Of a stretch of DNA of 64,000 bases, positions 1 through 64,000 are shown one piece after another (position 1 is the first letter of the stretch; every line of letters starts with the position of its first letter). Location: contig JBJEPH010000108.1 of NCBI GenBank assembly GCA_051881135.1, positions 59,728-123,727 on the forward strand. The letters run 5' to 3'. The notes beneath the pieces were generated by a model that saw nothing but the letters and a program-made list of their open reading frames with translations, was not told where the DNA came from and did not search any database. The DNA is from Eubacterium sp. GTDB lineage: Bacteria > Bacillota > Clostridia > Oscillospirales > Acutalibacteraceae. The translations under genes were made by a program, and so were the position numbers.

Positions 1-830
1 CCTACCGAAAGCGCACCCTCCTTCTTGCGCAGAGCTGTGATGGTTGTTACAAGCTCTGGAAGCGATGTGCCTATGGCAATGGCGATTACCGAAATAATTC
101 TTTGAGGGATACCGATATCCTGTGCAAGTCTTGTACCGCCGTTTACAAGCAATTGAGCGCCCATAACCGTACAGAAAGCGCCGATAAGGAACATAGCTAT
201 ATTCTTTACCCAGTCTGCACCTGATGCGCTCTCCCTGCTCGGAACAATATCATCCTCCTCCTGCAAGCCTATGCTGTCAGGACTGGGCTCAATTTGAACC
301 GAAGCATTTTTCATAGAGATAAAGTTTTCGATGAAGAAGGCAATGAAGATAACAAACAAAGCTACGACGCCTATCATATGAAGTGTGTGATATTGGTTTG
401 TTTCACCCTCAAATACCATAGCCTGTGAAGCAGTTAAGCCTGCTGCAAGCGCCAAAACGACAGATGAAAGGAACATCATAGTTGCCTTTGGTGTAAACTC
501 CTTGCGCTTTACGGCAAAGGGCATACAAACAATGAAAATGCCCATAATCATAGCCGTGTTTGCAGTTACGGAGCCTACGGCATTTCCGGTTGCCATATCA
601 ACATTTCCCTTAGCCGTGGCAGTAATGCTGACAATCATTTCAGGTAAGGTGGTTGCAATAGATACTATGGTTGCACCTATTACAAACTTTGGAACTCCGA
701 GCACCTCGGCAATCCAGCTTGCGCTGTCAACAAACCAGTCGCCACCCTTAATTATGAGTATAAGGCCTAATACAAACAGTCCGCCGACCAATACTACGCT
801 GGTGTCGGGATTTTGAAAAAACGCTTCCAT
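1..830 (-). CDS. CaCA-family Na+/Ca2+ antiporter (YrbG-like), N-terminal 276 codons; the C-terminus lies beyond the window edge
   Basis: This ORF is absent from the ORF track because it has no stop codon inside the window. My manual minus-strand translation from ATG 830-828 stays open to position 1. It reads MEAFFQNPDTSVVLVGGLFVLGLILIIKGGDWFVDSASWIAEVLGVPKFVIGATIVSIATTLPEMIVSI...GNAVGSVTANTAMIMG...GTSLPELVTTITALRKKEG. It is multi-TM and carries the two alpha-repeat motifs typical of CaCA exchangers. The + ORF at 502..816 is its antisense shadow. Confidence 0.8.
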   Translation of the reverse strand, partial: MEAFFQNPDTSVVLVGGLFVLGLILIIKGGDWFVDSASWIAEVLGVPKFVIGATIVSIATTLPEMIVSITATAKGNVDMATGNAVGSVTANTAMIMGIFIVCMPFAVKRKEFTPKATMMFLSSVVLALAAGLTASQAMVFEGETNQYHTLHMIGVVALFVIFIAFFIENFISMKNASVQIEPSPDSIGLQEEDDIVPSRESASGADWVKNIAMFLIGAFCTVMGAQLLVNGGTRLAQDIGIPQRIISVIAIAIGTSLPELVTTITALRKKEGALSV

Positions 831-866
831 TTCATTACTCCTTAATTAATTCCTATTTTGTAGATA

Positions 867-895
867 AAACCCGTTACGATAATCGCAACGGGTTT
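867..895 (-). terminator. Intrinsic terminator downstream of the Cys/Asp-rich small protein gene
   Basis: Hairpin AAACCCGTTGCG-ATTAT-CGTAACGGGTTT on the minus strand, with one mismatch, followed by TTTTATCT. Confidence 0.5.
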
Positions 896-949
896 GAGTA
901 ACGGTAATAATGCATTTAGACGGGTATGGATTACTACCGTTACCCTATA

Positions 950-1369
950 TCAGTCGTGACAATCGCAATCGTCATCACATTCATCAAATTCAAACTCAAG
1001 AACCTCGCCGCAGCTTGGGCACTCGAATTTGCCCTGCATAACTGTATCCTCGTCAACAGTGATTTCAGCGTGGCAGGCTGGGCACTCGATTTCGTACTCT
1101 GCATATTCATCGTCGTCACAGCAATCGCAGTCACAGTCGCAATCGCAATCGTCGTAAACGTATTCCTCAAGCTCTGCAAGGTCGTCGTCAACAGCGTCAA
1201 TCTGCTCGCCGACTAATTCCAAGCCCTCTGTCATATCCTCGATATCCTCTGTAAGATTTTCAAGAACATCAATGATAGCCTTAATAACCTTGGTTTCCTT
1301 CTTGTTATCGTCAAGATCCAAGCCGTCCAAAAGTCCTTTTAAATAGCCTAAGCTTTCAATAGTTTCCAT
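950..1369 (-). CDS. Small highly acidic protein with an N-terminal helical domain (CD1247-N-terminal-like), (Asp-Cys)n repeats and a CxxC...CxxC zinc ribbon
   Basis: 139 aa. Contains METIESLGYLKGLLDGL...DDCDCDCDCDCCDDDE...ECPACHAEITVDEDTVMQGKFECPSCGE...DECDDDCDCHD. An RBS lies upstream. The gene sits 20 nt downstream of efp on the same strand. Confidence 0.75.
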   Translation of the reverse strand: METIESLGYLKGLLDGLDLDDNKKETKVIKAIIDVLENLTEDIEDMTEGLELVGEQIDAVDDDLAELEEYVYDDCDCDCDCDCCDDDEYAEYEIECPACHAEITVDEDTVMQGKFECPSCGEVLEFEFDECDDDCDCHD

Positions 1370-1389
1370 AATTATTACCTCTCTGAAAA

Positions 1390-1947
1390 TTATGCTCTTT
1401 CCATATATTCACAGGTGCGAGTGTCAATTCTAATCATATCGCCCTCGTTGATGAATAACGGAACACGGATTTCGGCACCTGTTTCAACAGTTGCCGGCTT
1501 TAATGTGTTGGTTGCTGTATTACCCTTAAGACCGGGCTCTGTATGAGTTACCTCAAGAGTAACGAAGGTTGGCGGCTCAACACCGAAAACCTTACCCTTG
1601 TAGGAAAGAATTTTGCAAACATCGTTTTCCTTTACATAACGGAAGCTGTCCGGTAGGTCTGCTTCTGCAACAGGAACCATCTCGAATGTTTCATTATCCA
1701 TAAAATAGTATAAACCGTCGTCGCTGTATGAGTATGCCATTTCCTTTCTTTCGATATAGGCTGTCGGATACTTCGCTGACGGGTTGTAGCTCTTTTCAAC
1801 CACTGAGCCTGTAATTACATTCTTTGTCTTTGTTCTAACAAAGGCTGCGCCCTTGCCCGGCTTTACATGCTGGAATTCGATAACCTGTAAAACATTGCCG
1901 TCTTCCTCAAAGGTTACGCCGTTTCTGAAATCACCTGCACTAATCAT
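1390..1947 (-). CDS. efp: Translation elongation factor P
   Basis: 185 aa. [47 protein letters not shown] is the canonical EF-P N-terminus, including the KPGKG loop. Confidence 0.97.
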
Positions 1948-1990
1948 ATTATTATACCTCCCAGTATATTTTATTAATTACCTGTCTATT

Positions 1991-2425
1991 TTATAATATT
2001 TCAGTCAATAAATCAATACCCATTTTGTAACTATCTTTACCAAAACCGCAAATTTGCTTAACACAAACAGGAGTTATTACGGAAATCCTGCGAAAATCCT
2101 CTCTTTCGTGGATGTTGCTCATATGCACCTCAACGAAGGGAGTGTACTCGGAAACTGCCTCTATTGCGTCACGAATTGCATAAGAATAGTGGGTATAGGC
2201 ACCTGCATTTATAACAACGCCGTCATATTTATTCATACTTGAATGAATAACGTCAATAATGTCGCCCTCGTGATTTGACTGATAAAAATATATGTCAACG
2301 CCCTTTTCGTCGCCGTACGCCTTAAGCTCTGCGTTGATATCCTCGAGGGTTTCTGCTCCGTAAACATTCTTTTTTCTTATTCCGGTCATATTAAGGTTTG
2401 GACCGTTGAGCACCAAAATTTTCAT
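1991..2425 (-). CDS. aroQ: Type II 3-dehydroquinate dehydratase
   Basis: 144 aa. MKILVLNGPNLNMTGIRKKNVYG...YQSNHEGDIID...INAGAYTHYSYAIRDA...EVHMSNIH carries the AroQ signature motifs. Confidence 0.95.
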   Translation of the reverse strand: MKILVLNGPNLNMTGIRKKNVYGAETLEDINAELKAYGDEKGVDIYFYQSNHEGDIIDVIHSSMNKYDGVVINAGAYTHYSYAIRDAIEAVSEYTPFVEVHMSNIHEREDFRRISVITPVCVKQICGFGKDSYKMGIDLLTEIL

Positions 2426-2500
2426 ATAATCACCAAGGCTATAATATCATAAAAGTATATATAATGCAAGAACCCGACATCGTTGCCGAGCATAAAAATA

Positions 2501-2524
2501 AAAAGCAGGTCAACACCTGCTTTT
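2501..2524 (-). terminator. Intrinsic terminator after rpsU
   Basis: AAAAGCAGGT-GTTG-ACCTGCTTTT hairpin followed by a T-run on the minus strand. It has A/T runs on both sides. Confidence 0.6.
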
Positions 2525-2530
2525 TATGTA

Positions 2531-2707
2531 TTACTTATACTTTCTTTTGCGAGCAGCTTCGCTCTTCTTCTTACGAGCCACTGATGGCTTTTCGTAATGC
2601 TCTCTCTTTCTAACTTCCTGGATGATGCCATCACGAGAAGTTTGGCGCTTAAATCTTCTGAGTGCGCTGTCCAGAGATTCATTTTCCTTAACTTTTACTT
2701 GACTCAC
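2531..2707 (-). CDS. rpsU: 30S ribosomal protein S21
   Basis: Not in the ORF track because it is under 60 aa and starts with GTG. Manual translation gives [58 protein letters not shown] (58 aa). A GGAGGGAGGG RBS lies 7 nt upstream. Confidence 0.9.
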
Positions 2708-2830
2708 TGTATTCCCTCCCTCCGAACCATCGGGGGTTATTTGATATGTAAATTTTTATATCGGAAAGATTATAATAAATATTACGGTAATTGTCAAGCA
2801 TTTTAGCGAATAATGTTATAATTTGTGAAC

Positions 2831-5143
2831 TTATTCGAATTTTATGCTTGAAGATGTCGATTTACACGAATAATATGTCTTTCCCGATAGCGTTTTATAC
2901 TGCTCAATGCAATAGTAATAGGTTTTACCTTTTTTAACATTTTTGTCCGTAAATGAAGTAGATGTGCCGGATTTAACGGTTTTGTAAAGTTCGTATGATG
3001 CGGACTTTGATGTTTTTCTGTAAATTCTGTATCCCGTTGCATAATCGGATTTTACCCAAGAAACCTTAATTGACGATGCCTGCTTTGTAAGCTTAGGAGC
3101 CGACATTTTTGGAGGCAGGGCTCTCTTTTTAACTATGTCCGAATATCCGCCTGCACCGAATGCGTTTTTACCGCAAACCTTAAACTCATAATATGTGCCG
3201 AGCTTTAAGCCCGAAACATTAGCCGAGGAATTTGAGGTAACGCAGGCAGTTTTAAAGGCTGTTTCTCCCGATTTGCGATAAAGCAGCTTATAGGAGGAAG
3301 CAAGCGGATCCTTGCTCCACGAAACCGTTATGGCTGTGTTTGCCTTGCTGACAGCCTTAACATTTTTTATGCTTTCAATTTTTATTTTTACTCCGTTACT
3401 TTGCTTATCTGCTCCGTAAAAGGCATTGCCGTCAACTATTACATAGCGCTTAACCCTGTAATAATAGGTTTTGTTGTATGAGATATCCTTGTCCAAATAC
3501 TTATCAACGGCTTTATCTTCAATTTGAGCAAGCTTGGTGTATATGCCGTCGGCAGATGATGAACGGTAAATTATATATCCCGTTACATCGCTTCTTGTAG
3601 GATAGCTTATTTCTATACCGCTTTTAGTCGGCGCAGTATTGACATATGACGGGGTGGGAGGCAGACATTTTTTATTTATCACAGAATAATCGCTGCATCC
3701 AACGGCATTTGCTCCTGCGACCTTGCAGGTATAGCTTTCGCCTACGGTTAAGCCCTTAACATTAACGCTTAAATCCGTGGTTTCGCCCGAAGCGACAGCC
3801 TTTCCCTTGCTGTCGGTTACGGAATATATAAATCTGTCAACAATTGGATTATCGGGAAAGGAAAGCTTTAGTCCCGTGGTTGACGAACGGTTTACGGTTA
3901 ATTCGGGAGCGGAAATCATATAGGTACACGATACGACAGGCGACGCATTTGAATAAGAATACGGAGATACGGACTTATATGCATCTACCCTGTAATAATA
4001 TTTTTTGCCGTATTGTGCCGCCTTATCAAGACATTCCGAGGTGTCGGGATTTGTTAGCTGCTTTATTCTTTTATATGTTCCGTCCTTTGTTTCGCTTCTG
4101 TAAACATAATAGCCTGTACAATCGGCGCTCGGCGTCCACCTAAGAATAATTCCGTTTTTATCAAGCGACGGCTTGAGTGATTTTACGGCAGGCGGTAACG
4201 CCTTAATTGTTTTAACGCTTGAGAAGCTGCGCCACTTTCCGTTTACATATGCACGAGCCTTCAGATTATATTCGGAGCCTGTTTTTAGATTTGTTATTGA
4301 ACAGCTTGTCTTTGTTATGCTGTTTGACAGGACCTTATAATCCTTATCATCTGCTTTTTTATATCTAACCTCGTATTTTTCTGCGCCTATAATGGATTTC
4401 CAGCTTACAGAAAGAGAGGTTGAGGTTTTGTTTGAGGCAGACAAAACGGGTATGGTAGGTCCTACCTGATTGTAGATATCAAGATATTTACTGTATCTGT
4501 TGATGGTTATGCCCAGTCCGCCGCTTTTCATTTTGTTGTAGAAAATGGCGTTAAGGGATATCATATTTCCGTTTGAGTTATACTGCGTTTTGGTTGGATT
4601 TTCAAGAAAGCTTGACCATATAATATTATCGATATGGCAGGAGCTTCTCGGGTAATCCGCAGTTTCGTAATTTGAATGATAGATTTGCATTTTGTCGGTA
4701 TCCACACTTTGAATCATAAAGGTGTGGGTAGCAGAATTTGAGCTTGAGCTTGTAAGAGTTCCGTAATGAATAACATCACCCGGCATTGCGTTAGTCATAA
4801 AGAAATTCATAATATCCTTCGCCGAAGCGCTTGTCATAGAGGATGATGTGTTTTTGTAGGTTGCAACGGTATAGTAATTGCCTGAGGAATGGGTGCACAT
4901 ATAGTTGCCGTGCAGTCCCTCGCCGTTATATCCGACGCCGTACAGCTTTTCGCAAACAGCAGAGATAAAGCCATAGCAGTTGTTTGTTACTTTGGCAGTT
5001 TTTCCGGGGATAAAGCCCGTGGTTGTTTGTATTTTTTTAAGAGCATCAAGTGCATTGATTTTATCAGCGGAATATGCAGTAACCGAGCATAAGCCCGTAA
5101 CAAGCATAACGGCGGAAAGCAATAGGGAAATTACCTTTTTCAA
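2831..5143 (-). CDS. Secreted multidomain protein: signal peptide, papain-fold (CHAP/NlpC-P60-like) Cys-His domain, and about six fibronectin type III repeats
   Basis: 770 aa. Signal peptide is MKKVISLLLSAVMLVTGLCSVTAYSA. The putative catalytic Cys is in NNCYGFISAV and the His is in GDVIHYG...ATHTFMIQS. FN3-like units recur in the form W....GA.KYEV.YK / GY.IYRS....YYY.V.AY. Confidence 0.8.
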   Translation of the reverse strand: MKKVISLLLSAVMLVTGLCSVTAYSADKINALDALKKIQTTTGFIPGKTAKVTNNCYGFISAVCEKLYGVGYNGEGLHGNYMCTHSSGNYYTVATYKNTSSSMTSASAKDIMNFFMTNAMPGDVIHYGTLTSSSSNSATHTFMIQSVDTDKMQIYHSNYETADYPRSSCHIDNIIWSSFLENPTKTQYNSNGNMISLNAIFYNKMKSGGLGITINRYSKYLDIYNQVGPTIPVLSASNKTSTSLSVSWKSIIGAEKYEVRYKKADDKDYKVLSNSITKTSCSITNLKTGSEYNLKARAYVNGKWRSFSSVKTIKALPPAVKSLKPSLDKNGIILRWTPSADCTGYYVYRSETKDGTYKRIKQLTNPDTSECLDKAAQYGKKYYYRVDAYKSVSPYSYSNASPVVSCTYMISAPELTVNRSSTTGLKLSFPDNPIVDRFIYSVTDSKGKAVASGETTDLSVNVKGLTVGESYTCKVAGANAVGCSDYSVINKKCLPPTPSYVNTAPTKSGIEISYPTRSDVTGYIIYRSSSADGIYTKLAQIEDKAVDKYLDKDISYNKTYYYRVKRYVIVDGNAFYGADKQSNGVKIKIESIKNVKAVSKANTAITVSWSKDPLASSYKLLYRKSGETAFKTACVTSNSSANVSGLKLGTYYEFKVCGKNAFGAGGYSDIVKKRALPPKMSAPKLTKQASSIKVSWVKSDYATGYRIYRKTSKSASYELYKTVKSGTSTSFTDKNVKKGKTYYYCIEQYKTLSGKTYYSCKSTSSSIKFE

Positions 5144-5211
5144 AAAATCACCTACAAAACAAAATTCGACCTATTATACCATAAAAGGCATAATAGGTCA
5201 AACAAGACAAA

Positions 5212-7140
5212 TTATTTAACTAAGAACGAGTGGACATTGCCACAGTTATCAAAGGAATAAATATAGTCGCCGATATAGGTAATTCTTGAATTGCCGAAAT
5301 AATCTTCATCATTTACCTGATAGTCAAAGCTGCACTTTTCCTGAATTTCATCACCGTTTACGCTAAAGACAACCGCACCTGCATTGTAATCTGCGTCATC
5401 CATCGGAATTGCCATATAATCCTTTGCTTCGTTTATGATGAGCGCCTTTGGATTATACTGTGCTTCGGAATACATATCCCTATAAACCCTGGAATCGAGT
5501 ACCTTTGGCTTTTGCGGATTTGAAATATCAAACAGTGCAAGCTTTATTCCGGATATATATTCCATATCCGAATCCTCTACGCTGTCGGTTGCATTGCCTA
5601 TGCCGAGAAGCCTGTTATCGCCTATCGGGATAAGCATTGTTGAAAAGCCCGTGATTTTAACGCTTCCCTTGATTTGCATATCCTTTGGATTTGAAATATC
5701 TATAACAAACAGAGGGTCGGTTTGCTTATAGGTTATAACATAGGCGTAATCGCCGATATATCTTACTGCTCTTACGGATTCGTCAGCGCCGAAGGACTCG
5801 GTTCTGCCTATTCTGTTAAGATTTTCGTCAAAGGCGTACAAATAGTTGTAATCCTTGCCGAGCTTAGTGTTTTGATTTGTAACACAGGCAAAAAATGTGC
5901 CGTCAATCTCGCTGAAGGAATACTGGCTGTCAAATCTGCCGTTGATTTTACAGCTCGGTCCGAATTCTACACCGTTGTCCAAATTGATTTTTGCAATAAA
6001 GGTTTTTTCGTTTACGCCGCTGTAATCGTTTCCGATAATATAAAGATGCTCGGTTGTGCAATAAACCTCTGAGCCTGCACCGATAACGGATTTTGTTTTG
6101 CCGATACGCTTGCCTTTTTTGGTGTCGATAGCCGAAACGACAGTAAAGTCATCGCCCTTACATTCGGTATATGCAATATCAGTTGGTTCGATGATACAGC
6201 TTGATTTTTCATTTTCCGAATAGGACGGCATTATGGTATCATCTATGACATAATTTTTATCATAGTAGTAATTATTGTAGCCATAGTTTGAAACAAGATA
6301 AAGCGTATCACCTACCATACGGGAGGAGGCATAACCGCCCTTTTGAGCGAAGCTATATACCTTTTTGGGATTATATACATCGCTTATATCGTAAACAAGA
6401 CATTCCGTTTGCGCAGTTTCGCCTATATCCTTGTCATAATAAAAGCTATTTGCTTGTGCAACAAGCCTGTCGCCTTTAATATAGAAATCCATAATATTTC
6501 TTGAAATGTACTTGCTTGCGTTATTATTGTAGCTTGTTTTGAAGCTTATTTTGCCAACCTGCTTTGTTTTTCCGTCCTTGGCTTCAAAAATAGCGATATA
6601 GGATTCGGAATAATCATCCTTCCATACCTCGCAGGATTTATAGATATATTTTCCGTCGGTTTTTATTGTATCAGCCTCATCAACATCCTTTTCCTGAAGA
6701 TAGGTTTCGCCGTGATTAACCTCTGTTGAGCTTCCGTATGCTGAGTCGGCAGCACTTTCCTCTATGCTATCCGCACCCTTATTTGTGTATAAGCCAAGGC
6801 CAAACGCAAAATTGCTTTTATTATCCTTTATTATTTTTTCAACATATTCGTTCAGCTCGTCCTCACTGCCGAAGGTTTGCATAACGGCAGGCTGAGAGCC
6901 CTGCGTCTTATTGTTAAGCACTCTCTCGCTGTCGGCAATTTTCACGGCTGAGAAGCTTGCAACAAAAACGGCAAAGCATGCGGCAAGGCTTACTATCGCT
7001 TTAAATGCTCTTGTTTTTACGAAAGGAATTTTTTTGCGAGGGCTGTCGAGCTTTTGAAAAACCTTTTTGTCAAGCCCGTCGGGGACCTGCAAATTTGCAT
7101 TATCAAATTTTTCCTTAAGATATTCAAAATCGTTATTCAT
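5212..7140 (-). CDS. Single-pass membrane protein with a large extracytoplasmic beta-propeller domain; putative anti-sigma or sensor partner of the upstream ECF sigma
   Basis: 642 aa. It has a short cytoplasmic N-terminus, one TM (AIVSLAACFAVFVASFSAVKIA), then repeated beta-strand-rich units as in PF09826-type beta-propeller proteins. Its start is 4 nt after the sigma-factor stop. Confidence 0.75.
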   Translation of the reverse strand: MNNDFEYLKEKFDNANLQVPDGLDKKVFQKLDSPRKKIPFVKTRAFKAIVSLAACFAVFVASFSAVKIADSERVLNNKTQGSQPAVMQTFGSEDELNEYVEKIIKDNKSNFAFGLGLYTNKGADSIEESAADSAYGSSTEVNHGETYLQEKDVDEADTIKTDGKYIYKSCEVWKDDYSESYIAIFEAKDGKTKQVGKISFKTSYNNNASKYISRNIMDFYIKGDRLVAQANSFYYDKDIGETAQTECLVYDISDVYNPKKVYSFAQKGGYASSRMVGDTLYLVSNYGYNNYYYDKNYVIDDTIMPSYSENEKSSCIIEPTDIAYTECKGDDFTVVSAIDTKKGKRIGKTKSVIGAGSEVYCTTEHLYIIGNDYSGVNEKTFIAKINLDNGVEFGPSCKINGRFDSQYSFSEIDGTFFACVTNQNTKLGKDYNYLYAFDENLNRIGRTESFGADESVRAVRYIGDYAYVITYKQTDPLFVIDISNPKDMQIKGSVKITGFSTMLIPIGDNRLLGIGNATDSVEDSDMEYISGIKLALFDISNPQKPKVLDSRVYRDMYSEAQYNPKALIINEAKDYMAIPMDDADYNAGAVVFSVNGDEIQEKCSFDYQVNDEDYFGNSRITYIGDYIYSFDNCGNVHSFLVK

Positions 7141-7144
7141 AATA

Positions 7145-7654
7145 CTACTCCAAAAATTCTCTCATTTTAGTTAGTGCTCTGGATTGCTTGGACCTAACTG
7201 CACCGGCAGTATATCCCGTTGCCTTTGCTATTTCCTTGCTTGTAAAGCCTGCTACAACCGACAAAAGCACAATTTCTCTTTCCTGCTCGTTCAGCCTTGA
7301 CAGCGCTTCGCGCAATTCCAGCGATAATTCCGTGCAGATATCGTTACAGGGAATTTCAAAATCGTCGATATTTTCTTCCTCTCTGCGCTTGACAACCGAT
7401 TTTAAATATTTGTTGCAGCTTGCAGAATGTATGGAAAACAACCAGGAGGAAAAAGCCTTGGGCGATTTCAGCCTGCTTATCTGCTCAAAGGCAGATAAAA
7501 CCGTGTCCGATACCGCGTCCATAGCATCCTCGCTGTTTCCGATTTTGTACCAAGCGTAATGATACAGTCTGTCCCTATACATTTTATACAGACACACAAA
7601 CGCATCTCTGTCGCCCTGCTTGGCTTTTATAACATAATCCGAGTAATCCATCAT
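7145..7654 (-). CDS. ECF-type sigma-70 family RNA polymerase sigma factor
   Basis: The region 2 motif is DAFVCLYKMYRDRLYHYAWYKIGNSEDAMDAVSDT. The region 4 HTH is REIVLLSVVAGFTSKEIAKATGYTAGAVRSKQSRALTKMR. The AGAGGTG RBS favours ATG at 7654 or 7651 over the ORF-track start at 7678. Confidence 0.9.
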   Translation of the reverse strand: MMDYSDYVIKAKQGDRDAFVCLYKMYRDRLYHYAWYKIGNSEDAMDAVSDTVLSAFEQISRLKSPKAFSSWLFSIHSASCNKYLKSVVKRREEENIDDFEIPCNDICTELSLELREALSRLNEQEREIVLLSVVAGFTSKEIAKATGYTAGAVRSKQSRALTKMREFLE

Positions 7655-7751
7655 TTCACCTCTTTTGAGATATCTCATAAGTATAGTATAAAAAAATCGT
7701 CAAAGTGTTGCAATAAAAATATATAAATTGTTTTTTAAAGCAGACAAACAA

Positions 7752-7779
7752 AAAACGGACTTTGATGAAAGTCCGTTTT
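7752..7779 (-). terminator. Intrinsic terminator after leuS
   Basis: ACGGACTTT-CATC-AAAGTCCGT hairpin followed by TTTTTTGTTTG on the minus strand. Confidence 0.7.
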
Positions 7780-7789
7780 TGCGTAAGGT

Positions 7790-10198
7790 TTATATTGCGA
7801 CAATATTTACAAGCTTTCCGGGAACATAAATTTCCTTTTTGATTTCCTTGCCTGCGATAAGCTCGGCAATTTTGGAATCGGCCTTTGCAAGTGCAATAGC
7901 CTCGTCCTTTGAAATATCAACCGGAACAGTGATTCTTGAACGAACCTTACCCATAACCTGTAAAGCAATTTCTATGCTGTTTTCCTTAGTCTTTTCCTCG
8001 TCATATTCGGGCCACTTTGCCTCGCTGACCATACCGCCGTAGTTCATAACCTCCCACATTTCTTCGGTTACATGCGGTGCAAACGGGTTAAGGAGAATAG
8101 TTAAGGTTTTCAGCTCTTCCCTGTTACAGCCCTTTTGAGTCATTTCGTTTACAAGAGTCATCATAGCGGCAATAGCCGTATTAGCCTTAAGATTGTCGAT
8201 ATCCTCGGAAACCTTCTTGATTGTTTTATGAATTAATGCCTCAAGCTCGGCGGAATAAGAGTCGCCGTCAACAACACTTTCCTGAAGATTCCAATATTTT
8301 TCGATAAATCTCTTACAACCCTTAATTGAGTCGGAGTTCCAAGGAGCAGCCTTTTCGAAATCGCCGATAAACATTTCGTAAAGACGCATTGTATCGGCAC
8401 CGTAGGTGTCAACAATTTCATCGGGATTTACAACATTGCCCCTTGATTTTGACATCTTCTCGCCGTTCTCGCCCAAAATCATACCGTGAGAGGTTCTCTT
8501 TTGGTATGGCTCGGGATTTGGAACTACGCCGATATCATAAAGGAATTTATGCCAAAATCTTGAATAAAGCAGGTGGAGGGTTGTATGCTCCATACCGCCG
8601 TTATACCAATCTACCGGAGCCCAATAATTTACAGCCTCTTTAGAAACTAATTCCTTATCGTTATGAGGATCCATATATCTGAGGAAATACCAGGATGAGC
8701 CTGCCCACTGCGGCATAGTATCCGTTTCTCTCTTTGCAGGAGCGCCGCAGCACGGACAGGTTGTATTAACCCAATCCGTCATCTTTGCAAGCGGTGATTC
8801 TCCCGTTTCCGTAGGCTCATAGGACTCAACATTAGGAAGCGTCAACGGAAGCTCGCTTTCCGGAAGCGGAACATATCCGCACTTATCACATTTTACGATA
8901 GGAATAGGCTCGCCCCAATATCTCTGGCGTGAGAATACCCAGTCGCGAAGCTTGAAGTTAACCTTTTGGTGTCCCTTGCCCTCTTTTGTAAGCCATTCTG
9001 TAATGGCAACCTTTGCTTCCTCTACGGACATACCTGTAAGGAAGGAGGAATTTGTCATAACGCCTGTTGCGCAATCGGTAAACGGTTCGTTTTCCACACC
9101 GACCTCGCTTCCCTTAACTACCTCGATGATAGGCAAATCAAATTTCTTTGCAAATTCCCAGTCACGGGTATCGTGGGCAGGTACAGCCATAATTGCACCT
9201 GTACCGTAGGAAACAAGAACATAGTCGGAGATGAAAATAGGAATTTCCTTATCATTTACAGGATTGATGCCCTTTACGCCCTGAAGCATAACGCCTGTTT
9301 TACCCTTATTAAGCTCTGTACGCTCAAAATCGGATTTATGGGCGGCTTCGTCCTGATAAGCACGAACCTCGTCAATATTTGTGATGCTGTCCTTCCACTT
9401 TTCGATAAGAGGATGCTCGGGCGCAATAACCATATATGTAGCGCCGAACAGTGTGTCGGGACGGGTTGTGTAAACCGTAAGTGTATCGCCGAGCGTTGTG
9501 CAGAAATCAACCTCTGCGCCTGTTGAACGGCCAATCCAGTTGCGTTGCTGTGTTTTAACTCTGTCGATAAAATCAACGGTATCCAAATCCTTAACAAGTC
9601 TGTCGGCATACTCTGTAATTTTGAGCATCCACTGACTCTGGTTTTTACGGATTACCTCGCTTCCGCAACGCTCGCAAACGCCGTTTACAACCTCCTCGTT
9701 TGCAAGAACGCATTTGCAGGAGGTGCACCAGTTTACAGCCATTTCCTTCTTATATGCCAAGCCCTTTTTGAAAAGCTGTAAGAAAATCCACTGTGTCCAC
9801 TTATAGTATGACGGGTCGGTAGTATTTACCTCTCTTGTCCAATCAAAAGAGAAGCCGAGAGACTGAAGCTGTGACTTAAAACGGGCAACATTGTTTTTTG
9901 TTACCTCAGCAGGATGGATATGATTTTTAATTGCAAAATTCTCTGTCGGAAGTCCGAAGGCATCCCAGCCCATAGGATAGAGAACATTGTAGCCCTCCAA
10001 GCGCTTTTTTCTTGCTACGATATCCAAAGCGGTATATGACCTTGGGTGTCCTACATGAAGTCCCTGTCCCGACGGATACGGAAACTCAACCAGGCAATAA
10101 AACTTTGGCAGAGAATAGTCGTCCTTTGCGGCAAATGTGTTTTGGGTGTACCACACATTCTGCCATTTTGATTCGATTTGTTTAAAATTATATTCCAT
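7790..10198 (-). CDS. leuS: Leucyl-tRNA synthetase
   Basis: 802 aa. Contains the HVGH (HIGH-type) and KMSKS motifs and the editing domain. [16 protein letters not shown] is a typical LeuS N-terminus. Confidence 0.98.
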
Positions 10199-10224
10199 AT
10201 TTATCTCCTTTACCGTAGATTATT

Positions 10225-10596
10225 CTATTCTTTTATAATTAAATTGTCAATATCTACCTTTTCGCCGTCCTCCCAAAGACGCTCGATTTGATAGAAGCCG
10301 CGTTGCTGCTTGAGTAAAATATGAATAACACAGCCGATATAGTCGAGGCATATCCACTCGCTTCTTTCGCCCTCAATATGATGCGGCTCGTAGCCTGCCT
10401 CGGAAAGTTTATATTCCACCTCGTCGGCTATTGCTTTAAGGTTTGTGCTTGAATTTGCCGTTGCAATAACAAAATAATCGGTTAAAACCGTGATATCGCC
10501 AACCTTAATCAGCTCGATATCCTCGCCTCTTTTACTGTCGATAGCCTTTACGGCAATTTGTGCAATTTCTAAATACTTTTCTGTCATAATGCTCAC
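10225..10596 (-). CDS. rsfS: Ribosome silencing factor RsfS
   Basis: 123 aa with the DITVLTDYFVIATANSSTNLKAIADEV motif. It occupies the conserved nadD-yqeK-rsfS position. Confidence 0.93.
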   Translation of the reverse strand: MSIMTEKYLEIAQIAVKAIDSKRGEDIELIKVGDITVLTDYFVIATANSSTNLKAIADEVEYKLSEAGYEPHHIEGERSEWICLDYIGCVIHILLKQQRGFYQIERLWEDGEKVDIDNLIIKE

Positions 10597-11165
10597 TTTC
10601 TTTTATTTAATTCCGACACAACCCAATTATAGCAAAACAGGGTGTCGGGATGAATTTCTCTTTCTTTTGAAGCCAAGTCGGTTATAACAAATCTCAGCGC
10701 ATAAAGCATTGCGTCAAGCAACGACCTGTCGGCTTCCCGTCTCATAGCGTCAACATCGGGATAGCTTCGCTCTGCCGAGGTTAAATCGGCAATATAGATA
10801 ACCATTTCAAAATCGGTCATATCAGCTCTGCCCGTGGTATGAAAGCGTATTGCATTAAGGATATCGCTGTCCTCTATGCCAAGCTCCGTTTTAACATAGC
10901 CTGCGCCCGACATTTGATGATATATCTGCTTATTATTTTTTTCAAGCTCCGTAAGATTTATGCCGTAAGCCTTAATATATTTTTCCTGAATTTCGGGCTT
11001 TTCCTCCTTCATTATGTCGTGGAGTATGCCCGCAAGATAGGCTTTGCCTTCATCTACGCCGTAAAGCCGTGCAAGCTCTCTTGCCTTTTCGGCAACATTC
11101 ATCGAATGAATAAAGCGATAATCGGAAAGCCTGCTTCTTACTAAATCCTTATATTTTTCATACAT
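10593..11165 (-). CDS. yqeK: HD-domain bis(5'-nucleosyl)-tetraphosphatase YqeK
   Basis: 190 aa. Contains RFIHSMNVAE...AGILHDIMKE (HD motif). Its ends overlap nadD and rsfS. Confidence 0.9.
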   Translation of the reverse strand: MYEKYKDLVRSRLSDYRFIHSMNVAEKARELARLYGVDEGKAYLAGILHDIMKEEKPEIQEKYIKAYGINLTELEKNNKQIYHQMSGAGYVKTELGIEDSDILNAIRFHTTGRADMTDFEMVIYIADLTSAERSYPDVDAMRREADRSLLDAMLYALRFVITDLASKEREIHPDTLFCYNWVVSELNKRK

Positions 11166-11763
11166 ATAAATTATTATCCTTTATATATTTCTCCTCCTCA
11201 AAGGGTACAAAAGAAGAAATATCCTCGCCCTGCTTTATCGCCTGTCGTATTTGTGATGATGACAGCTCGACGGGAGGGCAATTGATTATGCTGACTCTGT
11301 TATAAAGCCTTTCCCTGTTTTCTTTTAAATAGCCTTCAATATCGTCGGCATTGCTTCTTGACATTGCAACAACGCTTGCAATACTGAGTATATCCTCATA
11401 TCTGTACCATTTATCAAAGCTGATAAGCTGGTCCGAGCCGATAAACAAAATAAGCTCGTCATCGGGATATATTTTTTTAAGCTCGCAAAGAGTATTATAG
11501 GTATAGCTTTTACCCTCTAATTTGAATTCAATATCGCTTATTTCGGCCTTTGCCCTGACAGACGGACTCGAATTTACGGCAATGAACAGCATATTAATTC
11601 TGTCCTCCCTGCCGACAAGCTCCGCGTCGGTTTTGTGAGGCGGATTTGCGGTAGGAATGATAATAAGTCTGTCTATGCCTGCATTTGAAAGCATACTTTC
11701 CATAAGATGCAGATGTCCGTTATGCACGGGATTAAAAGCCCCTCCGAAAATACCTATCCTCAT
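11158..11763 (-). CDS. nadD: Nicotinate-nucleotide adenylyltransferase
   Basis: 201 aa. MRIGIFGGAFNPVHNGHLHL carries the (T/H)xGH nucleotidyltransferase motif, and SSSQIR is present near the C-terminus. Confidence 0.95.
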   Translation of the reverse strand: MRIGIFGGAFNPVHNGHLHLMESMLSNAGIDRLIIIPTANPPHKTDAELVGREDRINMLFIAVNSSPSVRAKAEISDIEFKLEGKSYTYNTLCELKKIYPDDELILFIGSDQLISFDKWYRYEDILSIASVVAMSRSNADDIEGYLKENRERLYNRVSIINCPPVELSSSQIRQAIKQGEDISSFVPFEEEKYIKDNNLYV

Positions 11764-11764
11764 A

Positions 11765-12211
11765 TCACTTTGTTCTGCTTGGCTTTTTGTTTTTATCCTT
11801 GTTCATACGGTCATACACGGCGTAGGGATTTTTTGCTTCCTTTTCTCTCTGTCTTTGGCGAAGTCCCTTAATCTTAACCTTTTTCTTTGCCTTAGCCTTG
11901 GCAGAGCCCGAGCCTCTTTTGCGCTTTTTTTCTTCTATGCGCGCAGGGTCTGCCTCACGGTAAAGCACAATAATTCCGCCGATAACCTGTATAACCTCAG
12001 CGCCGAGCCTTTGGGCAAGCTCGTTTGCAAACTCTCTCGGTGAGCCGGGTGCCGTTTCGAGATGAACTCTTACCTTTATAAGCTCCCTTACATCAAGAGT
12101 ATCGTCAATTTGCGTAATTAAATTATCTGTGATTCCCTCTTTGCCTATTTGGATAATAGGCTCTAAAGGATTTGCCTTTGCACGAAGTGCGGCTCTTTCC
12201 TTGGATGTCAT
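11765..12211 (-). CDS. yhbY: YhbY/CRS1-family RNA-binding ribosome assembly protein with a lysine-rich C-terminal extension
   Basis: 148 aa. The core is LRAKANPLEPIIQIGKEGITDNLITQIDDTLDVRELIKVRV...GGIIVLYR. A Lys/Arg-rich tail of about 55 aa follows. Confidence 0.85.
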   Translation of the reverse strand: MTSKERAALRAKANPLEPIIQIGKEGITDNLITQIDDTLDVRELIKVRVHLETAPGSPREFANELAQRLGAEVIQVIGGIIVLYREADPARIEEKKRKRGSGSAKAKAKKKVKIKGLRQRQREKEAKNPYAVYDRMNKDKNKKPSRTK

Positions 12212-12225
12212 AATTTCTCCTTAAA

Positions 12226-12813
12226 TTATAATATTTTTTCAAGCTCGGCAGTAAGCTTTCTCAATGCGTTGCCTCTGTGTGAAATTTTGTCCTTTTCCTC
12301 GGCTGTATATTTACCGAAGGATTTGCCGTTAATCAAAAACAACGGGTCGTATCCGAAGCCCTCGTGGCCGTCACGCTCAAAGCCGATATGTCCGTGGCAC
12401 TCGCCCCTAACAGTTATCTCTCTGCCGTCGGGAAAAACACAGCATATAGCGCATACATAGTATGCCGTTCTTTTTTCCGCTTCTACGCCGTTAAGCTTTT
12501 CCAAAAGCAGATCATTATTTTTTTCGTCGTCGCCGTGCTCACCCGAAAACCTTGCCGAAAAGATGCCCGGTGCGCCGTCAAGATAGTCAACGCACAAGCC
12601 GCTGTCGTCTGCGATAGAGGGCATTTTTGTGATTTCACAGGCTGAAACAGCCTTTATCCTTGCATTTTCCTCAAAGGTTTCTCCGTCCTCCTCCACCTCG
12701 GGCAGAGTGATGCCAAGCATTTTTGCCGTAACAACATTAATTCCGAGCGGTGACAGTATGCGTTGCATCTCTGCAAGCTTTTTCATATTATTTGTTGCAA
12801 GTACAAAATCCAT
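12226..12813 (-). CDS. rdgB: RdgB/HAM1 non-canonical purine NTP pyrophosphatase
   Basis: 195 aa. Contains ATNNMKKLAEM...EEDGETFEENA..KA...DDSGLCVDYLDGAPGIFSARF...GFGYDPLF...SHR. Confidence 0.93.
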   Translation of the reverse strand: MDFVLATNNMKKLAEMQRILSPLGINVVTAKMLGITLPEVEEDGETFEENARIKAVSACEITKMPSIADDSGLCVDYLDGAPGIFSARFSGEHGDDEKNNDLLLEKLNGVEAEKRTAYYVCAICCVFPDGREITVRGECHGHIGFERDGHEGFGYDPLFLINGKSFGKYTAEEKDKISHRGNALRKLTAELEKIL

Positions 12814-13790
12814 TATTCGTTCTCCTGACTGTCAGATCTCATAAAATCTGCTATTGTTTCGTCATAATCGTGCGTTGGCTTAATATCAAACAGCGCCGAC
12901 GCAAATGCATCTGCGTCAAAGGGCTGAAGGTCATCTATCTGCTCGCCCACGCCGATAAACTTAACAGGTACATCAAGCTCGTTATTTATGGCAAGAACAA
13001 CACCGCCTCTTGCCGTACCGTCGAGCTTTGTGAGAATAATACCCGTTATGCCTGCCGCTTCCTTGAAATCCTTTGCCTGATTAACTGCGTTTTGACCCGT
13101 TGTTGCGTCAAGCACAAGCAGGGTTTCACGGCTTGCGTTCGGAAGCTCTCTGTCGATAACACGGCTGATTTTGTTAAGCTCGTCCATAAGATTTTTCTTA
13201 TTGTGCAGTCTGCCTGCCGTGTCGATAATAATTACATCGGCATTTTTTGCCTTGCCCGACTGAATTGTGTCATACACAACTGCCGCAGGGTCGCTTCCCT
13301 CGGCATGCTTAACCAAAGGTACATCTGCCCTGTCCGCCCAGATTTGAAGCTGTTCAATGGCGCCTGCTCTAAAGGTATCTGCTGCGCCGAGAACAACGCT
13401 TCTGCCCATACTCTTTAAGCGCATAGCAAGCTTGCCGATGGTTGTTGTTTTACCGACACCGTTAACGCCGATAACAAGAATAACAGATGGCTTTGTTCTT
13501 AAGTTAAGATAGCTACCGCCCCATACAACACCTGCTACAATGTCCTTGAGTGTTTCACGAACCTCGCTGACAGCAGTTATGCCGTCGTTTGCAATTTTTT
13601 CTTTAAGGTCGCCGATTACTCTTTCGGCAGTGGGCATACCGACATCACCCATAATAAGAACCTCTTCAAGCTCGTCAAACAGCTCGTCGGTTATTTTTTC
13701 GTTGGACTCAATAACCTCATTCATCTGAGCTGTAAGTCCTTCATCTCTGGTCTTTCTTAGACCTTTTCTGAATTTATCAAATAATCCCAT
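12813..13790 (-). CDS. ftsY: Signal recognition particle receptor FtsY
   Basis: 325 aa. It has the NG domain with [22 protein letters not shown] and [10 protein letters not shown] motifs. Confidence 0.97.
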
Positions 13791-13801
13791 TTGTTGCCCT
13801 C

Positions 13802-16800
13802 CTATGCTTCAAGTCCCATTTGGGAGGCGAGCTCCGTTGATTGAAGCTCAAGCAGCTTTGAAACGCCCTTTTCCTGCATTGTTACGCCGTAAAGAACATC
13901 AGCCTCCTCCATTGTGCCGCGTCTGTGGGTTATGGATATAAACTGTGTTTTATCGGTCATCTTGCGCATATATTTTGCAAATCGCTCAACATTTACATCG
14001 TCAAGCGCAGCCTCAACCTCGTCATAAATACAAAACGGTGACGGTGTAACCTTTAGCACGCTGAACAGCAGAGCCATAGCTGCAAGTGATTTTTCACCAC
14101 CGGAGAAAAGGTTAATATTCTGTACGGATTTTCCGGGTGGCTGAATTTTGATTTCAATAGCGGACTCCAAGCAATTTGCAGGGTCCTCAAGAATTATTTC
14201 GCCGTTGCCTCCGCCGAAGAAATCTGCAAAGGAAACCTTGAACTCTGCATTAATCTTATTAAACTGCGTCATAAACTTTTCGCTCATTGAAACAGTTAAA
14301 TCCTCGATAATCTTGGCAAGCTCTCTCTTTGAGGCTTCAATATCGCTTATCTGCTCCTTAAGGAATTCGTATCTCTCGGATACCTCCTTATATTCCTCAA
14401 TGGCTCCTACATTGATGGATCCGAGCTTTTTGATTTCCACCTTTATCTCGTGCAGGCGCTTTTTAGCCTCTGCCATATCCTCGATAACTATGCCCAGAGC
14501 CTCCGCCTCGGGCTTTGTTAATTCATACTGCTCAAACAGCATATCGCCAAGCTCGTCGTATTCCTTTTTCATATTAGCCTTGCGCTCTTCAAATCTAACA
14601 AGGTCGCCCGAAAGCTTTTCCTTGTCGCCGTTTAAGGATTTTTCTTTTAGGCGAAGCTCGTTTGTTTTCTTTTCAAGCTCGTTTCTGTTTTCGATTTCAT
14701 CCTTAATTGAATCGCTGACAGCCTGAGCCTTTGAACGAAGCTCGTCTGCCTGAGCCTTAACCTCGGCAATGGTTTGATTTAGCAGCTCGTTTTTAGCCTT
14801 AATTGCGTTAATTTCATCGTTGATTGTACGAACCCTGTCGCTTTGAGTGCTCTTGCGCAAATTTAGCTCCTCGATGGCAAGCCTTGCAGCCTCGGTATCC
14901 TTTGTAAGCGTAACAAGCTCAAGATTGATTTCCTCGGTCTTTTTGCGAATTGCTTCTCTCTTTGCGGCAAGCTCCTCTGCACCTACGCTGACAGAGCTAA
15001 GCTCCCTTTCGCAATCTGCCATTTGCTTTTCGATATCTGCACATTCTTTTTCGGCATTTTTGCCTGCCTGCTCGAACAAAAGAATTCTGCCGTCACTGTT
15101 TTCCTGTTCGCGAAGCATAGCCTGAAGCTGATTTTCCAATGATGAAAGCTTGTCCTCGATAAGCTTATGCTCGCCCTGTGCACGAATAAGCTCCTCGTTT
15201 GCGTTTCTTAAATCGGCATCTGCGCCCTGCAGGTCGGCACCTGCAAGATTTGCATCCTCGACTGCCTTCTTTAATCTTGCATTTGCTTCTTCAAGCTCTG
15301 CCTTAATCTTCTGTGCCTCGCCTGTAAGCTCTTCAATTCGGTTGGCTCTTGAAAGCACTCCTGCACCCTTTGCTCGCGAGCCGCCCGTCATAGATCCTCC
15401 GGGGTTCATAACCTGTCCGTCAAGGGTTACGATTTTATATTTGTTGTTATATCTTTTTGCAATACCGATAGCGCAATCGATATCCTCAACAACCATTACC
15501 CTGCCGAGAAGATTGTCAATAATATCTCTGTATTTATCATCACATTCTACCAAATTGCCTGCAATATCGATAAATCCGAAATTGTCGTCAAGATTTTTTT
15601 CCTCCATATGTCTTGGCTTGATGTTTGATATCGGAAGAAATGTAGCACGGCCTGCATTGTTTTGCTTAAGATAAGCCATAGCGCGCTTACCGTCGCTTTC
15701 GGTTGACACAACTATGTTTTGCATAGCCGCACCGAGAGCAACCTCGACAGCCGTTGAATATTCGTTTTCAACGCTGATAAGCTGTGACAGAGTGCCGTGA
15801 ATGCCCGAAAGGGCTTTACTTTGGCTCTGCTTTAATACAGCCTTAACCGCACCCGAAAAGCCCTCCATATTTTTTTCCAAATCGGAAAGCATACGAGCCT
15901 TTGACTCTTTTTCGTTTAATTTTCTTGAAAGCGCTTCAACCTCATCCTTAACCCTTTCGGCCTTTTCTGTTTTAGACTGAAGCTTTAAGCGATAGCCGTC
16001 CATAGAATTATTATATTCGGCTATTCTTTCGTTGATAAACTTAATGTTTTCGTCACTTTCTTCCTTTTGTGAAGCGATATATTCTATATCCTTTTTGAAC
16101 GCCTCAATTTGCTCGCTTATGGTATCCTTGCGTGCATTGATTTCATCAATTGAGGTTTGTGCCTGCGACATCTTAACCTTACATTCCGATTGCTGAATGG
16201 TTAAGTTTGTCAGCCTTTGGTTTAGCTCAACGGTTTTGTCCGACATTTCGAGGTTTTCGTTTTGCACCTCTGCAAGCTCGTTTGCAACGCTTTCAAGCAT
16301 AGCCTTTTTTTCGACGGTTGCCTGCTCGTTTTGCGAAATAAGCTCCTGCTTTGCCGAAATTTGTCCGTCGATATCAATTCCGTTATTGTCAGCCTCGCTG
16401 ATATCGGAGGCAAGTCTTTCTATGGTTTCGTTATTATGCTCTAATTTTGTGTTATATACCCTGATTTCACCGTCACGGCGCAGAGCCTCCTCCTCGTAGC
16501 CTGTTGCGCTTAGTCTGCTCTGCTCGATAGCAAGATTAATCGAGGTGATTTTCTCCTGTGTTTCATTAAGAAGATTTTCAACCTCCTGCAAGTCCCTCTC
16601 GCTCATTTGATAGGAGGCTCTTGTGGCGTCGATTTTGTGCTCATGCTCTCTTAAATCGGTTGTAAATTTATTGATTTTATTAAGCCACACGCCGATTTCG
16701 AGGGTTTTCTTTTCTTCGGAAAACACCAAAAACTGCTGTGCCTTTTCGCTCTGCTTTTTCAGAGGACCTACACGGTTTTCAAGCTCTCCGAGAATGTCAA

Positions 16801-17374
16801 GAAGGCGCACAAGATTTTCCTGTGCCTGCTCGAGTCTACGCTCTGCGTCCTTTCTTTTATGACGGAAACGGGATATGCCTGCCGCCTCCTCAAAAAGCTC
16901 ACGCCTGTCCTCATTTTTTGCAGATATGATAGAATCGATTTTGCCCTGTCCTACCATAGAATATCCGTCTGCTCCGAGTCCTGTGTCCATAAACAGCTCG
17001 TGGATATCCTTTCTGCGAACAGGCTCACCGTCAATCTTATATTCACTTTCACCGGAACGGTAATAGCGGCGTGTAACGGTTACAATCTCGCCGTGGTCCT
17101 TTAAGGAGCCGTCCGAATTATCGAGAGTCAGCACAACCTGAGCAAAGCCGAGCGCCTTTCGTGATGAAGTACCGCCGAAAATAACATCCTCCATCTTCGA
17201 GCCTCGAAGCGATTTTGTGCTTGTTTCGCCGAGCACCCAGCGAACCGCGTCGGAGATATTGCTCTTACCCGAGCCGTTAGGTCCGACAACAGCCGTGATA
17301 CCCTTTCCGAAATTTAATTCTGTTTTGTCGGGAAATGACTTAAATCCCTGCATTTCAAGTGTTCTTAACAACAT
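13802..17374 (-). CDS. smc: Chromosome segregation protein SMC
   Basis: 1190 aa. It has the Walker A GPNGSGKSNISDAV, long coiled coils, a hinge, the C-terminal LSGGEKSLAAMALLF signature and a Walker B. Confidence 0.98.
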   Translation of the reverse strand: MLLRTLEMQGFKSFPDKTELNFGKGITAVVGPNGSGKSNISDAVRWVLGETSTKSLRGSKMEDVIFGGTSSRKALGFAQVVLTLDNSDGSLKDHGEIVTVTRRYYRSGESEYKIDGEPVRRKDIHELFMDTGLGADGYSMVGQGKIDSIISAKNEDRRELFEEAAGISRFRHKRKDAERRLEQAQENLVRLLDILGELENRVGPLKKQSEKAQQFLVFSEEKKTLEIGVWLNKINKFTTDLREHEHKIDATRASYQMSERDLQEVENLLNETQEKITSINLAIEQSRLSATGYEEEALRRDGEIRVYNTKLEHNNETIERLASDISEADNNGIDIDGQISAKQELISQNEQATVEKKAMLESVANELAEVQNENLEMSDKTVELNQRLTNLTIQQSECKVKMSQAQTSIDEINARKDTISEQIEAFKKDIEYIASQKEESDENIKFINERIAEYNNSMDGYRLKLQSKTEKAERVKDEVEALSRKLNEKESKARMLSDLEKNMEGFSGAVKAVLKQSQSKALSGIHGTLSQLISVENEYSTAVEVALGAAMQNIVVSTESDGKRAMAYLKQNNAGRATFLPISNIKPRHMEEKNLDDNFGFIDIAGNLVECDDKYRDIIDNLLGRVMVVEDIDCAIGIAKRYNNKYKIVTLDGQVMNPGGSMTGGSRAKGAGVLSRANRIEELTGEAQKIKAELEEANARLKKAVEDANLAGADLQGADADLRNANEELIRAQGEHKLIEDKLSSLENQLQAMLREQENSDGRILLFEQAGKNAEKECADIEKQMADCERELSSVSVGAEELAAKREAIRKKTEEINLELVTLTKDTEAARLAIEELNLRKSTQSDRVRTINDEINAIKAKNELLNQTIAEVKAQADELRSKAQAVSDSIKDEIENRNELEKKTNELRLKEKSLNGDKEKLSGDLVRFEERKANMKKEYDELGDMLFEQYELTKPEAEALGIVIEDMAEAKKRLHEIKVEIKKLGSINVGAIEEYKEVSERYEFLKEQISDIEASKRELAKIIEDLTVSMSEKFMTQFNKINAEFKVSFADFFGGGNGEIILEDPANCLESAIEIKIQPPGKSVQNINLFSGGEKSLAAMALLFSVLKVTPSPFCIYDEVEAALDDVNVERFAKYMRKMTDKTQFISITHRRGTMEEADVLYGVTMQEKGVSKLLELQSTELASQMGLEA

Positions 17375-17379
17375 ATTTT

Positions 17380-18357
17380 TTACCGTCTTACTATTATTAA
17401 ATCGTCTGTCGCAACCTTGTCGCTGACAGAAACCTTGATATTATATCCTTCTTCCATAAGAAAATAGATGTTGCGCTTTTGCTGTCCCTTAAGCTGAGAA
17501 ACAGAGCGCGGATTTACCGTAATTTCATAATCTCCGGGCGGATATGCAAGTATTTTATTCAGCATAAACCTTGATTTTACAATCTCGCCGAAGGAATCGT
17601 GGTAGGCTCCTGCAACCATATTTTTCTTTATATCCTCACTTGCGTGAAGTCCTAAACGGATAACCCTTATTCCCGCCTTCTCAAACATAGGAACAAGCGT
17701 TGTGCAAAGGTTAGCCGCATCGTCAACCGTTTGGGGCTTATAAACCTCGTCCTCGTAAAGCCTTGCAAGATATGTACCCTTTAAAACAACGGTTGGGTAA
17801 ATGCGAATGGTTTGGGGTTCAAGTGCAATAAGCCTTTGAGCCGTTTTAACAGCCTTTTCATCGGTATCCTTATAAAGTCCCGTCATCATTTGCAGTCCAA
17901 GCTCAAAGCCATAGCTTTTAATAAGCCTTGAAGCGTCCTCGACATCCTTTGATGTATGTCCTCTTAAATTTGCCTCCAGCACCTCGTCGTCCATACTTTG
18001 TGCACCGAGCTCTATGGAGGTAACGCCGTAGCCTTTAAGCAAGGTCAGCACCTCGTCATCTATAAAATCGGGACGGGTTGAAATGCGTATTCCGTCAACC
18101 TTATTTTGCTTGACATACTCACCTGCCGCCTGAAGCAGACTTATCATATAATATCTGTCTATCGCGGTAAAGGAACCGCCGAAAAAGGCAATTTCATACC
18201 TAAAGCCTTTTCGCTTCAATGCCGTTTCAACTGCATCAACCACATCCTGTGCAGTGGGCAGGTCTGCTTTGCCCGTAATAGTGTTTTGATTACAAAACGA
18301 GCATTTTTGAGGACAGCCGAGATGAGAAATAAAAATGCTTATATTACCCTTTTTCAT
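17380..18357 (-). CDS. Radical SAM protein, ELP3-like catalytic core without the GNAT domain
   Basis: 325 aa. The CPQKCSFC (Cx3Cx2C) motif is near the N-terminus. The gene holds the conserved rnc / radical-SAM / smc position seen in Clostridia. Confidence 0.85.
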   Translation of the reverse strand: MKKGNISIFISHLGCPQKCSFCNQNTITGKADLPTAQDVVDAVETALKRKGFRYEIAFFGGSFTAIDRYYMISLLQAAGEYVKQNKVDGIRISTRPDFIDDEVLTLLKGYGVTSIELGAQSMDDEVLEANLRGHTSKDVEDASRLIKSYGFELGLQMMTGLYKDTDEKAVKTAQRLIALEPQTIRIYPTVVLKGTYLARLYEDEVYKPQTVDDAANLCTTLVPMFEKAGIRVIRLGLHASEDIKKNMVAGAYHDSFGEIVKSRFMLNKILAYPPGDYEITVNPRSVSQLKGQQKRNIYFLMEEGYNIKVSVSDKVATDDLIIVRR

Positions 18358-19022
18358 ATTCCCATCAGCGAAAGGACTTCCTTTGCCGCCTCCTGCTCTG
18401 CCTGCTTTTTGCTTCTGCCCTTACCTCGTCCCACTACATTGGAATTAAGGTGAACCTCAACAACAAAGGTTTTATCGTGGTCGGGACCGTATTCATCAAC
18501 AAGAACATAGTTTAATCTCTCGTCGGGATTTTGCTGAATAATCTCCTGCAAGGTTGTTTTATAATCCTTAAAGGACACATGATGCGTTTCCACATCCCTT
18601 GCCAAAAAACGAAGAATGTGCTTTTTTGCAGGCTCCATACCTCCGTCGAGATAGATTGCGGCAATAAGCGCCTCGAAGGCATTTTCCAAAATAGAATCCC
18701 TGTCGTAGCCGCCGCTGTTTTTTTCGCCCTTGCCGAGAAACAGATATTTTCCAAGCTCAAGCTCTCGTGCAAAATTTGAAAGAGAGCTTGTACAAACGAG
18801 GGAGGAACGAAGCTTTGAAAGCTTGCCTTCGGGCATATCGGGGAATTTTTTATACAGATATTCGGCTGACACAATGCTTAATACGGCATCGCCGAGAAAT
18901 TCCATACGCTCATTATTATATTTTGCGCCGCCCTCATTAGCATAGCTTGAATGGGTTAGGGCTTCCTTAAGCAATTCCTTATTCTTGAAGGTATATTCAA
19001 TTTTTTCTTCAAGTGTGTGCAT
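18354..19022 (-). CDS. rnc: Ribonuclease III
   Basis: 222 aa. Contains the NERMEFLGDAVL signature and a C-terminal dsRBD (GRGKGRSKKQAEQEAAKEVL). Confidence 0.97.
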   Translation of the reverse strand: MHTLEEKIEYTFKNKELLKEALTHSSYANEGGAKYNNERMEFLGDAVLSIVSAEYLYKKFPDMPEGKLSKLRSSLVCTSSLSNFARELELGKYLFLGKGEKNSGGYDRDSILENAFEALIAAIYLDGGMEPAKKHILRFLARDVETHHVSFKDYKTTLQEIIQQNPDERLNYVLVDEYGPDHDKTFVVEVHLNSNVVGRGKGRSKKQAEQEAAKEVLSLMGI

Positions 19023-19023
19023 A

Positions 19024-20025
19024 CTAATCTTCTTTTTCCTTACTTAATTCTTCTTCGATTTTCTTTATCAAATCTGTCTGTAAAAACAGAACGGCCTGCT
19101 TTACGGCATTTTTGAAGGTACGGGCGTCGGCTGAGCCGTGTGCCTTAACAACAGGCTTTTGAACGCCTAAAAGCACAGCGCCTCCGTATTCCTTATAGTC
19201 AAACTGCGTTTTCATTTCGTTTATTCCCGAACGGACTCCGAGATAAGAAAGCTTTGACAGGGTGTTTTTATAAAAGGCATTCTTTATGCCCTGCATAAGC
19301 ACCTTTGCAACGCCCTCATAGGTTTTCAAAATCAGATTTCCCGTAAAGCCGTCGGCAACAACAACATCTGCATCGCCGTAGGGAATTTGTCTGCCCTCAA
19401 TATTGCCTACAAAATTATACGGTGCGTTCTTCATCATTTGATGTGCTTCCTTAACAACAGGCGTTCCCTTTGTTTCCTCTGCACCGTTGTTTGCAAGGGC
19501 AACTCTCGGATTTTCAACTCCCATAATATTCTGCATATAAAGAGATCCCAACAAGCCGAATTGATACAAATACTCTACCTTACATTCAGCGTTTGCGCCG
19601 CAATCCATAAGCACAAACGGCTTGTCGACGCTTGGCATAATTGAAGCAATTGCAGGGCGCTTAACCCCCTTAATGCGCTTTGTGATTAATGTAGCGCCAA
19701 CGGTTATTGCGCCGGTATTGCCTGCACTTACAAAGGCGTCGCCTCTGCCCTCGTTGAGAAGCTTAAAGCCGACAGCCATTGAAGAATCGGGCTTGCCCTT
19801 AAGCACAAGCTTTGCATCGTCGCAGTTTTCAATCACCTGCGTTGTGTGTATAACGGTTGTGTTTTTTAATTTGATACCGTTTTCACTAACGCATTTATCG
19901 ATAATATCCTTATCTCCGACAATGATAATTTCTTCTATTTCATATTCATCTACGGCAAGCATAGCGCCCTTTATGATTTCAAGAGGTGCGTTATCGCCGC
20001 CCATAGCATCAACTATAATTTTCAT
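19024..20025 (-). CDS. plsX: Phosphate acyltransferase PlsX
   Basis: 333 aa. Contains MKIIVDAMGGDNAP...NTGA...GFTGN motifs. Confidence 0.97.
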   Translation of the reverse strand: MKIIVDAMGGDNAPLEIIKGAMLAVDEYEIEEIIIVGDKDIIDKCVSENGIKLKNTTVIHTTQVIENCDDAKLVLKGKPDSSMAVGFKLLNEGRGDAFVSAGNTGAITVGATLITKRIKGVKRPAIASIMPSVDKPFVLMDCGANAECKVEYLYQFGLLGSLYMQNIMGVENPRVALANNGAEETKGTPVVKEAHQMMKNAPYNFVGNIEGRQIPYGDADVVVADGFTGNLILKTYEGVAKVLMQGIKNAFYKNTLSKLSYLGVRSGINEMKTQFDYKEYGGAVLLGVQKPVVKAHGSADARTFKNAVKQAVLFLQTDLIKKIEEELSKEKED

Positions 20026-21329
20026 TTAAACTCCTCTTTTAAAGCTTCCTCAAGCGAAGCCAAGGCTCTGTTTGCAAGCGCCGAATATCTTTCGCGCTTG
20101 TCACGAATTTTAGGCTCGATATGAGGTAATATGCCGAAATTTGCCCCCATAGGCTGAAAGCCTGTCACGCTTTCGTCACTGATATATGACGCGAGTGAGC
20201 CTATCATAGTTTGCTCGCTGAGAACAAATGCAGGCTTTCCCTCTGCTCTTTTGACAGCGTTTATACCTGCCATAATGCCTGATGAAGCAGACTCCATATA
20301 TCCCTCTACGCCTGTAATCTGCCCTGCAAAAAAGATGTTGGGATTTGAACGCAGGCTGAAATCCGCATTTAACAGCCGCGGTGAATTCAAAAACGAATTT
20401 CTGTGCATAACTCCGTACCTGACAAACTCTGCGTTTTCAAGTCCGGGTATCATCGAAAAGACTCTTTTTTGTTCACCGAATTTCAAATTTGTCTGGAAGC
20501 CGACAAGGTTAAACATAGTTCCCTTGCTGTTTTCTCTTCTGAGCTGAACGCATGCCCAAGGTCTGTGGCCTGTGTTTGGATCGGTTAAGCCGACAGGCTT
20601 CATAGGTCCGAAGCGTGGCGCGTCCACACCGCGCTTTGCAAGCTTTTCTATCGGCATACAGCCCTCATAAACATCAAAATCGTGAACAACTGCGCCCTCG
20701 GCATTGATAAGCTCATCAATAAATGCTTCATACTCTGCCTTATTAAACGGGCAGTTAATATAATCGTCCTCGCCGCCTCTGTCGTATCTTGAGGCGCCGA
20801 ACGCCTTTGACATATCAACGCTTTCAGCGGTTACGATAGGAGCCGCCGCATCGTAAAATGAAAGGCAGTCACCGCAGATGCGCTTTATGTCCTCGCTTAA
20901 TTTTCCGTCAGTTAAAGGACCTGTTGCAATGATAAGTATTTCATCCTCGCTCGGATTAATGCTCTCGTAAATTCTGCTTTCAACCTTAATATTTGGATGA
21001 GAAAGAATCTTTTCCGTTACCGTTTTTGAAAAAACATTTCGGTCAACCGCCAACGCTCCTCCGGCGGGCACCGAGCACTCTCTTGCCACAGGGACGGTTA
21101 GCGAGCCAAGCCTTGCCATTTCCTCCTTAAGCAGACCTGCTGCACTGTCCAACCTTGAAGCCTTTAATGAATTTGAGCAAACAAGCTCGGCAAAATTTTC
21201 ACTTTTATGCGCCGGAGAGAATTTGACAGGCTTCATTTCAATTAATGTAACCTCAAAGCCTGCCTCGGCAATCTGCCAAGCGGCTTCACAGCCTGCAAGA
21301 CCGGCGCCGACAACTGTAAATTTTTTCAT
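20022..21329 (-). CDS. trmFO: Methylenetetrahydrofolate-tRNA-(uracil-5)-methyltransferase TrmFO
   Basis: I chose the start at MKKFTVVGAGLAGCEAAW (FAD dinucleotide-binding motif). It overlaps the topA stop by 1 nt (TAATG). The ORF-track start at 21380 would lie inside topA. Confidence 0.95.
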   Translation of the reverse strand: MKKFTVVGAGLAGCEAAWQIAEAGFEVTLIEMKPVKFSPAHKSENFAELVCSNSLKASRLDSAAGLLKEEMARLGSLTVPVARECSVPAGGALAVDRNVFSKTVTEKILSHPNIKVESRIYESINPSEDEILIIATGPLTDGKLSEDIKRICGDCLSFYDAAAPIVTAESVDMSKAFGASRYDRGGEDDYINCPFNKAEYEAFIDELINAEGAVVHDFDVYEGCMPIEKLAKRGVDAPRFGPMKPVGLTDPNTGHRPWACVQLRRENSKGTMFNLVGFQTNLKFGEQKRVFSMIPGLENAEFVRYGVMHRNSFLNSPRLLNADFSLRSNPNIFFAGQITGVEGYMESASSGIMAGINAVKRAEGKPAFVLSEQTMIGSLASYISDESVTGFQPMGANFGILPHIEPKIRDKRERYSALANRALASLEEALKEEFK

Positions 21330-23434
21330 TACTTTTTCTTTGCGGACCTTGTGTAGCCGCATCCCTCTGTATCCGGACAATAAAGCTCGTTGCCCTTGCG
21401 CTTAAACAGAGATTTGCCGCAGTTAGGGCAGGTGTCGTCGGTGGGGACATCCCAGGTCATAAACTTACATTCCGGATAATTTGAGCAGCCGTAGAACGGT
21501 GTGCCCTTTTTGGTTTTCTTTTCTATTACATCACCGCCGCACTCGGGACATTTGGCGGTTGTTTTGGTTACAAGCGGCTTTGCATTTCTGCATTCGGGGA
21601 AGCCGGGGCAGGCAAGGAATTTTCCGAAGCGACCTGTTTTAACAACCATCTTGCGACCGCATTTTTCGCAGATTTCCTCGGTTTCCTCCTCCTTTAGCTT
21701 AATCTTAACGCCCTGCATATCCTTCTTTGCCTTTTCAAGCGGCTCTTCAAAGTCGTTATAATAAAGCCTTATCATATCAATATAGTCTTTTTCGCCCGAG
21801 TCGATTTTGTCTAAATCGTCCTCCATCTTTGAGGTATATTTAACATTAACTATATTAGGAATTCGCTCCTTCAAAAGATTTGTAACTGCCTCGCCGAGCT
21901 CGGTGGGTACAAACTGCTTGCCCTCACGCACAACATATTCCTTTGAAAGAATTGTTGATGTAATTGTTACATAGGTTGAAGGACGGCCTACGCCGTTTTC
22001 TTCAAGCGCCTTTGTGAGAGATGCCTCGGTATATCTTGCAGGCGGCTGTGTGAAATGCTGGTTTCCGAGAATTGATTTTAGCTTAAGCTCGTCGCCGACA
22101 GCAACCGGCGGAAGCGGAGATTCTGCTTCCTTCTTTACAACATCATCGGTTTTTTCCTCATATAAAGCGGTGAATCCGTCAAACTTAACCGTGTAGCCTG
22201 TTGCGCTGAAGATATATCCGTTTGCGTCTATCTCAATTTTCATTGTTTCCTGAACGCAGGAGGACATCAAGGACGCAATAAAGCGTTCCCAAACAAGCTT
22301 ATATATTTTATACTGGTCGGTTGTAAGCGAGGACTTAACCTGCTCGGGTGTTACCTCGGGCATTGTAGGTCTGATAGCCTCGTGACCGTCCTGTGCATTT
22401 CCTCTTGTTTTATAATATCTCGGGGTGGAGGGAAGATATTTTGCACCGTAGGCCTTCTCAATATATGCATTGCCTGCTGCCCTTGCCTCCTCGGATATAC
22501 GAAGCGAGTCGGTTCTCATATATGTGATAAGACCAACCGTGCCGAGTCCCTTAACATCTACGCCCTCGTAAAGCTCCTGTGCGGCCTTCATTGTTTTTCT
22601 TGCCTGGAAGAACAGACGGCGTGAAGCCTCCTGCTGAAGCGTTGAGGTAATAAACGGAGGTGCAGGATTCTTTTTTCTTGTGCCCTTTTTAACATTTTGA
22701 ACTACAAATTTTGCGCCCTCTAAATCTGCTAAGATTTTGTCACATTCTTCCTTAACCGGAATTTTATTCTTCTCCGTGCCGAGCTTATTTCCCTGCGGGT
22801 CCTGAACAAGAGTTGCAGAAAAATTCTTGCGCTCGGGCGGATTTGTAAATTTTGCATCAACCGTCCAATATTCCTCCGGAACAAAGGCACGGATTTCATT
22901 TTCTCTGTCAACAACAAGGCGCAGAGCCACCGACTGAACACGGCCTGCCGAAAGTCCTCTGCGTATTTTTTGAGAAACAAATGGTGACAGCTTATAGCCG
23001 ATAAGCCTGTCAAGAATACGGCGAGCCTGCTGGGCATTAACCAAATCTATATCAATTTCTCTTGGGCTTGCCATACCGTTTTTAACGCCGCTTTTTGTGA
23101 TTTCGTTAAAGGTTACTCTGTTTTTGTCCGACAAATTCAAATTAAGCAAATTTGCCAGATGCCACGAAATAGCCTCTCCCTCACGGTCGGGGTCGGTTGC
23201 AAGATATACATAATCTGCCTTTGCCGCCTTTTTCTGCAAATCGGTTACAAGGCTTTCCTTGCCCTTAATAACTGCGTATTTAGGCTCAAAATTGTTTTCA
23301 ATATCAACGCTCAGTCGTGCCGAAGGCAAATCCCTTACATGGCCCATCGAAGCGATAACCTCATATCCGCTTCCGAGATAGCCTTTAATGTTTTTTGCCT
23401 TTGCAGGCGACTCAACTATTACTAACTTTGACAT
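21329..23434 (-). CDS. topA: DNA topoisomerase I
   Basis: 701 aa. It has the TOPRIM domain MSKLVIVESPAKAK and the active-site region GLITYMRTDS. C-terminal CxxC zinc ribbons are present (CEKCGRKM..., CPECGG..., CPNCG...). Confidence 0.98.
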   Translation of the reverse strand: MSKLVIVESPAKAKNIKGYLGSGYEVIASMGHVRDLPSARLSVDIENNFEPKYAVIKGKESLVTDLQKKAAKADYVYLATDPDREGEAISWHLANLLNLNLSDKNRVTFNEITKSGVKNGMASPREIDIDLVNAQQARRILDRLIGYKLSPFVSQKIRRGLSAGRVQSVALRLVVDRENEIRAFVPEEYWTVDAKFTNPPERKNFSATLVQDPQGNKLGTEKNKIPVKEECDKILADLEGAKFVVQNVKKGTRKKNPAPPFITSTLQQEASRRLFFQARKTMKAAQELYEGVDVKGLGTVGLITYMRTDSLRISEEARAAGNAYIEKAYGAKYLPSTPRYYKTRGNAQDGHEAIRPTMPEVTPEQVKSSLTTDQYKIYKLVWERFIASLMSSCVQETMKIEIDANGYIFSATGYTVKFDGFTALYEEKTDDVVKKEAESPLPPVAVGDELKLKSILGNQHFTQPPARYTEASLTKALEENGVGRPSTYVTITSTILSKEYVVREGKQFVPTELGEAVTNLLKERIPNIVNVKYTSKMEDDLDKIDSGEKDYIDMIRLYYNDFEEPLEKAKKDMQGVKIKLKEEETEEICEKCGRKMVVKTGRFGKFLACPGFPECRNAKPLVTKTTAKCPECGGDVIEKKTKKGTPFYGCSNYPECKFMTWDVPTDDTCPNCGKSLFKRKGNELYCPDTEGCGYTRSAKKK

Positions 23435-23461
23435 ATTTATATTATCCTTTCGGTTAAAATC

Positions 23462-24667
23462 TTAATTTTTCTTACGGTAACGCTTACCCACGGTTGCCTC
23501 GGCAAGTCCCTGCATCTCAAGCAATGTTAAGGAGATAAGAACTGCTTTGGCATCAAGCGATGCTTTTGAAATAATCATTTCCAAATCCTCAAATTTGTTG
23601 CTCAGTGCATTATAAACAATGCTGTCATTCCCCGTGAGCGACATAATTTTTGAATTTCTTACATCAAGCATTTTTCTGTTTTCGTCTATATTTTCAAAGG
23701 TTATTTGCTCGTCGTCCTGCGGAGCTATATCCCTGTCGATATACTCATCGGATAACAGCTCCTCAACGCTTGCAAGCCTTGACAAATCCAGGGTTTGATA
23801 TCTTTCCTTGTAATGCTCAACGATTCTTTTCGGCGATGTGGCAACTATTGCGCCCTCATCAATAAGCCTGTTCGTGCCCGAAAACCTTTCGTCAAGTATC
23901 GAAGAAGCAACGGCGAAAACATCTCTGTTTTGCGACAGTGCATAGGACGCGGTTATCATAGAGCCGCTTTTTTCATTTGCCTCAACAACAAGCAAGCCGT
24001 CGGAAAAACCGCTTATCAGCCTGTTGCGTACGGGAAAGGTATATCGAGTTGCAGGGGTGAACGGAGCAAACTCGGATATAAGCGCACCCTTAAAGGTAAT
24101 TCTTCGTCTCAAATCCTCGTTTTGCATAAGATAGTTTGTACCGAGACCACAGCCTAAAACCGCATAGGTTATGCCGTCAACGGCAAGAGCGCCCTCGTGT
24201 GCCGATGTATCAACCCCCAGCGCACCTCCGCTTATAATAATCATATTGCACCGTGCACATCCCTTTGACAACACAGCCGTTGCCTTTAAGGCATAGGGTG
24301 AAGCCTTTCTTGTGCCTACGATGCCGATGGAGGCGAAGCTGTTAAGCCTTGAAATATCACCGTCAACATATAAAACGGCAGGCGGTGCAAAAATATTTTT
24401 AAGGCTGACAGGATAATCTTCATCCTCTCGGGTTATTATGCTCCAATTATTGCTTTTGCACTCGGAGATAATTTTGTCCATATCCTCGAGCCTTGTGCCT
24501 TGCATTTTATCAACCGTTTTGTCGCTGAGCCGAGGATAAGCCTTTTTCTCCATATAGCTGCTGTTATAAAGAGCCTCTATCCCGCCGAAATGCTCGAGCA
24601 GGTCGTCAAATTCCTTTGCATATCCGAGGGTTTGTTGGAGCCACAGCCAATATCTTTTATCGCTCAT
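23462..24667 (-). CDS. dprA: DNA processing/protecting protein DprA (Smf)
   Basis: Contains the Rossmann-like core IGIVGTRKASPYA...IISGGALGVDTSAHEGAL...FPVRNRLISG. ATG 24667 overlaps the upstream stop as ATGA and follows a GGGAG RBS. An alternative GTG start is at 24682. Confidence 0.92.
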   Translation of the reverse strand: MSDKRYWLWLQQTLGYAKEFDDLLEHFGGIEALYNSSYMEKKAYPRLSDKTVDKMQGTRLEDMDKIISECKSNNWSIITREDEDYPVSLKNIFAPPAVLYVDGDISRLNSFASIGIVGTRKASPYALKATAVLSKGCARCNMIIISGGALGVDTSAHEGALAVDGITYAVLGCGLGTNYLMQNEDLRRRITFKGALISEFAPFTPATRYTFPVRNRLISGFSDGLLVVEANEKSGSMITASYALSQNRDVFAVASSILDERFSGTNRLIDEGAIVATSPKRIVEHYKERYQTLDLSRLASVEELLSDEYIDRDIAPQDDEQITFENIDENRKMLDVRNSKIMSLTGNDSIVYNALSNKFEDLEMIISKASLDAKAVLISLTLLEMQGLAEATVGKRYRKKN

Positions 24668-25437
24668 CTGACCATCTCCCACATCGTGATAGCCGCCGCC
24701 ACGCTTGCGTTAAGGCTCTCTGCCCTTCCGAGCATTGGGATGGTGATTAATTCGTCGGAAGCTGACTTAATGCTTTCCTCAACACCGTTTGCTTCGTTTC
24801 CTATAACGCATACCGCTTTATCCGAAAAAGCTATTTCGTTTATCCTTTTGGCTTTTCTGTCGGGAACGGTTGAATAGATTTCGTAGCCGTTTGATTTCAG
24901 CTCCGTTAAGCATTTAATCAAATCGTCCGTATCGGCAATATTCATCCTTAAAACAGAGCCCATGGAAGCTCTGATGGTTTTGGGGTTATAAATATCGCAG
25001 GAATTATAAGCAATTATTCCGTCAATGCCGAGCGCTTCGGCAGAACGGATAATTGCGCCGACATTGCTCGGGTCCTGAACATTATCAAGTGCAATAAGCC
25101 TTCCTTTAGGAAAAGTGCCGTTGTTATCCTTCATTTTTACGGTTGCAAAAATCCCCTGCGGGTTTGCCGTTTCGCTTAGCTTATTTGCAATATCGTTTGT
25201 GATGATATATGCTCTGTCGGAAATCTTTATGAGGCTATCGACCTTATCCTTGTATTTTGCATAAAGCTCGTCTGTGAATAAAACCGTATCGACGCTATAT
25301 AAAGAATTAAGGACATCAAAGCAGAGCCTTGCGCCTTCAAGGGCAAACAGATTTTTTTCCCGTCTTGCCCTGGAGGAGCCGAAAAGCCTTTTTGTGTCCT
25401 TAATAACAGTATTTGTTTTAGCCGTGATTTTTTCCAT
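24664..25437 (-). CDS. TrmH/SpoU-family RNA 2'-O-methyltransferase (RlmB/YsgA-like)
   Basis: 257 aa. Contains the SPOUT motifs LDNVQDPSNVGAIIRSAEA...VIGNEANGV...IPMLGRAESLNASVAAAI. Confidence 0.9.
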   Translation of the reverse strand: MEKITAKTNTVIKDTKRLFGSSRARREKNLFALEGARLCFDVLNSLYSVDTVLFTDELYAKYKDKVDSLIKISDRAYIITNDIANKLSETANPQGIFATVKMKDNNGTFPKGRLIALDNVQDPSNVGAIIRSAEALGIDGIIAYNSCDIYNPKTIRASMGSVLRMNIADTDDLIKCLTELKSNGYEIYSTVPDRKAKRINEIAFSDKAVCVIGNEANGVEESIKSASDELITIPMLGRAESLNASVAAAITMWEMVR

Positions 25438-25582
25438 ACACTTCTCCGTAGGTGCTTATAATTTGCAATAATGCTGTTTCGTTTAAAAAAATCATAAATT
25501 ATGAAATATTTACTTTTAAATAATATACATTATAATAAAAAAAATTTCAATAGTTAATTTATTAAATTAAAATATTTTTTAG

Positions 25583-25611
25583 TTGACTACTGCTAACCCT
25601 TGCTTTATAAT
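25583..25611 (+). promoter_or_regulatory. Sigma-A type promoter for the 25650-27129 operon
   Basis: TTGACT, a 17-nt spacer, then TATAAT. It is preceded by about 140 nt of A/T-rich DNA. The -10 ends 38 nt before the ATG, and a GGAG RBS lies between. Confidence 0.6.
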
Positions 25612-25649
25612 GAAAATAGAGAAATATAACTTGTTGTAAGGAGTACAAT

Positions 25650-26378
25650 ATGCCATATTACGATATAGCGGGGCTAAAGGTTAAAATTAATAATTGCGGC
25701 GGCAGAACACAAAAGCAGGCAATACCGTATTTATCCGAAAACCAGGATGAAAGCCAAATACCCGATATTGACATCGTTGTTGATGAAAGCAGAGTTAAGG
25801 AGGCTATGGCTGAGCATCCCGAGCTTAATCAGGACGATTGGGAATATATGATAACGGGAAGCGATTTTTACGGCAATCTCGTTAGCTTTGACGGCTTTCT
25901 TCTTCACTCCTCCTGCATAGTCGTTGACGGAGTTGCTTATGCCTTTTCGGCGGACAGCGGAACAGGAAAATCAACGCACACACAGCTATGGCTCAAAAGA
26001 TTCGGCGACAGAGCATATATGCTAAACGACGACAAGCCTGCATTGAGAATCATAGACGGCAAGCCATATGCCTGCGGTACTCCGTGGAGCGGAAAATACG
26101 ATTATTCAACCCCTGCGGTTGTGCCCTTGGGCGGCATTTGCTTCCTTGAGAGAAGCGAGGATAACTGGATTAAGCCTGCCGAAACAAGCAAGGCAATCTT
26201 CAATATTTTCAGCCAAACCGTTCGACGCTTCGGTGCAGGCAGAATGAATATGCTTATGGATAATGTAAACGAAATGTTTAAGCTTGTACCCATCTACTCA
26301 TTAGGCTGTAACATATCCGACGAAGCAGTTGATTGCTCATATAACGCAATGAAAAGAGATATAAATGAAATACTGTAA
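25650..26378 (+). CDS. Uncharacterised P-loop protein resembling the HprK/P C-terminal kinase-like fold
   Basis: 242 aa. Contains LHSSCIVVDGVAYAFSADSGTGKSTHTQLW followed by NDDKPALR...GTPWSGK. This is my pattern recognition only; no search was run. Confidence 0.6.
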   Translation: MPYYDIAGLKVKINNCGGRTQKQAIPYLSENQDESQIPDIDIVVDESRVKEAMAEHPELNQDDWEYMITGSDFYGNLVSFDGFLLHSSCIVVDGVAYAFSADSGTGKSTHTQLWLKRFGDRAYMLNDDKPALRIIDGKPYACGTPWSGKYDYSTPAVVPLGGICFLERSEDNWIKPAETSKAIFNIFSQTVRRFGAGRMNMLMDNVNEMFKLVPIYSLGCNISDEAVDCSYNAMKRDINEIL

Positions 26379-27129
26379 AAAAATTACAGCACTACTTTTA
26401 ACGGTAGTGCTGTCAATATGTATAACCTCCTGCTCTGCAAACGAAAGCAGGGTTGAGACTTCGGGTGAGCCTTCCTCATCAGCAGTAACGCATGCCCAAG
26501 TAATTAAAGAAAACGACACAACTATAAAGGCTGAGGCAGACAAAAAAGAGAGCGTCGGCTCAACCGAAGGAACAAAAGCCACGGTAAAAAAGGATAGTTC
26601 TACCTCTGCTCCCTCCTCAAAAGCAGAAGCGAAAAACGAGACTTCAAAGCAAATCCAAAGCACAGAAGCCGCCACTGTTACTACAAAAAGGAATGCCGAT
26701 AAAACCACGGTTAAGGCAACTGAAAAATCCACAGGAATTACCACGACGCAAAATCCTTATGCGTGCTTTGTGACAATTCAGTGCAAATCAATAAACGAAA
26801 ATATTGATGACCTAAAGCCCGGTCACGAAAAATTTGTGCCGTCAAACGGTATCATTTTAAACAGCTGTCCCTATATTGTTAATGACGGCGACACGGCCTA
26901 TGACGCGCTGAAGGCTGTTTGCAAAAGCAACAATATCAAGCTGACGGCAGATAACACGGGATACGGTGTATATATCATCGGAATAAATAATCTTGACGAA
27001 AAGGATTGCGGAAAATACAGCGGATGGAAATACAAGGTAAACTCAAGCTATCCGAGCGTTTCCTGTGACAAAGCCTTTATATCTGCAGGAGATAAAATAG
27101 AATTTGAATATGTATGCGAATTAAGTTAG
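26365..27129 (+). CDS. Lipoprotein with a Ser/Thr/Lys-rich linker and a C-terminal DUF4430 (transcobalamin-like) domain
   Basis: 254 aa. The lipobox is LSICITSC. The low-complexity linker is about 110 aa. The C-terminal region is CFVTIQCKSINENIDDL...GDTAYDALKAVCKSNNI...GYGVYIIGINNLDEKDCGKYSGWKYKVN....GDKIEFEYV. Its start overlaps the upstream gene by 14 nt. Confidence 0.75.
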   Translation: MKYCKKITALLLTVVLSICITSCSANESRVETSGEPSSSAVTHAQVIKENDTTIKAEADKKESVGSTEGTKATVKKDSSTSAPSSKAEAKNETSKQIQSTEAATVTTKRNADKTTVKATEKSTGITTTQNPYACFVTIQCKSINENIDDLKPGHEKFVPSNGIILNSCPYIVNDGDTAYDALKAVCKSNNIKLTADNTGYGVYIIGINNLDEKDCGKYSGWKYKVNSSYPSVSCDKAFISAGDKIEFEYVCELS

Positions 27130-27151
27130 TCTATTCATTTTACTTTTTGAA

Positions 27152-27191
27152 AAAGCACCGCCAATGACAATAATGTCATTGGCGGTGCTTT
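27152..27191. terminator. Strong bidirectional intrinsic terminator
   Basis: An 18-bp perfect stem, AAAGCACCGCCAATGACA / TGTCATTGGCGGTGCTTT, with an ATAA loop. It is flanked by TTTTTGAAAA on one side and CTGTTTT on the other. It separates convergent genes. Confidence 0.8.
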
Positions 27192-27222
27192 CTGTTTTAA
27201 TACAATATTACCGTTTTTATTA

Positions 27223-28017
27223 TTAAGCTTCCTCATCCTCTTGAAAGACGATTATTTTATACGGAGCATCTAATTTGAATACAACTTCAGTTGTGTAAGC
27301 TTTACCATCAAATTTTATAATATAATCGCAAATACGGTTTCCGTCCATATCATAATTGTCGTACATTATATCATCAGCCAAATTATCCCATATTTCCTTG
27401 TCTGAATTAATATCAACATTGAAAAGTGTGTAATTTGTTCCGCTTTCGTTTGCTTCACATTCAATATTAATACAATATATATTACTTGTTCCCTGTTCAC
27501 ACAAAACGGCAATATTTCCGAATTCGTATCTTGTATATTCTTCGATATCCAAAGTATCGTTGCTTTCTTCTCCAAGCACTTGCTTTACTTTGTCAAGGCT
27601 ATAAAATAAATCAGTTATTTCAACAGCTTCATTCAGCACATTGGTGCTTTCTTCTGTTGCAAATGTCTTTTCTGTTGTTGGGTTTACTTTAGATGCGGTA
27701 TCATCACTGTCGGTTACGGCAAAAACTATCATTAAGGCGATATAAATAGCCACTATTGCAACGATTGAAAACAAGATTATTTTTTTAGCTCTCTTTAATT
27801 TTGGTTTGATTTTTTCTTTAGTTTCTGCCTTCTTTTTTTCTCTTAATTCCCTTCTTTCATCTGATTTTGAAATAATCGTATTTAAACCATCTTCTATTAT
27901 TTGTGAAGTGCTTTTTTCTATTTTTTGCTTTTCGCCGCAATATTCGCATATTGCATAAGAATTTGTTTCATCAATTTCCATTGTTCCGCCGCAGTTTTTA
28001 CACTTTAATTCAGACAT
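27223..28017 (-). CDS. Single-pass membrane protein: N-terminal cytoplasmic zinc ribbon, Lys/Glu-rich linker, TM helix, acidic extracytoplasmic domain
   Basis: 264 aa. Contains KCKNCGGTMEIDETNSYAICEYCGEK, then RRELREKKKAETKEKIKPKLKRAKK, then the TM IILFSIVAIVAIYIALMIVFAV, then an acidic domain of about 160 aa. An AGAGGAG RBS is present. The gene lies 14 nt after the upstream gene. Confidence 0.75.
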   Translation of the reverse strand: MSELKCKNCGGTMEIDETNSYAICEYCGEKQKIEKSTSQIIEDGLNTIISKSDERRELREKKKAETKEKIKPKLKRAKKIILFSIVAIVAIYIALMIVFAVTDSDDTASKVNPTTEKTFATEESTNVLNEAVEITDLFYSLDKVKQVLGEESNDTLDIEEYTRYEFGNIAVLCEQGTSNIYCINIECEANESGTNYTLFNVDINSDKEIWDNLADDIMYDNYDMDGNRICDYIIKFDGKAYTTEVVFKLDAPYKIIVFQEDEEA

Positions 28018-28031
28018 ACAAATACTCCTCT

Positions 28032-28715
28032 TTACTTTAATAATTTACACTTTTGATTTCTGTCATTTATCAAAATCAGCAAATCGTTTGAAATATCCGT
28101 TGCAAGATTTATATTATCGTCAATTACAGCTTTTTCAAGTTCCTTAAATTTAATCGTTATTGAAGACTCAGCAGCTGCAAGGGCATCATTGCTCATAGGG
28201 TCACTGTAACGAACAGCTTCATATACACTGTAAGCTATTTCTTTGATTTCCTCACTTTTTGCTTTCATCATAAGTGTTTGAGCATCAACTGTCAGAGATT
28301 TTATAAAGAAAGTTTGAGCTTTTAACTTTGTTTCAGTTTTTTCTATTGTACCAATAGCCATATTTGTGCTTACAATTGCTATTATATCAAATGCTGTAAC
28401 TATTACAGATATTGTAACCGCAATCCAAACAGGTAAGTTAGGAACGGCAATAAAAACAGTTGAAAAAATCAGTGAAACAAAAAGTGCAATATAGCTTATC
28501 GTAAGTAAAGGAATATTTAAAAACACTTTATCCTTTATTTCCTGCTTAAAAAATATGTAACTACATACCAATTGAACAATAAACATAGCAACAACAAATA
28601 TGTATCCTACCCAAAAAGAGCCTATCTTTTCTGACGGTGAAACAAATGTGATAATACTGAATGCAACAATTGAAACAGTCCAAATTATTAAATATAAGTT
28701 AAAATTCTTTTTCAT
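28032..28715 (-). CDS. Polytopic membrane protein (4-5 TM) with a C-terminal helical cytoplasmic domain of about 100 aa
   Basis: 227 aa. The hydrophobic segments are IIWTVSIVAFSIITFV, VGYIFVVAMFIVQLVCSYIFF, LLTISYIALFVSLIFSTVFIAV and VWIAVTISVIVTAFDIIAIV. The tail reads ...YEAVRYSDPMSNDALAAAESSITIKFKELEKAV... Confidence 0.72.
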   Translation of the reverse strand: MKKNFNLYLIIWTVSIVAFSIITFVSPSEKIGSFWVGYIFVVAMFIVQLVCSYIFFKQEIKDKVFLNIPLLTISYIALFVSLIFSTVFIAVPNLPVWIAVTISVIVTAFDIIAIVSTNMAIGTIEKTETKLKAQTFFIKSLTVDAQTLMMKAKSEEIKEIAYSVYEAVRYSDPMSNDALAAAESSITIKFKELEKAVIDDNINLATDISNDLLILINDRNQKCKLLK

Positions 28716-28859
28716 ATTAATTCCAATAGCCTTTCCGGCTACAAATAGTTTATAAAATAATTTCTATCGCCTTATTGTAGCCATATAAGGCGCATAATAA
28801 AGATTTTGAGTTCAATATAATCGAAACAGTGTGATTTTTCACACTGTATTCTGCTTGTT

Positions 28860-30269
28860 TTATAGCTTTTCTCCGCATTCAGGGCAGAATTTTGCTCCGT
28901 TAACTTCTGTGCCGCATTTTGAGCATATGCTTGAAAGTCTGAAACCGCATTCGGGACAGAATTTACCTTTTACGATGCTCTGTTTGCAATTCGGACAAAC
29001 AATTTTATTACTCAAATTTTCAATTTTTGTTCCGCATTCAAAACAGAATTTCGCATTATTAGGTACAACGGCACCGCAATTGTGACAGGTTACTGATGTG
29101 TTCTCATTATTGCTTGAGTTATCTGTATTTGAGTTATTTGCAAAATTGCTAAACATTCCGCTTAACTGACCACTCATAGCATTTGCAGCAGCCATGCCTA
29201 CACCGAGCCCCATTATATCGGACATCGGACTACTGCCACCGCCTCCAGAGCCGCCTGAACCCATATTGCCCAAACCCTTTGCAAATTCTTTTTGAACATC
29301 AGCTTGAATTATATCCTTTTCAGTATATCCCTTAGCTTTCATAACCTCCGCTTCAGCAAAGCCTTCAATTTTTGTTGAAGCAGCAGAGCCTTGGGATTCA
29401 ATTACCTGTCGTTCGGCCTTCCTTTTTGCAACCTCTGTTTGAGTTGTTTGCTTTTGGAGTTCTATTTCTCTTTCAGCGGCAGTAATTTCGGCCTTTGCTT
29501 TTGCTTGGGCAGACCGTACAGTCGCTTCTGCTTCTGCAATTTTTGTCTGAAATGATATTGTATGTAATTCACGGATTTTTTTAAAGTTTGGGTCCTCTTC
29601 GGGTAATACTACGGTTGTAATATAAAATTGAGGAATTGTCAGTCCGTATTCTTCAAAGCCTGAAATAATATTATTTTTTAATGCTGAAGACAGAATGTCA
29701 AGGTGGCTATCTATTTCAAGAATATCAATGTTTTCTGCAACAATTGTTTTTGATAGGTTTACCTTTACAGATGTAGATATAATTGGCTTGAAAGAGGCTT
29801 TAAGAGATTGTGTAAATTTGTTTCCTTCTTCATTCCATGCAATACCATTCATCGTTCCGACTAATTTAATTAGAAGCTTACGCGAATCTGACACTTGCAA
29901 ATTCAATTCTCCGCATGCACCTATTTCAAGCGGAACCCCTGTCAAGGGATCAATAAATCTAACTTTTGAATCCGTTCCCCATTTTAATCCCATTTGTACA
30001 GTTTTGTTAATAAAATACACTTCACAATGAAATGGTGATGTTCCCCCCGTCGTCGAATTTATGCTTTTCCCTATAAGAGGAATATTTTCAGTTTCAAGAG
30101 TATAACGACCCGGTCCGAACAAATCGAGTGCCTGTCCATTCATCATAAAAATTGCTTCCTGTGATTCGTGAACAATAAGTTGAGTTGAAGTATTGAAATC
30201 TTCACTTGGATGTTTCCATATAAATGTATTGTTGTCGCCTTCGTATTTAATTAAATCGGTAATTTTCAT
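28860..30269 (-). CDS. SPFH/Band-7 domain protein (COG4260, YdjI-like) with a coiled coil, Gly-rich linker and four C-terminal zinc ribbons
   Basis: I chose the start at MKITDLIKYEGDNNTFIWKHPSEDFN, 8 nt after an AAGGAG RBS. The ORF-track start at 30326 has no RBS. The protein has an SPFH core, the Ala/Glu/Lys coiled coil AEAEATVRSAQAKAKAEITAAEREIELQKQ, the linker GSGGSGGGGSS, then CHNCG..CFECG, CPNC..CPECG, CSKCG..CPECG. There is no TM segment. Confidence 0.88.
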   Translation of the reverse strand: MKITDLIKYEGDNNTFIWKHPSEDFNTSTQLIVHESQEAIFMMNGQALDLFGPGRYTLETENIPLIGKSINSTTGGTSPFHCEVYFINKTVQMGLKWGTDSKVRFIDPLTGVPLEIGACGELNLQVSDSRKLLIKLVGTMNGIAWNEEGNKFTQSLKASFKPIISTSVKVNLSKTIVAENIDILEIDSHLDILSSALKNNIISGFEEYGLTIPQFYITTVVLPEEDPNFKKIRELHTISFQTKIAEAEATVRSAQAKAKAEITAAEREIELQKQTTQTEVAKRKAERQVIESQGSAASTKIEGFAEAEVMKAKGYTEKDIIQADVQKEFAKGLGNMGSGGSGGGGSSPMSDIMGLGVGMAAANAMSGQLSGMFSNFANNSNTDNSSNNENTSVTCHNCGAVVPNNAKFCFECGTKIENLSNKIVCPNCKQSIVKGKFCPECGFRLSSICSKCGTEVNGAKFCPECGEKL

Positions 30270-30313
30270 TAGTTGATATTCTCCTTTTATACAAATTAAC
30301 CAATCGTAATTAC

Positions 30314-30342
30314 ATATTACAACCATTTACTCGTTTTGTCAA
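30314..30342 (-). promoter_or_regulatory. Sigma-A type promoter of the SPFH gene
   Basis: On the minus strand: TTGACA, a 17-nt spacer, then TAATAT. The -10 ends 44 nt upstream of ATG 30269. Confidence 0.55.
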
Positions 30343-30355
30343 CGATATTATCGTT
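30341..30355. promoter_or_regulatory. Perfect 7-1-7 palindrome, candidate operator for the adjacent XRE regulator
   Basis: AACGATA-T-TATCGTT. It abuts and overlaps TTGTCAA, which reads as a -35 hexamer on both strands (TTGTCA on plus, TTGACA on minus). Confidence 0.45.
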
Positions 30356-30407
30356 TTTATTACAGTTTGTTAGTTTTATCCTTTAAAATGGCAGAGAGGT
30401 GATTTAA

Positions 30408-30749
30408 TTGAACTTTAGTGATAAATTACGCTGCCTTATTGAAGAACGAGGTTTAACACAGAAGCGTGTTGCTAATGACTTAAATATTGCCCCCTCAACT
30501 ATGGGTGGATATGTTCAGGGAAGCAGTGAACCGGATTTTGAAACCTTGAAGAGACTCGCATATTATTTTGATGTTTCAACTGATTATCTTTTAAATGTTA
30601 AATCAAGTAATTGTAACAGCTTTTCTGAGGATGAATTGTTGCGTGTTTTCCGCTCTATGACATCTGAGCAGCAAAAATTATATATTGAGCAAGGTAAGGT
30701 GTTTGTCCGCGCAAATGCTTCTAACATAGAAAATAAAAAATCATCTTAA
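30408..30749 (+). CDS. XRE-family helix-turn-helix transcriptional regulator
   Basis: 113 aa. The TTG start lies 5 nt after a GAGAGGTGA RBS. The HTH_3 motif is LRCLIEERGLTQKRVANDLNIAPSTMGGYVQGSSEPDFETLKRLAYYFDVSTDYLL. Confidence 0.85.
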   Translation: MNFSDKLRCLIEERGLTQKRVANDLNIAPSTMGGYVQGSSEPDFETLKRLAYYFDVSTDYLLNVKSSNCNSFSEDELLRVFRSMTSEQQKLYIEQGKVFVRANASNIENKKSS

Positions 30750-30790
30750 CAGATTTTAATAAGCATTAATATAATTTAACCATTAAAGTA

Positions 30791-30830
30791 AAAATGAAAG
30801 CGTCTCTCAAACGAGAAGCGCTTTCATTTT
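30791..30830. terminator. Bidirectional terminator between the XRE gene and sigK
   Basis: AAAATGAAAGCG...CGCTTTCATTTT hairpin with an inner TCTC/GAGA extension. A/T runs are present on both sides. Confidence 0.65.
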
Positions 30831-30867
30831 ATAATTAATTTGAGCTGTTATATTAATACATTATATG

Positions 30868-31551
30868 TTATGTTAGCTGTTTTCTTATATCGGCTAAAAC
30901 CTTTTTCTCTATGCGAGAAACATACGAACGGCTTATGTTCAGCCTGTCTGCCACTTCCCTTTGGGTGAGTGGCTTTTTGTTATCGAGTCCGTATCTAAGT
31001 ATTATTATTTCTTTCTCTCTGTCGTCGGGCATATCGTCAATAATTGCCTTGACCTGCTCCCAGCTTGTTTTGATTTCCAGCTCCTCTGCTATATCTCTTT
31101 CGTCGCTTACGATATCCTCTATTGTAAGCGGATTTCCGTCCTTATCCGTATCTATGGCATCGCCTAAAAAGACCTCGGAATTTTGTTTTTTAAGTCCTCT
31201 GAAATACATCAGTATTTCGTTTTCCACGCATCTTGCGGCATAGGTTGAAAGACGGGTGCCCTTGCTGTAATCAAACGAATCAACGGCCTTAATAAGACCT
31301 ATTGTGCCTATTGAGATGAGGTCATCCGAGTCGTTGGTTTTTGAATAATATTTTTTTACAATATGACTGACAAGACGCAGATTTCTTTCTATCAATACCC
31401 CACGGGCATTCTCGTCGCCGTTTGCCATTTTCTCGATATATTCCTTTTCCTCTTTTTTTGAAAGAGGCTTTGGAAAGCCCGAGCCGTTTTGGATATGAAG
31501 AATGAACAAAAGCAGGTTTGCGCCTATTGCGCTAAGCAGTGTCGAAAACAT
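30868..31551 (-). CDS. sigK: Sporulation sigma factor K precursor (pro-sigma-K), uninterrupted
   Basis: 227 aa. It has a hydrophobic pro-sequence, MFSTLLSAIGANLLLFILHIQNGSGFPKPLS. This is followed by KKEEKEYIEKMANGDENARGVLIERNLRLVSHIVKKY...DLISIGTIGLIKAVDSF...KGTRLSTYAARCVENEILMYFR. The gene is stand-alone, with no spoIIGA or sigG nearby, which favours SigK over SigE. Confidence 0.85.
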   Translation of the reverse strand: MFSTLLSAIGANLLLFILHIQNGSGFPKPLSKKEEKEYIEKMANGDENARGVLIERNLRLVSHIVKKYYSKTNDSDDLISIGTIGLIKAVDSFDYSKGTRLSTYAARCVENEILMYFRGLKKQNSEVFLGDAIDTDKDGNPLTIEDIVSDERDIAEELEIKTSWEQVKAIIDDMPDDREKEIIILRYGLDNKKPLTQREVADRLNISRSYVSRIEKKVLADIRKQLT

Positions 31552-31651
31552 AAAATCTCTCCTAAAATCATCTTTGTAAATGGTATGAAGCAGGTTGCTC
31601 GGTTATTCATTATCAATAAAAAACAAATAGTAATTTTGGGAGGTTGGACAG

Positions 31652-31680
31652 TTGATACAAAATTGCTGTTTTGGTATAAT
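31652..31680 (+). promoter_or_regulatory. Sigma-A type promoter of the GH43 gene
   Basis: TTGATA, a 17-nt spacer, then TATAAT. The -10 ends 31 nt before ATG 31712. Confidence 0.6.
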
Positions 31681-31711
31681 ATAACAAATAACAAATAAAA
31701 GGATAGAGAGA

Positions 31712-34498
31712 ATGAAAAATATGAAAAAGATATTTGCTCTGCTTATGGGAATTATTATTTGCATAACCGTAACGGCGCCCTTATCAGCGTCTGCGCAGGT
31801 AATAAATCCGATAGTTGAATACACCTTTGAAAATGACACAACGGCAAGAATTTCAAACACTGCCACGGGCGGAAGCTCGGATAATTATGCCACATTAAAG
31901 GCTAACGCAAAAATAGTGAACGACTCGGCAAGAGGCAGGGTTTTATATCTTGACGGAACAAACGGCACATATATGGAGCTGAAGCAGGGCCTGTTCGACG
32001 GCAGAGATGAAATGACAATTACAATGGATGTAAAATCTATGCTTGACGACGGTAATTTCTTCACCTTTGCATACGGTGCAGACAACACCAAATATGCCTT
32101 TTTGAGAGTACGCGGATATGAAACCTGCTTTATTGTTTCAAGAAACGGCAATGCAGACGAAAACTATGCAGGCGGATTGAAGGCAAGAACGGGAAAATGG
32201 CACACAATTACAACGGTTATAAGCAACGGCGCAACATATCTTTATGTCAACGGTGTAAAAATTGCCGACGGAATGAGAAATGACGCAGGAATAACCACAA
32301 CAGAGCTTGGCGAAAACCTAAAGGGATATATAGGAAAATCCTTTTATGACGGAGATTTATATTTTAAAGGCTACTATGACAACATAAGGATTTACGACAG
32401 GGCATTAAGCGACAGCGAGGTAACGGAAAGTGTTGCTGACAGAGCTCCTTTAATCAGCTCTGCAATTATCGGCACAACGGTTGACAAGAGCAGCAAGGGT
32501 ACGGATAATCACACCTCGGCAGGTGCGATAATTGATAATGAGGCATTAACCATAACGCCCTATGTTAAGCCTGCTGCCGACCTAAAATCGCTTCCTATGA
32601 CTATTAGCTGTATAAGCGATGCCTGCACGATAAAGGTTAACGGTGCAGATTTTAAAAACGGCTCAAATATTGATTTAACATCCGACAAAAAGCTTTCCGT
32701 AACCTACAAAGACAGAACGCAAGCATACACGATAAAGGCGGCGCAGGTGGCTTATAATCCTGCACTTCCCGGACAGTATGCCGACCCCGATATAGATTAT
32801 TTTGACGGAAAATACTGGATGTTTCCCACCACGGACGGCTACGATTGGTGGTCGGGCACTCAATTCCACGCATTTTCATCAAATGATTTGCAGACCTGGA
32901 CGGACGAGGGCGTTGTTTTGGATGTTGCCGACAAGGAGCCGGGATTAAACGCAAAGGGCGTTCAAATTGCTTCGTGTCCTTGGTCCAACGTCAACGCTTG
33001 GGCGCCCTCAATAGAAGCGAAAAACGGAAAATACTATTTATATTTCTGTGCAAACTATGTTAAAACAAACCGTATGGCAATCGGCGTTGCAGTTGCTGAT
33101 AATCCGGCAGGTCCCTACACGGTTAAGGAAACCCCTTTGATTTCCGACGATACACCCGTTGATGCGAACACTCCTTTATATGCCAACGGCGACACTAAAA
33201 ACGAAATTGACGCAACCTTTAGGGGACAAACCATAGATCCGTCCATCTTCACGGAGGATGACGGCACATCGTATATTCTTTTCGGCAACGGCACACCTGC
33301 TATGCTTAAGCTTAACGAGGATATGATGAGCGTTGATGTTAACAGCTATGCAAGAGTTAATCAGGGCTACGGTCTTCCTAATTTCTGCGAATCGGTATAT
33401 TGTGTTAAGCGAAACGGAATTTATCACTTTACCTGGAGCTGCTTCGGAACGGATGATGAGAGATATTCTGTGGGCTACGGCACGGCAACATCTTTGAAGG
33501 GCAGAGTTACATACCGATATACGCTGATGAAGGAAAACGAAGACATCGGAGCGTTATGTACTGCGCATCAATCCATTGTTTACCGTAAGGATATAGACAA
33601 ATGCTACATTGCATACCATAGATTTTATACCCCTTTGGGAATTTATACCGACCAATACGGAAAGCACAGAGAAGCCTGTGTTGACGAAATAAAGTTTGAC
33701 TCCAACGGATTAATGAAGAAAACAACGCCTACGATGATAGGCATTACGAAGCCTGCCTCCGACTTGGTTGTTACGCTTTCGGCAACCTCATATACCTATA
33801 ACGGTACAGCAAAAAAGCCGACGGTAACAGTTAAGGAAAAGAACGGAAGCGTTATTCCTAAAACAAGCTACACGGTCAGCTATGCAAACAATGTATCGGC
33901 AGGTACGGCAAGCGTAACGGTTAAGGTAAACTGCAAATATTCCGGAACTGTCACAAAAAAATTCACGATAAAGCCAAAGGATGCAACAGGCTTCAATTGC
34001 ACATTATCAAGCACCTCTTACACCTATAACGGAAGCTTGAAAAAGCCTACCGTTACGGTTAAAAGCGCTAACGGTGTAAAGCTAAGCACGTCAAATTATA
34101 CCGTAACATACTCTAATAATAAGTATGTCGGCAAAGCAACGGCAACCGTAAAATTCAAGGGCAATTATACAGGCACGATAAAGAAGACCTTTACCGTTAA
34201 GCCTAAGGGAACAAGCATTGCCTCCCTTTCTGCCGGAAGCAAAAGGTTTACTGTAAAATGGAAAAAGCAGTCAACCCAAACAACAGGATATCAAATTCAG
34301 TATTCCACAAGCAGTAAATTCTCCTCAAATACCACCAAAACCGTAAACATATCAAAAAACAGCACCACATCAAAAACCGTTTCCAAGCTAAAGGCAAAGA
34401 AAAAATATTATGTAAGAATAAGAACCTATAAGACCGTAAACGGAACAAAATATTATTCGGCGTGGAGCGGATATAAGTCGGTTACAACAAAAAAATAA
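31712..34498 (+). CDS. Secreted glycoside hydrolase family 43 enzyme with an N-terminal LamG/ConA-like domain, two Ig-like repeats and a C-terminal FN3 domain
   Basis: 928 aa. The signal peptide ends ...PLSASAQV. The LamG region is LYLDGTNGTYMEL...GKWHTITTV...YIGKSFYDGDLYFKGYYDNIRIYDRALS. The GH43 core is NPALPGQYADPDIDYFDGKYWMFPTTDG...NAWAPSIEAKNGKYYLYF...TIDPSIFTEDDGTSYILFGNG. Two repeats of about 75 aa have the form TSYTYNG..KKPTVTVK. The FN3 tail is GYQIQYSTSSKFSS...KKYYVRIRTYK. Confidence 0.9.
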   Translation: MKNMKKIFALLMGIIICITVTAPLSASAQVINPIVEYTFENDTTARISNTATGGSSDNYATLKANAKIVNDSARGRVLYLDGTNGTYMELKQGLFDGRDEMTITMDVKSMLDDGNFFTFAYGADNTKYAFLRVRGYETCFIVSRNGNADENYAGGLKARTGKWHTITTVISNGATYLYVNGVKIADGMRNDAGITTTELGENLKGYIGKSFYDGDLYFKGYYDNIRIYDRALSDSEVTESVADRAPLISSAIIGTTVDKSSKGTDNHTSAGAIIDNEALTITPYVKPAADLKSLPMTISCISDACTIKVNGADFKNGSNIDLTSDKKLSVTYKDRTQAYTIKAAQVAYNPALPGQYADPDIDYFDGKYWMFPTTDGYDWWSGTQFHAFSSNDLQTWTDEGVVLDVADKEPGLNAKGVQIASCPWSNVNAWAPSIEAKNGKYYLYFCANYVKTNRMAIGVAVADNPAGPYTVKETPLISDDTPVDANTPLYANGDTKNEIDATFRGQTIDPSIFTEDDGTSYILFGNGTPAMLKLNEDMMSVDVNSYARVNQGYGLPNFCESVYCVKRNGIYHFTWSCFGTDDERYSVGYGTATSLKGRVTYRYTLMKENEDIGALCTAHQSIVYRKDIDKCYIAYHRFYTPLGIYTDQYGKHREACVDEIKFDSNGLMKKTTPTMIGITKPASDLVVTLSATSYTYNGTAKKPTVTVKEKNGSVIPKTSYTVSYANNVSAGTASVTVKVNCKYSGTVTKKFTIKPKDATGFNCTLSSTSYTYNGSLKKPTVTVKSANGVKLSTSNYTVTYSNNKYVGKATATVKFKGNYTGTIKKTFTVKPKGTSIASLSAGSKRFTVKWKKQSTQTTGYQIQYSTSSKFSSNTTKTVNISKNSTTSKTVSKLKAKKKYYVRIRTYKTVNGTKYYSAWSGYKSVTTKK

Positions 34499-34509
34499 AT
34501 ATACAAATA

Positions 34510-34539
34510 AAAAATGCCTGCGCTTTGCAGGCATTTTTT
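34510..34539. terminator. Bidirectional intrinsic terminator between GH43 and bioY
   Basis: AAAAATGCCTGC-GCTTT-GCAGGCATTTTTT. Confidence 0.75.
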
Positions 34540-34553
34540 ACATCAGGAATTCA

Positions 34554-35111
34554 TTATTTTACATGCTTTTTCAATCTGTTAACAAGAACGGACGCTACTG
34601 CTATCTTAACAGCGTCGGGTATCAAATACGGGAATACGCAGAGGGTTAAAACATTAAGCACGGTTTTGGGGCTATCGCTGTTTACAAACGCGATATAAAA
34701 CCAGCACGTACCGAATGCATAGCAAACCAAAATTCCGACAACCATAGCAAGAATAACAGACCATAGCTTGCCCTTAACCCTGTCGCTTACAATTCCGACA
34801 ATAAGCGCAGTAAACAAAAAGCCTACGATATATCCGCCTGTGGGGCCGCCGAGAACGCCGATACCTGCCTTAAAGCCGGAAAAAACTGGCACTCCTATTG
34901 CACCGAGCAAAATATATACAACAACGGATAATGTTCCCCTTTTCCATCCAAAAAGACCTGCAACAATGCACACAGCCATTGTCTGAAGTGTGATAGGGAT
35001 GCTTCCAACTGGAATTGATATCCACGAGCAAACTGCGATAATTGCCGCCGACATTCCTATGTAGATTAAATCAATAAGCTTAAAGCCGCTTTTCTTTTTT
35101 GTGTTTTCCAT
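34554..35111 (-). CDS. bioY: Biotin transporter BioY (ECF S component)
   Basis: 185 aa with 6 TM. Contains PITLQTMAVCIVAGLFGWKRGTLSVVVYILLGAIGVPVFSG...GGPTGGYIVGF, the characteristic BioY motifs. Confidence 0.9.
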   Translation of the reverse strand: MENTKKKSGFKLIDLIYIGMSAAIIAVCSWISIPVGSIPITLQTMAVCIVAGLFGWKRGTLSVVVYILLGAIGVPVFSGFKAGIGVLGGPTGGYIVGFLFTALIVGIVSDRVKGKLWSVILAMVVGILVCYAFGTCWFYIAFVNSDSPKTVLNVLTLCVFPYLIPDAVKIAVASVLVNRLKKHVK

Positions 35112-35136
35112 AACGAGCTCCTTTCATATCGCTGAT

Positions 35137-35165
35137 AATATATCACATCTAAACGGTATTGTCAA
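35137..35165 (-). promoter_or_regulatory. Sigma-A type promoter of bioY
   Basis: On the minus strand: TTGACA, a 17-nt spacer, then TATATT. The -10 ends 25 nt upstream of ATG 35111, with an AAAGGAG RBS. Confidence 0.55.
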
Positions 35166-35190
35166 CCTATTTTTTGTCATTAGTTTACAA
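35159..35190. promoter_or_regulatory. Candidate BirA operator (inverted repeat TTGTCAAC-N16-GTTTACAA) overlapping the bioY -35
   Basis: The half-sites are TTGTCAAC (35159-35166) and GTTTACAA (35183-35190), with one mismatch between the arms. A further copy, TTGACAATA, lies at 35198-35206. The layout matches my recollection of Firmicute BirA boxes (TGTnAAC-N14-16-GTTnACA). Confidence 0.4.
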
Positions 35191-35232
35191 TTATGATTTG
35201 ACAATACAAATAATAAATGCTAATATGAAATT

Positions 35233-36036
35233 ATGGAAGATTTAGTTGAAAAATTAGGCTTTGACAGAGAGCTTGCAGGCTCGCTTGAAGCATTAACCGA
35301 AAAGAAAAAGAGCCAAATTTGCAGGCTTTCCGAAAAATGCAGGAGCAGTGGCTTTAAGGCATTAAAAAAGGAAAGCGATCTAATGAAGCTTGCAGTATGT
35401 CTGGATTATGCCAAATACACAAGAGAGCTGTACAAGGAGCGTAACATTGACGACGAAATATTTTACGACACGCTTGGCGACATTGTGATTTGGTGCGAAA
35501 ACAACGGCAACAGGGGCTTAAAAAATATTATGTGGATAAAAAACCACCTTAATGCCGAATTGTTTAGAATAGGCCGACTGCAATTTCAGCTCTTTACAAA
35601 TACATATATGCTGTTGAATTACAGCAAGCTTCCCTTTAATTACGGGGATAAAATGATATTTATACATATCCCGCAGGGCGAGAAGCTGATTTATGAGGAT
35701 TGTGTTAAATCAATTGCTATGGCAAAGGAATTTTTCGCAAAGCATTTCCCCGAATATGAATACAAATTCTTTTTCTGCGAAAGCTGGCTTTTATTTGAGG
35801 ACAACAAGCGCTTTATGAAGCCGTCAAGCAATATTTTGCAATTTCAAACACTATTTGAAATTATATCAAGCATAAAAATTGAACAACAGGCAATAGAAAG
35901 AATATTCGGCAAGCGACACATAATAAAAGCCCGATATCCCGAAAAAACCTCGCTTCAGAAAAGCGCTAAGGAATATCTAAGAAAAGGCAATAAAATGGGC
36001 ATCGGAATAGGAATAATCAATAAAGATTATATATAA
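35233..36036 (+). CDS. Uncharacterised protein, probably of the N-acyltransferase N-terminal / GNAT-like C-terminal domain family
   Basis: 267 aa. Contains ...FRIGRLQFQLF...MIFIHIPQGEKL...FFCESWLL. The call rests on motif recollection only. Confidence 0.5.
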   Translation: MEDLVEKLGFDRELAGSLEALTEKKKSQICRLSEKCRSSGFKALKKESDLMKLAVCLDYAKYTRELYKERNIDDEIFYDTLGDIVIWCENNGNRGLKNIMWIKNHLNAELFRIGRLQFQLFTNTYMLLNYSKLPFNYGDKMIFIHIPQGEKLIYEDCVKSIAMAKEFFAKHFPEYEYKFFFCESWLLFEDNKRFMKPSSNILQFQTLFEIISSIKIEQQAIERIFGKRHIIKARYPEKTSLQKSAKEYLRKGNKMGIGIGIINKDYI

Positions 36037-36057
36037 AACAAAAAAGGAGAAATCATT

Positions 36058-36369
36058 ATGTTAGTAGTAACAACAGAAACAATCAGCGGAAAGAACATTC
36101 AACATTTGGGAATAGTTTCCGGAAACACTGTGCGTTCTAAAAACGTTGTAAAGGATTTCGGCGCAGGAATGAAATCCATCGTGGGCGGTGAGCTTGTTTC
36201 CTATCAAAAAATGCTTGCAGAAGCCCGTGATATTGCTCTGCAAAGAATGATTGAACAGGCACACGCAATGGGCGCCGACGCAGTTGTAAATGTAAGATTT
36301 TCAAGCTCTGCAATTGTTCAGGGCGCTGCTGAAATAGTTGCTTCAGGCACAGCTGTAAAATTTGTTTAA
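36058..36369 (+). CDS. YbjQ/UPF0145 family protein
   Basis: 103 aa. Contains MLVVTTETISGKNIQHLGIVSGNTVRSKNVVKDFGAGMKSIVGGELVSYQKMLAEARDIALQRMIEQA..MGADAVVNVRF. Confidence 0.9.
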   Translation: MLVVTTETISGKNIQHLGIVSGNTVRSKNVVKDFGAGMKSIVGGELVSYQKMLAEARDIALQRMIEQAHAMGADAVVNVRFSSSAIVQGAAEIVASGTAVKFV

Positions 36370-36388
36370 CAACAGTATAGCAACAATT

Positions 36389-36420
36389 AAAGCCTCCTAT
36401 GAAAAAACTTAGGAGGCTTT
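36389..36420. terminator. Intrinsic terminator between ybjQ-like and PFOR (convergent)
   Basis: AAAGCCTCCTA-loop-TAGGAGGCTTT followed by TGTTAG. Confidence 0.65.
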
Positions 36421-36432
36421 TGTTAGTTACTG

Positions 36433-39400
36433 TTAGTCCTGTGCAGGAGCATAGTAGTCAACAAGCTTTGCAAGCTTATTATACTTTTCAATAGAGTTCT
36501 CTGCGGCAATAGCAAACAGTTCTTCTGCCTTGCCCGGGAAGCTTCTCTTAAGAGCTGAATATCTTGTTTCGCCCTCGATAAATTCTACATAATCTGCAGT
36601 AGGAGCCTTAGAATCGAGTGAGAACGGATTCTTGCCCTCTGCGATAAGTGCAGGATTGTAACGGAACAGATTCCAGTATCCGGCCATAACAGCCTTCTTC
36701 TGCTCAGCCTGATTGAACGGCATCTTGATACCGTGGTTGATACAAGGAGCGTAGCAGATAACGATAGAAGGACCGTTGTATGCAGCAGCCTCCTGGAATG
36801 CTTTTAAGCATTGGTTAGCGTTAGCACCCATAGCAACCTGTGCAACATATACATAGCCGTAGGACATAGCGATTTGAGCCAAATCCTTCTTCTTAACAAC
36901 CTTACCTGATGCGGCAAACTTAGCAACTGCACCTGTTGGAGTAGCCTTTGAAGCCTGACCGCCTGTGTTTGAGTAAACCTCTGTATCAAATACTACGATA
37001 TTAACATCCTCGTTTGAAGCAAGAACATGGTCAAGACCGCCGAAGCCGATATCGTAAGCCCAACCGTCACCACCGAAGATGAATTGATACTTCTTAGCGG
37101 CATAATCTGCATCCTTAAGGAAGTCCTCGGCAGCGTCAGCAGCCTCGCCTGTAAGGTTAGCAGACTTAAGAGCGGCGATAAGAGCCTTTGCGTCAGCCTC
37201 GTTCTTTTCTGCATCCTCGTAGGTTGCAAGCCAAGCGTCAGCCTCAGCTACGCCTGCCTTTGAAAGAACCTCGGCATCAGCGGCAAGTCTTTCTCTGATT
37301 TGCTTTTGAGCAAGATACATACCGTAACCGAACTCTGCATTATCCTCAAACAATGAGTTTGACCATGCAGGACCGTGACCGTTTTTATCAACTGTATAAG
37401 GAGTTGAAGGAGCGGAACCACCCCAAATTGATGAACAACCTGTTGCATTTGCAATGTACATCTTGTCGCCGTAAAGCTGAGTAACAAGCTTTGCGTAAGG
37501 TGTTTCACCACAGCCTGCGCAAGCGCCTGAGAATTCGAGATAAGGCTTTCTGAACTGTACGCCGATTGTGTTAGGTGTGAGAACCTCCGGCTTAGCAGGA
37601 GTATCAACAAGAGCGTCAAACGACTTTTGAACACCAAGCTGTGAAGCGATTGGCTTCATTGTAAGTGACTTTGTAGGACAAACATTTGCGCAAGAGCCGC
37701 ATCCTGTACAGTCGAGAGCTGATACGATGAGAGCAAATTGGTAATCTGTTCTCTTATGCTTAATCATTGTTGTTCCTTCAGGAGCCGCAGCTGCTTCATC
37801 AGCATCCAAGCAGATAGGTCTGATAACAGCGTGAGGGCAAACCATTGAACACATATTACACTGTGCACACTTTGTAGGATTCCATTCCGGAACTGCGATA
37901 GCGATACCTCTCTTTTCAAATGCAGCAGAGCCTTGAGGATATACACCGTCTGCACTGTCAACAAATGCAGATACAGGAAGGTCGTCACCGTGAAGTCTGC
38001 CTACCGGGTCAAGAATATTCTTAACAAATGCCTTCATTTCAGGTCTGTCTGTATCAACAACAAGCTCTCTGTCCTCATCAACAGCATCCTTCCAGGAAGC
38101 AGGAACATCAATTTTAACAACTTCCTTAGAGCCTCTGTCAATACCGTTGCAGTTTGCATTTACGATAGCCTCGCCCTTCTTTGAGAACTTAGCAACAACC
38201 TTTTCCTTCATATATCCGATTGCTTCATCAACAGGAAGAATTCCGCTGATTGTGAAGAATGCAGACTGAAGAATTGTTGAAGCTCTGCCCGGAAGACCAA
38301 CCTCCTCGGCAATTTTGATACCGTTGATTGTGTAGAAATTGATATCGTTTTCTGCAATGTATCTCTTCATAGAAGCAGGAAGCTGTGCGTCAAGCTCCTC
38401 AGGTGACCAAATGCAGTTAAGAAGGAATGTGCCGCCCGGTACAAGATCCTGTACCATATCATACTTTGTAACATATGAAGGGTTGTGGCAGGCAACAAAG
38501 TTTGCCTTATTGATAAGATATGTAGAGGTAATCGGTGATGAGCCGAAACGAAGGTGGGATACTGTGATACCGCCCGACTTCTTTGAATCGTAGAAGAAGT
38601 AGCCCTGTGCATACATATCTGTGTGGTCGCCGATAATCTTGATAGAGTCCTTATTAGCACCTACCGTACCGTCTGAGCCAAGTCCCCAGAACTTACATGA
38701 TGTTGTGCCTGCAGGAGTTGTGTCAGGAGTTTCGGTGATAGGCAGTGAAAGATTTGTAACGTCGTCATTAATTGAAAGAGCAAAGGTCTTCTTTGGCTGA
38801 GCGGCGTTCATATTTGCATATACAGCGATAATATGTGCAGGAAGTGTATCCTTTGAGCCTAAGCCGTAACGACCGCCGTAAACAGGAACGCTGTCAAACT
38901 TTGAGCCCTTGAGTGCTGCAACAACATCAAGATAAAGCGGCTCGCCGAGTGCGCCCGGCTCCTTTGTTCTGTCGATAACGGAAATGCACTTAACGCTGTC
39001 GGGAATTGAATTAACAAGATGCTCAACAGAGAACGGTCTGTAAAGGTGAACGCAAATCATACCAACCTTTTCGCCTCTTGCGTTAAGGAAATCCACTGTT
39101 TCCTTAATTGTGTCGCAAACAGAGCCCATAGCAACGATAATTCTGTCTGCATCCGGAGCACCGTAGTAGTTGAACGGCTTATAGTCTGTTCCGAGCTTTT
39201 CGTTAACCTTATTCATATACATCTCGGTAGCAGCAACAGCGTCGTTGTAGTATTTGTTACAAGCCTCTCTGTGCTGGAAGAAGATGTCGGAGTTTTCTGC
39301 CGAACCGCGAAGAACGGGCCTTTCGGGATTTAATGCTCTTGCTCTGAAATCTGCAACATCCTGCATATCAATCATTTCTCTGAGGTCCTCATAATCCCAA

Positions 39401-39954
39401 ACCTCAATCTTCTGAACCTCGTGTGAGGTACGGAAGCCGTCAAAGAAATGAAGATAAGGAACTCTGCTCTTGAGAGTTGCAAGGTGAGCAACTGCACCGA
39501 GGTCCATAACCTCCTGTACATTTGCCGAGCAAAGCATAGCATAGCCTGTCTGACGGCATGCCATAACATCGGAATGGTCACCGAAAATGTTAAGAGCGTG
39601 AGTAGATACGCAACGGGCAGATACATGAATAACGCTCGGGATAAGCTCACCGGCAATCTTATACATATTAGGTATCATAAGCAATAAGCCCTGTGAAGCA
39701 GTATAGGTTGTTGTGAGCGCACCTGCTGAAAGTGAGCCGTGAACTGCACCTGCTGCACCGGCCTCGGACTCAAGCTCTGCAACCTTTACTGTTTGGTTGA
39801 AAAGGTTTTTTACACCCTTTGCAGCCATTGCGTCGGTTTCCTCAGCCATAGGTGAAGAAGGTGTGATAGGATAGATAGCAGCAACTTCTGTAAACGCATA
39901 GCTAACATGAGCAGCAGCGCTGTTACCGTCCATGGTTTTCTTTTTTCTTGCCAT
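36433..39954 (-). CDS. nifJ: Pyruvate:ferredoxin (flavodoxin) oxidoreductase
   Basis: I chose the start at MARKKKTMDGNSAAAHVSYAFTEVAAIYPITPSSPMAE, 7 nt after a GGAGGA RBS. The ORF-track start at 40014 is an upstream extension. Two ferredoxin-type CxxCxxCxxxCP motifs are present (CAQCNMCSMVCP, CTGCGSCANVCP). The TPP-binding region is GGDGWAYDIGFGG. Confidence 0.97.
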   Translation of the reverse strand: MARKKKTMDGNSAAAHVSYAFTEVAAIYPITPSSPMAEETDAMAAKGVKNLFNQTVKVAELESEAGAAGAVHGSLSAGALTTTYTASQGLLLMIPNMYKIAGELIPSVIHVSARCVSTHALNIFGDHSDVMACRQTGYAMLCSANVQEVMDLGAVAHLATLKSRVPYLHFFDGFRTSHEVQKIEVWDYEDLREMIDMQDVADFRARALNPERPVLRGSAENSDIFFQHREACNKYYNDAVAATEMYMNKVNEKLGTDYKPFNYYGAPDADRIIVAMGSVCDTIKETVDFLNARGEKVGMICVHLYRPFSVEHLVNSIPDSVKCISVIDRTKEPGALGEPLYLDVVAALKGSKFDSVPVYGGRYGLGSKDTLPAHIIAVYANMNAAQPKKTFALSINDDVTNLSLPITETPDTTPAGTTSCKFWGLGSDGTVGANKDSIKIIGDHTDMYAQGYFFYDSKKSGGITVSHLRFGSSPITSTYLINKANFVACHNPSYVTKYDMVQDLVPGGTFLLNCIWSPEELDAQLPASMKRYIAENDINFYTINGIKIAEEVGLPGRASTILQSAFFTISGILPVDEAIGYMKEKVVAKFSKKGEAIVNANCNGIDRGSKEVVKIDVPASWKDAVDEDRELVVDTDRPEMKAFVKNILDPVGRLHGDDLPVSAFVDSADGVYPQGSAAFEKRGIAIAVPEWNPTKCAQCNMCSMVCPHAVIRPICLDADEAAAAPEGTTMIKHKRTDYQFALIVSALDCTGCGSCANVCPTKSLTMKPIASQLGVQKSFDALVDTPAKPEVLTPNTIGVQFRKPYLEFSGACAGCGETPYAKLVTQLYGDKMYIANATGCSSIWGGSAPSTPYTVDKNGHGPAWSNSLFEDNAEFGYGMYLAQKQIRERLAADAEVLSKAGVAEADAWLATYEDAEKNEADAKALIAALKSANLTGEAADAAEDFLKDADYAAKKYQFIFGGDGWAYDIGFGGLDHVLASNEDVNIVVFDTEVYSNTGGQASKATPTGAVAKFAASGKVVKKKDLAQIAMSYGYVYVAQVAMGANANQCLKAFQEAAAYNGPSIVICYAPCINHGIKMPFNQAEQKKAVMAGYWNLFRYNPALIAEGKNPFSLDSKAPTADYVEFIEGETRYSALKRSFPGKAEELFAIAAENSIEKYNKLAKLVDYYAPAQD

Positions 39955-40019
39955 TGGAAATTCCTCCATATATAAAAAATATTTATTTACTGTCGGTGGG
40001 ATTGTCCCACACACAAAAC

Positions 40020-40048
40020 ATTATAGCACCACAAAAAAGCAAATTCAA
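40020..40048 (-). promoter_or_regulatory. Sigma-A type promoter of the PFOR gene
   Basis: On the minus strand: TTGAAT, a 17-nt spacer, then TATAAT. The 5' UTR is about 60 nt and contains a GTGGGA-CAA-TCCCAC hairpin. Confidence 0.55.
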
Positions 40049-40106
40049 CACTATATTATAAAAAATAATATATTTATTTTATAGAAAGCACAATTACACT
40101 GTAATA

Positions 40107-40139
40107 AAACGGCAGAATGAAAGCTACATTCTGCCGTTT
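40107..40139 (-). terminator. Intrinsic terminator overlapping the stop codon of the 149-aa gene
   Basis: AAACGGCAGAATG-TAGCTTT-CATTCTGCCGTTT followed by TATTAC on the minus strand. The TAG stop lies in the loop. Confidence 0.6.
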
Positions 40140-40573
40140 AATTCGTCGGTAATATTTTTAAGCGTTTTTTTAGTTGTTAATCCAAGCGTAACAGTGACCG
40201 TTTTTTCGTCCTTCAAATAAAAAATAAGGCTTGAATATCTGTCGATAAAATTTTTCCTTAGGCTAATGCTGTCGTCCTTGCGAGCTTCTACTCTTTCGAT
40301 ATCGCAATATTTAAATTCGTTATCCGTATCAAGCCCTGTAAATTCAACTCTGTCCTCATAAAATTTTACGCCGTTTTTGAAAAGCTGAGCCGTTGATAAA
40401 AAAGCCACAACGCTTACAAATGCCACAATAAGCACAAATGCAATATTTATGAGCTTTGCATCTTCAATAATTTTGCCAACGGCAAGGCAGTCAAAATAAA
40501 TGCAGCCACCGTCGAGCAACAGCATAACTAATAGGTTTATCGGGGATAAAATATGATAAAACTTTTCTTTCAT
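40124..40573 (-). CDS. Small membrane protein (2 TM) with a soluble C-terminal domain; unknown function
   Basis: 149 aa. The TMs are INLLVMLLLDGGCIYF and INIAFVLIVAFVSVVAFL. Its start overlaps the rluA-family stop by 1 nt. Confidence 0.65.
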   Translation of the reverse strand: MKEKFYHILSPINLLVMLLLDGGCIYFDCLAVGKIIEDAKLINIAFVLIVAFVSVVAFLSTAQLFKNGVKFYEDRVEFTGLDTDNEFKYCDIERVEARKDDSISLRKNFIDRYSSLIFYLKDEKTVTVTLGLTTKKTLKNITDELNGRM

Positions 40574-41526
40574 TAGTATTTTCTCTCTTTAAATTTCTGC
40601 ATTACCTCACAGCTATCAGAAACAAATTCCCTGCCGTTGAGATAGTTTAAAGCACCTGCATCCTGTGTAAAATTAAACCTCAGCCTGTACGAATAAAGCT
40701 CCTGCTTAAATCTGCCGTGAGCAGAGCCGTATTTTCCGTCGTTCAGCAGAGGATGACCTATGGACGCAAGATGCGCTCTTATTTGGTGAGTTCTGCCTGT
40801 TAAAAGCTCAATCTCAACCAGGCTTTTACCGTCATAGCTGTCTAAAACAGTATATTTTGTTTTTATAAATTTAGAATTATCGACAGGCTTCTCTGTGACG
40901 GTTACCATATTTTTTCTCTCGTCCTTAACGAGATAGCCCTCTAAAACTTCGCTTTTCCTTTCGAACACACCCTCGCACACGGTAAGGTAGTATTTGTCAA
41001 TTTCTCTGTTCTTGATTTTTTGATTTAAAACCCTTAACGCCTGATAGTTTTTAGCGCCGATAACAATACCGCCTGTATTTCGGTCAATTCTGTTTGCGAG
41101 GGAGGGTGTAAAGGAATTTTCCCTGTCGGGAGACCACTCCCCTTTTTCATACAGATAGCGCTTTAGTGACGCAACAAGCGTATTTACATATTCCCTGCCG
41201 TCAGGATGGCAAAGCTCGCCCTGCTTTTTATCTAAAAGGATAATGTTTTCATCCTCGTAAATAATTCGCAAATCCTTGGGCGCACGCAGAAAATCGTAAT
41301 GCTGCTTTTTCTCGGCGAGCAGGTCGTCGTTGAGATATAATTCAATAACATCTCCCTGTTCCAAAAGCTGCTCCGCCGTGCATCGCTTACGGTTTATTTT
41401 TATATTCTTTTTTCTGATTTGCTTAAACATCATAGATTTGGGTAGAGAGGAATAATGCTTCATTAGAAATTTATCCAATCTCTGTCCTGCATCATTTGCG
41501 CTTACGGTAATACTTTTCATAAGCAT
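40573..41526 (-). CDS. RluA-family pseudouridine synthase (RluD/RluC-like) with an S4 domain
   Basis: 317 aa. Contains QRLDKFL (S4 domain) and the active-site motif LANRIDRNTGGIVIGAKN, plus HQIRAHLASIGHPLLNDGKYG. Confidence 0.93.
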   Translation of the reverse strand: MLMKSITVSANDAGQRLDKFLMKHYSSLPKSMMFKQIRKKNIKINRKRCTAEQLLEQGDVIELYLNDDLLAEKKQHYDFLRAPKDLRIIYEDENIILLDKKQGELCHPDGREYVNTLVASLKRYLYEKGEWSPDRENSFTPSLANRIDRNTGGIVIGAKNYQALRVLNQKIKNREIDKYYLTVCEGVFERKSEVLEGYLVKDERKNMVTVTEKPVDNSKFIKTKYTVLDSYDGKSLVEIELLTGRTHQIRAHLASIGHPLLNDGKYGSAHGRFKQELYSYRLRFNFTQDAGALNYLNGREFVSDSCEVMQKFKERKY

Positions 41527-41602
41527 ATTATATATTCTTTAAGCGTCATAATCAACCAAAAAATAAAACTCCCGACAAATAAAATGTCGGGAGTAGAAAT
41601 CG

Positions 41603-42814
41603 TTAAGCCATAAGCTTACGGATAACAGCCTCACAATCGGCGGCATCCATAATCTTCGGTACGGGATAAAGCGGATTACCCTCCTTGAGCGCACGGGCAA
41701 CCAAGGTAGGCATATCCTCCTCCTTAATCATATCGAACTTCTCGGGAATATTCATAGCCGCATTCATTCTGCGAATTTCAGCGATGAAAGCCTTACCCTT
41801 ATCAGAGGTTGACATAGACGGAGTTGTTATGCCTATAATGTCGGCAAGCTTTGCAAGCTGAGGATAAGCACTCTCTCCGTAATAGTCAAGAACATAAGGA
41901 AGTATAACGGCGTTAGCAAGACCGTGCGGAACTCCGTACAGACCTCCGAGATTATGAGCAATAGCGTGAACATATCCTACATAGGCGTGTGTGAAAGCAC
42001 GGCCTGCATAATATGAGCCCTTAAGCATATTGCCTCTTGCCTCTAAGTTCTTGCCGTCGTTATAAGCCGTTTCAAGATTTTCATGAATAAGCTTTGTGGC
42101 AAGCTCTGCTTCCCTGATAGTGTCCTTTGTGTTGCTGTGGCCGATATAAGCCTCTACGGCATGAGTCATTGCATCCATACCTGTTGTCGAAGTGATGTGT
42201 GGTGGCAGACCTACGGTTAATTCCGGGTCAAGCACAGCATACTTTGGACGAAGACAGGTATCATTGATAGCGTTCTTCTCATGTGTGTCGGGATCGGTTA
42301 CAACAGCAGCAACTGTTGTTTCTGAGCCTGTACCTGCAGTTGTCGGAACTGCAAAAAACGGTGGTAGCTTTTTATGTACCTTTAACTGACCGCGCATATC
42401 GCGAACAGACTGATTTGGCTTTACAACTCTTGCACCGGCAGCCTTTGCACAGTCCATAGCAGAACCGCCGCCGAATGCAATGATGCCCTCACAGCCGTTT
42501 TGAACATATGCGTCCTTTGCATCTTCGATGTTTGGAATGGTAGGATTTGGCTGAACACCGTCATATACAACATATTCGATGCCAACCTCTTCGAGCTTTG
42601 CAAACATAGGGTCAAGAAGATGAAGTCCCATCAGACCTTTATCTGTTACAACCAAAACCTTCTTAATGCCCTTGCCCTTGATAAACTCGGGGAGTTTAAG
42701 AACAGAGCCGGCACCCTCAAGAAGCTCCGGTTCGGACCAGTCCATAAAGCACATAGCAACCTTAAATACATTCTGGTAAATACGATACCAGATTTTCTTT
42801 AAAGTCCAGAGCAT
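41603..42814 (-). CDS. Iron-containing (group III) alcohol dehydrogenase
   Basis: 403 aa. Contains GGGSAMDCAKA, PTTAGTGSETT and the metal-binding His cluster HAVEAY...HAYVGYVHAIAHNLGGLYGVPHG. Confidence 0.93.
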   Translation of the reverse strand: MLWTLKKIWYRIYQNVFKVAMCFMDWSEPELLEGAGSVLKLPEFIKGKGIKKVLVVTDKGLMGLHLLDPMFAKLEEVGIEYVVYDGVQPNPTIPNIEDAKDAYVQNGCEGIIAFGGGSAMDCAKAAGARVVKPNQSVRDMRGQLKVHKKLPPFFAVPTTAGTGSETTVAAVVTDPDTHEKNAINDTCLRPKYAVLDPELTVGLPPHITSTTGMDAMTHAVEAYIGHSNTKDTIREAELATKLIHENLETAYNDGKNLEARGNMLKGSYYAGRAFTHAYVGYVHAIAHNLGGLYGVPHGLANAVILPYVLDYYGESAYPQLAKLADIIGITTPSMSTSDKGKAFIAEIRRMNAAMNIPEKFDMIKEEDMPTLVARALKEGNPLYPVPKIMDAADCEAVIRKLMA

Positions 42815-42845
42815 TTGAATTCCTCCTTTATTTATTTTCTATTAT

Positions 42846-42874
42846 ATTTTACAAAACTTTCCTTGACATTTCAA
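42846..42874 (-). promoter_or_regulatory. Sigma-A type promoter of the alcohol dehydrogenase gene
   Basis: On the minus strand: TTGAAA, a 17-nt spacer, then TAAAAT. An AAAGGAGGAA RBS follows. Confidence 0.5.
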
Positions 42875-42945
42875 TAGTAATGACGAAAAAAATACAATAA
42901 TTATACAAATTAATCAAAAAATATAAAGCCCGTTAGGACTTTATA

Positions 42946-43611
42946 CTACTCAAAATATTTACGCAGGGGAAATCTGTCGAACAATGTAAAATGTTTGTTG
43001 ATAAGCTTTGAAAAGAAAGCGATGATATTTCCGTTGAAAACAGCCATAATAAGCGTTCCGACATTAATTGCAATAAGCCTTTTAAACAAAATCAGGCTTA
43101 GCAAAACGGAAGCAATAAGCATTGCAAAGTCGTAGCAAAGCTTCCATTTGCGCATATCAAGCTTTTTCTCCTCGCCCACATTTCTGACAAAATAATCGTA
43201 TGCGCAGGGTGCGAGATATGTATTAAAAAACAGGGCAACCGACAGACTTGTTAAAACCATACCTGCCAGCAACAGAATAATTCTTAACGCAATGTGATTT
43301 GCCTGAAAAAAGCCTGTAATATAAATATCAAAATCGAGCAAAATGCCGTATATAAATGCGCTTAAAAACGAGGTTAAATAGGTTAGTCTGAATTTTTTGA
43401 TTATCACGCACATAAGCACAATAAAGAGTGCCTGCATAATCCATTCGGTTTGACCGGTGGTGATAAAAGGCACCCTTTCGCTTATTATGTAGCTTGGAGC
43501 CGCTATCATCGACATACCCAAATCCGCCTTAATTGTCAGCGAAACGGCAAAGGGCATAATCAGCATACCCAAGACATAGCACAGCTCTCTTGACAGCTTA
43601 ATCTTCTTCAT
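42946..43611 (-). CDS. Polytopic membrane protein (YczE/DUF6198-like), unknown function
   Basis: 221 aa with about 6 TM. The N-terminus is KLSRELCYVLGMLIMPFAVSLTIKADLGMSMIAAPSY. It overlaps the upstream acetyltransferase gene by 14 nt. Confidence 0.7.
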   Translation of the reverse strand: MKKIKLSRELCYVLGMLIMPFAVSLTIKADLGMSMIAAPSYIISERVPFITTGQTEWIMQALFIVLMCVIIKKFRLTYLTSFLSAFIYGILLDFDIYITGFFQANHIALRIILLLAGMVLTSLSVALFFNTYLAPCAYDYFVRNVGEEKKLDMRKWKLCYDFAMLIASVLLSLILFKRLIAINVGTLIMAVFNGNIIAFFSKLINKHFTLFDRFPLRKYFE

Positions 43612-44230
43612 ATAATTCTATAATGCTTTCCCAATCTATTTTTTTATCTCTAAAATAAAATTCATCGTCATGCTCGCCGACCTCGCGGAGAACTCGGCAG
43701 GGATTACCCACGGCAACAACATTTGACGGGATATCCTTTGTTACAACAGCCCCGGCGCCGATAACGGTGTTATCTCCGATGGTAACTCCGGGAAGCACAA
43801 CAGCGCCTGCGCCTATCCAAACATTTTTTCCGATATGCACATCTGCATTATACTGAAATCCGCGCTTGCGAAGCTTGGCGTTGATGGGATGTCCTGCAGT
43901 GGCTATGGTAACATTGGGCGCAATCATTGTATCATCGCCGATATAAATATGCCCGTCGTCAACTAAGGTGAGATTAAAATTTGCATAAACGTGGTTTCCG
44001 AGATGCACATTTGAGCCGCCCCAATTTGCATAAAACGGCGGTTGTATATAGCAATCCTCACCGACATCACCGAAAATTAATGGCATAAGCTCTGCCATGC
44101 GTTTTTCATCGCCTAATCCGAGAGAATTATATTCCTTAAGATGAGAAGCGAAATTTCGCTGAACGGATAAAATATCCTCGCCCTCGCAGTCATAGATAAG
44201 ACCTGCTTGCATTCTTTCATAATTATTCAT
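43598..44230 (-). CDS. Sugar O-acetyltransferase (maltose/galactoside acetyltransferase family, left-handed beta-helix)
   Basis: 210 aa. Contains MQAGLIYD...N-terminal Mac domain, hexapeptide repeats (IGDDTMIAPNVTIATAGHP...IGKNVWIGAGAVVLPGVTIGDNTVIGAGAVV) and VAVGNPCRVLREV. Confidence 0.92.
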   Translation of the reverse strand: MNNYERMQAGLIYDCEGEDILSVQRNFASHLKEYNSLGLGDEKRMAELMPLIFGDVGEDCYIQPPFYANWGGSNVHLGNHVYANFNLTLVDDGHIYIGDDTMIAPNVTIATAGHPINAKLRKRGFQYNADVHIGKNVWIGAGAVVLPGVTIGDNTVIGAGAVVTKDIPSNVVAVGNPCRVLREVGEHDDEFYFRDKKIDWESIIELYEED

Positions 44231-44236
44231 ACAATG

Positions 44237-44764
44237 CTATTCCTTTGGTATTTCCTTTAGCTTCATTTCCGAAAATTTGCCTGTTTCCAAATCCTTTTTA
44301 AGCAGCTTTTTGCCCTTTACCTGCAAATAATATTCGCCCTTATTATCGGTTGTATAGGTTTTTTCTCCTGTGTTTTGGTCGATATGAGCAATTTTGATGG
44401 TTGCCATAATTTTGATATATTCATCCTTATCGACCTCTTCGATAACATCGGACACAATAAAGCTGCAAAGCTGTCTTTCCTCTTTGGTTAAGCCAAGCTC
44501 TTCGTCCGAATAGCTTTGAATAAGCAATGATGCCTGCTTTGCACTTATCTTTGCAGAATCTATCTTCTTGCCCGAGGTGGTTGAAATAGACGCAACGGTT
44601 GTTGTGTGCTTTTTTTCTCTGTATTTTGTAGTAAGCTCGTTTCCGTCAATGCCTATGGCAACATTTGAGCCTTCATTTTGATTTGAATCGGCTTTACCCG
44701 AGCAAGCGGCAAAAACGCCTGCCAATACCGTAACCGATAGCAAAACAGCAATAATCTTTTTCAT
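44237..44764 (-). CDS. Lipoprotein, unknown function
   Basis: 175 aa. The lipobox is LAGVFAAC. Confidence 0.7.
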   Translation of the reverse strand: MKKIIAVLLSVTVLAGVFAACSGKADSNQNEGSNVAIGIDGNELTTKYREKKHTTTVASISTTSGKKIDSAKISAKQASLLIQSYSDEELGLTKEERQLCSFIVSDVIEEVDKDEYIKIMATIKIAHIDQNTGEKTYTTDNKGEYYLQVKGKKLLKKDLETGKFSEMKLKEIPKE

Positions 44765-44812
44765 ATCATTACCTCCGATACCATTAGATTATAAAATAGT
44801 GTCGATTTAAAG

Positions 44813-45256
44813 TCAATACAGTTGAAGAAGTTTGTTTACGGAGCTTTCGCCGAAAATCCGTATTCCGTTTTGATAAAGAAGCTCTGCCGTGATTCCGTTG
44901 CCGTTTATCTTGTTTCCCGTAAAGGTTCCGTCATAAATTTTGCCGAAGCCGCAGGAGGGAGAATTTTCTTTAAGGACAGCCGCAGGCGCATTAGCCTCCA
45001 TTGCAATATACAATGCGTGGTCGGCGCCCTTATTAAAGAATTCAGTTAAATCCTCGCCTGTTTTTGCATATGCCCTGCCGTTGCGAAGCTCGCTTGGCAC
45101 ACGGGGAATGGGAAGACCTCCGAAGCATTCGGGACAGATGGGCACAAGCTCAAATTTCTCCGCAAGCCTTATAACTTCTTCGTTTTTGTTGTTTGAGCCG
45201 TTATATTTACAGTTTTCACCTAAAAGGCAGGCTGATACCAAAATTTTTGTTTTCAT
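44813..45256 (-). CDS. DUF523 family protein (TudS-like Fe-S thiouracil desulfurase family)
   Basis: 147 aa. Contains MKTKILVSACLLGENCKYNGSNN...PICPECFGGLPIPR...SPSCG, the conserved Cys ligand pattern. Confidence 0.85.
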   Translation of the reverse strand: MKTKILVSACLLGENCKYNGSNNKNEEVIRLAEKFELVPICPECFGGLPIPRVPSELRNGRAYAKTGEDLTEFFNKGADHALYIAMEANAPAAVLKENSPSCGFGKIYDGTFTGNKINGNGITAELLYQNGIRIFGESSVNKLLQLY

Positions 45257-45348
45257 ATTATCACCGAGGATATTATAACATAATTGATTGACTTATTCTA
45301 TAACAATATGTTAATATTAATATACAGAATTATAAAGGGGAAGAATAT

Positions 45349-46824
45349 ATGGAAAATAAAAACTATGTTCCTAAAAAGGAATGGATGGCATACTGTGTCG
45401 GTGCGTTAGGTCAGGGTATGGTTTATGCAATTATGAGCTCGTACATTTCGGACTTTTACCTAAATGTACTAAAGGTTACGCCGATATTCGTATTATTGCT
45501 GATGCTTTTTGCAAGAATTTGGGACGCAATCAATGACCCTATTATGGGATATGCCGTTGACCACCTTAATTTAAAGCGAGGCAAAATGAAGCCGTATATC
45601 CTATACACTCCCATACCGGTTGCGATTTTAACTATGCTTCTGTTTTACGCACCTAATATTTCCGACACGATGCGTATGGTTTATGCAGGCATTACATATG
45701 TTGCATGGGGTATGATTTACACATCAAGCGATGTTCCGTTTTGGAGCCTTCCTAATGCATTAACTCCTAATGCAGACGAGCGCGGTTCAATTATATCAAA
45801 GGCAAGAACGGCAAACGGAATAGGCTCAGCCGTTCCTATGGCTATGTTTATGGCGCTTGGATTTATACTGCCCAAGCTTAACCTTGCAGGAACACAGCTT
45901 GAAAAAACGAAATATATAATTATGGCTTTAGTATGCTCCATAATTGGTAATCTGCTGTTTGTGAGAGTATATTTTAAAACAAAGGAAAGAGTTAATATTC
46001 CAGTACCGCCGAAGAAGGATAAGAGTCAACCTAACTCACTTAAGCTGATTTTAACCTGCAAGCCTCTTATGCTCACGGCATTGATGGGTATTTTATCTGC
46101 CGCAAGATATATGTTCCAGGCAGGCGCAGTTCATGTAGCAAGATATTCGTTTTACATCGGCAAGGACCCAAGCGCACTGACAGGTGCAGAGCTTGAAGCC
46201 GCATTACAATCCAACATTTCAACCGTATCAACCGTTATGGCTGCCGCAAGCGCAATAGGTATGTTCGGTGCTATGATAGCCGTAGTTCCGTTAATTAAGA
46301 AATTTTCATACAAATCAATTATCATTGTTTCGGCTGTTATAGGTGCGATATCCTCGCTCGCAATGTGGTTTATAGGATACGAGAATTTCTGGGCATGCGT
46401 TCCGCTTTTGGTTATCTCCTGTATCCCCTGCGGTACTATCAATGTTTGCGCATTTGCAATGGTTGGCGACTGCCTCGATTATATGGAGCTCAAAACCGGC
46501 GTGCGCCTTACAGGTATGGGCTCGGCTATACAGAGCTTTGTTACAAAGTTCGGCAACGCCATAGCAACATCTGCAATCATACTTATGTACATAATCGTTG
46601 ACCTTGATGTTTCAAGCATCTCTGCAAAGGTTACGGCTAATCCGCTTGATATGGACCCTGCCGTTAGAACAGGTATGTTCTCAATAATTTCGATTGTACC
46701 TGCAATTTCCCTGCTTCTTTGCATTATCCCTATGTTCTTCTATAAGCTTTCGGGAGAATACAGAGATAATATGGAAAAGGAGCTTGCAGAGCAAAGAAAG
46801 CAAAGAGGCATTGAAATTAGATAA
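45349..46824 (+). CDS. Glycoside-pentoside-hexuronide (GPH):cation symporter family MFS transporter
   Basis: 491 aa with about 12 TM. The N-terminal GPH signature region is LLMLFARIWDAINDPIMGY..D......GKMKPYIL. Confidence 0.9.
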   Translation: MENKNYVPKKEWMAYCVGALGQGMVYAIMSSYISDFYLNVLKVTPIFVLLLMLFARIWDAINDPIMGYAVDHLNLKRGKMKPYILYTPIPVAILTMLLFYAPNISDTMRMVYAGITYVAWGMIYTSSDVPFWSLPNALTPNADERGSIISKARTANGIGSAVPMAMFMALGFILPKLNLAGTQLEKTKYIIMALVCSIIGNLLFVRVYFKTKERVNIPVPPKKDKSQPNSLKLILTCKPLMLTALMGILSAARYMFQAGAVHVARYSFYIGKDPSALTGAELEAALQSNISTVSTVMAAASAIGMFGAMIAVVPLIKKFSYKSIIIVSAVIGAISSLAMWFIGYENFWACVPLLVISCIPCGTINVCAFAMVGDCLDYMELKTGVRLTGMGSAIQSFVTKFGNAIATSAIILMYIIVDLDVSSISAKVTANPLDMDPAVRTGMFSIISIVPAISLLLCIIPMFFYKLSGEYRDNMEKELAEQRKQRGIEIR

Positions 46825-46876
46825 TAATTATCAATGATTATTATTCAGTATTCAATTCTATATAAAGCAAAGCTAA

Positions 46877-46906
46877 CCCCCATTCAAGCAAATTCTTGAA
46901 TGGGGG
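46877..46906. terminator. Hairpin between convergent genes (GPH transporter / HTH-TPR regulator)
   Basis: CCCCCATTCAAG-CAAATT-CTTGAATGGGGG, a 12-bp stem. The U-tracts are weak. Confidence 0.5.
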
Positions 46907-46921
46907 CTTACTATTAATCTG

Positions 46922-48022
46922 TCATCTTAATATATCTTGAAATTCCTTTGTTGCCTTAAATTCATCGCTCAATTCATAATGCTTTGTCATCAATTCTTTA
47001 ATTCGCATTTGCATATTCATATTATGAAAGACACCCTCTTTTTCATAAAAGCGATAAACATATTCAGCATTTGGCGTTTCATCATATCTCTTTGCAGCTT
47101 CTACTGCAATTCTAAAATTATCAATCGCCTTTTCTTCGTTTCCGATTCCAAAATAGAGATATCCCAAGCGACCGTAGTTATAAATCAAGTGCATTCGGTT
47201 CTTGCAGTTTTTGTCACTGTCAAAAATCCTAAACAGCTCATTGATATGCTCGATAACATTTATCCTAAATTCAATTGAATACTTATCATCAAGACGGGAA
47301 ATGCAATGAATGAGTAAAGTGTTTTGAAGCAAATACAAAAGCTCCTCGATTGCATTTTCTCTAACATTTTCTATCTGCTTTTCATCGGTGTCCATCATTG
47401 CAAGATATTCTCTTGAATGGCTGAGTGCAGGCATTGAATTTAGAATATCCAACGCCTGATTACGATATTTTTCGTTATACCCACAGCATTGATAACGATA
47501 AAACAAATGCTCACACATCAAACGCTTAGACCAAATTCTGATGCTGTCATCCGTGCAGTTGTTCTGTATTTTCTTATAAATTGCCATTATTTCATCTGCA
47601 ATCTTTTCGTATTCGGAAAAGTCCTTATTTTTCCATTGTTCAACGGTTACATGGTCCTTCTCCTCACGAAAAAGCTCCATATATCTAACTAAAATGCGAT
47701 AGTCATTTGGAAATTCTTTAACTGCCCTCTTAAACTCTGTAAATACTGTTTTTCTGTCCTTTAAACGAAGCTTATCATACAAATCAAGATATTCGCAAAT
47801 TTTCTTTTCGTTTTTTGCCTTATCAAAGCCAAACAAATCGTCAATGGTTATATTAAAATAATCTGCAATAATCGGCAACATATTTATATCGGGATAGCTA
47901 TCCCCACGCTCCCATTTACTTATTGTTTGAAAGGACACGCCCAAATTATCTCCAAGCTTTTCCTGAGTTAAATCGTTTGCAGCTCGCAGCTCCTTTATTT
48001 TTTCACCAAAACAAATATTCAT
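46922..48022 (-). CDS. XRE-HTH transcriptional regulator with a long TPR-like helical C-terminal domain (RNPP-like architecture)
   Basis: 366 aa. The HTH is IKELRAANDLTQEKLGDNLGVSFQTISKWERGDSYPDINMLPIIADYFNITIDDLF. About 300 aa of helical repeats follow (e.g. LGYLYFGIGNEEKAIDNFRIAVEAAKRY). The gene is AT-rich. Confidence 0.85.
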   Translation of the reverse strand: MNICFGEKIKELRAANDLTQEKLGDNLGVSFQTISKWERGDSYPDINMLPIIADYFNITIDDLFGFDKAKNEKKICEYLDLYDKLRLKDRKTVFTEFKRAVKEFPNDYRILVRYMELFREEKDHVTVEQWKNKDFSEYEKIADEIMAIYKKIQNNCTDDSIRIWSKRLMCEHLFYRYQCCGYNEKYRNQALDILNSMPALSHSREYLAMMDTDEKQIENVRENAIEELLYLLQNTLLIHCISRLDDKYSIEFRINVIEHINELFRIFDSDKNCKNRMHLIYNYGRLGYLYFGIGNEEKAIDNFRIAVEAAKRYDETPNAEYVYRFYEKEGVFHNMNMQMRIKELMTKHYELSDEFKATKEFQDILR

Positions 48023-48170
48023 AAAATCACCTCAAAAAAAATAGAAGCTTCTTTAATCCTATATTAACTCATAAAAAGCAATAAAACAATAACATAATAG
48101 TTGAAAGCTATTCTCACACCGGTAGAATTATTCTGCAAGCGACATAATTCGGGATAGTTTTCTGCCTGCT

Positions 48171-48204
48171 TTACCCCCGTTACGAAATTCGTAACGGGGG
48201 TAAA
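48171..48204 (-). terminator. Strong hairpin 9 nt downstream of the ECF S-component gene
   Basis: A 16-bp perfect palindrome, TTACCCCCGTTACGAA-A-TTCGTAACGGGGGTAA. There is no clear U-tract. Confidence 0.5.
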
Positions 48205-48212
48205 CTATGTCT

Positions 48213-48905
48213 TTATTTATCTATCAGTCCGTATTTCTTGTTTACCCTGTCTATCTTTTTGATAAATAACTCACCAAAGAGAAACAAAAATACTGCGGTT
48301 GACGCACCGAACACGGCACTAAAGGGAGCACCTGCGGCATAAACAGAAAGTATGCCGTCAAGGGTTATGCTGTTTCCGTAAATTCCGAAAACGGTTGACA
48401 TATCCACTATAAGACCGTAAAGCACAAAGGTTAGTACAAATCCGACAGCGCAAAGCGTCCATCTGTTTGCCTTAACAGCCTTAAAAATCACTCCTGCAAG
48501 CAAGCCGATAAGTCCCATTGCCACCATTTGAAAGGGAGTCCACATTCCCTGACCGAATATGAAATTTGAAATGAAAGCCGAAAAGGCGCCGACAATGTAT
48601 CCCCTTTCTGCGCCGAAGCACACGCCGGATATAATTACCACAGCCGCGATAGGCTTTACCTGTGGGATAAGATAGAAGGCGGCTCTCGACACCACTGCAA
48701 GCGATATCATTGTTGCAAGAACGGTTATTTCCTTTGCGCCTGTGCTTTTACGCTCAAAGGAGGCAAAAAACGGAAGCATTGATATAATCAAAACAGCTAC
48801 GCCGGTTATATAGAAATTAATGCTTTGTGCATATAGAATTTGCCACACAACAACAAGAACAAGGCTTACGAGGGACAGATAGAATACAGTTATACTCTTT
48901 TTCAC
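48213..48905 (-). CDS. ECF transporter S (substrate-capture) component, substrate unknown
   Basis: 230 aa with 6 TM. It is the last gene of a T-A-S operon and overlaps the ATPase gene by 4 nt. Confidence 0.78.
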   Translation of the reverse strand: MKKSITVFYLSLVSLVLVVVWQILYAQSINFYITGVAVLIISMLPFFASFERKSTGAKEITVLATMISLAVVSRAAFYLIPQVKPIAAVVIISGVCFGAERGYIVGAFSAFISNFIFGQGMWTPFQMVAMGLIGLLAGVIFKAVKANRWTLCAVGFVLTFVLYGLIVDMSTVFGIYGNSITLDGILSVYAAGAPFSAVFGASTAVFLFLFGELFIKKIDRVNKKYGLIDK

Positions 48906-50392
48906 GCCATACCTCCGCTCTGCTCCAAATCGGACAGTGATACAACATTTTTTGCAATTCCGTTTGTTATTCTGCTAACCGTTGTGGTATAGAAATTAAG
49001 CGATGAAAAGAACTCCTGTCTTGCATTTGTTGAAACGATTTTTCCGTTTGAAATAAAGGAAACAAAGTCTGCATATTCACCTACAAAATCTATATCGTGG
49101 GAGGCAATTACTATGGTTTTTCCCATATCGCAAAGCTCCCTGAGCTTTTGTGCAAGCTTAACCTTAAGCACACAATCAAGCGCCTTTGTAGGCTCGTCCA
49201 AAAGGATAATGTCTGCGTTTGTCTGCAAAACCTTGGCAAGTGCAAGCCTTTGTGCCTGACCTCCCGAAATATCAAACGGATGGCTGTTTTTTATATCATC
49301 AATTTCCAAAAAATCCGTAAGCTCGCCGAATACAGCTTCGTCGGAGCATTTCTCCTTTGTGAACAAATCGAAGGGATTTTGGCACAAAAGAGCAACTCTT
49401 TTATCGGCTTTGATTTTTCCGTGATGCTGACAAAGAACCCTTGACATAACCTTTAACAGAGTGGATTTACCGCTTGCATTATTTCCTAAAACAGCATTGA
49501 TTTTCCCATCGTATATTTCAAGGCTCAAATCGCTTAAAACATCTTCGTTTTTATTATAGGCAAAGGAAATATGCTTTGCTTTAAGAGCAATTTCTGCTCT
49601 TTCTTTTTTAACATCAAGGGATTTAATTCCCTTTTCCCTAACGATTTGTCTGCACTCACTTACGGTTGACGCATTTTCATACAGCCTTTGCTGAATTGGT
49701 ACTGCATCGAGCATTTCGCTTTTACTGCTTATAAGATATCCTATCATACTCTTTGGAGGCAGGTTTTCAATAACCGTGCCGTCCTGCATAAGCAAAACCC
49801 TGTCCGCCTTTGAAAACAGCTCGCCCGACATATGCTCGCTCATAACTATTGTTGTTGAAAAATCGTTGTGAAGCTTTAGCACGGTAGAAATAAAGCGTTC
49901 GGCAGATATGGGGTCAAGCTGAGATGACGGCTCGTCCAATATTAAAATCTGCGGCTTCATAATCATAACCGAGGCGAGATTTAGTATCTGCTTTTCACCG
50001 CCTGACAGAGAAGAAACCTCCTTGTCAAGCTTTTCGGAAAGATTAAAATAGGATGCCGTTTCGTTTACTAAAAGCTCTATCTCGTCATAGGACATATTCA
50101 TATTTTCAAGTCCGAAGGAAAGCTCGCTTCTAACCTTATTTGTGACGATATTTTCCTCGACATTTTGAGAAACATAGCCAACGCTTGCACTAACCGTAAT
50201 TCTTCCCGTCAGCTCGCCCACCGGGGCAATTTCTTTTTTTAACAGCTTTAAAAGAGTTGATTTGCCCGCTCCGCTTTTGCCCAAAATCAAACAGAAGTCG
50301 CCATCATTTACACAAAAATCAATATCCCTAAGGGCAGGCTTATCGCTTAAGGCATAACGAAAATTCAGTTTTTCACACTTGATAATTTCCAA
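48902..50392 (-). CDS. ECF transporter fused double ATPase (EcfA-EcfA')
   Basis: It has two ABC cassettes. The Walker A motifs are GKSGAGKST and GNNASGKST. The signatures are LSGGEKQ and ISGGQAQ. TTG at 50392 follows a GGAGGG RBS; the ORF-track start is TTG at 50410. Confidence 0.9.
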   Translation of the reverse strand: MEIIKCEKLNFRYALSDKPALRDIDFCVNDGDFCLILGKSGAGKSTLLKLLKKEIAPVGELTGRITVSASVGYVSQNVEENIVTNKVRSELSFGLENMNMSYDEIELLVNETASYFNLSEKLDKEVSSLSGGEKQILNLASVMIMKPQILILDEPSSQLDPISAERFISTVLKLHNDFSTTIVMSEHMSGELFSKADRVLLMQDGTVIENLPPKSMIGYLISSKSEMLDAVPIQQRLYENASTVSECRQIVREKGIKSLDVKKERAEIALKAKHISFAYNKNEDVLSDLSLEIYDGKINAVLGNNASGKSTLLKVMSRVLCQHHGKIKADKRVALLCQNPFDLFTKEKCSDEAVFGELTDFLEIDDIKNSHPFDISGGQAQRLALAKVLQTNADIILLDEPTKALDCVLKVKLAQKLRELCDMGKTIVIASHDIDFVGEYADFVSFISNGKIVSTNARQEFFSSLNFYTTTVSRITNGIAKNVVSLSDLEQSGGMA

Positions 50393-51231
50393 AGCACACC
50401 CTCCGTACAATTAATTATTGCAGGCATTAAGCATAAAACGCAAAAGCCTATTAACGCCGTTAAATCAAAGCTTTCCATATAGATTTCCGGCTCAAACACA
50501 AACGAAATTTTATCGGAAAGCTTTGCGTAAATGACATATGCAAAAGCCATAGCCGACAGTAAAATAAGAATAATATCGGATGTTTTTATTTTATATCTGT
50601 TTCCCCTTATCGCCCTTGGATTATATCCCCTTGCCTGCATGGAATTTGAGGTAATTACGCTTGACTCGAGCGAGTAGGACACAAGGGAGGAAAAATTATC
50701 AATACCGTTTTTAAATTTTTCCTTTAAGGCTTTTGGCTTTTCTCCGCCGTTTAAGCCGAGCTTTGCCGTTTTTATATCCTCAAGCTTTTTTAAAAATCTC
50801 GGAATAAAGGAAAGCACCATAGAAAAAATCAGCGCTGTTTTAGGCATAAAGCGCAGAACATATAAAACCCTTTCGCTTTCCATAACCTGAGAAAAGGCAA
50901 AAAACCATACTATAACCGCCGACAGCACCACGCCCTGATTAAAGCCGTAAAAAAGGGCTTCAAGCGTGAATTCCGTATCGCCTAAGGTGAACAGGACATT
51001 AACACCGTAATGTGCAAAAAGCATATTAAAAATGCTGACAAAAAATATAATTGCCAGCAAAAATTTAAGGCGCAAAAATGCTTTTCTGCCCTGTAACATT
51101 ATTTCGTATATAACTGCGCCTGCAAGCGACACTGCGCTGAAAACAGGATTATAAACAGCTAAGGTTACAATAAAAACAAAGCCGAAAAATAAAAACTGAA
51201 ATATCGGATGTGTTTTACTGAATTTATCCAT
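50365..51231 (-). CDS. ECF transporter transmembrane component EcfT (CbiQ family)
   Basis: 288 aa and multi-TM. The conserved Arg-containing coupling-helix region is SMQARGYNP. Confidence 0.88.
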   Translation of the reverse strand: MDKFSKTHPIFQFLFFGFVFIVTLAVYNPVFSAVSLAGAVIYEIMLQGRKAFLRLKFLLAIIFFVSIFNMLFAHYGVNVLFTLGDTEFTLEALFYGFNQGVVLSAVIVWFFAFSQVMESERVLYVLRFMPKTALIFSMVLSFIPRFLKKLEDIKTAKLGLNGGEKPKALKEKFKNGIDNFSSLVSYSLESSVITSNSMQARGYNPRAIRGNRYKIKTSDIILILLSAMAFAYVIYAKLSDKISFVFEPEIYMESFDLTALIGFCVLCLMPAIINCTEGVLWKLSSVKN

Positions 51232-51275
51232 AGACTGCCCTTCCTAATACTCTATCCCGATGTAATATATGTGAA

Positions 51276-52304
51276 TTATCTGATTCTAACATCTTCCTTT
51301 GTTTTAAATCGGTAGCCGTAGTTATCCAAAATATGCATTTTGTTGAGCGCCTTTGTGGCACCCAAAGCAACGCAAAGGCTCGGATTAGGTGCAATCTCTG
51401 CATCCAAATCCAAAGCGTCCGCAAACAGCCTGTCTATGCCGTAAAGCTCTGCCGAGCCGCCTGTAATAATTATATGCGAGGTTGTTATATCTGCAACAAG
51501 CTGAGGTGAGGTTCTCTCAAACATAATCCTTGCGGCTGAAACAATTTCGTTTAATAAAGGCTTTAGGCAATGCAGGATTTCGTTGGAGTTAATCTCAACC
51601 GTCCTTGGCATACCGTCTATTGCACTTCTGCCCTTAGCCGTCATAGTAAGCTCCTCCTGACGAGGAACGGCACAGCCGATTTGCTTTTTTATTTCCTCTG
51701 CTGTTCTTACTCCGATAAGCACATCGTATTTTTCTCTGAGAAATTTTACAATTTCCTCGTCGAACGCATTGCCGGCAATTTTTACGGTTTCGGTTTGTGA
51801 CATAGAGCCCTGTGAAACAACAGCCATATCGGTTGTGCCTCCGCCTATGTTGATAACAAAAGCACCGTTTGGCTGATTAGGCTCAACACCTGCGCCAAAG
51901 GCGGCGCATAACGGCTCTTCAACCAAGCAAACAGACCTTGCACCCGCTTTGATAATAACCGACACAATCGTTCTTTTTTCTACATCGGTAGCAAGAGCAG
52001 GAACAGACGCAACTACTCTCGGCTTAAAAATATTCTTTTTGATAACCCTGTTAATGAAATACCTAATCATCTGCTGGGTTAAATCGTAGTTGCTGATAAC
52101 ACCGTCCTGTATTGGCTGAACGACCTTAACGCCCTTAGGCTCTCTGCCCTCAAGATAATACGCTCTTCTGCCTGCATAAAGCACTCTTTCGCTGTCGGTA
52201 TCATATGCAACATAACTCGGCTCGTTAATCACAACGCCCTTATCGGGTACGGTGATAACAAGGTTATTTGTTCCTAAATCTATACCTAAATCGTATCCAA
52301 ACAT
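51276..52304 (-). CDS. mreB: MreB/Mbl-family actin-like protein
   Basis: MFGYDLGIDLGTNNLVI...EPSYVAY...VQPIQDGVISNYD...INIGGGTTDMAVVS...IIITGGSAELYGIDRL. ATG at 52304 is preferred over the upstream TTG at 52316. Confidence 0.9.
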   Translation of the reverse strand: MFGYDLGIDLGTNNLVITVPDKGVVINEPSYVAYDTDSERVLYAGRRAYYLEGREPKGVKVVQPIQDGVISNYDLTQQMIRYFINRVIKKNIFKPRVVASVPALATDVEKRTIVSVIIKAGARSVCLVEEPLCAAFGAGVEPNQPNGAFVINIGGGTTDMAVVSQGSMSQTETVKIAGNAFDEEIVKFLREKYDVLIGVRTAEEIKKQIGCAVPRQEELTMTAKGRSAIDGMPRTVEINSNEILHCLKPLLNEIVSAARIMFERTSPQLVADITTSHIIITGGSAELYGIDRLFADALDLDAEIAPNPSLCVALGATKALNKMHILDNYGYRFKTKEDVRIR

Positions 52305-52405
52305 CAAATTCACCAATAATCGTTAAATAGTTAATTTACTATATTATAGCAAGATATAATTGTTTAAGCAAGCCGTTTTAGGCTTGTAATGAATCATATT
52401 AATTC

Positions 52406-54622
52406 CTACATAAACGGCTCTTCATTTTCGATAAAATATTTTAGAGCCGAATATCTCCTTGATTTTTTATCATTTTCCACCATAATGCGAATACTGTCCT
52501 CGTTGCCTATCAAAACGAGCATATTCTTTGCTCGGGTTAATGCAGTATAGAAAAGATTTCTGTATGCAAGCTTTTGAGGTACAGCCAAAACAGGCATAAC
52601 CACGGCTTCAAACTCGCTTCCCTGCGACTTATGAACCGTCATTGCATAGGCAAGCTCAAGCTCCTTAATATTCTCGGCAGAATACATTGCTTCCTTATCA
52701 TCATACTTAACATTGATGATATCGTTTGCACGGTCTATTTTTGTGAGAACACCGATGTCCCCGTTAAACACACCCGTTCCGCTCTCACCCATTCTGAACC
52801 ACGGAACGTCATAATTGTTTTTTATCTGCATAACCCTGTCGCCCTCACGGAGAATATACCCCTTATATCGAATTTCGTTTTTCTCCTTTGACGGAGGGTT
52901 TAAGCGTTCCTGCAAAACGGCATTTATATTTTGCGTGCCGACCTCGCCCTTACGGCTTGGACACAAAACCTGAATATCGCTCATAGGGTCATATCCGTAT
53001 GAGGACGGCAGGCGTAAGGTTACCAAATCGAGTATTTTCTTCGGTGCAAGATATTTTGAATTTTCTCTAAGCAAAAAGAAATCGCTTTCCGCCGAGTTAT
53101 CAAACACCGGCATTTCGCCCTTTACAACCCTGTGTGCATTTGTGACAATTTTGCTTTTCATAGCCTGACGGAATACTCTGTCGAGCGTAACAACATTAAT
53201 TACCCCACTGTCTATCATATCTCGCAGAACATTACCTGCGCCGACAGGAGGAAGCTGGTCGCGGTCACCCACCATAATCAGTCGGCAATGAAGCGGCAGG
53301 GCATCGAGCAAAGCGCAGAAAAGAGTTACATCAACCATAGAAAGCTCGTCAACAATTACGGCATCGCAATCGAGCGGATGCCGGAGGTCGTGCACAAAGC
53401 TTGGCGTATTTGAGCCGTCCTTATATTCAACCTCAAGCAATCTGTGTATGGTTTTTGCCTCATATCCTATAAGCTCCTCCATACGCTGTGCAGCCCGTCC
53501 AGTCGGTGCTGCAAGGCAAACCTTAAGTCCACGGTTTCTCATAAGCTGAACAATGCCCTTAACGGTTGTCGTTTTACCCGTACCGGGACCGCCTGTTAAG
53601 ATAAGAAGTCCTTTATTGACTGCAAGCTCTATTGCAAGGCGTTGCTTTTCATCAAACTTTATATTGCTGCTTTCTTCAAAAGCATATATTTCCGAAGCAT
53701 ATACCTCATTCTCTCGCGGAGGATAATTTACCATAATACGAATTTTGTCGGCAATATTTCTCTCGGCTGTGTATATCTCGGGCAAAAACAGAAACGCTCT
53801 GCCGTCTATTTCCTTTTGAACTATATCTTTATTTTCTATTGCATTATCAACGGCTATTTCAACTGCGTCCCTGTCACATTCAAGAAGCTGCTTTGCCGGC
53901 TCAAAAATTCTATCCCTCGGTATGCAGGTATGTCCGTTGCCTAAATTATGCCTTAAAATATAGCAAATTCCCGCTTGTGCCCTGTATGAAAAAGGTGGTT
54001 TATTAGGCAATCTCTCAACTATTTCATCGGCACGGTCAAAGGTAATTCCCGTGCTTTGACCTATAAGTGCATAGGGATTTGCGCTGATTATTTCAACAGC
54101 CTCAGCTTTAAGCAGGCTGTATGTTTTGATGGCTTCGCTCTGCGACAAGCCCAAATTTGTTAAGCCCATCAGGGTTTCACGAGCAGAAAACTGCGCTTTA
54201 AATTCCTTGGAAATCTGTCTTGCCTTTGCGTGAGAAATGCCCTTAATCGTTGCAAGGCGTGCAGGCTCGTTTTCGAGCACATCAAAGGTATTGGTGCCGA
54301 AGGCTTCAACAATTTTGGTTGCAGTCGCTTCTCTTATACCTCTGATAATGCCCGATGAAAGATAACGAAGAATACCGCCCACATCTGCAGGCAGTCTTTG
54401 TACAGCCGAGTCAGCCTTAAACTGTCTGCCGAAGCTTGGGTGAAAATCCCAAATGCCGCGACATTCAACCTCTGCGCCTATCATCAGCTCGCCTAAAACT
54501 CCGACAACGGTTACACCCTCCTCGCCGTTGTTTATCTCGGCAACTATGAAGCCGGTGTCTTCGTTAAAAAAGCTGACATCCTCAACTGTTCCTATTAAGC
54601 TTTCCAATACTTCCTCGGACAT
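52406..54622 (-). CDS. recD2: SF1B ATP-dependent DNA helicase RecD2
   Basis: 738 aa. It has the N-terminal HHH/OB region, the Walker A LTGGPGTGKTT, the motifs VDELSMVD and MVGDRDQLPPVGAGN, and a C-terminal SH3-like domain with the TVHKSQGSEF motif. Confidence 0.93.
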   Translation of the reverse strand: MSEEVLESLIGTVEDVSFFNEDTGFIVAEINNGEEGVTVVGVLGELMIGAEVECRGIWDFHPSFGRQFKADSAVQRLPADVGGILRYLSSGIIRGIREATATKIVEAFGTNTFDVLENEPARLATIKGISHAKARQISKEFKAQFSARETLMGLTNLGLSQSEAIKTYSLLKAEAVEIISANPYALIGQSTGITFDRADEIVERLPNKPPFSYRAQAGICYILRHNLGNGHTCIPRDRIFEPAKQLLECDRDAVEIAVDNAIENKDIVQKEIDGRAFLFLPEIYTAERNIADKIRIMVNYPPRENEVYASEIYAFEESSNIKFDEKQRLAIELAVNKGLLILTGGPGTGKTTTVKGIVQLMRNRGLKVCLAAPTGRAAQRMEELIGYEAKTIHRLLEVEYKDGSNTPSFVHDLRHPLDCDAVIVDELSMVDVTLFCALLDALPLHCRLIMVGDRDQLPPVGAGNVLRDMIDSGVINVVTLDRVFRQAMKSKIVTNAHRVVKGEMPVFDNSAESDFFLLRENSKYLAPKKILDLVTLRLPSSYGYDPMSDIQVLCPSRKGEVGTQNINAVLQERLNPPSKEKNEIRYKGYILREGDRVMQIKNNYDVPWFRMGESGTGVFNGDIGVLTKIDRANDIINVKYDDKEAMYSAENIKELELAYAMTVHKSQGSEFEAVVMPVLAVPQKLAYRNLFYTALTRAKNMLVLIGNEDSIRIMVENDKKSRRYSALKYFIENEEPFM

Positions 54623-54694
54623 AACAGCACCTTAAAATTTGATAATACACATTATACCATATATTCAGGCAATAATAAATACAAAAATAAAAAA

Positions 54695-54722
54695 AGACAG
54701 GTACTTTTGTACGTACCTGTCT
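54695..54722 (-). terminator. Intrinsic terminator after tuf
   Basis: AGACAGGTAC-loop-GTACCTGTCT followed by TTTTTTTATTTTTG on the minus strand. Confidence 0.78.
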
Positions 54723-54733
54723 TGGTTGGTTAA

Positions 54734-55927
54734 TTACTCGTTGATTGAAACAACAACGCCTGAACCTACTGTTCTACCACCTTCACGGATAGCGAAACGA
54801 AGACCTTCTTCGATAGCGATAGGAGTGATAAGCTCAACGTTCATATCAACGTTATCACCAGGCATACACATCTCAACACCTTCAGGAAGTGTGATAACAC
54901 CTGTTACGTCAGTTGTTCTGAAATAGAACTGAGGACGATAGTTGTTGAAGAATGGAGTATGACGGCCACCCTCGTCCTTTGAAAGAACGTAAACCTGACC
55001 TGTGAACTTTGTGTGTGGCTTGATTGAGCCCGGAGCTGCAAGAACCTGACCTCTCTTGATGTCTGTTCTCTGAACACCACGAAGCAAGCAACCTACGTTG
55101 TCACCGGCCTCAGCGTAGTCAAGGATCTTACGGAACATTTCGATACCTGTACATACAGTTGACTTGATTTCTTCCTCAAGACCAACCATTTCTACTGTAT
55201 CGTTTGTCTTAAGCTGACCTCTTTCAACTCTACCTGTAGCAACTGTACCACGACCTGTGATTGTGAATACGTCCTCAACAGGCATAAGGAAAGGAAGGTC
55301 TGCCTTACGGTCAGGAGTAGGAATATACTCGTCAACAGCGTCCATAAGCTCTTGGATGCAAGCGCAAGCAGGATCGTCGTTTGACTCAGCCTGAAGAGCA
55401 AGAAGAGCAGAACCCTTGATAATTGGGCACTCATCATCAAACTCATACTCAGCAAGAGTTTCTCTGATTTCCATTTCAACTAACTCAAGAAGCTCTTCGT
55501 CGTCAACTTGGTCAGTCTTGTTCATGAATACGATGATTGCAGGAACGCCAACCTGACGAGCAAGAAGAAGGTGTTCTTTTGTCTGAGCCATAGGGCCGTC
55601 AGTTGAAGCGATTACAAGGATAGCGCCGTCCATCTGTGCAGCACCTGTAATCATGTTCTTAATATAGTCAGCGTGACCCGGGCAGTCAACGTGAGCATAG
55701 TGACGAGCGTCTGTTTCATACTCAACGTGAGCTGTGTTGATTGTGATACCACGTTCTCTCTCTTCAGGAGCCTTATCGATATCAGCATAGTCCTCGAACT
55801 TTGCATAGCCCTTGTTTGCAAGATACTTTGTGATAGCAGCAGTAAGAGTAGTCTTACCGTGGTCAACGTGACCGATTGTACCAATGTTTACGTGTGGTTT
55901 GGTACGGTTAAAATGTTCCTTTGCCAT
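54734..55927 (-). CDS. tuf: Translation elongation factor Tu
   Basis: 397 aa. Contains [33 protein letters not shown]...DCPGHADY...NKTD. Confidence 0.99.
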
Positions 55928-55974
55928 TGGAATTTCCTCCTTAAAATTTTACAATGAAAAATTTTGTTAATGTT

Positions 55975-56003
55975 ATAATATCAAATACTGATAAAAATAT
56001 CAA
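55975..56003 (-). promoter_or_regulatory. Candidate internal promoter for tuf in the fusA-tuf spacer
   Basis: On the minus strand: TTGATA, a 17-nt spacer, then TATTAT. An AAGGAGGAA RBS follows. Confidence 0.45.
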
Positions 56004-56019
56004 GTATTTTTAAAAATTT

Positions 56020-58128
56020 TTAGTCTTTCTTAGCGCGTTCGCTGATGATAGACTCAGAAATTGACTTCGGTACCTGCTCGTAGCCGTCCGGCTCCATAGT
56101 GTACTGTCCACGGCCCTGTGTCTTTGAACGAAGGTCGTTAACATAACCGAACATCTCTGACAACGGTACTCTTGCGTTGATTTGCTTTGCACCGATTCTG
56201 TCATCCATACCCTGAATTTGACCTCTACGCGAGTTCAAGTCACCGATAACATCGCCCATATAATCCTCGGGAACGATTACAGTAACCTTCATCATAGGCT
56301 CAAGGATAACAGGAGCAGCCTTCTTTGCAGCATCCTTAAATGCCATAGAACCGGCAATCTTAAACGCCATTTCAGATGAGTCAACATCGTGATAAGAACC
56401 ATCGTAAAGCTCGATTCTTACGTCAACTACATTGTAGCCTGCAAGGATACCGCTCTTCATAGCAGCCTGAATACCTGCGTCAACAGCAGGAATGTATTCC
56501 TTAGGAATAGCACCGCCGACGATTTGGTTCTCAAATTCGTAGCCCTTACCGATGCCGTTTTCATCAAGGTTAGGATACATACGGATTTTAACATGACCGT
56601 ACTGACCTGAACCACCTGATTGCTTCTTATACTTAAGGTCTGACATAGACTCTTGAGTGATTGTTTCCTTGTAAGCAACCTGAGGTGCGCCTACATTAGC
56701 CTCTACCTTAAATTCACGAAGAAGACGGTCAACAATAATTTCGAGGTGAAGCTCACCCATACCTGCAATAATTGTTTGTCCTGTTTCTTCATCGGTATAA
56801 GCCTTGAATGTCGGGTCCTCTTCAGCAAGCTTTGCAAGAGCAATACCCATCTTTTCCTGACCTGCCTTGGTCTTTGGCTCAATGGCAACACGGATAACAG
56901 GATCCGGGAAGTTCATTGACTCAAGAATGATTGGGTGGTTTTCGTCGCAAAGAGTATCACCTGTTGTAGTATTCTTCAAGCCAACAGCAGCAGCGATATC
57001 ACCTGCATAGCAGATAGGAATATCCTCTCTGTGATTAGCGTGCATTTGAAGAATACGGCCCATTCTTTCCTTATTGCCCTTTACGGAGTTGTAGCAAGGT
57101 GTACCTGCTTCAACTGTACCCGAGTAAACTCTGAAATAGCAGATTTTACCAACATACGGGTCTGTGGCAATCTTGAATGCCAAAGCTGAGAAAGGCTCGT
57201 CGTCCGAAGAATGACGGAATTCCTCCTCATCGGTATTCGGATTGATACCCTTGATAGATTCAACGTCTGTCGGAGCAGGCATATAGTCAACAATTGCGTC
57301 AAGCAACAGCTGAACACCCATATTTCTGTATGCTGTACCACAGCACATAGGAACCATTTCGCCTGCGATAGTAGCCTTACGAATGATAGGCTTCATTTCT
57401 TCGATAGTGATTGCGTCCTCACCCTCTTCGAAATATCTTTCCATCAATTCGTCGTCCTGCTCTGCGATGAATTCGATAAGCTTTGTTCTGAATTCAGCAG
57501 CCTTGTCCTTGAGCTCGTCACGAATTTCTCTCTCCTCGATAACAGAACCGTTGTTCTTGTCGGGATCGATATAAACGAACTCCTTGTTTTTAAGAAGGTC
57601 GATAACACCTTCAAATGTATCCTCGCTGCCGATAGGAAGCTGAATAGGAATTGCATTACACTTGAAACGGTCAAGAACCATTTCATATACATTGTAGAAG
57701 TCTGCGCCCATAATATCCATTTTGTTTACGAATATCATACGCGGAACTTTATAGTCGTCAGCCTGACGCCATACGGTTTCAGACTGTGGCTCAACGCCGC
57801 CCTTTGCACAAAGAACAGTTACAGAGCCGTCAAGTACACGGAGTGAACGCTGTACTTCAACTGTGAAGTCAACGTGGCCCGGTGTATCGATAATATTGAT
57901 TCTGTGGTCCTTCCAGAAGCATGTTGTAGCAGCAGATGTAATGGTAATACCTCTCTCCTGCTCCTGTGCCATCCAGTCCATAGTCGCAGCACCGTCATGT
58001 GTTTCACCAATCTTATGGTTAATACCGGTGTAGTAAAGAATACGCTCTGTTGTTGTAGTCTTACCGGCATCGATGTGCGCCATAATACCAATATTTCTTG
58101 TTTGTTCAAGAGACACTTTTCTTGGCAT
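56020..58128 (-). CDS. fusA: Translation elongation factor G
   Basis: 702 aa. Contains [20 protein letters not shown]...DTPGHVDFT...NKMD. Confidence 0.99.
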
Positions 58129-58149
58129 AATATCCTCCTGTCCGACAGA

Positions 58150-58620
58150 TTAGTATCTGAAATGAGCAAAAGCCTTGTTTGCTTCTGCCATTCTGTGTGT
58201 ATCTTCACACTTCTTAACTGCTCCGCCTGTCTTATTTGCAGCGTCCATAAGCTCTGCTGCGAGACGTTCCTTCATAGTTCTTTCACTTCTTGCACGAGCA
58301 AATGAAGTAATCCATCTAAGACCTAAAGTTTGTCTTCTTTCAGGACGAACCTCAAGAGGAACTTGATATGTTGCACCGCCTATACGACGAGCCTTAACTT
58401 CAAGTACAGGCATTACATTTTCCATAGCAGCCTCGAATGTTTCGAGCGGGTCATTGCCTGTCTTTTCCTGAATGATGTCGAACGCACCGTAAACGATTTT
58501 CTGTGCGACACCCTTCTTTCCATCTAACATAACATTATTAATCAGACGAGTAACAACCTTTGAGTTGTACAACGGATCCGGTAATACGTCACGCTTAGCG
58601 ATCTGGCCTCTTCTTGGCAT
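58150..58620 (-). CDS. rpsG: 30S ribosomal protein S7
   Basis: 156 aa. Contains [28 protein letters not shown]... Confidence 0.99.
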
Positions 58621-58758
58621 CTTCGCTTCCCTCCTTCATTATAATTCGATGAGTTCATAGGTACTCGGTTTTTGTTTACCGTCGGAGCCAACAAGGGCTT
58701 ACGCTATCTATATAGATAAATAAACTATTGTTGGATTTTCCTACGATTTTAAAGATGT

Positions 58759-59181
58759 TTAGGCTTTCTTAGCCTTCGGCTTCTTTGCGCCGTACTTTGA
58801 ACGGCTCTGCATTCTGCCGTTTACGCCCTGTGTATCAAGTGTACCACGGATGATGTGATAACGAACACCGGGTAAATCCTTAACACGACCGCCACGAACC
58901 ATAACAACGGAGTGCTCCTGAAGGTTGTGACCAACGCCCGGAATGTATGCAGTTACTTCCATACCGTTTGTAAGACGAACTCTGGCAATCTTACGAAGTG
59001 CTGAGTTAGGCTTCTTAGGTGTAGCTGTCTTTACTGCTGTACAAACACCGCGCTTTTGCGGAGAAGAGTTATTTGTCATAACATTCTTCTTTGTGTTTAG
59101 ACCCTTTTGAAGTGCAGGTGCAGTTGACTTCTTTTCAAGTGACTTACGACCTGTTCTAACTAATTGGTTAAAGGTAGGCAA
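58759..59181 (-). CDS. rpsL: 30S ribosomal protein S12
   Basis: 140 aa. Contains [14 protein letters not shown]...[16 protein letters not shown]... Confidence 0.99.
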
Positions 59182-59394
59182 TAGTTCATTCTCCTTTCAT
59201 TTATTTGTGCATAGCAAACGCGCAATATACACATTTCATATTTTTAGCAAAAAATCCAAAAATATCAAATGTATATATTACTCACCGTATGGGACACGGA
59301 AAAATCCGTATCCCATTAGGTGATTTAAACAAATTAAGGCACATAAATTTGTCAATATTCAACAAATCAGCCTGACACAATCATATATTATAAC

Positions 59395-62300
59395 TTAGTT
59401 TGTGCCATTTGTCAATAGCTGTTGTAATTGTTCCAAATCTTTTATTTCCATAGAATTTTCCGATGAAAAATAGCTTGGAATAACATCAACTTTTCTGAAT
59501 ACATTCATACCGGTACCTGCCGGAACAAGCTTACCGATAAGAACATTTTCCTTAAGACCGATAAGCGGGTCAACCTTTCCGCGAATAGCCGCATCTGTAA
59601 GAACTCTTGTTGTTTCCTGGAATGAAGCAGCGGACAGGAAGGAATCGGTTGCAAGAGATGCCTTTGTAATACCGAGAAGAAGCGGAATATAGGTTGCGTG
59701 CTTAAGATTTGTTTCGCCTGCAGCAATTCTTGCGTCAATCTTGTCGTTTGCCTCTGCAACTGCGGCAACATCAACATTTGTGCCCGAAATCAAATCTGTA
59801 TCGCCCTGGTCATCCACAATACACTTCTTAAGCATCTGTCTTACGATAACCTCGATGTGCTTATCGTTGATATCAACACCCTGTGTACGATATGCATACT
59901 GTACCTCTTTAATAAGGTAGTTATATACAGCCTCTTCACCGAGAATTGCAAGAACATCGTGCGGGTTCTTAGAACCGACAGTCAGCTCTGTACCCTTTTC
60001 AATGTGAGCGCCCTCAACAATGTTTTCGCATACTCTGTATCCGTAAGGGATAAGATATTTCTTTTCCTCGCCTGTTTCCTGATTGAATACAACAACGTGG
60101 CGGGTTTTCTTGATTTCCTCAAATCGAACATCACCCTCGATTTCGGAAAGAATTGCAAGCTGCTTCGGCTTTCTTGCTTCAAACAGCTCCTCGACTCTCG
60201 GAAGACCCTGTGTGATATCCTCGCCTCCTGCAACACCACCGGTGTGGAAGGTTCTCATTGTAAGCTGTGTACCCGGCTCACCGATTGACTGAGCAGCGAT
60301 GATACCAACTGCCTCACCAACCTGAACAGGCTCCTGGAATGCAAGGTTTGAACCGTAGCACTTACGGCATACGCCGTGGCGTGATTTACAGGTGATAAGC
60401 GAACGAATCTTAACTCTTGTGATGCCTGCATCTGTGATTCGCTTTGCATCTTCCTCGTCCATAAGCTTATCCGTGTCAACAAGAACCTCTCCTGTTTGCG
60501 GATGAACAACCGTCTCGGAAACATATCTTCCGATAAGTCTTTCCTCTAAGGATTCAAGAACACGGTTGCCGTCCATAATAGCATATACTTCAATACCGTC
60601 GTGACAGCCGCAGTCATTATCTCTGATGATAACATCCTGTGAAACGTCAACAAGACGACGGGTTAAATAACCTGAGTCGGCTGTACGAAGCGCTGTATCG
60701 GTAAGACCCTTACGAGCACCACGGGAGGAGATGAAATATTCAAGAATATTAAGACCTTCACGGTAGTTGGCACGAATAGGAATTTCGATTGTCTTACCTG
60801 ATGTGTTGGCAATAAGTCCTCTCATACCGGCAAGCTGACGAAGCTGTGAGGTACTACCACGGGCACCTGAATCTACCATCATATGAATCGGGTTATGAGT
60901 ACCGTCAAAGTTAGATGTGAGCTCGTTTGAAACCTTGTTTGTGCAAGCCTCCCAGGTTTTAATAACGGCTGCCGATCTTTCTTCGTTTGTAATTTCACCG
61001 AAGTTGTATGATGTTGTGATTTCGTCAATCTTTGCTTCTGCTTCTGCAAGGAATTCCTTCTTCTTTTCTGGAATAAGTGCGTCGATAACGGCAACTGTTG
61101 TACCGGATACGGTTGAATACTTATATCCCTGGCTCTTAATATCGTCAAGAACCTTTGAAGCGATTGAAACGCCGTGCTGTCTTATGCAGGCATCGGCAAT
61201 TTTACCAAGGCCGCCCTTCTTAACAACAAAGTTGATTTCAAGGTCGCAGGCATTTTCCGGATTTGTTCTGTCAACAAAGCCGAGGTCCTGAGGAATAGGT
61301 CTGTTGAAGATTACACGTCCGATTGTGGTTACGATTGTAGCAACACTTGTGCCGTCCTCAGTCTGCTTTGAAACACGAATTCTGCAAGGTGAATGAATAC
61401 CCAATGAGCCTTCCTGATAAGCCATCATAGCCTCATCGCAATCTCTGAATATTCTATATGTCTTGTAAATTCCGAACTTCTCTTTAAGAACATCGTCCTT
61501 TTCTGCAAGAAGAATATCCGAATCGGTAAGCTCGCCGTTTACAAGCGTCTTAACATCTTCAAATGAAATTTCTTCCTGTCTTAATTCGTCCTTAAAGAAC
61601 TTAGGCTGACCTGCCTCGCCTTCCTTAATCATAGTTAGATAGTATGAACCGATAATCATATCCTGTGTAGGAACAGCTACCGGCTTGCCGTCGGACGGCT
61701 TAAGAAGGTTATTTGAAGCAATCATAAGCATTCTTGCCTCTGCCTGTGCCTCTGCAGAAAGAGGAACATGAACAGCCATTTGGTCACCGTCGAAGTCGGC
61801 GTTAAACGCTGTACAGGCAAGCGGATGAAGCTTAATTGCTCTACCCTCAACGAGCACCGGCTCGAATGCCTGAATACCGAGTCTGTGAAGTGTGGGAGCA
61901 CGGTTAAGCATTACCGGATGATCCTTAATTACAACCTCTAATGCATCCCAAACCTCTGCGCGATTTGCCTTCTCTACCATCTTTCTTGCCTGCTTGATAT
62001 TTGAAGCAAAGCCTGTTTCAACAAGGCGCTTCATAACAAACGGCTTAAACAGCTCAATAGCCATTTCCTTCGGAAGACCGCACTGATACATTTTAAGCTC
62101 CGGTCCTACAACGATAACGGAACGGCCTGAGTAGTCAACACGCTTACCGAGAAGGTTTTGACGGAAGCGTCCCTGCTTACCCTTAAGCATATCGGAAAGT
62201 GACTTAAGCGGTCTGTTGTTAGGTCCTGTTACTGGACGTCCGCGACGGCCGTTATCAATAAGAGCGTCAACGGATTCCTGAAGCATTCTCTTTTCGTTAC

Positions 62301-63147
62301 GAACGATGATGTCGGGAGCGTGAAGCTCAAGCAATCTCTTAAGACGGTTGTTTCTGTTGATAACTCGTCTGTAAAGGTCGTTAAGGTCAGATGTGGCAAA
62401 TCTGCCACCGTCAAGCTGTACCATAGGTCTGATATCCGGAGGGATAACAGGGATAACGTCAAGAATCATCCATTCAAGCTTGTTTCCGCTGTTAACAAAT
62501 GCGTCAACAACATCTAATCTCTTTAAAAGCTTTGCTCTCTTTTGTCCGGTTGCCTCTTCAAGCTCGGCAGCGAGCTGGTCACGGAGAGTTTCGGCATCAA
62601 TTTCGGCAAGAAGCTCTTTGATAGCCTCTGCACCCATACCTGCCTTGAAGTCGTCCTCGTATCTCTCACGCATATCTTGATACTCTTTTTCCGTAAGAGT
62701 TTGATACTTTTGAAGCGGAGTATCGCCCGGATCAATTACGATATAGAGTGCAAAATAAAGCACCTTTTCAAGATTTCTTTGGTTGATGTCAAGGACCTGA
62801 CCGATACGGCTCGGGATACCCTTGAAATACCAAATATGTGATACAGGGGCAGCAAGCTCGATATGGCCCATACGCTCTCTACGAACCTTTGCACGAGTGA
62901 TTTCAACACCGCAGCGCTCGCAAACCTTGCCCTTGTAGCGAACTCTTCTGTATTTTCCGCAGTGACATTCCCAGTCCTTCATAGGACCGAAAATTCTTTC
63001 GCAGAAAAGACCGTTTGTTTCCGGCTTAAGAGTTCTGTAATTTATTGTTTCAGGCTTTGTAACTTCACCGTATGACCATTCACGGATGCGTTCCGGTGAG
63101 GCTAAGCCGATTTTAATTGAACTGAATTCATTTGTTGAATTATCCAT
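59395..63147 (-). CDS. rpoC: DNA-directed RNA polymerase subunit beta'
   Basis: 1250 aa. It has the zinc-binding [20 protein letters not shown] and the catalytic NADFDGDQM motif. Confidence 0.99.
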
Positions 63148-63209
63148 ATTGGAAGCACTCCTTTATCTTTAATATATTGGAAAGTAATCAAGAATTAATA
63201 TACATTATA

Positions 63210-64000
<791 letters not shown>

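Follow-up and report, generated by a model that had tools for sequence, protein, structure and literature searches.

The 64-kb stretch of DNA analysed here (the window) carries, beside sigK (which encodes a sporulation sigma factor), a block of four genes (27152-30830) in which ORF calling placed an XRE regulator gene divergent from an operon for an SPFH protein, a TM protein and a zinc-ribbon membrane protein (XRE113, SPFH469, TM227 and ZnTM264; Table 1). We propose that this island is a copy, spreading horizontally, of a membrane module that is widespread in Clostridia and is not a Psp system, and that the module most likely represents the membrane-proximal core of a conflict system (rough probability 0.55).

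Table 1. Features of the island and the adjoining sigK gene (window positions; dG in kcal/mol).
Feature	Position	Strand	Remarks
Left border hairpin	27152..27191	.	18-bp stem; dG -32.1 (+), -34.5 (-); z -9.1, -10.1; bidirectional intrinsic terminator between a DUF4430 lipoprotein gene (+) and ZnTM264 (-)
ZnTM264	27223..28017	-	264 aa; occupies the variable slot after TM227
TM227	28032..28715	-	4 TM helices; conserved SPFH partner
SPFH-TM227 spacer	28716..28859	-	structured, 144 nt; dG -38.7, z -5.8
SPFH469	28860..30269	-	469 aa; Band_7_1 domain match and homologue alignment
Promoter-like site, SPFH operon	30314..30342	-	sigma-70 type; TTGACA, 17 nt, TAATAT; 10/12 matches
Palindrome AACGATA-T-TATCGTT	30341..30355	.	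perfect; shares two bases (30341-30342) with the -35 hexamer
XRE113	30408..30749	+	113 aa, TTG start; Cro/C1-type HTH
Right border hairpin	30791..30830	.	dG -21.9, -20.2; z -6.9, -5.9; bidirectional terminator between XRE113 (+) and sigK (-)
sigK	30868..31551	-	intact; NF004471 SigK, 294 bits vs 252-bit cutoff; context only

The island is compositionally foreign. Its windowed GC content is 0.31-0.35, compared with 0.42-0.47 in the flanks, with a single exception (0.414 at 29000-29499) within the SPFH gene. GC3 of the four cassette genes (0.26, 0.23, 0.29 and 0.29) lies at least 4.5 SD under that of the 41 other window genes (0.435 ± 0.032), so that both measures agree with the A/T-richness noted in the initial annotation. 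The flanking genes topA, dprA, a SpoU/TrmH methylase gene and sigK were confirmed. Horizontal acquisition, suggested at the same time, is supported by the foreign GC3 and by cassette copies that are likewise AT-rich in three other genomes (L002, L087 and L089), each in a different context. The cassette is mobile: its occurrence is patchy among close relatives, and one relative carries it at an unrelated site. The block is indeed bracketed by two strong bidirectional terminators, as dG and z values on both strands indicate. Both hairpins can fold on either strand, are accompanied by A/T runs and separate convergent genes; they are ordinary convergent-gene terminators, and no att-like repeats were found at the island borders.

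SPFH469 matches Band_7_1 (1.4e-37) and DZR/Zn_ribbon models. The mechanical ORF extends to 30326, and the start was set at 30269 on the basis of homologues and an identical 469-aa NCBI protein. An SPFH domain (residues 23-225) is followed by an Ala/Glu/Lys-rich coiled coil (~235-330), a Gly/Ser/Met-rich linker and C-terminal Zn ribbons (395-465). No hydrophobic segment, TM helix or hairpin was found, which indicates a soluble protein. This architecture had been correctly described except for the number of ribbons, which is three rather than four according to the 12 invariant Cys of the family alignment. Compared with a retrieved B. subtilis-type YdjI, SPFH469 is 23% identical over 228 aa (E 2e-16), and the Zn ribbon is 52% identical. 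Judged by its sequence, SPFH469 is thus of the YdjI type (COG4260-like), as initially assigned: the two share a Pfam family, solubility, a low-complexity linker and a Zn ribbon at the C-terminus. An SPFH relative occurs in at least 587 species genomes, and the family has a very wide distribution among Clostridia of the gut and rumen.

TM227 has four TM helices, the last prolonged into a long helix (96-151), and ends in a three-helix cytoplasmic bundle. The family finds no match in Pfam, NCBIfam, PADLOC or PHROG and comprises 3,096 clusters at 50% identity, so that the label "orphan" originally given to both membrane proteins is wrong for TM227. Of 74 species loci, 61 have its gene directly behind the SPFH gene and in the same orientation (by phmmer, 70 of 84 loci); the two form a tight pair in ~80% of the 74 loci, and the pair is present in hundreds of Clostridia species, which bears out the co-travel of these genes. 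A signalling role is indicated by fusions in other loci, since a Ser/Thr kinase (L024) or TetR (L017, P0036) is joined to SPFH and a Ser/Thr kinase to TM227 (P0306, P0345). The spacer between the two genes, 144 nt in the window, measures 8-12 nt in relatives; a hairpin directly 3' of the SPFH stop codon (28826-28847) may be an internal attenuator.

For ZnTM264 the predicted topology matches the initial description of a zinc ribbon, charged linker, one TM and an acidic ectodomain. A 32-aa N-terminal Zn ribbon (residues 4-35) with a weak Zn_Ribbon_TF match is followed by a Lys/Arg/Glu-rich helix, the TM segment (80-98), a disordered Ser/Thr/Asp stretch and an alpha+beta ectodomain (130-260) with 38 D+E versus 11 K+R. 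The protein is lineage-restricted, with only five homologues. Its ribbon shares on average 50% identity with those of Zn-ribbon–TIR proteins encoded elsewhere, and this tag is exactly 32 aa long in 62 of 72 proteins.

In B. subtilis, the PspA-YdjG-YdjH-YdjI system belongs to the sigma-W regulon (Scholz et al. 2021, PMC8581546; Ravi et al. 2024, PMC11237479); membrane localisation of YdjI requires the membrane proteins YdjG and YdjH, and YdjI links PspA to the membrane (PMC8581546). The cassette resembles this system in its soluble Band_7_1 SPFH protein with low-complexity linker and C-terminal Zn ribbon, encoded alongside a pair of membrane proteins, of which one starts with a Zn ribbon whose Cys spacing is that of YdjG. 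Unlike the Psp operon, the cassette lacks pspA, its genes run in the opposite order, an XRE gene takes the place of sigma-W control, and SPFH469 has an extra coiled coil of ~100 aa and three ribbons. The YdjH position is filled by the four-TM helical TM227 instead of a TPM-domain protein, and the two proteins are unrelated (hhalign probability 0.3%). ZnTM264 has only the 32-aa N-terminal Zn ribbon in common with YdjG and differs in topology: YdjG has a second ribbon, a cytoplasmic domain and its TM at the C-terminus, ZnTM264 a single ribbon, a TM in mid-protein and an ectodomain. The suggested likeness to a YdjGHI trio therefore holds for the SPFH protein and finds little or no support in its two partners.

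One could still regard the island as an ordinary Psp-type envelope-stress module, in which the SPFH protein recruits PspA/IM30 encoded elsewhere (the genome may have a pspA gene outside the window) to damaged membrane, with TM227 and ZnTM264 as non-homologous anchors for YdjH/YdjG. The shared subfamily and architecture of SPFH469 and YdjI, the common ribbon spacing of ZnTM264 and YdjG and the role of YdjI in connecting PspA to the membrane (PMC8581546) fit this idea. We nevertheless consider it unlikely: there is no PspA or TPM gene in the window, as had been noted for pspA, nor beside the module in ~90 related loci from many species; the conserved neighbours are instead TIR, HEPN, SIR2 or DUF4365 proteins; and a mobile, compositionally foreign cassette is unusual for a core stress system.

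These neighbours, of which the TIR, SIR2 and HEPN proteins are immune-type, occupy a variable slot after TM227, which in other genomes contains Zn-ribbon–TIR–TPR–TM–LRR/DUF6273 proteins, HEPN, SIR2 or DUF4365 (genes in the compared loci being mechanical ORFs). At least one Zn-ribbon–TIR protein is encoded in 48 of 74 loci, TIR calls being motif-based for most members, with Pfam support in only five. Where enough downstream DNA was available, the gene after TM227 encodes a Zn-ribbon protein in 27 of 54 loci, 24 of the 27 with TIR; these neighbours form a single-linkage cluster (c2) joined largely via Zn ribbon and TIR, and the Zn-ribbon–TIR proteins may be no more than paralogues that abound in Clostridia. 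The gap between TM227 and the next Zn-ribbon gene is mostly 13-40 nt, and translational coupling is suggested by slot genes for RiboL-PSP HEPN, SIR2_2 or DUF4365 that overlap the TM227 stop codon. In the window the slot holds the TIR-less ZnTM264. PADLOC (v2 models) returned no match for SPFH, TM227 or Zn-ribbon–TIR proteins, so that the cassette is uncatalogued among defence proteins, as had been surmised; it has no PADLOC or PHROG family match and hardly occurs in phages.

As a rule, SPFH proteins assemble into oligomeric scaffolds at the membrane. Like HflK/C-FtsH, the flotillins FloA/FloT and QmcA/stomatin, SPFH469 places a coiled coil after the SPFH domain, and an oligomeric sub-membrane assembly is presumed; unlike these, it has no TM helix or hairpin, belongs to Band_7_1 rather than Band_7, is accompanied by neither a protease nor an NfeD partner and has no solved structure detectable by sequence search. 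A general membrane-organising or quality-control scaffold without conflict role, whose TIR/LRR neighbours would be surface-signalling clients or unrelated, would suit the wide distribution of the family and faint Erlin hits in the coiled-coil region (E 0.08-0.15). We regard this as quite improbable: no protease or other housekeeping partner was found in the neighbourhood of the module, the slot is variable and occupied by effector-type domains, several of its genes overlap the end of TM227 at the stop codon, and the cassette moves and is patchily distributed among close relatives.

In one relative (L087/L088) the sigK gene is split by a ~10-kb element that carries the cassette along with Rep and serine-recombinase genes; its insertion point corresponds to window position ~31220. 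With a large serine recombinase beside the 3' sigK fragment, this element resembles the skin elements of Bacillus and Clostridioides. In the window, by contrast, sigK is intact, and the cassette lies just 3' of it with no recombinase, Rep gene or att-like repeat; two genes found in its relatives (Zn-ribbon–TM2 and a 118/169-aa gene) are missing as well. Although all this would suit an inert leftover of a sigK-associated (skin-like) element, such decay of four cargo genes without current host function is very improbable, as the ORFs are intact with good start sites, SPFH469 retains every invariant residue of the family alignment, and retention is argued by a sigK–XRE–SPFH junction shared with a species only 74% identical in DNA.

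XRE113 combines an HTH domain (residues 1-65, HTH_19/HTH_3 match) with a 45-aa tail. The -35 hexamer of the promoter-like site is conserved in L002 and the palindrome partly so, the latter being a candidate XRE operator. A dedicated XRE repressor is not typical of the family: divergent HTH genes, of two unrelated types, are present in 12 of 79 loci.

Membrane-anchored anti-phage systems such as Zorya (ZorAB) and Kiwa (KwaAB) combine a sensor or scaffold core with swappable effectors, and TIR/SIR2 NADase effectors act in Thoeris. The module is similar in its conserved membrane core beside variable TIR, SIR2, HEPN or nuclease-type genes and in its patchy, mobile, AT-rich locus; it differs in having no sequence relation to the PADLOC v2 models, in a core of SPFH plus a new four-TM family, and in the missing enzymatic effector of the window copy. 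According to our proposal, XRE113 would bind the palindrome at the -35 hexamer and keep the operon off. Once expressed, the SPFH protein would oligomerise via its coiled coil beneath the membrane, where TM227 would anchor it as YdjH/YdjG do YdjI. Slot proteins would dock onto this platform through the 32-aa Zn ribbon as a tag, and their ectodomains would sense something at the envelope; gene order is the sole basis for the contacts proposed here between SPFH and TM227 and between Zn ribbon and SPFH. The module would then provide the membrane-proximal sensing and scaffolding core of an anti-phage or abortive-infection type conflict system, the window copy being a minimal version without recognisable enzymatic effector.

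The conflict-system core is the most likely reading because the slot elsewhere carries TIR, SIR2, HEPN or REase-like (DUF4365) proteins. These are the strongest argument for a conflict role and are absent from the window's own cassette, in which a domain search recognised no TIR, SIR2, HEPN or other effector. The SPFH–TM227 module may thus plausibly form the heart of a defence system that acts at the membrane and is so far absent from the catalogues.

The island is best explained as a mobile copy, under repressor control, of a Clostridial module that couples an SPFH protein to an unnamed membrane protein and has a variable third position. In the window these are SPFH469, TM227 and ZnTM264 (numbers give lengths in amino acids), the last occupying the variable position, here called the slot; XRE113 is the divergent regulator. 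The initial annotation had described four genes between two strong hairpins in AT-rich, presumably horizontally acquired DNA. Gene calls, folding energies with z scores, and windowed GC and GC3 bear out the genes, the hairpins and the composition (see table). For SPFH469 the mechanical ORF reaches 30326; its homologues and an identical NCBI entry ("MAG: SPFH domain-containing protein [Eubacterium sp.]", 469 aa) start at MKITD. Windowed GC is 0.31-0.35 inside the island and 0.42-0.47 outside, with one exception (0.414 at 29000-29499, within the SPFH gene), and GC3 of the four island genes is 0.23-0.29, compared with 0.435±0.032 in 41 other genes. The flanks carry topA, dprA, a SpoU methylase, a DUF4430 lipoprotein and sigK. 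As both hairpins sit between convergent genes, they represent ordinary bidirectional terminators. At neither border was an att-like direct or inverted repeat longer than 9 nt found, the window has no tRNA gene, and Rfam searches of 26.5-31.8 kb gave only chance-level matches on the hairpins. A nearby gene, for a 242-aa protein that has a P-loop-like GTGKST motif and lacks Pfam matches at E≤1e-5, shows a host-like GC3 of 0.47 and so falls outside the island. The structured 144-nt spacer between the SPFH and TM227 genes, which measures only 8-12 nt in relatives, may have arisen as a small insertion or may serve as an internal attenuator.

Coordinates of features in the window and in loci of relatives (L numbers)
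Feature	Locus	Coordinates	Strand	Remarks
ZnTM264	window	27223-28017	-	gene call
TM227	window	28032-28715	-	gene call
SPFH469	window	28860-30269	-	start set by homologues and identical NCBI protein
XRE113	window	30408-30749	+	gene call
Left border hairpin	window	27152-27191		18-bp stem, dG -32/-34 kcal/mol, z about -9 to -10
Right border hairpin	window	30791-30830		dG -22/-20, z -6.9/-5.9
SPFH–TM227 spacer	window	28716-28859		dG -38.7, z -5.8
Hairpin in spacer	window	28826-28847		directly 3' of SPFH stop codon
242-aa protein	window	25650-26378		GTGKST motif
5' end of Zn-ribbon gene	window	27889-28047		aligns to both ribbon genes of relatives
Two successive Zn-ribbon genes	L002	10130-10677
Two successive Zn-ribbon genes	L089	11130-11656
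Skin-like element	L087	3966-14603		also in L088; cargo HTH_19, REP_ORF2-G2P, 374-aa TM protein, HTH_26/SPFH/TM227/Zn268 cassette, 118-aa protein
Sigma70_r2 fragment	L087	3966-4334
Sigma70_r4 fragment	L087	14262-14603
HTH_26 regulator	L087	8659-8859
HTH_26 regulator	L089	8664-8867
HTH_26 regulator	L005	6670-6867
Zn-ribbon–TIR–LRR_5/DUF6273	L007	5536-8265
Zn-ribbon–TIR–LRR_5/DUF6273	L026	9130-13119
Zn-ribbon–TIR–LRR_5/DUF6273	L013	2964-5990 and 9128-12013
Slot gene, RiboL-PSP HEPN	L015	9113-9724
Slot gene, SIR2_2	L069	5012-6061
Slot gene, DUF4365	L036	9096-9611		PADLOC Argonaute-associated REase match, 3e-9
Slot gene, weak HEPN (pEK499_p136) match	L081	7198-7779
Ser/Thr protein kinase–SPFH fusion	L024	5666-8356		896 aa
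TetR_N–SPFH fusion	L017	1838-3847		669 aa (P0036, P0048)
SPFH gene of plasmid pNP21	L085	6700-7881

Horizontal acquisition is upheld by the close relatives (76-82% SPFH identity), in which the same cassette lies at differing sites and has a GC3 10-20 points below that of its flanks (L001-L004, L087/L088 and L089/L090). Four of these loci, L001-L004, are collinear with the window through sigK at 74% DNA identity, with the order sigK, XRE, SPFH, TM227, Zn-ribbon–TM2, Zn267 and a 157/169-aa gene. In L089/L090 HD/ABC and MgtE genes flank the cassette, and a 67-aa HTH_26 regulator replaces XRE. In L087/L088 it is found within a ~10-kb skin-like element with genes for a Rep protein and for a large serine recombinase of 578 aa, the latter adjoining the 3' sigK fragment in L087; this element splits sigK at a point matching window position ~31220. 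The sigK-splitting link suggests that cassettes ride on elements excised during sporulation. The window copy itself is not a skin-type element, its sigK being intact (227 aa, SigK NF004471 at 294 bits) and its island devoid of a recombinase. A prophage origin was likewise dismissed, as phage collections hardly contain the cassette: 50,697 phage records gave one weak partial match, and 2.9 million IMG/VR contigs six loci. PHROG families gave no match to the SPFH domain, TM227 or ZnTM264, and only weak ones (best 8.4e-05) to the Zn-ribbon/coiled-coil part of the SPFH protein. The cassette is also rare on plasmids, where a single SPFH gene (40% identity) was found, on the 20-kb Butyrivibrio fibrisolvens plasmid pNP21; its neighbours there are a restriction S subunit, a recombinase and a YoeB/RelB toxin-antitoxin pair, with no TM227 annotated adjacent.

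To our knowledge, YdjI of Bacillus subtilis, known as a PspA adaptor, is the only Band_7_1 SPFH protein studied so far. SPFH469 matches Pfam Band_7_1 at 1.4e-37 and double Zn ribbons, and a B. subtilis-type YdjI matches the family at 8.3e-43. The two proteins share 23% identity over the 228-aa SPFH domain (BLASTP, E 2e-16), a terminal Zn ribbon with 52% identity and a Gly/Met-rich linker. By its sequence, SPFH469 belongs to the YdjI subfamily, with an added coiled coil of ~100 aa and two extra ribbons. Twelve invariant cysteines indicate three Zn ribbons, one fewer than first counted. A classical flotillin/HflKC-type protein was ruled out: only Band_7_1 and not Band_7 (PF01145) is matched, and the protein has no membrane anchor of its own (no hydrophobic segment scoring ≥1.6). 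Against PDB sequences, the SPFH profile gave only Zn-ribbon matches and faint Erlin matches. An SPFH subclade with ~52% identity to the window's protein (L063, L064, L067, L072, L073, L079 and L083) has an N-terminal extension of ~125 aa with four further CxxC…CxxC Zn ribbons, which match YdjG weakly. Fusions of the SPFH protein to a Ser/Thr protein kinase and to TetR_N also occur.

TM227 had been taken for an orphan, as had ZnTM264. For TM227 this does not hold: a word index yielded 2,319 homologues, all unnamed, and a full profile search 3,096 representative clusters at 50% identity, 2,031 of them at E≤1e-10. No match was obtained in Pfam, NCBIfam, PADLOC or PHROG families. Its AlphaFold model (pLDDT 82) has four TM helices, the fourth of them prolonged into a long helix that leads to a three-helix bundle, and a Foldseek search against the PDB returned no credible match (best E 0.12, TM below 0.31). 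Some homologues are fused to a Ser/Thr kinase (P0345 and, with a Zn ribbon, P0306; 662-684 aa); others carry C-terminal RCC1 repeats (P0250), a trypsin-like protease (P0285) or Flg_new repeats (P0377).

For ZnTM264 the orphan label is close to the mark, as only five homologues were found. The protein has one Zn ribbon, a TM segment at 80-98 and a 165-aa ectodomain, modelled (pLDDT 72) as ribbon, long charged helix including the TM segment, disordered stretch and acidic alpha+beta ectodomain. Foldseek matches (4h0a, E 0.01; PsbP/DcrB-like, E 0.05-0.2) are too weak to name the fold, and none corresponds to the NTF2/YpeB-like domain reported for YdjG. Its sole PADLOC match, to PD-T4-6 (1.7e-4), is weak and of low complexity, and was attributed to the composition of the Lys/Glu linker and TM segment. 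The ribbon is a fixed 32-aa module (consensus xKCKMCGGxLxxxExxTVxxCEYCGTxQTxPx) shared with c2, a cluster of Zn-ribbon neighbour proteins; its length is unchanged in 62 of 72 proteins, with a mean identity of 50% to the window's copy, and the first ribbon of YdjG has identical spacing. Relatives have two successive Zn-ribbon genes, for Zn-ribbon–TM2 (129 aa) and Zn-ribbon–TM–ectodomain. The single gene of the window, judged by its alignment, is consistent with a deletion between two ribbon-coding repeats.

The locus had been described as PspA-less but YdjGHI-like, and a Psp-type module using a distant pspA gene has to be weighed as a rival. Reference proteins came from metagenome contigs scanned with the ydjH primer of Scholz et al. 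(PMC8581546); contig L109 contains the primer sequences for ydjG, ydjH and ydjI and codes for PspA, YdjG, YdjH and YdjI. In B. subtilis, YdjI requires YdjG and YdjH to reach the membrane (PMC8581546). Of this system, the SPFH protein has its counterpart in SPFH469, by Band_7_1, identity to YdjI and lack of a TM segment. The other three features differ. YdjH is a TPM-domain protein (TPM_phosphatase, 3.1e-23), to which TM227, lacking any Pfam match, is unrelated by profile comparison (hhalign probability 0.3%); phmmer with YdjH found nothing in the window or the loci. YdjG has two N-terminal ribbons, a cytoplasmic domain and a C-terminal TM segment, whereas ZnTM264 has one ribbon, a TM segment in the middle and an ectodomain, and only the first ribbon of YdjG aligns (40% over 30 aa). 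Searches for PspA itself, by jackhmmer from the E. coli protein and by phmmer from the B. subtilis-type one, gave zero matches in the 64-kb window, as initially noted, and across about 90 loci. With one of four defining features present, this is not a Psp system by membership; the YdjGHI likeness is confined to the SPFH protein and that one ribbon.

A housekeeping scaffold is the second rival. Neighbourhoods were sampled in 80 species-representative loci plus metagenome loci, with genes called as mechanical ORFs. An SPFH relative is present in at least 587 species-representative genomes, nearly all of Clostridia, and in 61 of 74 species loci its gene is followed directly by that for TM227, in the same orientation, so the pair does travel together. 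What follows TM227 varies. In 27 of the 54 loci with downstream room, the next gene encodes a c2 protein, mostly after a gap of 13-40 nt, and 24 of these 27 proteins contain TIR (assigned by motif, with a Pfam check on five proteins). The c2 set (a single-linkage cluster) comprises 86 proteins from 53 loci, most of them large, with the order Zn ribbon, TPR, TIR_2 (WxxxE kept), TPR, TM and BspA-type LRR_5 or DUF6273; at least one Zn-ribbon–TIR-type protein occurs in 48 of 74 loci. With TIR before and LRR after the TM segment, TIR would lie inside and LRR outside the cell, a predicted layout that resembles Toll-like receptors. Other slot genes, which often overlap the TM227 stop codon, encode HEPN, SIR2 or REase-like proteins (see table), and some intervening ones encode unknown proteins. 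Slot content of the TIR/SIR2/HEPN/REase-like kind, together with the kinase and HTH fusions and the mobility, suggests that the family acts in conflict or defence. The window's version has neither a TIR paralogue nor any recognisable effector. That the island is decaying element cargo is the third rival.

XRE113 matches HTH_19 (1.6e-11) and HTH_3 (1e-9) in Pfam, scores 54 bits with the phage_RstR subfamily, under the 80-bit cutoff, and has generic HTH matches in PADLOC. A promoter-like site, TTGACA-17-TAATAT, adjoins the perfect palindrome AACGATA-T-TATCGTT (AACGATATTATCGTT), a plausible candidate for the XRE operator. A dedicated XRE repressor is not a trait of the family, nor a defining component: only 12 of 79 loci include a divergent HTH gene, and these genes fall into two unrelated types. 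The regulator has been exchanged among cassettes whose SPFH proteins are 76-82% identical: some have the 112/113-aa XRE, others an unrelated HTH_26 regulator of 65-67 aa, each version with a separate promoter/operator region.

By analogy with YdjI, TM227 would anchor an SPFH oligomer at the membrane, and the Zn ribbon would tag proteins for the SPFH platform. We propose, with a probability of roughly one in three, that SPFH(Band_7_1) and TM227 form the conserved core, next to the membrane, of an immune system that is widespread among Clostridia and not yet catalogued, and whose swappable third parts (TIR/LRR transmembrane proteins, SIR2, HEPN, nuclease-like) are docked by the 32-aa Zn ribbon or translationally coupled to TM227; the window would hold a mobile, repressor-controlled minimal version on sigK-associated elements. 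The defence hypothesis is credible but unproven. As anticipated, PADLOC, PHROGs and NCBIfam gave nothing specific for the four proteins beyond generic HTH matches; PADLOC-DB v2 matched neither SPFH nor TM227, nor the Zn-ribbon–TIR proteins of other loci, and the literature searched on SPFH/COG4260/PF13421 in phage defence does not describe the module. The observations of the initial annotation stand with minor corrections (three ribbons, TM227 not an orphan), and its interpretation in part. The family presents the same kind of SPFH protein as YdjI, here without PspA and tied to an unnamed four-TM family and, in most species, to TIR, SIR2 or HEPN proteins. If such effectors rely on the pair as their sensor or scaffold, bacterial immunity would gain a membrane-scaffold class, and a gene pair that is very common in gut and rumen Clostridia would have a testable function.
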